Below, piece by piece: positions 1 through 37,434 of a stretch of 37,434 bases of DNA. The notes under the pieces are model-generated. The model ran no database searches. It was not told the origin of the DNA and worked only from the letters and a program-made list of their open reading frames with translations. Origin of the DNA: Ktedonobacteria bacterium (GTDB lineage Bacteria; Chloroflexota; Ktedonobacteria; Ktedonobacterales; JADMIN01); assembly GCA_027307065.1 (NCBI GenBank), contig DAHUXT010000003.1, positions 1 to 37,434 on the forward strand, read 5' to 3'. The position numbers and the translations under genes were made by a program. How positions within the stretch are numbered: the stretch's first letter is position 1; every line of letters starts with the position of its first letter.

Positions 1-394
1 ACGTCACCGTGCGATCTAAACCGATCATGACCGCGTCGGGCACTTCGCCGTCACGGCCATCGCGCCACACCGGACGCAGCCCCACACGTTCCGCCATCAC
101 ATCGAGCGCGGGCACCGTTAGCAGATAGACACGGCCACCGGGGAAACGCTCGGCAATCGCCCGCACGGCCGCCTGCCCCGCCGTAAAGACTCGCTCTTCC
201 GGTCGCGGCATTCCCAGCCGCGTCAGCTTGGCGGCCACCGCTTCGGGCGTCGCGAAGGAATTGTTCGAGAGGTAGAGTGCCTGGCGCCCGGTTGCGTCGA
301 TCCATTCGACCAGTTCGCGCGCGCCGGGGAGCAGCAGATTGCCCCGATAGATGACGCCGTCGAGGTCGAGCAGATAGGTGCGATAGTCGGGCAT
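1..394 (-). CDS. HAD-IIA (NagD-like) hydrolase, runs off the window edge
   Basis: Manual translation from ATG at 394: MPDYRTYLLDLDGVIYRGNLLLPGARELVEWIDATGRQALYLSNNS...; DxD motif I and LSNNS motif II of HAD-IIA. Confidence 0.9.
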   Translation of the reverse strand, partial: MPDYRTYLLDLDGVIYRGNLLLPGARELVEWIDATGRQALYLSNNSFATPEAVAAKLTRLGMPRPEERVFTAGQAAVRAIAERFPGGRVYLLTVPALDVMAERVGLRPVWRDGRDGEVPDAVMIGLDRTVT

Positions 395-404
395 GGAGAT
401 ACTT

Positions 405-434
405 TCTAGATGTGCGCGCTCTAGATGTGCACGC
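405..434 (+). repeat. Tandem 15-bp imperfect direct repeat TCTAGATGTGC(G/A)CGC x2
   Basis: Copies at 405-419 and 420-434, one mismatch, in the dnaA/HAD spacer. Confidence 0.7.
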
Positions 435-439
435 TGTCG

Positions 440-2194
440 CTAGCCCACCAGTTGTTGGCGGATGGCCAGCACATCTTTGCGAAGCGTCGAGTTCTCGTTG
501 ACCTCGCGATTGATCTTCTCACAGCCGTGCATCACGGTGCTGTGGTCGCGTCCGCCAAGCGCCTGACCGATTTCCATCAGGGAGGCTTCCGTCTCTTGCC
601 GCATCAGATACATCGCCACCTGCCGCGGGATCACGATATGCTTGTCGCGCTGTTTGCCGCACAAATCCTCCGGCGAGATGCGATAGTGCTCGGCCACTGC
701 CTCCAGCACATCGGCGACACTGACCCTTCGCTGGCGGCCATCCGTGGCGAGGCTGGCCAGCGCGGACTTCGCAGCGTCGATCGTCAACGGCATGCCCTGC
801 AATTGCGAGTACGCCAGCAAACGATTCAGGCTACCTTCCAGCTCGCGAATGTTGCTATGTATTCTGCTGGCCAGGTATTGGATGACCTCGTCAGGCACTT
901 TGCGCTGCATCATGTCGGCCTTGGCGCTGAGAATCGCCACGCGTGTCTCCAGATCAGGTGGTTGAATATCGGCGATCAGCCCCCACTCGAAGCGCGAACG
1001 CAGCCGCTCTTCCAGACTGACGATAGCTTTCGGCGGCCGGTCGCTGCAGATGACGATTTGCCGGTTGCTCTCATACAGGCTATTGAAGGTGTGGAAGAAC
1101 TCTTCTTCGGTCGAATCTTTGCCCGCGATGAACTGGATATCGTCCACCAGCAGCAGATCTGCCGAGCGATATTTGGCGCGGAACTCCTCGGTGGTGCGAT
1201 ATCTGATGGCGTTGACGATCTCGTTGGTAAACGTCTCCGATGACACGTAGAGGACAGACATATTGCGCTCGACAGCGGTATGCCCGATCGCGTGGAGCAG
1301 GTGCGTCTTGCCCAGACCAACACCGCCATAGAGGAACAGTGGATTGTACGCCTGCCCAGGCGCCTCGGCCACCGCCAGCGATGCCGCGTGGGCAAGCTGG
1401 TTGGCGCTACCGACGATGAACGTCGAGAAAGTATATCGAGCGTTCAGGCGCGGTGGTGGAATGAACATGCTCTGTCCTCCCCCAATGGCGGAGTCGTAGT
1501 CCGCTCGTGCATCGGGAGTAGCGCGGCGTTGCGACTCACCCGCTGGTGTAGCCGAGGCGATAGGTGCCTGTCTGTCCATCGTATTCCGAGGATTGACCGA
1601 TGAAGTGGTATCAATCGCGGCGGTTCCATCAGTCCACCGATCATCCTGACCTGGCGTCTCGGGGACAACCTGATTCGACTGCCCTTCGTAGGCGTCGCGC
1701 TGATCGCCAACGTTGCCGTTTGAGCGTGTACGGTCGAGTGCGGCGCGCACACGTTGGCTTCGGCTGGCGGCCATGGTAGGTGGCAATGATTGCCGCGCCG
1801 AAGACCCCCCCAGTACACGCGAAGCGGCGGCCGGAGGATCATCCGGAGTTGCGAAGAGCGCTGGCCGGTCATACGCAGATTCTGGCTGTGCGCTCGTGCG
1901 CCGGGGGCCAGAACGCCGGTCGAAATCGCCACTGGCAAGGTCGGTGTCACCCGCGACCACCGCGATCTGCAGCGCAAACGGTTCCCCCGCGATATCCGCG
2001 ATGGCCGCCTCGATCCGGTCACGATAGCGCGTCTCCAGCATATCTTTGGCAAACGTCGTGCGCACCCGTAGCACACAGTCGCCAGCATCGTTGAGCGCGA
2101 GCTGCGTACCGCGAAGCCAGGTGTCGAACTGCGCGCGCGAGAGTTCGCGACGCAGCCGTTCGAGCGCCGCCCGCCACACGTGTGCCGTATTCAC
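440..2194 (-). CDS. dnaA: Chromosomal replication initiator DnaA with long domain II
   Basis: Domain I (FDTW), Walker A GGVGLGKTHLL, LLVDDIQF, RLRSRFEWG, NIRELEG, domain IV GGRDHSTVMH; GTG start with AAGGA RBS. Confidence 0.97.
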   Translation of the reverse strand: MNTAHVWRAALERLRRELSRAQFDTWLRGTQLALNDAGDCVLRVRTTFAKDMLETRYRDRIEAAIADIAGEPFALQIAVVAGDTDLASGDFDRRSGPRRTSAQPESAYDRPALFATPDDPPAAASRVLGGSSARQSLPPTMAASRSQRVRAALDRTRSNGNVGDQRDAYEGQSNQVVPETPGQDDRWTDGTAAIDTTSSVNPRNTMDRQAPIASATPAGESQRRATPDARADYDSAIGGGQSMFIPPPRLNARYTFSTFIVGSANQLAHAASLAVAEAPGQAYNPLFLYGGVGLGKTHLLHAIGHTAVERNMSVLYVSSETFTNEIVNAIRYRTTEEFRAKYRSADLLLVDDIQFIAGKDSTEEEFFHTFNSLYESNRQIVICSDRPPKAIVSLEERLRSRFEWGLIADIQPPDLETRVAILSAKADMMQRKVPDEVIQYLASRIHSNIRELEGSLNRLLAYSQLQGMPLTIDAAKSALASLATDGRQRRVSVADVLEAVAEHYRISPEDLCGKQRDKHIVIPRQVAMYLMRQETEASLMEIGQALGGRDHSTVMHGCEKINREVNENSTLRKDVLAIRQQLVG

Positions 2195-2589
2195 GGGATA
2201 TCCTTTATCTTGACCTGCGCGAGTGAGCGCGTAGATTGGGTGCAGCTACGGGTCTCGCCGTTCGAGGGCAGCCAGCGCTGCCCGGCAGGTCATCGCCCGA
2301 CAGTGCAGGAAATAGTACACGACTTGCCTGCCAGCCTGCAAGCGCCCCACCTGATTTGGCCCAATTGTCTGGTTGATGAACTGCCGCTACAGCGTACAAC
2401 GTACGGCGCCCTCATAGTGTTACCCAGCGACGTAATTCTGCTGAACCGGCTACGCGTTGCTTGACACACGCAGGTCCATCTCTTTATGCTGAGCGCAACA
2501 ATGCCGATGGATTCTTCGACCCTACATTTCCCCGATGATGAGCGCGCAGCGGAAATTGCGCCTGAACCACTCAATGAGGAGGCACGACG

Positions 2590-3363
2590 ATGGCAGGTAG
2601 ACTCGACGGTCGGGTGGCGCTGGTCACTGGTGGGGCACGTGGCATCGGCGCAGCGACTGCGACGCGACTGGCTGCCGATGGCGCGCTCGTAGCGCTCGCC
2701 GACCTGGATGAGTCACAGGCGCAAGATACCGCCCGCCAGATCGACGCCTCGGGTGAACGGGCGCTGGGGATTGGCTGCAATGTCGCGGAAAGCGCGCAGG
2801 TGCAGCAGATGGTCGATCGCACGTTAGAGCGTTTTGGCCGGCTGGACATCCTCGTCAATAATGCTGGCATTACCCGCGACAATCTGCTCTTCAAGATGGG
2901 TGAAGATGAGTGGGACGCCGTGATCGCCGTCCATCTGCGCGGAGCCTTCCTCTGCGCACGCGCCGCGCAGAAGCCGATGGTCGAGCAGAAATATGGCCGC
3001 ATTATCAGCCTTTCATCCGTCTCCGCGCTGGGCAATCGCGGCCAGGTCAATTATTCGGCGGCAAAGGCTGGACTGCAGGGGTTGACTCGCACACTCGCTA
3101 TCGAGTTGGGGCCGTTCGGCATCACTGCCAATGCTGTCGCTCCTGGCTTCATTGATACCGACATGACACGCGCCACTGCCGAGCGCATGGGGCTGACGCC
3201 AGAGCAGGCACATGCGGGCGCGTCGGCGCGTATTCCGCTGCGGCGGGTTGGGCAGCCGAGCGAGGTCGCATCGGTCATCGCGTTCCTGGCCTCCGACGAC
3301 GCGAGTTACGTCAGCGGGCAGATTATCTACGTCAACGGCGGCCCAGCGGGGCTCTCGATGTAG
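2590..3363 (+). CDS. Short-chain dehydrogenase/reductase, 3-oxoacyl-ACP/CoA reductase (FabG-like)
   Basis: TGGARGIG, NNAGITRD, YSAAK; GAGGAGG RBS. Confidence 0.93.
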   Translation: MAGRLDGRVALVTGGARGIGAATATRLAADGALVALADLDESQAQDTARQIDASGERALGIGCNVAESAQVQQMVDRTLERFGRLDILVNNAGITRDNLLFKMGEDEWDAVIAVHLRGAFLCARAAQKPMVEQKYGRIISLSSVSALGNRGQVNYSAAKAGLQGLTRTLAIELGPFGITANAVAPGFIDTDMTRATAERMGLTPEQAHAGASARIPLRRVGQPSEVASVIAFLASDDASYVSGQIIYVNGGPAGLSM

Positions 3364-3458
3364 CTCAGAGTCATATCAGCACACTGTAGCATCAAGTCTC
3401 GATTACGCCTCGTAGTGTTCCGAACGACCGGAAGTCTTCACGACGACAGGAGCGCACC

Positions 3459-4988
3459 ATGAACCTGGGCGAGATGCTAGCGCAGACGGCGAAGGCGACA
3501 CCAGACAAGACGGCGATCATTTTTCACGATCAACGAACCTCATATCGTGAGTTCGACGAGCGCGCTAATCAGATAGCGAATGGACTGATCCAGCTTGGCA
3601 TCGAGCCCGGCGACCGCGTAGCGCTCTATATCCACAACTTGCCAATCTTCATGGAAGCGTATTACGGCATTCTGCGGGCAGTCGCGTCGGTCGTGCCATT
3701 CAATGTGCTGTACAAGGCTGGTGAGGTCGAATACATCCTCAACGATAGCGGCGCCAAAGCGCTTCTGACCTTCGCCCCGTTCGCACCCGTTGCGTTGGCT
3801 GCCGCGGCGAACGCACCTGACCTGCGCCACATCATCGTCGCCGCGCCAGAGCCGATTCAGGGCGCTACACTCTGGCGGGATTCATTCGCCAACGCGCCAA
3901 CGACCGCACCGAATACCACAGTGCAGGACGAGGACGTAGCAGTCATCTGCTACACCTCTGGCACGACAGGCCACCCCAAAGGCGCGATGTTGACGCACCG
4001 CAATCTGGTCTCGAATTGCGAGCAGTGCAGCGTCATTGAAAAGATTGCCACCCGCCCGGACGATGTCATCTGGTTGGCACTGCCGCTGTTCCATATTTAC
4101 GCGATGAACGTTGGCATGAACCTGACCGTACTGCACGGAGCGACCATCAACCTGATCGAGCGCTTCGACCTGACGGGCAGCCTGGCGGAACTTCAGAAGA
4201 ATCGCTGCACGGTGCTCTACGGCGCGCCGCCCATGTTTGTCGGTTGGGCGCAGGTGCCAACTCTCAAAGACTACGACTTGTCTACAGTTCGCTATATCGC
4301 GTCGGGCGCAGCGGCCTTGCCCGTTCGCATCATGGAGTTGTTCGAGAGCATGGCGGGCGTACCCATCAGCGAGGGGTATGGACTCACAGAGGCGTCTCCG
4401 GTCGTCACCAGCAACGCCGCAGGTCCGGTCGTCAAGCCGGGCACGGTTGGTCCAGCGATCCCCGGCTGCGAAGTCAAGATCGTGGACGAGGCTCGCAACG
4501 AAGCGCCACGAGGTCAATTGGGCGAGGTCATCTGTCGCGGCCACATGGTCATGAAGGGCTACGACGGGGAGCCGGAGGCGACCGCGAGAGCGATCGATGC
4601 CGACGGCTGGCTGCATACCGGCGATCTGGGCACGATGGACGACGACGGCTACATCAGCATCGTGGATCGCATCAAGGATATGATCAACGTCTCCGGCTAC
4701 AATGTCTATCCGCGTGAGGTTGAGGAGACGCTGTTCAAACATCCAGCAGTCGCGGACGCAGCGGTGGTACAGTATCCTGACCCGTACCAGGGCGAGTCTG
4801 TGCTGGCATATGTCGTGCTGAAGCAGGGCGCGAGCGCCACCGAGCAGGAGATCATCGACTACTGCCGTAGTGAAATCGCCGTCTTCAAGTGTCCGCGCAA
4901 AGTCATCTTTACCGATGCGTTGCCCAAGAATAGTACCGGCAAAGTGCTGCGGCGCGAACTGCGCGAGAAGGCAACGCAGGGCGTCTAG
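3459..4988 (+). CDS. Long-chain fatty acid--CoA ligase (AMP-binding family)
   Basis: YTSGTTGHPKG, EGYGLTE, LHTGDLG, LPKNSTGKVLRR. Confidence 0.93.
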   Translation: MNLGEMLAQTAKATPDKTAIIFHDQRTSYREFDERANQIANGLIQLGIEPGDRVALYIHNLPIFMEAYYGILRAVASVVPFNVLYKAGEVEYILNDSGAKALLTFAPFAPVALAAAANAPDLRHIIVAAPEPIQGATLWRDSFANAPTTAPNTTVQDEDVAVICYTSGTTGHPKGAMLTHRNLVSNCEQCSVIEKIATRPDDVIWLALPLFHIYAMNVGMNLTVLHGATINLIERFDLTGSLAELQKNRCTVLYGAPPMFVGWAQVPTLKDYDLSTVRYIASGAAALPVRIMELFESMAGVPISEGYGLTEASPVVTSNAAGPVVKPGTVGPAIPGCEVKIVDEARNEAPRGQLGEVICRGHMVMKGYDGEPEATARAIDADGWLHTGDLGTMDDDGYISIVDRIKDMINVSGYNVYPREVEETLFKHPAVADAAVVQYPDPYQGESVLAYVVLKQGASATEQEIIDYCRSEIAVFKCPRKVIFTDALPKNSTGKVLRRELREKATQGV

Positions 4989-5076
4989 CGCGGATCGTGG
5001 GCAGACGCGCGAAGACGTGACATGCCCCAGGCATGCGCCAAACAGCACAATACGATGCTCGCGTAAGGAGAAAGCG

Positions 5077-5355
5077 ATGGTTACAGCGCTCGTCTTGATG
5101 AATGTCGAGCGGTCCGCGGTCAACTCCACCGCCCAACAACTACTCGCCATTCCTGGGGTAAGCGAGGTCTACTCCGTAACGGGCGAGTACGATCTCGTGG
5201 CGGTATTGCATCTGGCGAAGTACGAGGATCTGGCAAACGTCGTCACCGAGCGCATGATCGCGCTCAGCGGCATTACGCACACGCAGACCATGATGGCGTT
5301 CAAGGCCTACTCGCGTGAGGACCTTGAGCAGGCGTGGGACATCGGCGTCGAATAA
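5077..5355 (+). CDS. Stand-alone Lrp/AsnC ligand-binding domain protein (92 aa)
   Basis: ATG 5077 after AAGGAG; IPGVSEVYSVTGEYDLVA motif; no HTH. Confidence 0.88.
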   Translation: MVTALVLMNVERSAVNSTAQQLLAIPGVSEVYSVTGEYDLVAVLHLAKYEDLANVVTERMIALSGITHTQTMMAFKAYSREDLEQAWDIGVE

Positions 5356-5364
5356 CCAACCGCG

Positions 5365-5916
5365 CTAACTGCGACGTTCTCCCCGGCCGCGTGACTTTTT
5401 CGGCGCGCGCCGGGGATTGCCTTTACGCGAATGGCTTGGCGGATCATCCTCCACTGCCTCCGACTGCCGTCGCACATAGGCGGCGTGCTTCATCCGCTTG
5501 GCCGTATATTTGTCGGGCGCATTCAGCGCCTGGGTCGCCTGCGCGACGGAGATGTGCGACGTCTCGCTGGTCGCGGTTTTGTCGCGAATTTCTAGATCGT
5601 TCGTGCATATCACCACGGGAAACCCACCTGAGACGGCCTCGTCGTGCAACCGCACAATGACCTCGTCGGCAGATATGCCGCGCTGCGTGAAAATGCACTG
5701 GCCGCCTGCCAGCCCCTTAATCGCGTACGTCACCTCGCGCTCGCCGTCACCATCGAAGACGACGCTGACTCTGTGGGGCGTACCACGAAATTTCGTTCGC
5801 ACCATGTGCAGCAGATTCTCGCGTGCGGTGACCAGCGCGACACCATCCTCCGGCCGCAAGCCACGCGTGTTGCGGGTGACGTTGTAGCCGTCGATAAGGA
5901 TGGTGCGCGGGTGCAT
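5365..5916 (-). CDS. NYN-domain ribonuclease (YacP/Rae1-like)
   Basis: ILIDGYNV, VVFDG, SADEVI, ICTNDLEI motifs; follows rlmB. Confidence 0.88.
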   Translation of the reverse strand: MHPRTILIDGYNVTRNTRGLRPEDGVALVTARENLLHMVRTKFRGTPHRVSVVFDGDGEREVTYAIKGLAGGQCIFTQRGISADEVIVRLHDEAVSGGFPVVICTNDLEIRDKTATSETSHISVAQATQALNAPDKYTAKRMKHAAYVRRQSEAVEDDPPSHSRKGNPRRAPKKSRGRGERRS

Positions 5917-5923
5917 GATACGC

Positions 5924-6706
5924 CTACTCTTCCGCCGAGGCCGCCTCGGCGACCGGAGCAGCTGCGGGTTGGTTCCAGCCGCGTTGCCGCAGAATCTCAT
6001 ACAGCGCCACGGATCCGGCGACCGCCGCGTTGAGTGAGCCAATGTGGCCGCGCATCGGCAACTTGATCAGTTGATCGCAGTGCTGGCGCGCCAGTCGACT
6101 GATGCCCTTCGCCTCGTTGCCGACGACCAGCGCGATTGGCCCCTTCAAATTGGCCTGGTCGTAGGTGATGTCGGCATCGCCGTCCAGCCCGATACACCAC
6201 AACCCTTTGCGCTTCAGGTCATCGAGCGTGCGCGTCAGGTTCGTCACCCGCGCCACTGGCAGAAATTCGACCGCACCCGCCGACGTTTTATCTACCGCTG
6301 GCGTTAGGCCCGCGGCGCGATGCTCTGGGATGACGATGCCATGTGCGCCGACCGCTTCAGCCGTGCGAATCAGTGAGCCGAGATTCTGCACGTCCTGGAT
6401 CGCGTCCAGCACGACGACGAGCGGCTCCTCGCCTAACTCCTGCGCCCGCGCCAGAATATCATCGAGCTCGGCGTATTCGCGCGGTGCGGTGAGCGCCAGC
6501 ACCCCCTGGTGATTCGAGTTTTTGCTCAGATCGTCCAGCCGCCGCCGCGAGACGGTTTCCACCACCACGCCGACCCGCCGCGCCTGATCCTGTATCTGCG
6601 TCAGCGCCGGATCACGCGGCCCTTGCGCGATCAATACCCGATGCACTCGGCGGCGCGAGCGGAGCGCCTCCAGCACGGGAAAGCGCCCCCACACGTATTC
6701 CGCCAT
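5924..6706 (-). CDS. rlmB: 23S rRNA (Gm2251) 2'-O-methyltransferase
   Basis: HQGV, DVQNLGSLIRTA, VVGNEAKG, SLNAAVA SPOUT motifs; cysS-rlmB context. Confidence 0.93.
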   Translation of the reverse strand: MAEYVWGRFPVLEALRSRRRVHRVLIAQGPRDPALTQIQDQARRVGVVVETVSRRRLDDLSKNSNHQGVLALTAPREYAELDDILARAQELGEEPLVVVLDAIQDVQNLGSLIRTAEAVGAHGIVIPEHRAAGLTPAVDKTSAGAVEFLPVARVTNLTRTLDDLKRKGLWCIGLDGDADITYDQANLKGPIALVVGNEAKGISRLARQHCDQLIKLPMRGHIGSLNAAVAGSVALYEILRQRGWNQPAAAPVAEAASAEE

Positions 6707-6752
6707 TATGTTGCTTCACTTTCTGCTTCAATTCGGACAGCTATTCGTCGCG

Positions 6753-8240
6753 TCACGATTCGCGCTGCGACCACGTTGGCCCCTGCGGTGTATCCTTGAC
6801 AACTACATTCCAGTCGTTTTCGAGCACGTTGCGGATACGATCCGCCTCGGCCCAATCTTTACGTGCGCGGGCGGCCGTGCGTTCCGCCACCAACGCATCA
6901 ATCGTTGCGCGCGCCTCGTCATCGAGTGTCTGCTCTGGCGCTACGTCGTCGAGCACGATGCCCAGCACACCCGCTAGCTCGTTGAGCATGGTAGCCGCCG
7001 TCCCCAACGCGTGCGCGGCGCCCGCCGGGGCGTGGTCACCGCCCAGACTGTGCGCGTAATCGTTGGTGCGATGCGCCAATTCGTCGAGTACGCTCAGCGC
7101 CAGCGAGGTATTGAAGTCGTCGTCCATCGCCGCCACGAACTCATCATGCGCGGTCTTGACCGCAGCCAGCAATTCGGCCTCGGCCGTGCCATGTTCGCCA
7201 CTGTGAGCGTCGGCTGCCTCGCGCTCCGCCGCCCACGCCTTCAGGCGCAGGGCTGTGTTCCGCGCCTCCACCCAACGACGCCACCGGCCAATCGTGCCGC
7301 GTAGCTGTTCCTCCGAGAACATCAGGTTGGCGTGGTAATGCGTGCCGAGCAGATAGGCGCGCAGCGCTGGCGGCGGGATATTTGCCTGCTCCAGCGTCGA
7401 GCGGATAGTGATGAACTTGCCGGAGTGGGCAATCTTTTCCTCTCTGCCCTCCTCGCCAAGCATCGTGAGCATGCCTGTATGCACCCAATAGCGCACAAAG
7501 GGCTCTTTGCCGGTGAAACTTTCGCTCTGGGCAATCTCGTTCTCATGATGCGGGAAGATCAGATCTGTGCCGCCGCCATGAATGTCGATCTGGTCGCCAA
7601 GCGATTCGCGCGCCATTGTCGAGCATTCGATATGCCAGCCGGGCCGGCCCTTTCCCCACGGACTCTCCCACCATGGCTCGCCTGGTTTGGCTGACTTCCA
7701 CAGCGCGAAGTCACGCGGATCATGCTTGCGCTCGTCCGGCTCGATGCGCGCTCCCGCCGCCATCGCCTCTTCGTTGCGACCTGAGAGGCGTCCATAACTC
7801 GGAAAGCTCGGCACGGAGAAGTAGACGTCACCTTCGAGTTCATACGCGTGGCCACGGTCGATAAGGCCCTGCACCATCTCGATGATCTGCGGGATGTACT
7901 GGGTAACATAGGTGAACTCGTCGGCGCGCTGTACATTGAGCGCGTCCATCTCGCGGAAGTACGAGTCCATGTAGCGCTGAGCCGCCTCGAACGGAGAGAT
8001 GCCCTCGCGCAAGCCCGCGGCAATAGTCTTGTCGTCGATATCAGTGAAGTTCTGGATATATTTGACTGGATAGTCACGATAGGCCAGATAGCGGCGCACC
8101 ATATCGTTGACGATGAAGAGTCGCGCATGGCCGAGGTGCGGCTCGTTCTTGGGCGTCAGGCCGCAGACATACATTCGCACTGGCAGACTTATCGGCTCGA
8201 ACGGTTCCTTGCGCCCAGATTCAGTGTTGTAGATGTGCAT
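6753..8240 (-). CDS. cysS: Cysteine--tRNA ligase (atypical KMSKS loop)
   Basis: MYVCG, HLGH, NFTDIDDK, GRPGWHIECS, DIHGGGTDLIFPHHENE, MDDDFNT, C-terminal ADRIR anticodon domain. Confidence 0.95.
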   Translation of the reverse strand: MHIYNTESGRKEPFEPISLPVRMYVCGLTPKNEPHLGHARLFIVNDMVRRYLAYRDYPVKYIQNFTDIDDKTIAAGLREGISPFEAAQRYMDSYFREMDALNVQRADEFTYVTQYIPQIIEMVQGLIDRGHAYELEGDVYFSVPSFPSYGRLSGRNEEAMAAGARIEPDERKHDPRDFALWKSAKPGEPWWESPWGKGRPGWHIECSTMARESLGDQIDIHGGGTDLIFPHHENEIAQSESFTGKEPFVRYWVHTGMLTMLGEEGREEKIAHSGKFITIRSTLEQANIPPPALRAYLLGTHYHANLMFSEEQLRGTIGRWRRWVEARNTALRLKAWAAEREAADAHSGEHGTAEAELLAAVKTAHDEFVAAMDDDFNTSLALSVLDELAHRTNDYAHSLGGDHAPAGAAHALGTAATMLNELAGVLGIVLDDVAPEQTLDDEARATIDALVAERTAARARKDWAEADRIRNVLENDWNVVVKDTPQGPTWSQRES

Positions 8241-8419
8241 CGTGTATTCTCCAATTGGTGATGCTGCTCACATCAAATCGTTTACGCCCTGTACGCCTTC
8301 GAAGGCGGCTGCGGGCCGTCAATGCCCGACGCTAGGCGTATGTTGGATTCGGGTTTCGTCGGCGCTTACCGCCTGCCAGGTGATGCCATCGTCAGGACAG
8401 CACATCGCATCCAGCAGGC

Positions 8420-8536
8420 CTACATACACAGCGCCGAGCACTGGCAGCAGAGAAGACACGAAAAAACCGGGAGCCTCCTGGCGTCCCGTTGCCGCAACGA
8501 TGAGGATGTTCGACGCGCATAGGATTCAGGCGTCAT
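8420..8536 (-). CDS. Putative Cys-rich leader peptide (38 aa) upstream of cysS
   Basis: MTPESYARRTSSSLRQRDARRLPVFSCLLCCQCSALCM*; 5 Cys in 11 codons, overlapping a nested hairpin; may instead be the shadow frame of a gene remnant. Confidence 0.4.
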   Translation of the reverse strand: MTPESYARRTSSSLRQRDARRLPVFSCLLCCQCSALCM

Positions 8537-8618
8537 GCAGTCAATCGCTCCAGATACATTCGCGACGACCCGCGGCTATGAGTACGCGGCTTCCGTCTCC
8601 AGAATAATGTCACCCTGA

Positions 8619-8627
8619 AGTATAGCA
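8619..8627 (-). promoter_or_regulatory. Extended -10 promoter candidate (TG-C-TATACT) for the cysS leader
   Basis: Reverse complement of AGTATAGCA at 8619-8627. Confidence 0.5.
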
Positions 8628-8747
8628 CAGCAGCCGGAGCGTTTCCTACGTTGCCCACGTCGCGGAGCTTTGTGATAATGGGAGTAGCAGGCGCTACAAT
8701 ATGCGTCGTAGCAGATGAACCAGGCATATTAGGGAAGGCGACGCACG

Positions 8748-9419
8748 ATGGCGCGACTATTGACGATTGAGATACCTGTGTCGCATGGCGCGCTGGAGGG
8801 ACTGTTGCGCCTGCCCGATGACGAGACGAGTCAGCCGCCAATGGTAGCCGTCGTCTGCCACCCGCATCCCGCCCATGGCGGCACCATGCACAACAAGGTC
8901 GTCTTTCGCGTGGCGCAGGCATTGGGCGACCTCGGTTTCCCCGCGCTTCGCTTCAACTTTCGCGGTGTTGGCCGCAGTAGCGGTTTCTATGACCAGGGCA
9001 ATGGTGAGCGCGACGACGTGCGGGCGGCGGTAGACGAGATTGCGCGGCGTTTTCCTGGTATCTCTATTTGTATGGCGGGCTTTTCGTTTGGCTCGTGGAT
9101 TGGGCTTCCGGTAGGTTGCGCGGATAACCGCGTGCGGCAACTTATTGGCGCAGGTATCCCGACATCGCTGCTCACGACCGATGCTCTCGCGGAATGCGGC
9201 AAACCGAAGTTGATCGTGCAGGGAGAGCACGACCAGTATGGCCCCCAGAGTAGCCTGCGCCCCTGGTACGACGCGCTTCCGGCACCCAAATCGATGGCCG
9301 TAATTCCGCAGGCGGATCATTTCTTCGCGGGCCATGAAACCGAACTGCGCGACGCGATCACCGCCTACTTTGCGTCAGGTGCGTCAGCCGCAGGGAACTT
9401 CATGGCGTCTGCGACGTAA
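8748..9419 (+). CDS. Alpha/beta-fold hydrolase
   Basis: CHPHPAHGGTMHNKVV, RFNFRGVGRS, GFSFG nucleophile, ADHFF. Confidence 0.92.
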   Translation: MARLLTIEIPVSHGALEGLLRLPDDETSQPPMVAVVCHPHPAHGGTMHNKVVFRVAQALGDLGFPALRFNFRGVGRSSGFYDQGNGERDDVRAAVDEIARRFPGISICMAGFSFGSWIGLPVGCADNRVRQLIGAGIPTSLLTTDALAECGKPKLIVQGEHDQYGPQSSLRPWYDALPAPKSMAVIPQADHFFAGHETELRDAITAYFASGASAAGNFMASAT

Positions 9420-9712
9420 TATCTGGTGGGCGGCCCAAAAGCCGCCAGCATCTTGGCGTCGACATACGTGCGGTGTTACAGTGTGTTGCGTGCGCTGAGG
9501 TCACGACACGATTGCGACAATTGCGCGCCCCAGATGGCGTATAGTGTCGTTGGAAGCTGGCAGCTTGAGCGCGTCCCGGCGAAGAACACGAGAGGTATGC
9601 CAGAGCGTCTTCATTTTTGAGGCTTTGATCCTGATGCCAGGAAGGTATCGTACACATTTGGGCAGGTGTCAGGGATTCTGCGATGAATGCGACAGGAGGA
9701 GGCACGAGGTCC

Positions 9713-11632
9713 ATGAGTACCGGACAGCAATCGGCGGCAACCGGACATTGCCCCGGATGTGGCCAGAGCATTGATGCGCACGCTGTCTACTGCCCGAATT
9801 GTGGGCGACCGTATTACGCATCACCCGATTCGGCGAGCATGCTCGCAGCTGAGCCAACACAGAGCGGCGCATACGCCACCGCGCCGGTTCAGAGCGCCTC
9901 TACTGGTGCGCCACCTCCATTGCCGGAATGGGTCAATCAGCCCACCGCGACCGGAGGAATTGCCGGGCTGGGCGCGGGTGCGGCGCTCGCGCCAGAGCAA
10001 CCAATCCGTTCGCACAAACGCCGCAACGTCTTGACCGCGATATCCGCGCTGGTCGTTGTCGGCCTTCTCGCTGGCGGGGCCTATTGGGCATACGCCGCGT
10101 TCGCCGCGCGCAATTCCAACCAACTGGCGCATTACTTCCCGTCGAACACCGTCGTCTTCGCCTCGGTGGATCTCGTTGCGGCTGCGAACAATAACTTTCA
10201 CATGAATCCCGCCGATTTGGCAGGTCCACAGGCGACGCAACTGCAGCGGGCCACAGGTCTCGACTGGCAGAAAGATGTCGTCTCCTGGGCGGGACCTGAT
10301 CTCGCGCTTGGTGTCTTCCCTTTGAGCAAGACCACGCAAGCAGGGGCAACCACGGGACCAATTCCCCAGGTAGGGGTCGTTGTACTCGTGCAGTCGCATG
10401 ATGACGGCGCCGCACGGGCTATGCTCGCCAAGATCAACGCGCACGTGAAACAGCAGGGAACCACTCCGCAAGCCACGACCTATCGAGGCTTTACGCTCTA
10501 CGCGCCAAGTTCAGACGCGTCGCAAGGCGCATCACAGGGCATGTACGGATCAGGCGGCGGCTGGGTCATTATCGCCAGCAACGCCGAGGCGGCTCATGCC
10601 GTGATTGATCGTGTCAATGGCGGCAGCGACTCCCTGAGCGACCAGCAGCCGTTCAAAGACGCGACAGACAACCTGCCGAGCAACCACTTCGGCACCTACT
10701 ATGTGAATGTGCGCGAGATGATGAACAGTATCGTGCCTGTGCGCGCGCCGAACGGGCTTGCCAGCATCAGCGTTCCGTTTGTCGAGAGCTATCCGGTAGC
10801 GGGCGGCTATATCGGCTGGACCAATACCGGCGAGCGCAGCCAGATCACGTTCAACGCGGCCCGCAACCCGAACATCCCAGATGTTTCGGGTGATACCACC
10901 GGATTCGCCGCGCTGGCGCCATCCGACGCGATGGCCTACGCCGGGGCAGGCAACGTGGGCAAATTCATGCAGGCGGTCAGCGAGCAGTTCGGCACGGCCG
11001 CGGCGGGCGTCGATCCATTGCAGTCCAGCCTGGGCATTTCTAGCAGTGATCCGATGGCCCAACAACCGGTAGGCGTGGCGGCGATCAAGGGCAGCAACGC
11101 AGTTCCGCAGCCGGTCTTCTACGTTCATGTGAGCGATAGCTCCGCGGCATCGCAGCTGTTGGCGAAGATCGCAACCGTGCGGCACTGGACGACGAAGCCG
11201 ACCACCATTGGCGGGCAGTCGGCGACGGCGCTCTACGAAACCGCCAGTTTCGGCGTTCCTCCGACGGGAGGAGACGGCACGCCAGGAGCAGTGAATGAGA
11301 CTGCGCACCTTGTGGCGGTGGCGCTCACGCTGCGCAACACGCTGGTGCTCGCTCCAGACACCGCGACGGCGGCCACCATCGTTCAGGTGGCGCAGGGCAG
11401 CACACCGAGTCTCGCGAGCAATGCCACCTTCCAGAAGCTGATCAAGGCAGCTCCATCGGGCGCGGCGATTACCGCCTACATCGGCGCATCGGCGTTTCAG
11501 TCGCTCGCGAGCGCACCGATGGGAAGCGCTGCACAGTCCGGCCTCGTCTCGCACATCGACGCACTGGCGTTGTCGCTAGTCTGGAACAACTCGTTGCTTC
11601 AAGGCACATTCGACGCAGGCTTACACGCTTAA
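9713..11632 (+). CDS. Zinc-ribbon, single-TM membrane-anchored protein with DUF3352-like extracellular domain
   Basis: CPGC...CPNC ribbon, one hydrophobic segment, then HYFPSNT...LDWQKDVVSWAG pattern; start 9713 chosen from GGAGGAGG/GAGGT RBS (alternative 9683). Confidence 0.75.
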   Translation: MSTGQQSAATGHCPGCGQSIDAHAVYCPNCGRPYYASPDSASMLAAEPTQSGAYATAPVQSASTGAPPPLPEWVNQPTATGGIAGLGAGAALAPEQPIRSHKRRNVLTAISALVVVGLLAGGAYWAYAAFAARNSNQLAHYFPSNTVVFASVDLVAAANNNFHMNPADLAGPQATQLQRATGLDWQKDVVSWAGPDLALGVFPLSKTTQAGATTGPIPQVGVVVLVQSHDDGAARAMLAKINAHVKQQGTTPQATTYRGFTLYAPSSDASQGASQGMYGSGGGWVIIASNAEAAHAVIDRVNGGSDSLSDQQPFKDATDNLPSNHFGTYYVNVREMMNSIVPVRAPNGLASISVPFVESYPVAGGYIGWTNTGERSQITFNAARNPNIPDVSGDTTGFAALAPSDAMAYAGAGNVGKFMQAVSEQFGTAAAGVDPLQSSLGISSSDPMAQQPVGVAAIKGSNAVPQPVFYVHVSDSSAASQLLAKIATVRHWTTKPTTIGGQSATALYETASFGVPPTGGDGTPGAVNETAHLVAVALTLRNTLVLAPDTATAATIVQVAQGSTPSLASNATFQKLIKAAPSGAAITAYIGASAFQSLASAPMGSAAQSGLVSHIDALALSLVWNNSLLQGTFDAGLHA

Positions 11633-11674
11633 CGGGAAGGTCGTTCGCTCCCAATAACACGCACGACCTATCAG

Positions 11675-11711
11675 CCAGGGTCAGGGGAAATTCCTCGACC
11701 CTGGTTTTCTT
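11675..11711 (+). terminator. Intrinsic terminator
   Basis: CCAGGGTC...GACCCTGG stem followed by TTTTCTT. Confidence 0.75.
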
Positions 11712-11737
11712 ATGCCACGCACACACCTATCTGCCGC

Positions 11738-11770
11738 TTGACGGCTCAATCCACATGCAATATATTACAT
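11738..11770 (+). promoter_or_regulatory. Sigma70-type promoter (TTGACG-17-TATATT) with overlapping palindrome ATGCAATATATTACAT
   Basis: -35 at 11738-11743, -10 at 11761-11766, ATG 6 nt later. Confidence 0.65.
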
Positions 11771-11772
11771 AT

Positions 11773-12444
11773 ATGACAGTAGAAACGTTGACACCTATCG
11801 CACGCGCCTCGCTGCGAAGCCGGGTCTACGAGCGGCTCTTACAGGCCATCATTGCCGGAGAGATCGAACCAGGTGCGCGTTTGCGCGACCAGGACCTCGC
11901 CACACAGTTGGGCGTGAGCCGGACGCCCGTGCGCGAGGCGCTGCAGCGACTAGAAGATGAGGGGCTGGTCGAGACGCGACGAGGCTCGCTGACACGTGTC
12001 ATGCCGCTCGACACACGAGCCGCGCGCGATACATTCCCGGTCGTCGCGGCGTTACACGCGCTTGCCACCCGCATGAGCACACCGCTGATGTCGGCCAACG
12101 ACGTGGACGCGCTGCGTGCGGCGAACCGCAACCTGGAATCTGCGCTTGCCGGCCATGATGTTATGCGGGCCATCGCGGCTGATGACAACTTTCACCAACG
12201 GTTTGTAGAGCGTTCAGGGAATACGGAGGTGGGGCCAACGCTTGACCGCCTGACGTCGAAAATCCGACGACTTGAGGTGGCCCAGTTTGGCTCGCTTGCA
12301 GGTCTGCGGTCGGTCGAGCAGCACGAAGCTATCATCGCGGCGGTTGGTCGTCACGACGCGGCGCTTGCCGCAGAGCGTGTCGAAGAGAACTGGCTGAGCC
12401 TCGGCGCGCTCATCCTGGCGACGTTCCATCAACCCAACGGGTAA
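11773..12444 (+). CDS. GntR-family regulator (FCD domain)
   Basis: LGVSRTPVREALQRL wHTH; DDNFH and EQHEAI FCD motifs; alternative start 11755. Confidence 0.93.
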   Translation: MTVETLTPIARASLRSRVYERLLQAIIAGEIEPGARLRDQDLATQLGVSRTPVREALQRLEDEGLVETRRGSLTRVMPLDTRAARDTFPVVAALHALATRMSTPLMSANDVDALRAANRNLESALAGHDVMRAIAADDNFHQRFVERSGNTEVGPTLDRLTSKIRRLEVAQFGSLAGLRSVEQHEAIIAAVGRHDAALAAERVEENWLSLGALILATFHQPNG

Positions 12445-12526
12445 ACCCGTCCGCCACACACCACCGGATAACGCCACATCTTACTGAGAGTCGGTCGCTT
12501 GCACTCACTGCGCTGGAGGTAGCATC

Positions 12527-13912
12527 ATGCAAACCATTTCGCCTACCACACCCGACGTCCCTCAAGTCTCTGAGAGCGTCGAGGTGCATGACCCCGCGGT
12601 GCTGGCCCATGCGCGGGCACTGCTCGACGCCTGCGCAACTCCTGCCGACATGCAGGAGACGATTCTGCAGGCGGTGGCGCGCAACGAAGCGTGGCGTGGG
12701 CGGCAATGCATCAATCTGCTGGCTCCCGAGGCGCCAACCACCCCGACGGTACGCGGCCTGCTCTCGTCGGAGGTCGGCACGCGCGCTGCTGAGGGGCACG
12801 TGGGCAGCGTAAACCGCTGGTTCGCAGGAACCAAGTACATTGATGAAATCGAGTCGCTCTGCATTGAGCTGCTCAAGCAAGTCTTCAAGACGCGCTACGC
12901 AGACCATCGGCTGGTGGCAAGCATGATCGGCAACATGGTGGTCTATGCCAGCATGGCACAACCCGGCGACACCATCATGACGATTGCGCAGCCGTTCGGC
13001 GGCCACTCCAGTAACCGTCAGAATGGCCCTGCTGGTGTGCGCGGACTCAACATTGTAGATATCCCGTTCGATCCCGACGAACTGACGGTCGATCTCGATC
13101 GGTTCCGCACGCTCGCCACACAGGTGCGCCCCAAGATCGTCACGCTCGGCCTCTCGATGACGCTCTTTCCCTACCCGGTGCGCGAGATGAGCGAGATTGT
13201 CGGCGAATGGGGCGGCGACATCTTCTTCGACGGCGCCCATCAGCTTGGCCTCATCGCCGGGGGGCAGTTTCAGGATCCGCTGGCGGAAGGCGCGGCAGTG
13301 CTGACCGGATCGGCTGGCAAGACCTTCAGCGGACCACAGAGCGGGGTCATCGTCTGGAATGAGGAGCGCCTGACCAGGCCGCTGACCACAGCGATTTTCC
13401 CGGTGATGGCCGCCACGCATCAGGTGAATCGTGTCGCCGCGCTCGCTGCCTCCGCTGTTGACATGCTGGCGTTCGGGCAGGCATACATGGCGCAAATCGT
13501 TCGCAATGCCCAGGCCCTCGCCGATGCTTTGCAGCGTAGAGGGATTCCAATGCTGGGGAGCCACAAAGGATACACCCGGACGCATCAAGCGATTGCCGAT
13601 GTCCGCCAGTTTGGCGGCGGGCTAGAAGTCGCGCACCGCCTGGCGCAGGCCAACATCATCACCAACAAGAACCTCATCCCAAGCGACCAGCCATCTGACT
13701 GGGATCGTCCGGGCGGGTTGCGCATGGGCACCATCGAGGTCACACGGCTGGGCATGCGCGAGCGCGAGATGGAGCACATTGCCGACTTTATCGCTCAGGT
13801 GCTTGTCGATCGCGTCGAGCCAGCAGCAATCGTGAGCGATGTCACCGGGTTCCGCGAGCCGTTTCAGACGCTCTATTACTGTGTCGAGCAAGGCTTGCCA
13901 CCGCATTCGTAG
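12527..13912 (+). CDS. Serine hydroxymethyltransferase-like PLP enzyme (divergent)
   Basis: AEG, GGHS, DGAHQLGLIAGG, GKTFSGPQSG, NKNLIP, GLRMGT. Confidence 0.85.
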   Translation: MQTISPTTPDVPQVSESVEVHDPAVLAHARALLDACATPADMQETILQAVARNEAWRGRQCINLLAPEAPTTPTVRGLLSSEVGTRAAEGHVGSVNRWFAGTKYIDEIESLCIELLKQVFKTRYADHRLVASMIGNMVVYASMAQPGDTIMTIAQPFGGHSSNRQNGPAGVRGLNIVDIPFDPDELTVDLDRFRTLATQVRPKIVTLGLSMTLFPYPVREMSEIVGEWGGDIFFDGAHQLGLIAGGQFQDPLAEGAAVLTGSAGKTFSGPQSGVIVWNEERLTRPLTTAIFPVMAATHQVNRVAALAASAVDMLAFGQAYMAQIVRNAQALADALQRRGIPMLGSHKGYTRTHQAIADVRQFGGGLEVAHRLAQANIITNKNLIPSDQPSDWDRPGGLRMGTIEVTRLGMREREMEHIADFIAQVLVDRVEPAAIVSDVTGFREPFQTLYYCVEQGLPPHS

Positions 13913-14086
13913 TTGAGACCCCACTGAGCCGCTTTGATCTGCCGTATCGCGCGTATTGGCCCGAAACTTGCCGCAAAGCTCATGTAGCCCTTGCGAGAGA
14001 TGACATGAGTCAGATAGCGTATCGTCGCGCCCATGCCCTCCATTCGACGATTGTCTTGAAGAACGGCTGAGACCGGGAAGGATAGA

Positions 14087-15220
14087 GTGGAACCAATGCG
14101 CATAGCACAGATAGCACCATTACAACTTGCGGTGCCGCCACGCACCTACGGCGGCACTGAGCGCTGCATCTCAAACATTACCGAGGCGCTGGTGGCGCTC
14201 GGCCACGACGTGACACTCTTTGCCACCGCTGATTCATCGACCGGCGCGCGGCTCGTCCCCATGCGTGACGAAGCAATTCGCTTCAATTCGAAGATCGACG
14301 CGACGGCGCTGCATCTGGCTATGCTCAGCCGAATTTATCAGCAGGCCGACCAGTTCGATGCCATTCACTCCCATCTGGACTACCTAACGCTCCCTTTTGC
14401 GGCGAAAGCCTCCACGCCAACGGTGCTTACATTGCACGGACGGCTGGATGCGCCTGAAACGGTGAAGGTATTTCGCGAATTCAAGGGATGCAACTATGTG
14501 GCAATTAGCGATAGCCAGCGCTCACAAATACCAGATCTGAACTGGACCGCCACCATTCATCACGCGATCGATCCCGTCGAGTTTCCCTACCGGGATACGC
14601 CTGGCTCATATCTGGCGTTCGTCGGGCGCATCACTCGCGACAAAGGGATCGATCGCGCCATACGTATTGCGCAGAAGACTGGTATTCCGCTGAAGATCGC
14701 CGCCAAAGTCGATCCAGCCGAACGCAAATTCTTTGAAGAGGTCATCAAGCCGACGTTTGATGATCCGCTGATCGAATTCTTGGGACCGTTGAACGAAAAG
14801 AAAAAGAACACGTTGATGAGCGAGGCGCTTGCCCTACTCATGCCGATTGACTGGCCAGAACCATTTGGGATGGTCTTCATCGAATCACTGGCATGTGGCA
14901 CTCCCGTGCTGACCCGGCCATGCGGCTCGGTCCCAGAATTGCTGGAAGATGGCGTAACGGGGTTCATCCGCGAGTCGGACGACGAACTTGCCGAGGCAGT
15001 GACGCGGGTGGCGCAGATTTCACGCGCCGGTTGCCGCGAATATGTCCAGCGCAGGTTTGGGATCCGCGATATGGCGTTGAAATACCTCGACGTCTATACC
15101 CAGATGCAGCAACGGGGGCGCCTCTTTGCGGTTCCGACCGTAAAGGGAACGCCGATCGAACCAGTCAGGAAACCAAGTCAAGCGCAAACCAACGAGAATC
15201 AGAGCACACTGATATCATGA
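14087..15220 (+). CDS. Glycosyltransferase family 4
   Basis: MRIAQIAP, YGGTER, GRITRDKG, EPFGMVFIE (EX7E). Confidence 0.93.
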   Translation: MEPMRIAQIAPLQLAVPPRTYGGTERCISNITEALVALGHDVTLFATADSSTGARLVPMRDEAIRFNSKIDATALHLAMLSRIYQQADQFDAIHSHLDYLTLPFAAKASTPTVLTLHGRLDAPETVKVFREFKGCNYVAISDSQRSQIPDLNWTATIHHAIDPVEFPYRDTPGSYLAFVGRITRDKGIDRAIRIAQKTGIPLKIAAKVDPAERKFFEEVIKPTFDDPLIEFLGPLNEKKKNTLMSEALALLMPIDWPEPFGMVFIESLACGTPVLTRPCGSVPELLEDGVTGFIRESDDELAEAVTRVAQISRAGCREYVQRRFGIRDMALKYLDVYTQMQQRGRLFAVPTVKGTPIEPVRKPSQAQTNENQSTLIS

Positions 15221-17424
15221 CTGACACCACAAAGAACCGACCAAAAGCGAACGCACACGATCTCGGCCCGAGACCAGCCGACGGTGACATGATAGATCCG
15301 TACGTGCTGCGCGGCTCAGCCAACTCTGCCGTGGAGAAGATTTCGCTCAAGCAGGGCGAGGCATTCATGGTGACTGACGCGCGTGGGGATTTGCCGGATT
15401 CCGAGCAGGAGACGGGGCTCTACTGGCATGGCACGCGCTTCCTGCGGGTCTGCGATATCTTCCTGGAAGGCCAGCCGATGGTTGCGCTGTCGCATTCAAT
15501 CTCGGACGAAGAAGGCACATGTCAGATTGACCTGACCAACCCATTTCTCCGTCTTTCCACGGAGCAAAGTATCTACCAGGGCGTGATACACGTGCGCCGC
15601 CAGCTTGAGTTGAGCGGGCACCAGTTGACGCAGACATTTCTGCTGACTAGCTTCGAGTCCGCACCAGTTGACGTACGTCTTGGACTCAAGACAGGCGCGG
15701 ACTTCCGCGACCTCTTCGAGATTCGCGGCTTGGAGCGTCGCAAACGTGGCAGCGAGCTGAAGCCACGCCTGGAGCGAGATGAGGTGGTCTTTAGCTATCT
15801 GGGGCTGGATAACGTCGAGCGAAAGACACGCATCCTGCTGGATCCTCCTGCGGATATGACTCGAAACAACGACGTATTCTGGCATCTGAGGTTGGAGCGC
15901 GGCGATACTGTTCAGATCAAGAGTGTGATCACCGTAAGCGAAGAGGCGCTCTCCGATAACAAAGCGGGCACCGACACCACAGAAAACGCCTGGGCAGCGC
16001 CAGGTTCACACCTGGATTTGCCGGAGGTCCGCAGCAACAACGTCTTCTTCAATCGCGTGCTGACGCGCGGCATGCACGATCTAAACATGATGTGCTCGCC
16101 AACGGCGGAAGGCATATATCCTTATGGCGGCATTCCATGGTATGTCTGCCCATTCGGGCGCGATGCGCTTATCACGAGCCTCGAATTCTTGCCGTGGTTT
16201 CCGCAGGTGGCGCAGGGCACACTGGCTTTCCTGTCGGCCTATCAGGGACAGAAGGAAGACGCGTTCACCGAGGAGGAGCCGGGGCGCATTTTGCACGAGT
16301 ATCGGCGCGGCGAGATGGCCAACTGCCGTGAGATACCGTTCATCCCTTATTACGGAACAATCGATGCGACACCCCTCTATCTGATGCTCTTCGAGGCGTA
16401 CATACGCTGGACGAACGATACCGAGTTCTTGAAGGCGCACTGGCCGAATGCCGAGGCTGCCGCCGAGTGGATGCTGAAGTACGGCGATCGTGACGGCGAC
16501 ACGTTTCTCGAATACGCGAATACATCGCCAAGCGGACTCGTCAACCAGGGGTGGAAGGATTCCTGGGATAGCGTTTCCTACGCCGACGGCCAGCTTGCGA
16601 AGCCACCGGTCGCGCTTTGCGAGGTACAGGGCTACGCCTACGCGGCATACAACGCGATGGCATACCTGGCAAATAGGCTCGGCAAACCAGAGCAGGTAAA
16701 CCGCTGGCACAACGCCGCAGAGACGCTTCGGGCAAATTTCCTGCTGTCGTTCTGGTGGGAAGACCAGCATACGTTCTATCTGGCGCTCGACGGCAACAAG
16801 GAGCCCTGCGATGTCGTCAGCTCCAACGCGGGACAATGTCTCTGGACGGGCATCGTCCCCAATGAGTGGGGCCACGCGATTGTCGACCGGATGCTGGCCG
16901 ACGACATGTGCACCGATTGGGGCATTCGCACCCTCTCAAGCCGTGAGCAGCGCTATAACCCGATGAGCTACCATAATGGATCAGTCTGGCCGCACGACAC
17001 GGCAATCGTGGCGGCGGGCTTCGCGCGCGTTGGCCGCAAAAAGGAGGCTGGCGAGTTGCTTGGCCATCTGTATGGAGCCAGCCTGTTCTTCGAGGGCGCT
17101 CGGCTGCCTGAATTATTCTGCGGGTTTGCCCGGCGAGGCGGGTTTGGCCCGACTCACTATCCGGCGTCATGCTCGCCACAATCGTGGGCGGCGGGCGCGC
17201 CATTCTTGATACTGAGCAGTATTCTCGGCTTCGAGCCCGAGGCTGAGCGCAACCGCCTGCTCCTGCGCCAACCAGTATTACCCGGATGGCTTGAACAACT
17301 GGACTTGCGGGGAATGCACCTGGGTGACCGACAGGCCCATCTCCATTTCACCGCTCAGGGAGGCAACACCGCCGTCACCCTTACTGGCGATATGGGTGTT
17401 GATGTACACGTACTGCCGAGTTAA
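15217..17424 (+). CDS. Amylo-alpha-1,6-glucosidase / glycogen-debranching-family glycoside hydrolase
   Basis: GIPWY..PFGRD, EEPGRILHE, YYGTIDATPL, NQGWKDS, YHNGSVWPHD, LPELFCG; ATGA overlap with the GT4 stop. Confidence 0.92.
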   Translation: MTDTTKNRPKANAHDLGPRPADGDMIDPYVLRGSANSAVEKISLKQGEAFMVTDARGDLPDSEQETGLYWHGTRFLRVCDIFLEGQPMVALSHSISDEEGTCQIDLTNPFLRLSTEQSIYQGVIHVRRQLELSGHQLTQTFLLTSFESAPVDVRLGLKTGADFRDLFEIRGLERRKRGSELKPRLERDEVVFSYLGLDNVERKTRILLDPPADMTRNNDVFWHLRLERGDTVQIKSVITVSEEALSDNKAGTDTTENAWAAPGSHLDLPEVRSNNVFFNRVLTRGMHDLNMMCSPTAEGIYPYGGIPWYVCPFGRDALITSLEFLPWFPQVAQGTLAFLSAYQGQKEDAFTEEEPGRILHEYRRGEMANCREIPFIPYYGTIDATPLYLMLFEAYIRWTNDTEFLKAHWPNAEAAAEWMLKYGDRDGDTFLEYANTSPSGLVNQGWKDSWDSVSYADGQLAKPPVALCEVQGYAYAAYNAMAYLANRLGKPEQVNRWHNAAETLRANFLLSFWWEDQHTFYLALDGNKEPCDVVSSNAGQCLWTGIVPNEWGHAIVDRMLADDMCTDWGIRTLSSREQRYNPMSYHNGSVWPHDTAIVAAGFARVGRKKEAGELLGHLYGASLFFEGARLPELFCGFARRGGFGPTHYPASCSPQSWAAGAPFLILSSILGFEPEAERNRLLLRQPVLPGWLEQLDLRGMHLGDRQAHLHFTAQGGNTAVTLTGDMGVDVHVLPS

Positions 17425-17615
17425 GCCGCACGTATACCTAGTGGCAGATGAGACAGTTTTCGACTGGCGCTGACCTAACAGTTTCGCTGGTCGCAACCTG
17501 CTCTCATCATGCCTGCTGTGCTATCCTCTCTCTGAGGCACGTAGTCGTGAATGATGCAACGCTGAGGTACTCGTCCTGACAACTCAGCGCATGTGGAGTG
17601 GAGGGGACTCACTGC

Positions 17616-18635
17616 ATGACGGTTTCACAACCTCTGGCCCCAGCTGAGGAGACGGCGCAACTCTTTTCCGTGGAAGCCATGCCGGAGGCTGGCTCACCCT
17701 CGGTGAAACCCTTCATATCACGCATTCCGTGGTATGCCTGGGCAGGCGCCGCGCTCAACATTGTCGCGTGGGCTATGTCATGGACGCGCATCGGCGAGTG
17801 GAACGGACTGGCAGTCAGCGGACATACATACCTCGGGGCAAGCGTTCATCTGTGGGCGTACACCTTCTTTCCGATCTGGTTCGGATTCGTTCTCGTGCTG
17901 GATGGCATCAACGTAGCGCGCACGGGTTCGTCGCCGCTCTCTCGCGACTGGCGCGGGTTCATCTTGCTCTTCCTGCTCTCGATTCCTTTCTGGTGGGTCT
18001 TCGAGATTCTCAACATTCCGGTACACAACTGGCGCTACTTCTTCGACCAGCCCATCAATACCAACACGTTTGGCGGATGGATCGAATACCATGCGATCTC
18101 GTCGCTCTGCTTCAGCACTGTGTTGCCAGCCGTCCTGGAAATCGCCGAGATTTTGGCCAGCTTCGCGGCACTTCGCCCACGGCTGGCGCCCAATGATCCC
18201 GGCCCACGTGTCAAGCTGTCTACCGCGATCATCCTGATGGCGGTGGGCGTGGCTGGCCTAATTCTGCCGTTTGTCGCGCCGTACTACGCGTTCGGGCTGC
18301 TCTGGCTCGGCGTCACGTTCGTGCTCGACCCTATCAACAACCGCGCCCGCGTAAAATCTGCCCTGGGTCACCTGCTCGCGGGCGACTGGCGATTTTTCGT
18401 GCTCATGCCGCTCGCCGCGCTCTGTTGTGGCTTCTTTTGGGAGATGTGGAACTCGCTGGCACTGCCCAAATGGGTCTACACCATCGGCCTGGTAGAAAGC
18501 TGGCACATCCCCCACCTCTTCGAGATGCCGCTGATCGGTTACACGGGCTACCTGCCGTTCGGCGTCGAGCTGTTCGTAATGTACCAGTTCGCGTTATTGC
18601 TGATGGGCCGCCGCAAGGATGTTCTCACGGTATAG
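17616..18635 (+). CDS. Multi-pass membrane protein of unknown function
   Basis: Many hydrophobic segments, Trp-rich motifs (WWVFEILN..NWRY; FWEMWN..KWVY; LFEMPLIGY); GAGGGG RBS. Confidence 0.8.
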   Translation: MTVSQPLAPAEETAQLFSVEAMPEAGSPSVKPFISRIPWYAWAGAALNIVAWAMSWTRIGEWNGLAVSGHTYLGASVHLWAYTFFPIWFGFVLVLDGINVARTGSSPLSRDWRGFILLFLLSIPFWWVFEILNIPVHNWRYFFDQPINTNTFGGWIEYHAISSLCFSTVLPAVLEIAEILASFAALRPRLAPNDPGPRVKLSTAIILMAVGVAGLILPFVAPYYAFGLLWLGVTFVLDPINNRARVKSALGHLLAGDWRFFVLMPLAALCCGFFWEMWNSLALPKWVYTIGLVESWHIPHLFEMPLIGYTGYLPFGVELFVMYQFALLLMGRRKDVLTV

Positions 18636-18650
18636 CGAGGCGGATAGAGT

Positions 18651-19730
18651 TCAGGCGGCGCTGCCCGATTCGGTCGGGTTGAGATCAATTTCTTCGTATC
18701 GCTTCACACGGTAGATAACCGTGGAGACGAGCCAGCTTAGCAACAGAATCGCCACGATGAAAAAGCCGAGATGGCTCAGGTCGAGCGTATTGTTGATGAA
18801 GTCCCAGACGGAGCCGTGGAGGTTCAGTTCGCCTGAGATGACTTGAAGCACCTCAATAGCGCCCACGATCAACGCCACCAGCACTGAGACGAGTGTGATG
18901 TTGAGGTTGTAATAAAGTTTGCGGACCGGCTTCACGAATGCCCACCCATAGGCGCCGAGCATCAACACACCATCTGTTGTATCGGCGAGCGTCATGCCCG
19001 CGGTAAAGAGCAGCGGAAAGACCATGATAAAGAGAAAGGGAACGCCCTTCTGCGCCGAGATGGCCGAGAGCGCCAACAGCCCTACTTCGCTGGCGGTATC
19101 GAACCCGAGACCGAAGAGAAAGCCAACCGGATACATCAACCAGCTCTCGCGGACAAAACGAAAAAGTGGCCGAAAAAACCTGCCGAGCAGACCGCGCTGT
19201 GCCAGAAATTCCTCGATCTTCTGCTCGTTGTATTCGCCACCATTGGTGACCTGGCGAAACGTTTTGACGATATCCATCAGGATGAGCAGATTGAGCGCGG
19301 CAATCAAGAAGAGAAAGGCCGCCGAAACACTCGTCCCGATGACGCCGCCAATGGCCTGAAAACTCGGCAGTTCTTTCTGGACGAAGAGCGAAGCGCCAGC
19401 CAGCACGATGCTCAGCAGCACGACGACCGTCGAGTGCCCCAGCGAAAAGAACGTGCCCACGGCAACGGGACGCTTGCCATCCTGCATAAGTTTGCGGGTG
19501 ACGTTATCGATCGCGGAGATATGGTCGGCGTCCACGGCATGTCGCAAGCCAAGGCCATAGGCGACGAATCCGAGCGCGATGAACTTGGGATCATGCAATT
19601 GCACCGACGCCAGCACGGCCATCAGCCATGCCACGATGTTCACTCCGATCAGCACCGCGTAGAGCGCGACGATACGTGTGCGCAGACCAGAATCGCCGCT
19701 CCGCAGCACGCGCAAGAGTCCAGAGAACAT
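18651..19730 (-). CDS. HoxN/HupN/NixA-family high-affinity Ni/Co transporter (NiCoT)
   Basis: RHAVDADHI, FSLGHSTVV, LGFDTASE signatures; GGAGG RBS before ATG 19730. Confidence 0.95.
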   Translation of the reverse strand: MFSGLLRVLRSGDSGLRTRIVALYAVLIGVNIVAWLMAVLASVQLHDPKFIALGFVAYGLGLRHAVDADHISAIDNVTRKLMQDGKRPVAVGTFFSLGHSTVVVLLSIVLAGASLFVQKELPSFQAIGGVIGTSVSAAFLFLIAALNLLILMDIVKTFRQVTNGGEYNEQKIEEFLAQRGLLGRFFRPLFRFVRESWLMYPVGFLFGLGFDTASEVGLLALSAISAQKGVPFLFIMVFPLLFTAGMTLADTTDGVLMLGAYGWAFVKPVRKLYYNLNITLVSVLVALIVGAIEVLQVISGELNLHGSVWDFINNTLDLSHLGFFIVAILLLSWLVSTVIYRVKRYEEIDLNPTESGSAA

Positions 19731-19883
19731 CGTCGCCTCCCTCGTGAGTCTGATATGCCCGCCGTCGCGGGCCACTGTAAGTAACACCAGCGAGCGCAAT
19801 TTGGTTTACCGGTTATTCTTACCGATGCCCGTTGCGACGGATGACCCGCGTCAGTAATGACGATAGCGCGCAGGGCGGCTTCT

Positions 19884-19918
19884 TGCAAGTCTTCGCATCT
19901 GCATGTATTTGCAGGATA
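19884..19918 (-). promoter_or_regulatory. Two tandem TGCAA-N4-TTGCA pseudo-palindromes next to a TATCCT -10 candidate
   Basis: TGCAAGTCTTCGCA (19884-19897) and TGCATGTATTTGCA (19900-19913), one mismatch each, between the Fur gene and NiCoT. Confidence 0.5.
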
Positions 19919-19990
19919 CACGCCACACGGAGTATTGGATGAGGGCCTCTGCTTTTCGGGGGAGCCGTGATTCACAACACACGAGTGGAT

Positions 19991-20455
19991 TTAGCGGACC
20001 GATTGCTCCAGGGCCGCCAGGCATGCCTGACAGCAGCCGAAGAGCGCGAGGTGGCGCGAATTGGTCGCGAATCCATACCCATGCAAAATGCTCTCGTGCA
20101 GTGGTTGCAGCGCTTTGTCATCCACTTCGAGCACCGCATGGCAGTGTTCGCAGACGAGGTGATGATGCGGCGCCTCGCCGACCAGTTCAAAGTAGCTAAT
20201 GCCACTGCCAAAATCGGACTGCGCCACCAGGCCGATCGAAATGAGCATTTCAAGTGTCCGGTAGATGGTTGCGAGGTTGATAGCGGGATAGCGTAGTGCC
20301 GCCCAGCGCAATATCTCGTCGGCGGTGATATGCCCGGAGTGTGCGGCGAGAGCCTCTAACACGATCAGCCGTTGCGGGGTCACCCGCACGCCCTGGCGGC
20401 GCAGGCGCTCGACATAAGAGGGTTCCGTGTGTGGTTGTAGCATGTTGTCGTCCAT
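19991..20455 (-). CDS. Fur-family metalloregulator
   Basis: RVTPQR, HITADEI, NLATIYRTL, HHHLVCEHC, GCCQAC; alternative start 20443. Confidence 0.93.
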   Translation of the reverse strand: MDDNMLQPHTEPSYVERLRRQGVRVTPQRLIVLEALAAHSGHITADEILRWAALRYPAINLATIYRTLEMLISIGLVAQSDFGSGISYFELVGEAPHHHLVCEHCHAVLEVDDKALQPLHESILHGYGFATNSRHLALFGCCQACLAALEQSVR

Positions 20456-20790
20456 GAGAAAAATCCGAGCGTGTTTCGAGCGATCATGATACGACCCCGA
20501 GCACCTGGTGACCGATTCGAGGTCCTTACGTTCTAGTATGGGCTGAATCGCACCGTGACGCAAGCCATCAGCCATAGTCTGATCCACGATGAAACGGCGA
20601 TATGTGAGCCACCTCACAGGCGAGACGAAACATTTCGCCACCGTTTACCCGTAGTACAAGAGAGAGGCGCAGTGCCGCCGCGTCTGGCTTCGCCGCGTGC
20701 CTTTCCAAATGTCCGTTCACGCACCGCCGATGCCGGGCCGCTGTGGTAGTATATTGTCGGAATCCTGGGAGGAAGTAGAGGACTTTGGGC

Positions 20791-21759
20791 GTGGAGTACG
20801 TTTTCACACTGCCAGCAGAGCGGCAGGCGGCGGTACTCGCCATCAGCTCGTTTGATGGTGTACACCGCGAGCACCAGCGCATGTTGGCCGAAACGGTCGC
20901 CCTCGCGCGTCGGCATGGCGCGGCGCCGATTGCGCTTCTTCCCTGGCCTGTAACTTCCGGTGACGCCACCGCGAACGGCATCTTGACGACACTCAGCGAG
21001 CGGATTGCTCTCATCGAGCGATGCGCGCCCAGCGTGCGCGTTGTGGTGCTCGCGGCGGATGCGGCGCAGCCTTGGTCACCTGAGACGCTCATCCAACGTA
21101 TCACTGCTGGGTGGGATGTCGCGGGCGTCGTCGTGGATCCGTTGGCGGAGGAAGCGCTCTGCGGCACAGAACTTGCCGAATTGGCGCGATTGACTGGTTT
21201 GTCGGTATTGTCGATAGCCAGCGAAACCGCGGCTGTTGCGCCGACGGGCGCGCAGATCGGCTCGGCAATATCCGAGGGGCGAGTTTCCGATGCGGCGCTC
21301 CTGCTCACCTACAACTACACGCTTGTGGCTGAGGTGGTGGGCGGAGATCGGCGCGGTAGGCTGCTCGGCTTCCCAACGGCGAATCTGCGAGTCGACGCAG
21401 GCAAGGCGATCCCTGGCAACGGCATCTATGCGGTGCTTGTGGGGTTGCCGGGCGAGCAAGACGCGGTGCGGCCAGCGGTGGCCAGTGTCGGAGTGCGTCC
21501 GACATTCGGCGACGGCAATGCGCGGCTGGTTGAAGTCCATCTGTTAGACCTCAGCATGGACCTCTACGGAGTCCGCATTACGACGGCATTTGTCGAGTGG
21601 CTGCGCTCGGAGGAGCGATTCGCCACGGTGGAGGCGCTCATCGAACAGATGCGCGCCGATGTCGAGCAGGCACGCCGTCATCTCGCCCGTCACGCGGCGT
21701 CGCGGCTAGACGAGCGCGAGGCACACGGGCGATTCCATCAGGATGATGCCCATCCGTGA
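20791..21759 (+). CDS. ribF: RibF-like riboflavin kinase with degenerate N-terminal FAD-synthetase domain
   Basis: GRLLGFPTAN, GVRPTF, EVHLLD, LRSEERF kinase motifs; N-terminal FDGVHREHQ remnant. Confidence 0.85.
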   Translation: MEYVFTLPAERQAAVLAISSFDGVHREHQRMLAETVALARRHGAAPIALLPWPVTSGDATANGILTTLSERIALIERCAPSVRVVVLAADAAQPWSPETLIQRITAGWDVAGVVVDPLAEEALCGTELAELARLTGLSVLSIASETAAVAPTGAQIGSAISEGRVSDAALLLTYNYTLVAEVVGGDRRGRLLGFPTANLRVDAGKAIPGNGIYAVLVGLPGEQDAVRPAVASVGVRPTFGDGNARLVEVHLLDLSMDLYGVRITTAFVEWLRSEERFATVEALIEQMRADVEQARRHLARHAASRLDEREAHGRFHQDDAHP

Positions 21760-21776
21760 TGGGGGAGGAATCATAT

Positions 21777-22556
21777 ATGGGCATTGCCAGTAAGTTTGAG
21801 GCCACGATGCGCGGCCTGGTCGAAGGGACGTTCGGCCGGTTGATTCGCACCAGCCTTCAGCGGAATGAATTCGGCCCGCAGGTGGAGCGCGCGATGGAGA
21901 ATCACCTGCGTGGCAGCCCCAATGGACGAGAAGCGCCCACGCTGTACGATATCTATCTGAGCGTGAAGGACTATGGCATCTACGGAAACGATTCCAAGCT
22001 GGCTCAGGAACTGTCGGGGCAGCTCGTCCAGATGGCCCGCGAGCGCTCCTACTGGCTTGAGCGCAAACCCGTCATTCGCTTCCTGGAAGATCCGCATGTC
22101 ATCACCGGGCAGATGCGGGTCGCGGCGTACGACCTGACCGAAGAAGCGGCGCCGTCTGGCGTGGATATGGGCGACGAGACGCGCTCGATTGGCCCGGCAG
22201 AGGTGCAGAAACTCAATGAGGATATCGCCCGCGAGCAAGCGCGCAATCAAGACACTGCATCATTGCCGCCCGCGTGGCTGACACTCTTCCGGCCGACGCG
22301 CGGCCAGCCGATGCGGCTGCTCCATTCTCCCATTCATATTGGGCGCCATCTTTCCAATGAAGTCATTGTCAATGATCGTCGCGTCTCGCGCCACCACGCC
22401 GAAATCCGCTACGAGCGCGGCCAGTTCGTGCTCTACGATCTCGGTTCGACCAATGGCGTGAAGATCAATGGCGTTCAAGCGCGCCAACCCGTTCCCTTGC
22501 GCAATAATGATCTGGTTACCGTGGGCAGCCACGAGTTCGTCTTCCAGCGGAGGTAG
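21777..22556 (+). CDS. FhaA-like protein (DUF3662-like N-terminus + FHA)
   Basis: KFEATMRGLVEGTF N-terminus; IGR, VSRHHA, DLGSTNG FHA motifs; GGAGG RBS. Confidence 0.88.
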   Translation: MGIASKFEATMRGLVEGTFGRLIRTSLQRNEFGPQVERAMENHLRGSPNGREAPTLYDIYLSVKDYGIYGNDSKLAQELSGQLVQMARERSYWLERKPVIRFLEDPHVITGQMRVAAYDLTEEAAPSGVDMGDETRSIGPAEVQKLNEDIAREQARNQDTASLPPAWLTLFRPTRGQPMRLLHSPIHIGRHLSNEVIVNDRRVSRHHAEIRYERGQFVLYDLGSTNGVKINGVQARQPVPLRNNDLVTVGSHEFVFQRR

Positions 22557-22557
22557 C

Positions 22558-23007
22558 ATGGGGCTGGACACTTATTCCGTTTTGCTCATCCTACGCATCG
22601 TGCTCGTTGCAATCCTCTATCTCGTCATCTTGCGCGTCGTAGGGGTTGCGCGGCGCGAGATGCGTGTGGCCGAGCGCGCGCCTGGCTTGGTGACACGCGG
22701 CAAAGACGTTGTTGGCCACCTGGTAGTCATTGATAGCGGCTCCACGCCACTGCGCCCCGGCGCTCGCCTGGATGTCGAGCCGATCACTACGATTGGCCGG
22801 TCGCCTACCAATACCATTGTGCTGGATAGCACCTTCGTCTCGACCGAGCACACACGCATCCTGTTCCGCGACCGTTCACTGTGGGTCGAAGACATGAGCA
22901 GCCGCAATGGGACGCTTGTGGACCAGAATCGCATCACAGCGCCGGTCGCCGTAACCCCTGGAACGATTCTCCAGGTCGGCGACGTGCGCTTCAAGTTTGC
23001 CGTCTAG
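22558..23007 (+). CDS. FhaB-like membrane-anchored FHA protein
   Basis: N-terminal TM helix; IGRS, VSTEH, DMSSRNGT. Confidence 0.88.
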   Translation: MGLDTYSVLLILRIVLVAILYLVILRVVGVARREMRVAERAPGLVTRGKDVVGHLVVIDSGSTPLRPGARLDVEPITTIGRSPTNTIVLDSTFVSTEHTRILFRDRSLWVEDMSSRNGTLVDQNRITAPVAVTPGTILQVGDVRFKFAV

Positions 23008-23034
23008 GCGGGCCAGCCTCAGGAGAGATAACTG

Positions 23035-24369
23035 ATGATCTATCGTCGCCGCTATCGCTGGACAGAGATGTGGCTGCTCCTGTTTCCCGCGGCATTCCTG
23101 ATTCTGGCGCTGCTGGAGTTGGAGCTTACCCAAAACGCTTCGACACCGCTTACCCGTAACACACTGCCACCTGTGGATGTCTTTACGCCTGCTATTGGTC
23201 TGATGATCGCGCTGGCGGTCACCCATGTGCTGCTCAATCTGTTCGCGCCAGACTCCGACCAGACGCTACTGCCCATTGCCGGAACGCTCGCCAGTATTGG
23301 CGTCATCATGGCCCTGCGGATTGGGTCTTCGCCGGGATTCGACGTGCCGTCGCTCGGCACGAAACAACTCGCCTGGGTGATCGTGGGCCTCGGCTTCTGT
23401 GTTGGCACGGTCGTGCTCACGCGCGATCTGCGATGGGTACGCAACTACAAATATACCTGGGCGGCCGTGGGACTGGCCCTTGTCGGCATCACCCTGGTGA
23501 ACGCGCTACGACACTTCAACACCAATGCGCCGAGCCGCGACGTGCTGTCGATCGGCCCAGGTGGCTTCTCGTTTCAGCCGTCGGAGTTGGTAAAGATTTG
23601 CCTGGTCGTCTTTTTCGCCGGGTATCTCAGCGAGAACCAGGAAATGCTCTCGGCGGGCTCGGTACCTATTGGCGGCATCAAATTCCCCCCACTGAAACAA
23701 CTGGGGCCGCTGCTTTTCATGCTGGGGCTTGCGCTGATCATTGCCGTTGGCATTCGCGAACTCGGCCTCGCGCTGCTGATCTTTGGCATGGTACTCTCGA
23801 TGACCTATGCCGCCACCAACCGCATGACCTATGTGTTTGGCGGGCTGGCGCTCTTCACCGTCGGGTCAGTGCTCGCATTCTCAGTGTTCAGTTATGCGCG
23901 GGTGCGACTCGCAATTGTCTCTAACGCCTTTGATCCCAATGTGGCGACGAACGCGGGCTATCAGATCGTGCAAGGGTTGATAGCGTTCGCATCGGGTGGT
24001 GTCTTCGGATCAGGGCTGGGGCTTGGACACCCGACGTTTGTACCTGCCTCGAACACCGACTATATCGCAGCATCCTTCGGTGAAGAATTCGGATTCGCCG
24101 GACTGCTCGCGCTCTTGGGGCTTTTCATGCTGCTCGTATTCCGTGGCATGTATGTGGCGATTCGAGCGCGCGACCCGTTCAATCAACTCATGGCCGTTGG
24201 CCTGACCTCGGTGTTCGCGTTGCAGACCCTCGTCATTCTCGCTGGCAATCTCAAATTGATGCCGCTGACCGGCGTGCCGCTGCCGTTCGTGGCCTACGGA
24301 GGCAGTTCGGTCATCGCGAACTTCATCATTATTGGCTTCTTGTTACGACTCTCCGAGAACAAAGCGTGA
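23035..24369 (+). CDS. FtsW/RodA/SpoVE (SEDS) protein
   Basis: SFQPSELVK, GYQIVQG, GSGLG, NTDYI..FGEEFG, PLTGVPLPFVAYGGSS. Confidence 0.95.
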   Translation: MIYRRRYRWTEMWLLLFPAAFLILALLELELTQNASTPLTRNTLPPVDVFTPAIGLMIALAVTHVLLNLFAPDSDQTLLPIAGTLASIGVIMALRIGSSPGFDVPSLGTKQLAWVIVGLGFCVGTVVLTRDLRWVRNYKYTWAAVGLALVGITLVNALRHFNTNAPSRDVLSIGPGGFSFQPSELVKICLVVFFAGYLSENQEMLSAGSVPIGGIKFPPLKQLGPLLFMLGLALIIAVGIRELGLALLIFGMVLSMTYAATNRMTYVFGGLALFTVGSVLAFSVFSYARVRLAIVSNAFDPNVATNAGYQIVQGLIAFASGGVFGSGLGLGHPTFVPASNTDYIAASFGEEFGFAGLLALLGLFMLLVFRGMYVAIRARDPFNQLMAVGLTSVFALQTLVILAGNLKLMPLTGVPLPFVAYGGSSVIANFIIIGFLLRLSENKA

Positions 24370-24385
24370 GCTGGCATTCACGATG

Positions 24386-24412
24386 ATGGCCGGGGGTAAC
24401 CTCCCCGGCCAT
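24386..24412 (+). terminator. GC-rich hairpin after the SEDS gene
   Basis: ATGGCCGGGG / CCCCGGCCAT perfect 10-bp stem; weak U-tract. Confidence 0.6.
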
Positions 24413-24575
24413 TCTGACGTATGCCGATTGTAGTTCCCTGTGGCGCATCACTTCCGAAGGATTGATGGCAGCCATTGCGGGGTAGTGATAGAGTAAATCA
24501 CGTTGACAACGACAGATTCTCCTGTCAGGCGGGAAATGTACGTGCTGGTAGACGTATCTTGCCGAGGAGCATGAT

Positions 24576-26957
24576 GTGGCAGACACAGTAGTAGCAACAG
24601 AATCGCAATCACCCGCGGAACATCACGGCGGCCACAATCTCAGCGCATTCCTCTGCTGGGCCGTCGTTTTCGCTGACATCGGCACATCGGTCTATTACGT
24701 GCCGGGAATCCTCTGGCGACAGGTGCAGTGGCAGTCTGGCCTCTTCGTGCTAATGACACTGGTGGCGTTCGTGCTGCTCGTCCTCAAGTATGCCGAGGTA
24801 AGCGTACGCTTTCCTGAGGGCGGCGGCGTCGTTACCGTCGCGGCGAACGGACTTTCGCCGTGGGCGGGCGCCGTCGGTGGCATGTTTATTTTGGTGGACT
24901 ATTTCCTGACGTCGGCCATTAGCTCGCTCTCGGGCCTGCTCTACTTTGCGACCATCTTTAAGGCCATTGGTAACTACGTCGTACCGATCACCGTGATTGT
25001 GGTTGTCCTCCTGGGGCTGCTCAACTTCTGGGGCATCAAGGAGTCTGCCAGTGTCAGCGCTTTCATTGCCGTGGCGGCGCTGCTCAGCGACCTGATCATT
25101 ATTCTGGTCGTCCTGGTGAATGTGCCGATGGCGACGATGGGCCTCGTTTTCGAGAAGATTTTCTCGGGCCATCTCGGCGGCCTGACGCTCTTGACCGGAT
25201 TCGCTGGGGCGTTCCTGGCGTTCTCAGGTCTTGAAAGCATTTCGCAGCTTTCGCCAGTGATGAAACTGCCACGGCGCAAGACCGTGACGCAGGCGCTCGC
25301 GCTGGTTGCTATCACGGTTGGCGTCACCAGCCCGCTACTGACCATCTTTTCGACGGTGCTGCTCAATTCGCCTGATTTGCTTGCCACCACCACGATTCAT
25401 CTGCATATCGTGGCAACGCCCGACACCTTTATCTCTGACCTCGGCGGCACCTACGGTGGACCGGTGCTGCTGGTCGCTACCGCCATCGCCGCATCAGCGC
25501 TGCTCGTCTTCGCGTGTAATACCGCCATTATCGGCGCATACCACGTCTTCATCGCGCTTTCGCATATGGGTTATCTGCCAAATTTCGTCACCGCCACAAA
25601 TAAGTGGCGCGGCACTCCCCAGAACGCCATTATCCTCGCCACGGGCATTCCAGTGGCCGTGCTGATTGCCGTCAACGGGCGGATCGACATCCTTGGCGAC
25701 ATGTACGCGTTTGGCCTGTTGGGCGCGTTTTCGCTGACCTGTCTGGCGATGGATGTAATTCGCTATCGCGACCGTCATGGCGCGTCACATATTGGCGCGA
25801 TCGAGGCCGCCGAACGATCCGCGGGCGCTGAAGAGGTGGCTCGGGTCGGGACGCCGTGGCATCAGCGGCTTACCAACGCCGCGAGCGCGCGCATGAATGA
25901 TCAGGTGGCGGCGCGCCTGCGGCTGGCCAATTCCCGCGCGAGGCGGCAGTTGACTCCCTGGGCCAATCGCGCCCGCGACGGCTGGCCCACAGTGAAATTC
26001 TATCTCGGCATCGTGACCACCTTTCTCGTCGGGGTTGCATGGATCACGAATCTCTTTACCAAACCGCTGGCGACCATCTTTGGCGGAGGGTTCACGCTGC
26101 TAGGCGTTGGCGCGGCGTTCCTCTACCACCAGCGCCTGGTACAGCAAGGCGAGGCGCCGGTCGCTCCGATCCAGACACTTCAGCGCATGGCGGATTCACT
26201 GTTGATCGCGTTGTCGTCGTCGAGCCAGCAGAATATGCAGGTGATCGACGCCGCCATCGATACCGCCGATGACCATCAGCTGGTGTTTCTCTATCTCTCG
26301 CGCAAGCCGACGCAATCGCCGCGGTTCATGCAATTTGCCGATCCGTTTTTGACGGATGTGGCGGCACAGCGCACGCTCACCTACGCGAGTAACAAGGCGA
26401 AACGCGCCGGGCTGAAGGCATCGTTTGTGTATCGTCTCGGTGGGGCAGGGCAGGTCATCGATATCTGGCGGATTATCCGTCCGGATGAGATCATCGCCGA
26501 GGCGGAGATTGCGAAGAAGCTCTCGAAATATGTGCCGCCCGACTACATACGCTACCAAGTCGAAGATGGTGTGCGCGTCGCCCACTATGTGCGCCACCAG
26601 TTTTCGCAGACGCATCAGGCGCCGCCAACCGCCACGGGCAGCGGAATCGCCGTTGGGGGTGGCGAATCGTTTGGCAAGCATAGTGGCACGCCAACGCCAG
26701 AACCAGACTGGGCTCCATTGCCGCCACCCCGCACTGAACCGCCTGGGAAACGCCCTAATGGAGGCGCGCCGCCGAAGCCTACACCGCTGCCCCGGCAACG
26801 TCGTCCGGCGGCTGAGGTGCCCCCAATGGAACCTCCAACTCCGCAGGAGGGGAGCGAACCGACATCGAGCGACGAAGATTGGATCTGGACGGGAACCGAC
26901 CTCGTGCGTAAGCCAGCGCAGGAGCCACCCAAGGAGAACGAGTCTCCAGAGCCATAG
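24576..26957 (+). CDS. APC-family permease (KimA/YdaO-like) with cytoplasmic C-domain and Pro-rich tail
   Basis: FADIGTSVYY, PEGGG, LVDYFLT, SGLESISQ; about 12 TM segments; GAGGAG RBS. Confidence 0.85.
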   Translation: MADTVVATESQSPAEHHGGHNLSAFLCWAVVFADIGTSVYYVPGILWRQVQWQSGLFVLMTLVAFVLLVLKYAEVSVRFPEGGGVVTVAANGLSPWAGAVGGMFILVDYFLTSAISSLSGLLYFATIFKAIGNYVVPITVIVVVLLGLLNFWGIKESASVSAFIAVAALLSDLIIILVVLVNVPMATMGLVFEKIFSGHLGGLTLLTGFAGAFLAFSGLESISQLSPVMKLPRRKTVTQALALVAITVGVTSPLLTIFSTVLLNSPDLLATTTIHLHIVATPDTFISDLGGTYGGPVLLVATAIAASALLVFACNTAIIGAYHVFIALSHMGYLPNFVTATNKWRGTPQNAIILATGIPVAVLIAVNGRIDILGDMYAFGLLGAFSLTCLAMDVIRYRDRHGASHIGAIEAAERSAGAEEVARVGTPWHQRLTNAASARMNDQVAARLRLANSRARRQLTPWANRARDGWPTVKFYLGIVTTFLVGVAWITNLFTKPLATIFGGGFTLLGVGAAFLYHQRLVQQGEAPVAPIQTLQRMADSLLIALSSSSQQNMQVIDAAIDTADDHQLVFLYLSRKPTQSPRFMQFADPFLTDVAAQRTLTYASNKAKRAGLKASFVYRLGGAGQVIDIWRIIRPDEIIAEAEIAKKLSKYVPPDYIRYQVEDGVRVAHYVRHQFSQTHQAPPTATGSGIAVGGGESFGKHSGTPTPEPDWAPLPPPRTEPPGKRPNGGAPPKPTPLPRQRRPAAEVPPMEPPTPQEGSEPTSSDEDWIWTGTDLVRKPAQEPPKENESPEP

Positions 26958-26968
26958 CCTGTAGGCGC

Positions 26969-27862
26969 CTAGCGGCGCACTGCCTGTTGCTCGCGGGCGA
27001 GGGCGGTCAATTGCTTGAGGGCGTCTTCCCATTCGCGGATGGAACGCGCCACCCATGCGGCGGTATCAGGCGGGGCCGGCGGCGCCTTTCGCAGCCCCAG
27101 CCGGGCGAGCGCGCCCATCGGGGAGCGCTTGACGCCAAGCTGCGCCAGAGTTTCGCGAGCCAGGCCAAGTTGCTGCTGCACCCAGGTGATATCGGCCTGG
27201 ATGGAATGATCTTGCTGCTGATCGAGGTGGCGAAGCAATTGCACTCCAGCCAGGACACCCGGAGACTCGGCGGCGGTTTCGGTGATATGGTGCGGCGCCA
27301 CGTGCCCCTGCAGTGCCGAGGATAACTCGTCCAACCCGTGATAGAGCGCCCCAACCGGCGCAACGCCCGCTGGCGGGAGTGACTGCAAGGCGTGCAGTGT
27401 CAGCGCGAGTTGTTCCGAGATCGCATCGATAGTACTGGCGAGATGCGTCTCGACGACGTGACGATAGCTATATCCACACCGGCGCAGCTTCAACTCAAGC
27501 GGCTCGCTAGAAGCCGTAAACCCGGCAAATTTCGGCCACCACGGATCGGACGGCGTATGCGCGAGGCGAGCCTGGGGAAATCGCCCATCGAGCGAGGCAA
27601 GGTAACCCTGTGTTGCGACCTCGAGCGAGGCGGCCGCGGAACAGATACGGCGACAGGAGACCTCAAGCTGCTGGAGAAAGGTATCGGCAGACGCACGATT
27701 AGCGCCCGAAAGCGATGTCTCAGAACCAGTCAACAGCAGGAAAAATTCAGCTTCCACGCCAACCTCGCCCAGCGCGCGCGCCAACGCAAGTGTCGGTTCA
27801 TCCATCCCTGGCCACTGCAGACCCACAAAGAGGCGCTTCTCCCAACTTCGGCCCTGTGACAT
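26969..27862 (-). CDS. Hypothetical protein (297 aa)
   Basis: GGAGGAG RBS before ATG 27862; fills the gap between convergent and divergent genes; no motif recognised. Confidence 0.7.
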   Translation of the reverse strand: MSQGRSWEKRLFVGLQWPGMDEPTLALARALGEVGVEAEFFLLLTGSETSLSGANRASADTFLQQLEVSCRRICSAAASLEVATQGYLASLDGRFPQARLAHTPSDPWWPKFAGFTASSEPLELKLRRCGYSYRHVVETHLASTIDAISEQLALTLHALQSLPPAGVAPVGALYHGLDELSSALQGHVAPHHITETAAESPGVLAGVQLLRHLDQQQDHSIQADITWVQQQLGLARETLAQLGVKRSPMGALARLGLRKAPPAPPDTAAWVARSIREWEDALKQLTALAREQQAVRR

Positions 27863-27983
27863 CTTGTCTCCTCCCGCGGACTTCCTCTGGTCGCCGCCAG
27901 ATTGTACGCCACCTGCCCCAGACGTACAATCCCACTGGCCGCAGTTTCCCAGCCGCGGCGTCTCCCGCGCAATCGCCGCACGC

Positions 27984-28012
27984 TTGACATTGCTGTCGGC
28001 GCTCGGTAGAAT
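27984..28012 (+). promoter_or_regulatory. Near-consensus sigma70 promoter TTGACA-17-TAGAAT for the histidine kinase
   Basis: -35 at 27984-27989, -10 at 28007-28012; a second TG-n-TACAAT at 28049-28057. Confidence 0.7.
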
Positions 28013-28089
28013 GCCAGATTGAACCTTCATCAATCGTCGCCCTTCACGTGGTACAATTTTTAGCTCCAGGTGCATATAAAGGCTTCACA

Positions 28090-30300
28090 ATGACGAGTGA
28101 TATTACCGCAATGTTGCGTGATCACGAAGAAAACCTCCGGCAGCGAATGGGCGAAGTGACGGGGTTCGAGGGCAGCCCGGAAGACGGCAGCGACGCCAAT
28201 TTGCTCATCGAGGCGCTTGGCGGCCTGCCGCAATCGACGTACGTATACCGTTTTCTTGAATCGGGAAGCGCGCTGGCGGCACAGGGAGGTCGGCTCGAAG
28301 CGAGGCTTCAGGGCATCCACCAGTGGAGCACCGCGCTGGCACAGGCATTGGATGAGATGTTCGCGAAGGACCCTGAGGCATACAACCAGGCACTCGTTGC
28401 GCTGATGGATGTCACTTCTCGCGCAGTGGTAGCAATTACTCAAGGATGGCAGGCGGTTCGCAGCCAGCAGTCCGATAGCGCAGCGGAACACGCGCGGCGC
28501 GGGATGACACGCATGCAGGCGCTTCAGCGCATCAACGCCGCCGCGAATTCCACGCTCGATCTGGACCAGACACTCGCGACTACCGCGCATGCCGTTGCCG
28601 AAGAGATGGGCGCTGACCTCTGCTCGATTTATCTGTTTGACGAGGTGACCCGCGAACTGGCGTTGCGAGCAACGAATGGCCCGCGCAATTCGAGCCTGCT
28701 CACGCTCGCGCTTGGCGTCGGCTATACGGGCTATGTCGCCGAACATGGGCGCCCATTGCTGTTGCGCAACGCCCTCGACGACTCGCGTTTCGCGGAGGAG
28801 GCCAGCGCGTACGAAACTCCGTATGCGGGGCTGCTCTCGGTACCGATCATCTTCTTCACCGCTGAGAAGCTCGAAGGCGTCATCAGCGTTCAGACACATG
28901 AGCCACACCTCTTTACCGAGGACGACGTCAGCTTTCTGGAAATCGTCGCGGGTCAGATCGCCATGAGCATCGAGAACGGCCGCATCTATGCGCAGACCGA
29001 CGAAGAACTTCGGCGTCGCGTCCACCAGTTAAATACGCTCTATCGTGTCTCGACGCTAGTCGCCTCGACACTCGTCTTCGAGAACGTGCTTCATACGATT
29101 GTGGCCCAGGCGGTGCAACTCAGCGGCGCCGATCGCTCCGTGCTCTTTGAGCTCGACCCCGCCACGCAAACGCTTTCTGCCGTTGCGTCGCACGGATTCG
29201 AGCGGCTGGAGACCACACGGATCACGTTGCCATCTGGGCAGTGCTGCGCCGGGCGCGTCGTGCAGACGGGGTCGTCGAGCCTCAAACTCGACTGCATGCG
29301 TACCGACGAGGGCTGTTTTCTCTATGGCAATGCCGAGGCGATCGACGATCAGCACGCTGTGCTCTGTGTACCTCTCACGGCTCGCCAGGGACCAGTCGGC
29401 TCCCTGTGCATCTTTAGCAATCAGCGTTACATGCTGAATGAGCACCAACTTCAGTTGGTCAGCACGTTTGCCAATGTCGCAGCGATCGCCATGGAGAACG
29501 CCCGTCTCTTCGAGCAGACACGCGAGGGACTACGCATCAAAGAGACGCTGCTCAACGAGATGAACCACCGGGTAAAGAACAATCTGACGCAGATCGCAGG
29601 CATTCTCAATATCCGGCGGCGACGGTCGCAGAATCCAGAGGTGCAGCAGGAATTGCTCGAGAGTGTCGAGCGCATTCAGGGCATCGCGGCAGCGCATGAT
29701 CTGCTCTCCACCAACCTGCTCAGCGTGGCGCGTATCGATGAGATCGCCCGAAAAATCGCGATGATCGTGCAGGCGAATCTGGTGCCGCCGCACATGACGA
29801 TCCGGTTTCACATCGGCGCGATTCCCTATTTTCTGCCGACCGAAGAGGCCACCACGCTGGCCATCGTGCTGAATGAGTTGATCTCCAACGCCATCGAGCA
29901 CGGCTTCGAGCAGCGCGAGGGCGGCGAGATTCGCATCAGCGGCGCGCGCGATGGCGACCTGATCGTCGTGCATATCGCCGACGATGGCGCGGGCGTGCCA
30001 GAGGGCTTCTCGCTCGATACCGCCGAGGGGCTGGGGCTGCAACTGGTGCGCGGGCTGGTCGAATCTGGGTTGCGTGGAGGATTCAAGCTATCCACGGTCC
30101 CAGGTGACCCCGACATAGGCGAGCACAGCGAAGGCGCGACCGATCCCATTCTCGCGGCGATCCCACGAGACGCCTCGCAAAACCCAGCCATTGACGCGCG
30201 AACATGGACTATCGCCGAGTTCACGATTGCGGCGAACTTACTGGATACCGTTCAACCGGCCAGCGCGTCCTCACGATTGGCTGATGGCGGCAACCGTTAG
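28090..30300 (+). CDS. Cytoplasmic GAF-GAF sensor histidine kinase (HisKA_2, PdtaS/EutW-like)
   Basis: Two GAF domains; EMNHRVKNNL H-box, NELISNAIEHG, DDGAG, GLGLQLV; no TM; alternative start 28048. Confidence 0.92.
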   Translation: MTSDITAMLRDHEENLRQRMGEVTGFEGSPEDGSDANLLIEALGGLPQSTYVYRFLESGSALAAQGGRLEARLQGIHQWSTALAQALDEMFAKDPEAYNQALVALMDVTSRAVVAITQGWQAVRSQQSDSAAEHARRGMTRMQALQRINAAANSTLDLDQTLATTAHAVAEEMGADLCSIYLFDEVTRELALRATNGPRNSSLLTLALGVGYTGYVAEHGRPLLLRNALDDSRFAEEASAYETPYAGLLSVPIIFFTAEKLEGVISVQTHEPHLFTEDDVSFLEIVAGQIAMSIENGRIYAQTDEELRRRVHQLNTLYRVSTLVASTLVFENVLHTIVAQAVQLSGADRSVLFELDPATQTLSAVASHGFERLETTRITLPSGQCCAGRVVQTGSSSLKLDCMRTDEGCFLYGNAEAIDDQHAVLCVPLTARQGPVGSLCIFSNQRYMLNEHQLQLVSTFANVAAIAMENARLFEQTREGLRIKETLLNEMNHRVKNNLTQIAGILNIRRRRSQNPEVQQELLESVERIQGIAAAHDLLSTNLLSVARIDEIARKIAMIVQANLVPPHMTIRFHIGAIPYFLPTEEATTLAIVLNELISNAIEHGFEQREGGEIRISGARDGDLIVVHIADDGAGVPEGFSLDTAEGLGLQLVRGLVESGLRGGFKLSTVPGDPDIGEHSEGATDPILAAIPRDASQNPAIDARTWTIAEFTIAANLLDTVQPASASSRLADGGNR

Positions 30301-30833
30301 CCCTCTTGCGGCGCGGCGTCAGCGTGCATCGGCGCTGACGATGTTTCGGCGTCAGCGGAGCCACCAGCATTTGCGCGCGCCTGCAACGCTTTTCGCGCTC
30401 GCATCGCGCCCGGACGACCGCCCAGCCAGCCCATCAGCGCGGCGATCCCAAGCGGAATGGTCACGGTGACGACGAGCGCCATTGCCTGGAGGACGAAACC
30501 TCCCGGCGCCGCGGCATCCGCGCTCAGAATATTCGATGTGCTGCCTGGTGAATAGATGGTAATGAGCACACCATAAATAGCGAATGCCAGCATGCCCGCC
30601 AGCGCGCCCATACCCGCGTTGAGCGTCTCGCGGCCAGTAAAATAGCCAGCGGCGGAAAACGCGAACAAGAAGAGGAAAAGGCTCGCGCAACCTAGCGTCA
30701 ATTTGCCGGGATTGCTATCGAGCGTTGCCGGGCCGTTCCCAAATGCCACCATGCCCAGCACAGTAAGCCCGAGCCCCAAAACCACGTACGCAGCGCCTCC
30801 AACCAGAGCGCCCCACTTCATCACAACTCGCAT
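30297..30833 (-). CDS. Small 4-TM membrane protein, hypothetical
   Basis: Four Gly/Ala-rich hydrophobic segments; stop overlaps the kinase stop. Confidence 0.72.
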   Translation of the reverse strand: MRVVMKWGALVGGAAYVVLGLGLTVLGMVAFGNGPATLDSNPGKLTLGCASLFLFLFAFSAAGYFTGRETLNAGMGALAGMLAFAIYGVLITIYSPGSTSNILSADAAAPGGFVLQAMALVVTVTIPLGIAALMGWLGGRPGAMRARKALQARANAGGSADAETSSAPMHADAAPQEG

Positions 30834-31143
30834 TACAAGCACCTGTTCACTTGTGAGACACGCGGCCAGTGATCTCGGTTTGTCTCACCCCAATCTGCAA
30901 TTATACCGTGCGACGTGCCGAACGCGGCCACATGGCGGCATGCGCCATGCGCGCTACCCTTGAGAGAGGCGAGGTGACGAAAAAGAGACTCGACGCTGGC
31001 AGGGATTCATTGTACTATGCAGTGCGATGGCGCGACGATGACGCGTGCCACGAACACCGACGTTCAACTGCCGATTCGGATGTCCTCCGGATGGCTATGT
31101 CGCGGCGAAAGTCGCTGGGCGGAACCCGCCGCCACGAGGAATC

Positions 31144-32505
31144 ATGCGTTATTACCAAGACATTCTCGAAACCATCGGCCACACGCCGCTTGTCCGATTG
31201 AACCGCATCGCACAGGATGTCAAGCCACTGATACTGGCGAAGGTTGAGTATTTCAACCCCGGTGGCAGTGTTAAAGATCGCATCGGCCTGTCACTCATCG
31301 AGGCGTGCGAACAGGCGGGAACCCTTAAACCGGGTGGCACTATCGTCGAGCCGACCAGCGGCAACACGGGCATGGGGCTGGCGCTCGCCGCCGCCATCAA
31401 AGGCTACCATCTCATCTGCGTAATGACCGATAAGGTTGCCGAGGAGAAACGGAGCTTGCTACGAGCATTCGGCGCCGAGGTCGTTATCTGCCCCAACAGC
31501 GTGTCCGCCGACTCGACAGAGAATTATCGAAACGTCGCGGCGCGGCTCGCGCGTGAGATTCCAGGGGCATGCAGCCCGAACCAATATGACAACCCGGCCA
31601 ATCCGCTGTCGCACTATCGCTCGACCGGCCCCGAAATATGGGATGATACCGACGGCAAAGTAACGGCGTTCATCGCGGGGGTGGGCACCGCTGGCACCAT
31701 TGTCGGCACGGCACGCTACCTCAAGGAGCGGAATTCGAAGATTCAGGTTATTGGCGCCGACCCGGCAGGCTCGGTCTATTCTCATGATGAATTGCACCCA
31801 TACAAAGTGGAGGGCATCGGGCAGGATGCCTACCCGCCCAATTGGGATGAGAGCGTTGTCGATAAGGTGATCCGCGTCGACGACCGCACATCGTTCCACT
31901 ACGCGCGCCGCCTCGCCCGCGAAGAAGGCATTCTATGCGGCGGCTCAGCGGGCACAGCCTTGGCCGCGGCGCTGGAATACGCTAAAGATGGCACCGCGGA
32001 CGATGTCGTGGTCGTCTTGCTGCCAGACACCGGGCGTGGATACCTCTCGAAGCAGTATAACGAGACTTGGCTGCGCGAGAACGGATTCGCCGAGGCTCCG
32101 GCACAGCCCACGCTCGCCGACGTGTTGGCATTCCGGCGACAGGCGGAGCCAGCAATGCCCGCTGTCATCGGCGTTTCGCCCAGCGACCCAGTGACAACCG
32201 CCATCGAGCACTTCCACCGCTACAGCATCTCGCAACTGCCTGTCATCGAGAACGGCAAAGTTGTTGGCTCGTTGACTGAGACCTCGTTGCTGCAGCGATT
32301 AGCGTCTGGTGATCGACTGGAGGAGCATATGGTCGGCGACTGGCAGAGTTCTCCGCTGCCTGCGATGCCAGAGACATCCACCGTGCGTGAGGCATACACA
32401 CTGTTTGCGGGCGGTCAGACGGCGATTGCGGTAACGGGCGCGCATGGCCTGAGTGGCGTGGTGTCGAAGAGTGATCTCATGGAGTTCTGGGCACGCAACG
32501 CCTAA
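31144..32505 (+). CDS. Cystathionine beta-synthase with C-terminal CBS pair
   Basis: NPGGSVKDRI (PLP Lys), EPTSGNTG, GVGTAGT, YKVEGIG, LPDTGRGYLSK, ISQLPV; GAGGA RBS before ATG 31144. Confidence 0.92.
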   Translation: MRYYQDILETIGHTPLVRLNRIAQDVKPLILAKVEYFNPGGSVKDRIGLSLIEACEQAGTLKPGGTIVEPTSGNTGMGLALAAAIKGYHLICVMTDKVAEEKRSLLRAFGAEVVICPNSVSADSTENYRNVAARLAREIPGACSPNQYDNPANPLSHYRSTGPEIWDDTDGKVTAFIAGVGTAGTIVGTARYLKERNSKIQVIGADPAGSVYSHDELHPYKVEGIGQDAYPPNWDESVVDKVIRVDDRTSFHYARRLAREEGILCGGSAGTALAAALEYAKDGTADDVVVVLLPDTGRGYLSKQYNETWLRENGFAEAPAQPTLADVLAFRRQAEPAMPAVIGVSPSDPVTTAIEHFHRYSISQLPVIENGKVVGSLTETSLLQRLASGDRLEEHMVGDWQSSPLPAMPETSTVREAYTLFAGGQTAIAVTGAHGLSGVVSKSDLMEFWARNA

Positions 32506-32800
32506 CGCGAACAGCAGGAGTTCGCTCGTGACGATTCCCGTTGGCGCGGACGATTCGGCCATTAGATTAACGATCAGTCCTGGGCAGGCAATGCCTGCAT
32601 TCGCGCTTGCTAATGCGGCAGGCGATATTGTCCGGCTTAAGTCATTCAAGCAGCGTCGCCCAGTACTGGTGGCGTTGCTCCACGGCAGCTCCTGCCCGCA
32701 GTGCCGCGACTGGCTGGCCACAGTGGCGCATGTTCAAGGCGAGTTGGCCGACCTTCGAGTGCAGCCCTTGCTCGTAGTGCCTGACGATGTCGAGCAGCTG

Positions 32801-32890
32801 CCCGCACTCCAGGCCGGCACGGGTGCGCCGAAGAAACCGCAGAAAACGAATAGTTTTTAACCCCGCACTCCAGGCCGGCACGGGTGCGCC
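32801..32890. repeat. Perfect 29-bp direct repeat (32801-32829, 32862-32890) around a 32-bp AT-rich unique insert
   Basis: CCCGCACTCCAGGCCGGCACGGGTGCGCC x2 flanking GAAGAAACCGCAGAAAACGAATAGTTTTTAAC. Confidence 0.97.
32801..32890 (-). CRISPR. Candidate single-spacer neo-CRISPR (off-target type I-E spacer integration)
   Basis: 61-bp unit; minus-strand repeat matches the E. coli I-E repeat at 12 of 16 central positions in register; no cas genes or leader in the window. Confidence 0.5.
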
Positions 32891-33277
32891 CGGTGTGTTC
32901 CTCTCAGACGCGGCTGGCGAGACACGGGCCCGGTTTTTATCCCGCAACGCACCATCGCTGCGCACGTCTGTCGTGCTCATTGCCGTCGACCAATACAGCG
33001 CCTGTCTGGAGGCGTGGCTGGCCAACGAACCGGGCCATTTGCCGACGATGGCCGAAGTGCTGGCAACCTTCGCCTTCGCCGAGCAAGAAGAGTGCGCCTG
33101 TGGCCTGCCCGCGTAGCCGAACCAGCAAGACAGCCAGTGACACCCTATGCGGCGCACTCCTCGGACAGATTTTTGACGGCCACGAGGGATTGACGCCGCC
33201 CACCCCGCCAAGCCTTGATGGTCGTCTTGACGGCGACTTGAGCACCCTGAATCCGCATGGTTGCACGAGAATTCTTG

Positions 33278-33293
33278 TGTGAGATTGCTCACA
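33278..33293. promoter_or_regulatory. Perfect CRP-family box TGTGA-N6-TCACA
   Basis: TGTGAGATTGCTCACA about 240 bp upstream of the ABC substrate-binding gene. Confidence 0.6.
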
Positions 33294-33533
33294 TTAATTA
33301 CGTACTAATGGCAAGTCTGTTGAGAAAGTTGCAGACACACCGCGTGCTGACCCTCGCAAAGCGCGAGAGTCGTTGGCCAGAACGGAAGTCGAGGTGGGAA
33401 GCTAGAGTAGTTGAGCAACGCACGTTCTGAACTCTCGTCCGCAGGCGAGCTACTTGGGCACCGATTTGCTACCAGGTAGCAAGATCCGAAGACATCGCTC
33501 CATTGTGACAATGTGTTGAGGAGGACTTACGGC

Positions 33534-35297
33534 ATGCTCAGAAAACGCAGTCTATGGTCAGTAGCCGGACTCCTAATGGTTCTGACCATGATGCTGTCCG
33601 CGCTGTCCGCATGCGGTGGAACTACCACCGGCGGAGGTGGCGGTACGCCCGTCAAGGGCGGCACGGTCATTGATGGCATCAGCCAGGAGCCTAATGCTCT
33701 TCTGCCCGAGCGCTCCAACCAAACATATTCGCTTTTGGTACAGGCAGCGTTCCGTACTCCATTATTCGCCAGTAACGACAAAGCCGGCATTTCGCCTGCT
33801 CTGGCGACCGAGGTGCCAACTGTCGCTAATGGCGGCATCTCGTCCGATGGCCTGACTTATAAAATTCACGTTCGGACCGGCACCAAGTGGTCTGACGGCC
33901 AGCCAGTCACTGGCGACGATGTGTTCTACACATTCAAGCTTTTCATGGATCCGGCCTACTCCGCTCGTGACGGATTCCAGCAAGCTGCCAGTGAAATTTC
34001 CACGATCAGCCAGCCTGACTCGAACACGATCAGCTTCACGTTGAAGAAGCCGGATGCGGCCTTCATCGCGCTGTATCTCACGGACGTACTCGCGTTCGCA
34101 CCGCTGCCGAAGCACGTATACGGCACGATGACGCCCGACGCGCTGGTCAAGTCGAACGAGAGCTTCCAGCCGACCGTGACAAATGGACCGTTCAAGGTGA
34201 GCGGCCGCGTCCAGGGCGACAACATCACGGTCGTCAGGGACGACAACTACGTCGGGGCGCACACGGCGTACCTCGATAAGATCGTCTTCAAGGTCTTCGC
34301 CGACGCGCAGACCATCGTCACCGCGATGCAGGCCGGCCAGGTGGACACCGCCTACTTCTTGCCTGTTAGCCAGTACGACACCCTGAAGAACATCCCAGGC
34401 TATAGCCTCGTTCCGAGCACTGTGCTCGCCACGTTCGAGGCATGGTACCTCAATATCAATGGCTTCCAGCTTGAGGGTAAGCCTGCCACTGACGAGCCGC
34501 TTTCCGATCCGGTGGTGCGCGAGGCGCTCGCGATCTCGTTCGACACCAAACAGGAAATCCACACACTTTGGCACGATATCGCCAAGCCAGTCTGCGACGA
34601 GTCCATCGGCACCTTCGGCTTTGACCCGCAGTTGGTCAACTCGAACGGGTACTGCGCGTATGGACCCGATGGCAAGTCCTTCGACAACGGCGGACCTGAC
34701 GCAGCCAAGGCGATGCTCGATGCCGACGGCTGGAAGGTTGGCGCTGACGGTATCCGTGTGAAGAACGGCCATCGGCTCAGCCTGCGCATCGCCACCACCA
34801 GCGGACGCAAGTACCGCGAGGACTCCGAGGCGCTGGCACAGGCAGCCTGGAAGAACATCGGCGTCGAATTGAAGACCGACAACCATCCGTCGGGCGACCT
34901 GTTCGGACCGATCCTGTTCCCGTCCACGGGTAAGGGCAATACCGCTTTCGACATTGCTGAGTACGCAACTGGCGTTGGCGTGTATCCAGACAACCGCTGC
35001 TTCTTCAACAGCAAGTTCACGCCGCAAGCCGCTGGCTGCAACCCGGGCTACTACAGCAATCCCACGGTTGACCAGTTGACCGAGCAAGCGGTGACGATCT
35101 CGGATCAGGCCCAGGCCAAGGCAATCTTGACCCAGATTCACCAGGCGGCCAACAAAGATGTGCCGATCATCTGGCTGTATGGCTTCCCCAACTTGAACGA
35201 GGCCAACAGCCGGCTGCACAACTACAAGCCCAGCGGTGAAGGTCCTGACGAGACCTGGAACGTGGTTGATTGGTGGCTGACCGGCGGCAAGCGCTAA
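33534..35297 (+). CDS. Peptide/nickel ABC transporter substrate-binding lipoprotein (family 5)
   Basis: Lipobox LSAC, WSDGQPVTGDDV, TNGPFKV, VREAL, YSNPTVD; GAGGAGG RBS. Confidence 0.93.
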   Translation: MLRKRSLWSVAGLLMVLTMMLSALSACGGTTTGGGGGTPVKGGTVIDGISQEPNALLPERSNQTYSLLVQAAFRTPLFASNDKAGISPALATEVPTVANGGISSDGLTYKIHVRTGTKWSDGQPVTGDDVFYTFKLFMDPAYSARDGFQQAASEISTISQPDSNTISFTLKKPDAAFIALYLTDVLAFAPLPKHVYGTMTPDALVKSNESFQPTVTNGPFKVSGRVQGDNITVVRDDNYVGAHTAYLDKIVFKVFADAQTIVTAMQAGQVDTAYFLPVSQYDTLKNIPGYSLVPSTVLATFEAWYLNINGFQLEGKPATDEPLSDPVVREALAISFDTKQEIHTLWHDIAKPVCDESIGTFGFDPQLVNSNGYCAYGPDGKSFDNGGPDAAKAMLDADGWKVGADGIRVKNGHRLSLRIATTSGRKYREDSEALAQAAWKNIGVELKTDNHPSGDLFGPILFPSTGKGNTAFDIAEYATGVGVYPDNRCFFNSKFTPQAAGCNPGYYSNPTVDQLTEQAVTISDQAQAKAILTQIHQAANKDVPIIWLYGFPNLNEANSRLHNYKPSGEGPDETWNVVDWWLTGGKR

Positions 35298-35338
35298 GCG
35301 CTAAGCTGGCATCACAGTGCCATCAAGCAATAGGGCAA

Positions 35339-35371
35339 GGGGGCATCTGAGAGCGATCTCGGGTGCCTCCC
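35339..35371 (+). terminator. Stem-loop after the substrate-binding gene
   Basis: GGGGGCATCTGAGA-GCGA-TCTCGGGTGCCTCC with GNRA loop; no long U-tract. Confidence 0.55.
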
Positions 35372-35969
35372 TCCTTACACGGTGATGGACCGCGCTTCGA
35401 CAACATGAATGCATCGACATTACTCGGATGGAGCGGTCCGCTCAAGTACGCTCTGGTGCCGCACACACGCTTCACTCACCTGCACACAAGGTAGGGTCAC
35501 ACTCGCGCTGGCCTTCAGAACGATGGCGCGTGAACCGGGGTCGCCGCTTGCGAAGGCAAACCGAGACGTGCTATCATTGGCCCAATCATCGGCAATTGGC
35601 CGCGAACTTTGCCAGAAGAACACAACACAGATCGCCCCATGCCGAAGCATGGTAAATGCGACCAGGTATAGCAAGTCTATACATCAATGAACGCGGTGAC
35701 CAGTGCATTGCAGAAGGCCACGGGTAGGACTTGCTACACCAGTCGCTCGTGAGTTTCTGCACCGTAAAACGTGTCGGAGCGCGCAGGATGACGCACCTGT
35801 CTGGCACAGATCTGGCATGGATCTGAGATAGGACAGATACGTAGCATCTCACAATCTCCGGCGAGATCTTCGTAGATCCGTTTTCTAGGGTCGCGACTTG
35901 CCCACCGTGGGAGTCGGGTACGCGTGGCGGACGATATGCGAAGAACCACGAAGAGGAGGGAATCGCACC

Positions 35970-36935
35970 ATGCAGCGATTCATCATTCGTCGGCTACTGC
36001 AGTCGGTGTTGCTGCTGTTTCTGCTGACAGTGGCATTTTTCCTGCTGGTCCACGCGATACCTGGAGGACCAGAGCAGGCGTACTTCTCTCCGCGCCAGAC
36101 CGCGGCGCAAAAGCATGCCATTATTGTGGAATTGGGGCTGGATAAGCCACTACCGGTCCAGTATGTGAAGTGGATTACCGCGGCAATGCGCGGAAACTTC
36201 GGCCGGTCGTATGACTCGAACCTGCCGGTCAGTGTGGACATCGCCCCGCGCATACCGAATACCATTCTGCTGTTCTCGGTCGCGTTGGGATTCGCGCTCA
36301 TCATGGCAGTCCTGCTGGGAGTATTTTCGGCGGTGCGCCAATACTCGATCACGGATTACATCATTACCGTGTTTGCCTACTTTGGTATCTCCATGCCTGT
36401 CTTCTTCTTCGCTGAAGTCTTGCAGGTGATCTTCGGCGTCCAACTTCAGATATTGCCTGTCTTTGGGCGCACTAGTCCAGAGATCGAGGGTGTCACCGGC
36501 TTTGACGCGTTCGTTGATCTGGCCAGACATCTCCTCTTACCTGCGCTCGTTCTCTCACTGCTGTTCATCGCCGCGTGGAGCCGATACTTGCGCGCCGGGA
36601 TGCTCGATGTCCTCAAGCAGGACTATATCCGCACAGCCCGCGCGAAGGGTCTCAGCTCGCGTGTCGTACTTTTCAGCCACGCGCTACGTAATGCGCTCAT
36701 CCCATTGATTACCGTCGTGGCCTTGGCATTCGGCAGTATCTTTGGCGGCGCGTTCGTCACCGAGTCGATCTTCTCCTGGCCTGGCCTCGGTAGCCGCTTT
36801 ATCGACGCGCTGAATGGGCGCGATTACCCAATCATGTTGGCGCTGCTCATGCTGGCGTCTACCGGGGTAATCGTCTTCAACCTGATCGCTGATGTCCTCT
36901 ACGGAGTCGCCGACCCACGCATTCGCTACTCGTAG
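35970..36935 (+). CDS. Peptide ABC transporter permease (OppB/DppB-like)
   Basis: MQRFIIRRLL, LGLDKPL, DYIRTARAKGL EAA loop, ADPRIRY. Confidence 0.94.
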   Translation: MQRFIIRRLLQSVLLLFLLTVAFFLLVHAIPGGPEQAYFSPRQTAAQKHAIIVELGLDKPLPVQYVKWITAAMRGNFGRSYDSNLPVSVDIAPRIPNTILLFSVALGFALIMAVLLGVFSAVRQYSITDYIITVFAYFGISMPVFFFAEVLQVIFGVQLQILPVFGRTSPEIEGVTGFDAFVDLARHLLLPALVLSLLFIAAWSRYLRAGMLDVLKQDYIRTARAKGLSSRVVLFSHALRNALIPLITVVALAFGSIFGGAFVTESIFSWPGLGSRFIDALNGRDYPIMLALLMLASTGVIVFNLIADVLYGVADPRIRYS

Positions 36936-36973
36936 CGGGATGTAATGCTCAGGTCACAGAAGGGAGCCTGGCA

Positions 36974-37434
36974 ATGGATGTGCTGCAAGATCCGAACATC
37001 GTCACAGACGCTGCGGTGGCAAATGAAATAGTGCAGGTACTGGCGCGCAAGCGTAAGAGCCAAATGCGCCTTATCGCCGAGCGTTTTATGCGCAATCGCC
37101 TGGCAATGGTGGGATTGATCGTGATTGGCTTGATTGCCGTGCTAGCGATCCTGGCGCCGGTGATTACTCACCAAACCGCAACCTTCGATCCGGCGACGAC
37201 GCCGACGAATGACTCGTTCGCGCCGGTCTCGCTGGCCCACCCGCTGGGTACTGACGAACTTGGACGCGATATTTTCGCGCGGATGCTCTTTGGCGCCCGC
37301 GTTTCCCTGGCAGTCGGCATTTCCGCAGTGTTTGTTGCCATGCTTCTCGGCGTGACCATTGGCGCTATCGCCGGATGCTACGGCGGCATCATCGATACGC
37401 TGCTGATGCGCTTCACTGACATGGTGTTGGCAGT
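36974..37434 (+). CDS. Peptide ABC transporter permease (OppC/DppC-like), runs off the window edge
   Basis: Manual translation from ATG 36974: ...RFMRNRLAMVGL...HPLGTDELGRDIFARMLFGARVSL... Confidence 0.92.
   Translation, partial: MDVLQDPNIVTDAAVANEIVQVLARKRKSQMRLIAERFMRNRLAMVGLIVIGLIAVLAILAPVITHQTATFDPATTPTNDSFAPVSLAHPLGTDELGRDIFARMLFGARVSLAVGISAVFVAMLLGVTIGAIAGCYGGIIDTLLMRFTDMVLA

What the first reader, a model, noticed from the sequence alone, without database searches (positions are those of the whole stretch)
32801..32890. Natural off-target CRISPR spacer integration (neo-CRISPR) that knocks out a redoxin gene
Seen: an exact 29-bp duplication of coding sequence flanks a 32-bp insert with only 11/32 G+C in a GC-rich window. 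Removing the 61-bp unit restores a continuous 175-aa redoxin ORF. Established: 61 bp (29+32, mechanistically a 28-bp duplication plus a 33-bp spacer whose first base is the PAM-derived G) is the unit E. coli type I-E Cas1-Cas2 integrates, and off-target integration at repeat-like sites has been shown experimentally in E. coli. Seen: the minus-strand copy GGCGCACCCGTGCCGGCCTGGAGTGCGGG aligns without gaps to the E. coli repeat GTGTTCCCCGCGCCAGCGGGGATAAACCG at 14/29 positions, with 12/16 across positions 7-22 (CCCG.GCC.GC..GGA) plus G1 and G29. In that orientation the 33-nt spacer begins with G (GGTTAAAAACTATTCGTTTTCTGCGGTTTCTTC). Inference: the adaptation machinery inserted foreign DNA into a chromosomal gene, acting as an insertional mutagen and seeding a new array in a wild lineage.
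Basis: partly seen in the sequence, partly recalled or inferred. Interest (0 to 1): 0.92.

Follow-up and report, generated by a model that had tools for sequence, protein, structure and literature searches.

The report
CRISPR-sized insertion breaks a redoxin gene
A recent 61-base insertion, sized exactly like one CRISPR repeat plus one spacer, has broken a redoxin gene in a wild bacterium, most likely because the CRISPR memory-writing enzymes hit the wrong site.

Summary
An exact 29-bp duplication (32801-32829 and 32862-32890) flanks a unique, AT-rich 32-bp insert. Reading without the 61 bp gives a 175-aa AhpC/TSA redoxin with no stops, colinear with orthologues in three related genomes.

The insertion is real and recent. 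An independent k=31 contig of run X1 carries the filled form with no mismatch. Contigs of 3 of 3 other runs, from three other studies, join 32800 to 32862, which is the empty allele.

The 29+32 = 61 unit is that of type I-E CRISPR. A same-genus genome (G004) has a full I-E operon and more than 70 repeats of 29 nt, with periods from about 61. I-E repeats occur in 5 of 8 genomes of the genus. One is an orphan repeat in this genome.

Three things weaken the case. The 85%-complete MAG has no cas gene. No protospacer was found. The target resembles the repeat only moderately (12-16 of 29).

Verdict: probably (about 0.7) a natural off-target Cas1-Cas2 integration, or "neo-CRISPR". That makes it a new natural member of a known kind. 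Nothing shows that it founded a working array.

The parts
32528..32860 (+). N-terminal fragment of the broken AhpC/TSA-type redoxin gene. It keeps the CPQC motif and now ends at a TAA (32858-32860) inside the insert.
   Evidence: ORF 32453..32860; residues 18-92 of 32528-32827 match PF00578 AhpC-TSA, E 5.5e-10, 39.7 bits against a cut-off of 26.
32801..32829 (.). Copy 1 of the duplicated 29-bp target (coding sequence for PALQAGTGAP).
   Evidence: It has a centred 5-bp inverted repeat, CGCAC/GTGCG.
32830..32861 (.). 32-bp foreign, spacer-sized insert. It has 11 of 32 G+C, no terminal inverted repeats, and is unique in the genome.
   Evidence: No match elsewhere.
32862..32890 (.). Copy 2 of the duplicated 29-bp target, identical to copy 1.
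32862..33116 (+). C-terminal remainder of the redoxin gene in its original frame (stop at 33114-33116). It is now cut off from the N-terminal part by a +61 frameshift.
   Evidence: frame of ORF 32787..33116; tblastn to L003, L004 and L010; alignment.

Best explanation
This is a natural off-target spacer integration by a type I-E Cas1-Cas2 integrase, the event called a 'neo-CRISPR'. The integrase captured a fragment of about 32-33 bp of foreign, AT-rich DNA. Instead of attacking the leader-proximal repeat of an array, it made its two staggered strand transfers 28-29 bp apart in a moderately repeat-like, dyad-symmetric stretch of the redoxin gene. Gap repair then duplicated the 28-29 bp between the cuts. 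The product is target copy, spacer, target copy, 61 bp longer than before. It shifts the frame and brings in a stop codon, so the gene is knocked out. Shown here: the structure, its dimensions, the empty and filled alleles, the gene disruption, and type I-E in the genus. Inferred: that Cas1-Cas2 was the enzyme, that the insert came from a mobile element, and the orientation of the event. There is no evidence that the new unit works as a CRISPR array.
For: (1) Geometry. The duplication is 29 bp and the insert 32 bp, together 61 bp. The same-genus genome G004 has 29-nt repeats whose shortest common period is 61 (period counts). G001 has mini-arrays with periods of 60 and 61. The other arrays found near Cas1 genes in the order have periods of about 70-77 (a few steps up to 100).
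(2) Direction of the change. The orthologues in G005, G006 and G021 are continuous, and the read-through protein aligns with them without a gap at the junction. Contigs of 3 of 3 other runs, 95-99% identical to the window, join 32800 to 32862 and skip exactly 61 bp.
(3) The event is real. A 202-nt Logan contig of X1 covers 32690-32891 with 0 mismatches at a depth of about 5, like its neighbours. X1 shows no empty joint.
(4) The system exists in the lineage. The G004 locus scores as type I-E: Cas1e TIGR03638 387.9 bits against a cut-off of 215.6, plus Cse2, Cas7e, Cas6e and Cas3. I-E repeats were found in 5 of 8 genomes of the genus (G000, G001, G004 and G005; G006). This genome itself carries an orphan repeat at C557:921-949 that matches the G004 repeat at 26 of 29. 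The next best 29-mer in the genome scores 20.
(5) The target is repeat-like. It matches the genus repeat at 16 of 29 in one of four mechanistically allowed registers (P 0.0012 per 29-mer, about 0.005 after correction). It matches the E. coli K-12 repeat at 14 of 29 on both strands (P 0.012). The 29-mer is symmetric about its centre, with 5-bp arms (P 0.011). These three tests are post hoc.
(6) The insert is foreign. It is unique in the genome (best other match 19 of 32) and far more AT-rich than the host. Read with 33 nt, it begins with G on either strand. This fits the PAM-derived G of type I-E, a rule I recall from the E. coli literature.
(7) Precedent. Off-target integration by Cas1-Cas2 in E. 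coli is reported by Nivala et al. 2018, as described in passages of PMC7054753 and bioRxiv 10.1101/148544.
Against: No Cas1 was found in the MAG (PF01867; TIGR03638). No Cse1 was found. tblastn with 9 ORFs of the G004 I-E operon found nothing at E 1e-3. No array was found either. The MAG is only 85% complete and lies in 559 contigs, so this is 'not found', not 'absent'. Only 1 of 8 genomes of the genus has the I-E Cas1.

No protospacer was found. There was no exact match in viral, metagenome or genome contigs. blastn against phages and plasmids gave only chance-level hits (E 0.2 or higher). Allowing up to 3 mismatches in 169 genomes of the order matched only the insert itself.

The insert's 34% G+C lies outside the range of the 71 G004 spacers (0.56-0.81). 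The likeness of the site to the repeat is modest. The neo-repeat folds no better than shuffles (z +0.5 and +0.1). The filled allele was seen in 1 of 4 runs laid, and that run may be the source sample or a sister of it, so it is not independent of the window.
Confidence: 0.7

Rival explanations
1. The insertion was made by something other than CRISPR: an unknown integrase or transposase with a long staggered cut, or repair of a staggered double-strand break that captured a filler fragment. On this view the match to the I-E unit size is a coincidence.
For: No cas gene was found in this MAG. No protospacer was found. The insert's base composition is unlike the spacers of the related array. The likeness to the repeat is only moderate and the tests were post hoc.
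Against: The insert has no terminal inverted repeats and no second copy in the genome, so it is not a mobile element. From recalled knowledge, target duplications of bacterial transposons are mostly 2-15 bp, and casposons give 14-15 bp. Both dimensions match type I-E at once (29 and 32), in a genus where type I-E is the only system found with 29-nt repeats. It is the only such structure in 3.9 Mb.
Confidence: 0.2
2. It is a sequencing or assembly artefact, such as a chimeric molecule or a de Bruijn graph loop. 29 is a k-mer size used by some assemblers (recalled).
For: The window comes from a fragmented metagenome assembly of 559 contigs. The duplicated length equals a common k. The filled form was seen in only one run.
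Against: A second assembler with k=31, longer than the repeat, gives the same sequence over 32690-32891 with 0 mismatches. Its word depth is about 5.2, like the neighbouring contigs (4.9 and 3.3-5.5). That run shows no empty-allele joint. A single chimeric read would not reach that depth or replace the normal allele.
Confidence: 0.05
3. The filled form is ancestral, and the 'empty' alleles are deletions by recombination between the two 29-bp copies.
For: Direct repeats of 29 bp can delete what lies between them.
Against: The gene is intact only in the empty form (175 aa, no stop). Three other species of the genus or family have the continuous gene without any duplication, and their sequence at the site differs. 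The two copies are identical.
Confidence: 0.02

Closest known systems
Neo-CRISPR: off-target spacer integration by E. coli type I-E Cas1-Cas2 (Nivala, Shipman and Church, Nat Microbiol 2018). The paper itself is not held. I know it from passages in PMC7054753, bioRxiv 10.1101/148544 and PMC6698737.
   Same: A repeat-length piece of ordinary chromosome is duplicated around a spacer-length insert, at a site outside any array. The unit size is that of type I-E.
   Different: The E. coli events came from cells overproducing Cas1-Cas2 and fed oligonucleotides. This one is in a wild, uncultured population, it is the only form in its run, and it knocks out a gene. No cas genes were found in this MAG and the source of the insert is unknown.
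Isolated or orphan mini-arrays proposed to arise by off-target spacer acquisition (Shmakov et al., CRISPR J 2020). The paper is not held. It is cited for this idea in a passage of PMC13142298; the rest is recalled.
   Same: One spacer between two repeats, away from cas genes, explained by stray integration.
   Different: Those arrays are recognised by their repeats' likeness to a resident CRISPR repeat. Here the 'repeats' are plain coding sequence (12-16 of 29 alike), and the empty allele is directly observed.
Canonical type I-E array of the same-genus genome G004 (L024), and the mini-arrays of G001 (L037, L039).
   Same: 29-nt repeat, spacers of about 32 nt, period 61.
   Different: The true repeats have a 7-bp stem and fold better than shuffles (z -1.4 and -3.0). 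The duplicated site here does not (z +0.5 and +0.1).
Target-site duplications of transposons and casposons (recalled knowledge, not tested here).
   Same: A staggered cut plus fill-in gives direct repeats around the inserted DNA.
   Different: The duplications are much shorter (recalled: 2-15 bp), and the inserted element is a gene-bearing element with defined ends, not 32 bp without inverted ends.

Membership tests
Off-target (neo-CRISPR) integration by type I-E Cas1-Cas2 | Duplication of a target of repeat length (28-29 bp) | tested here: met
   Exact 29-bp copies at 32801-32829 and 32862-32890. Because 32801 and 32862 are both C, this can also be read as 28 bp plus a 33-bp insert.
Off-target (neo-CRISPR) integration by type I-E Cas1-Cas2 | Insert of spacer length (32-33 bp), unrelated to the flanks | tested here: met
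   32 bp, unique in the genome (best other match 19 of 32). The G004 array has periods from about 61, that is, spacers of 32 nt upward.
Off-target (neo-CRISPR) integration by type I-E Cas1-Cas2 | An empty, uninterrupted site exists in relatives | tested here: met
   3 of 3 other runs show a joint that skips exactly 61 bp. Orthologues in G005, G006 and G021 are continuous.
Off-target (neo-CRISPR) integration by type I-E Cas1-Cas2 | Type I-E cas1-cas2 in the same genome | tested here: not met
   No hit with PF01867, TIGR03638, PF09481 or tblastn with 9 G004 Cas ORFs. The MAG is 85% complete, so absence is not shown. It holds one orphan I-E repeat at C557:921-949.
Off-target (neo-CRISPR) integration by type I-E Cas1-Cas2 | Type I-E system in the lineage | tested here: met
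   G004 has a full operon and more than 70 repeats. I-E repeats occur in 5 of 8 genomes of the genus. The I-E Cas1 occurs in 1 of 8.
Off-target (neo-CRISPR) integration by type I-E Cas1-Cas2 | Target resembles the cognate repeat | tested here: inconclusive
   The four allowed registers score 10, 12, 16 and 11 of 29 against the genus repeat. The best has P 0.0012, about 0.005 after correction. Against the E. coli repeat the site scores 14 of 29 on both strands. These tests are post hoc and the orientation is ambiguous.
Off-target (neo-CRISPR) integration by type I-E Cas1-Cas2 | The spacer has a protospacer with a PAM in a mobile element | tested here: not met
   No match in viral, metagenome or genome contigs (exact), in phages or plasmids (blastn), or in 169 genomes of the order (up to 3 mismatches). 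Most natural spacers have no known match (about 10% do, according to a passage of PMC8616872).
Off-target (neo-CRISPR) integration by type I-E Cas1-Cas2 | Catalysis by Cas1-Cas2 at this site | not testable with these tools
   This needs an integration assay.
Functional CRISPR array | Repeat hairpin for Cas6e, a leader, and further spacers | tested here: not met
   There is one spacer only. The neo-repeat folds no better than shuffles, unlike the true repeats. Rfam gave no match, but it also missed the true repeats, so that result says nothing.
AhpC/TSA (thioredoxin-fold redoxin), the interrupted gene | Pfam PF00578 above its cut-off, and a CxxC motif | tested here: met
   The N-terminal part scores 39.7 bits against a cut-off of 26. 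The intact orthologues score 50.4 and 44.1 bits. CPQC is present.

The most novel reading that the evidence does not exclude
The scar records CRISPR adaptation in a cell line that no longer has, or never had, its own cas operon. On this reading Cas1-Cas2 was supplied briefly, by a mobile I-E island or just before the operon was lost. It hit a chromosomal gene, and the knock-out then took over a wild population. Neo-CRISPR scars would then be a readable fossil record of lost or visiting CRISPR systems, and direct field evidence that adaptation is mutagenic. That cost could help explain the patchy spread of cas genes: 1 of 8 genomes in this genus have the I-E Cas1, against 5 of 8 with I-E repeats.
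Probability: 0.25. Interest if true: 0.75.

Novelty: new member of a known kind. Interest (0 to 1): 0.6.

Why it matters
Off-target integration by Cas1-Cas2 was shown in engineered E. coli. It has been proposed as one origin of isolated arrays, but natural events caught in the act are rare. A passage of bioRxiv 10.1101/148544 speaks only of 'circumstantial evidence' in two other species. Here both the filled and the empty allele are seen in environmental populations of one species, and the event destroys a gene. If confirmed, it is field evidence that CRISPR adaptation carries a mutational cost. It would also be a well-defined natural substrate, with the empty site and the product both known, for testing what a type I-E integrase needs in a target.

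Tried and rejected
Search for the source of the insert. I tried exact scans of viral, metagenome and genome contigs, blastn against phages and plasmids (best E 0.2, all short chance hits), up to 3 mismatches in 169 genomes of the order, the genome itself, and the 71 spacers of G004 (best 15 of 32). Nothing was found. The exact scans would miss a protospacer with even one mismatch.

Search for a living array with the orphan repeat. There was no exact match in genome or metagenome contigs.

Contig C377 begins with 12 nt that match the 3' end of the orphan repeat at 11 of 12. That is too short to tell an array edge from chance, so I left it open.

Synteny of the orphan-repeat locus. Only the hsdR-like gene upstream is shared with G003, G004 and G005. 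The repeat region is not shared.

Rfam gave no match, even for true I-E repeats, so it is uninformative.

Taxon. The Atlas search gave only cystathionine beta-synthase clusters, commonest in Actinomycetota. I do not treat that as a placement.

Ancestral-filled hypothesis: rejected (see rivals).

Runs X5-X20 were listed as holding part of the stretch.

Papers. Nivala 2018 and Shmakov 2020 are not held, so what I say of them rests on passages in other papers and on recall.

Full report
WHAT IS THERE. The window is contig C333 of a 3.9-Mb metagenome-assembled genome with 559 contigs, 62% G+C, 85% completeness and 2.6% contamination. At 32801-32829 and 32862-32890 lie two identical 29-nt copies. 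The bases beside them differ, so the duplication is exactly 29 bp. Between the copies are 32 bp (32830-32861) with 11 of 32 G+C. Only 0.2% of the genome's 32-mers are that AT-rich. The insert has no terminal inverted repeat and no other copy in the genome (best other match 19 of 32).

THE GENE. The structure sits inside a gene between a cystathionine-beta-synthase-like gene (PALP and CBS domains) and an ABC-transporter solute-binding protein gene. The part before the insert matches AhpC/TSA (PF00578, 39.7 bits against a cut-off of 26) and carries a CPQC motif. The frame now ends at a TAA inside the insert. With one copy and no insert, the reading frame is 175 aa without a stop. It aligns without a gap at the junction to the orthologues of three other species, G005, G006 and G021. 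Two of these were scanned and match PF00578 over a longer stretch. The 61 bp are therefore an insertion into a gene that is otherwise undamaged.

IS IT REAL, AND WHICH FORM IS OLDER? Twenty public runs from 15 studies hold part of the stretch, and I laid four of them. In X1 (mine drainage), a 202-nt contig made by another assembler with k=31 covers 32690-32891 with no mismatch. Its word depth of 5.2 is like that of its neighbours. X1 shows no joint across the insert. X1 may be the source sample or a sister of it, since some of its other contigs differ from the window at a few places. It is therefore independent as to the assembler but not as to the DNA. In X2, X3 and X4 (soil, three other studies), one contig each joins 32800 to 32862 and skips exactly 61 bases, with 29 letters that fit on either side. 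These contigs are 95-99% identical to the window. That is the empty allele in the same species. Together with the outgroups, it shows that the empty form is ancestral and the insertion recent. The two copies are still identical. A relaxed scan of the whole genome (24 or more of 28 matching, periods 57-66) gave four hits. The three others are tandem coding repeats (exact scan).

WHAT MAKES SUCH A STRUCTURE? A duplication of 28-29 bp around 32-33 bp is what a type I-E Cas1-Cas2 integrase produces. That rule comes from the E. coli literature and is recalled. The question was whether such a system exists in this lineage. In this MAG I found none. There was no Cas1 (PF01867; TIGR03638), no Cse1, no tblastn hit at 1e-3 with nine ORFs of a same-genus I-E operon, and no array. 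Relatives do have it. Cas1 of any type was found in 21 of 41 genomes sampled from the order, and in 1 of 8 of the genus. The arrays beside those genes mostly have periods of about 70-77. The exception is G004, of the same genus. Its locus L024 encodes Cas3, Cse2, Cas7e, Cas6e and Cas1e (TIGR03638, 387.9 bits against a cut-off of 215.6). The operon is followed by more than 70 copies of the 29-nt repeat GCTGTCCCCACGCCTGTGGGGGTGAACCG, with periods of 60-66 in which 61, 62 and 63 are commonest. That assembly looks error-prone, since cse1 is split. I-E repeats also occur in G001 (a lone repeat and two mini-arrays with periods of 60 and 61), in G005 (one) and in G006. In this genome one occurs at C557:921-949, GTTGTCCCCACGCATGTGGGGGTGAACTG. 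It matches the G004 repeat at 26 of 29, whereas the next best 29-mer in the genome scores 20. It lies just after a type I restriction R-subunit-like gene (that name is recalled and was not tested). So I-E repeats are in 5 of 8 genomes of the genus, and the I-E Cas1 in 1 of 8. The system is, or was, in the lineage, and it is patchy.

IS THE TARGET REPEAT-LIKE? I scored the empty site against the genus repeat in the four registers that a 28- or 29-bp duplication allows. I compared the scores with all 29-mers of the genome on both strands. Plus strand register 0 scores 10, and minus register -1 scores 11. Plus strand register +1 (32802 onward) scores 16 (P 0.0012, about 0.005 after correction for four tries). 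In that register the G at 32830, the first base of the insert, falls on position 29 of the repeat. This is what the I-E rule of a PAM-derived G predicts (recalled). The 29-mer is also symmetric about its centre, with arms CGCAC and GTGCG (P 0.011), as one might expect of a target for a two-fold symmetric enzyme. These tests were chosen after seeing the data, and the best registers of the two tests differ by one base. I take them as moderate support. The orientation of the event stays open.

WHAT SPEAKS AGAINST? The enzyme is missing from the MAG. The source of the insert is unknown, although most natural spacers have no known match (passage of PMC8616872). The insert's 34% G+C is outside the range of the 71 G004 spacers (0.56-0.81). 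The neo-repeat has no special hairpin. Nothing suggests that the unit works as an array.

COMPARISON WITH WHAT IS KNOWN. Off-target integration elsewhere in the E. coli genome was found in cells overproducing Cas1-Cas2 (Nivala et al. 2018, as told in PMC7054753). According to bioRxiv 10.1101/148544, that work gave only circumstantial evidence for two other species. Off-target sites that share features with repeats were also seen in vitro for Pyrococcus furiosus (PMC6698737). Off-target acquisition is one of three proposed origins of orphan and isolated arrays (PMC13142298, citing Shmakov et al. 2020). The present case works like these and fits their defining geometry. It fails, for now, the test of a resident cas1-cas2. 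It is a new natural example of a known kind, notable because both alleles are seen in the wild and a gene is destroyed.

VERDICT. Off-target type I-E integration has probability about 0.7, another insertion mechanism about 0.2, an artefact about 0.05, and the ancestral-filled reading about 0.02. Interest is 0.6.

Noticed in passing
G000:C557:921-949 (L033:921-949): A single orphan type I-E repeat, 26 of 29 identical to the repeat of same-genus G004, with a perfect 7-bp stem. It lies about 150 nt after the end of a type I restriction R-subunit-like gene. No cas genes and no second repeat are nearby. The exact sequence was found nowhere else in genome or metagenome contigs.
   Followed up: partly
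G000:C377:1-12: The contig starts with 12 nt that match the 3' end of the orphan repeat at 11 of 12. This could be the trailer edge of an unassembled array, or chance.
   Followed up: partly
L024 (G004:C1:161000-180999): A complete type I-E operon whose cse1 is split into two overlapping ORFs. The array has unusually variable periods (60-66) and GC-rich, low-complexity-looking spacers, which suggests assembly errors in a long-read or consensus assembly. A further repeat lies upstream at G004:C1:160111-160139.
   Followed up: partly
L037 and L039 (G001:C51 and G001:C171), L035 (G005:C48): Mini-arrays of one to three I-E repeats, with no cas genes within 1.5 kb, in genomes where no Cas1 was found. 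They may be relics, collapsed assemblies or isolated arrays.
   Followed up: partly
window 33060-33113 and the orthologues in L003, L004 and L010: This redoxin family ends in a conserved motif, FAFAEQ(E/G)(D/E)C(A/G)CGLP, which is a second Cys pair outside the Pfam AhpC/TSA match.
   Followed up: no
G000:C287:1580-1653: An exact 21-nt direct repeat around a 32-nt insert (period 53), on a short contig that also holds a run of N. The dimensions are not those of type I-E.
   Followed up: no
window 32787-33116: An ATG-started ORF of 109 aa begins upstream of the insert in another frame, runs through the insert and joins the C-terminal redoxin frame. A C-terminal fragment could in principle still be translated.
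   Followed up: no
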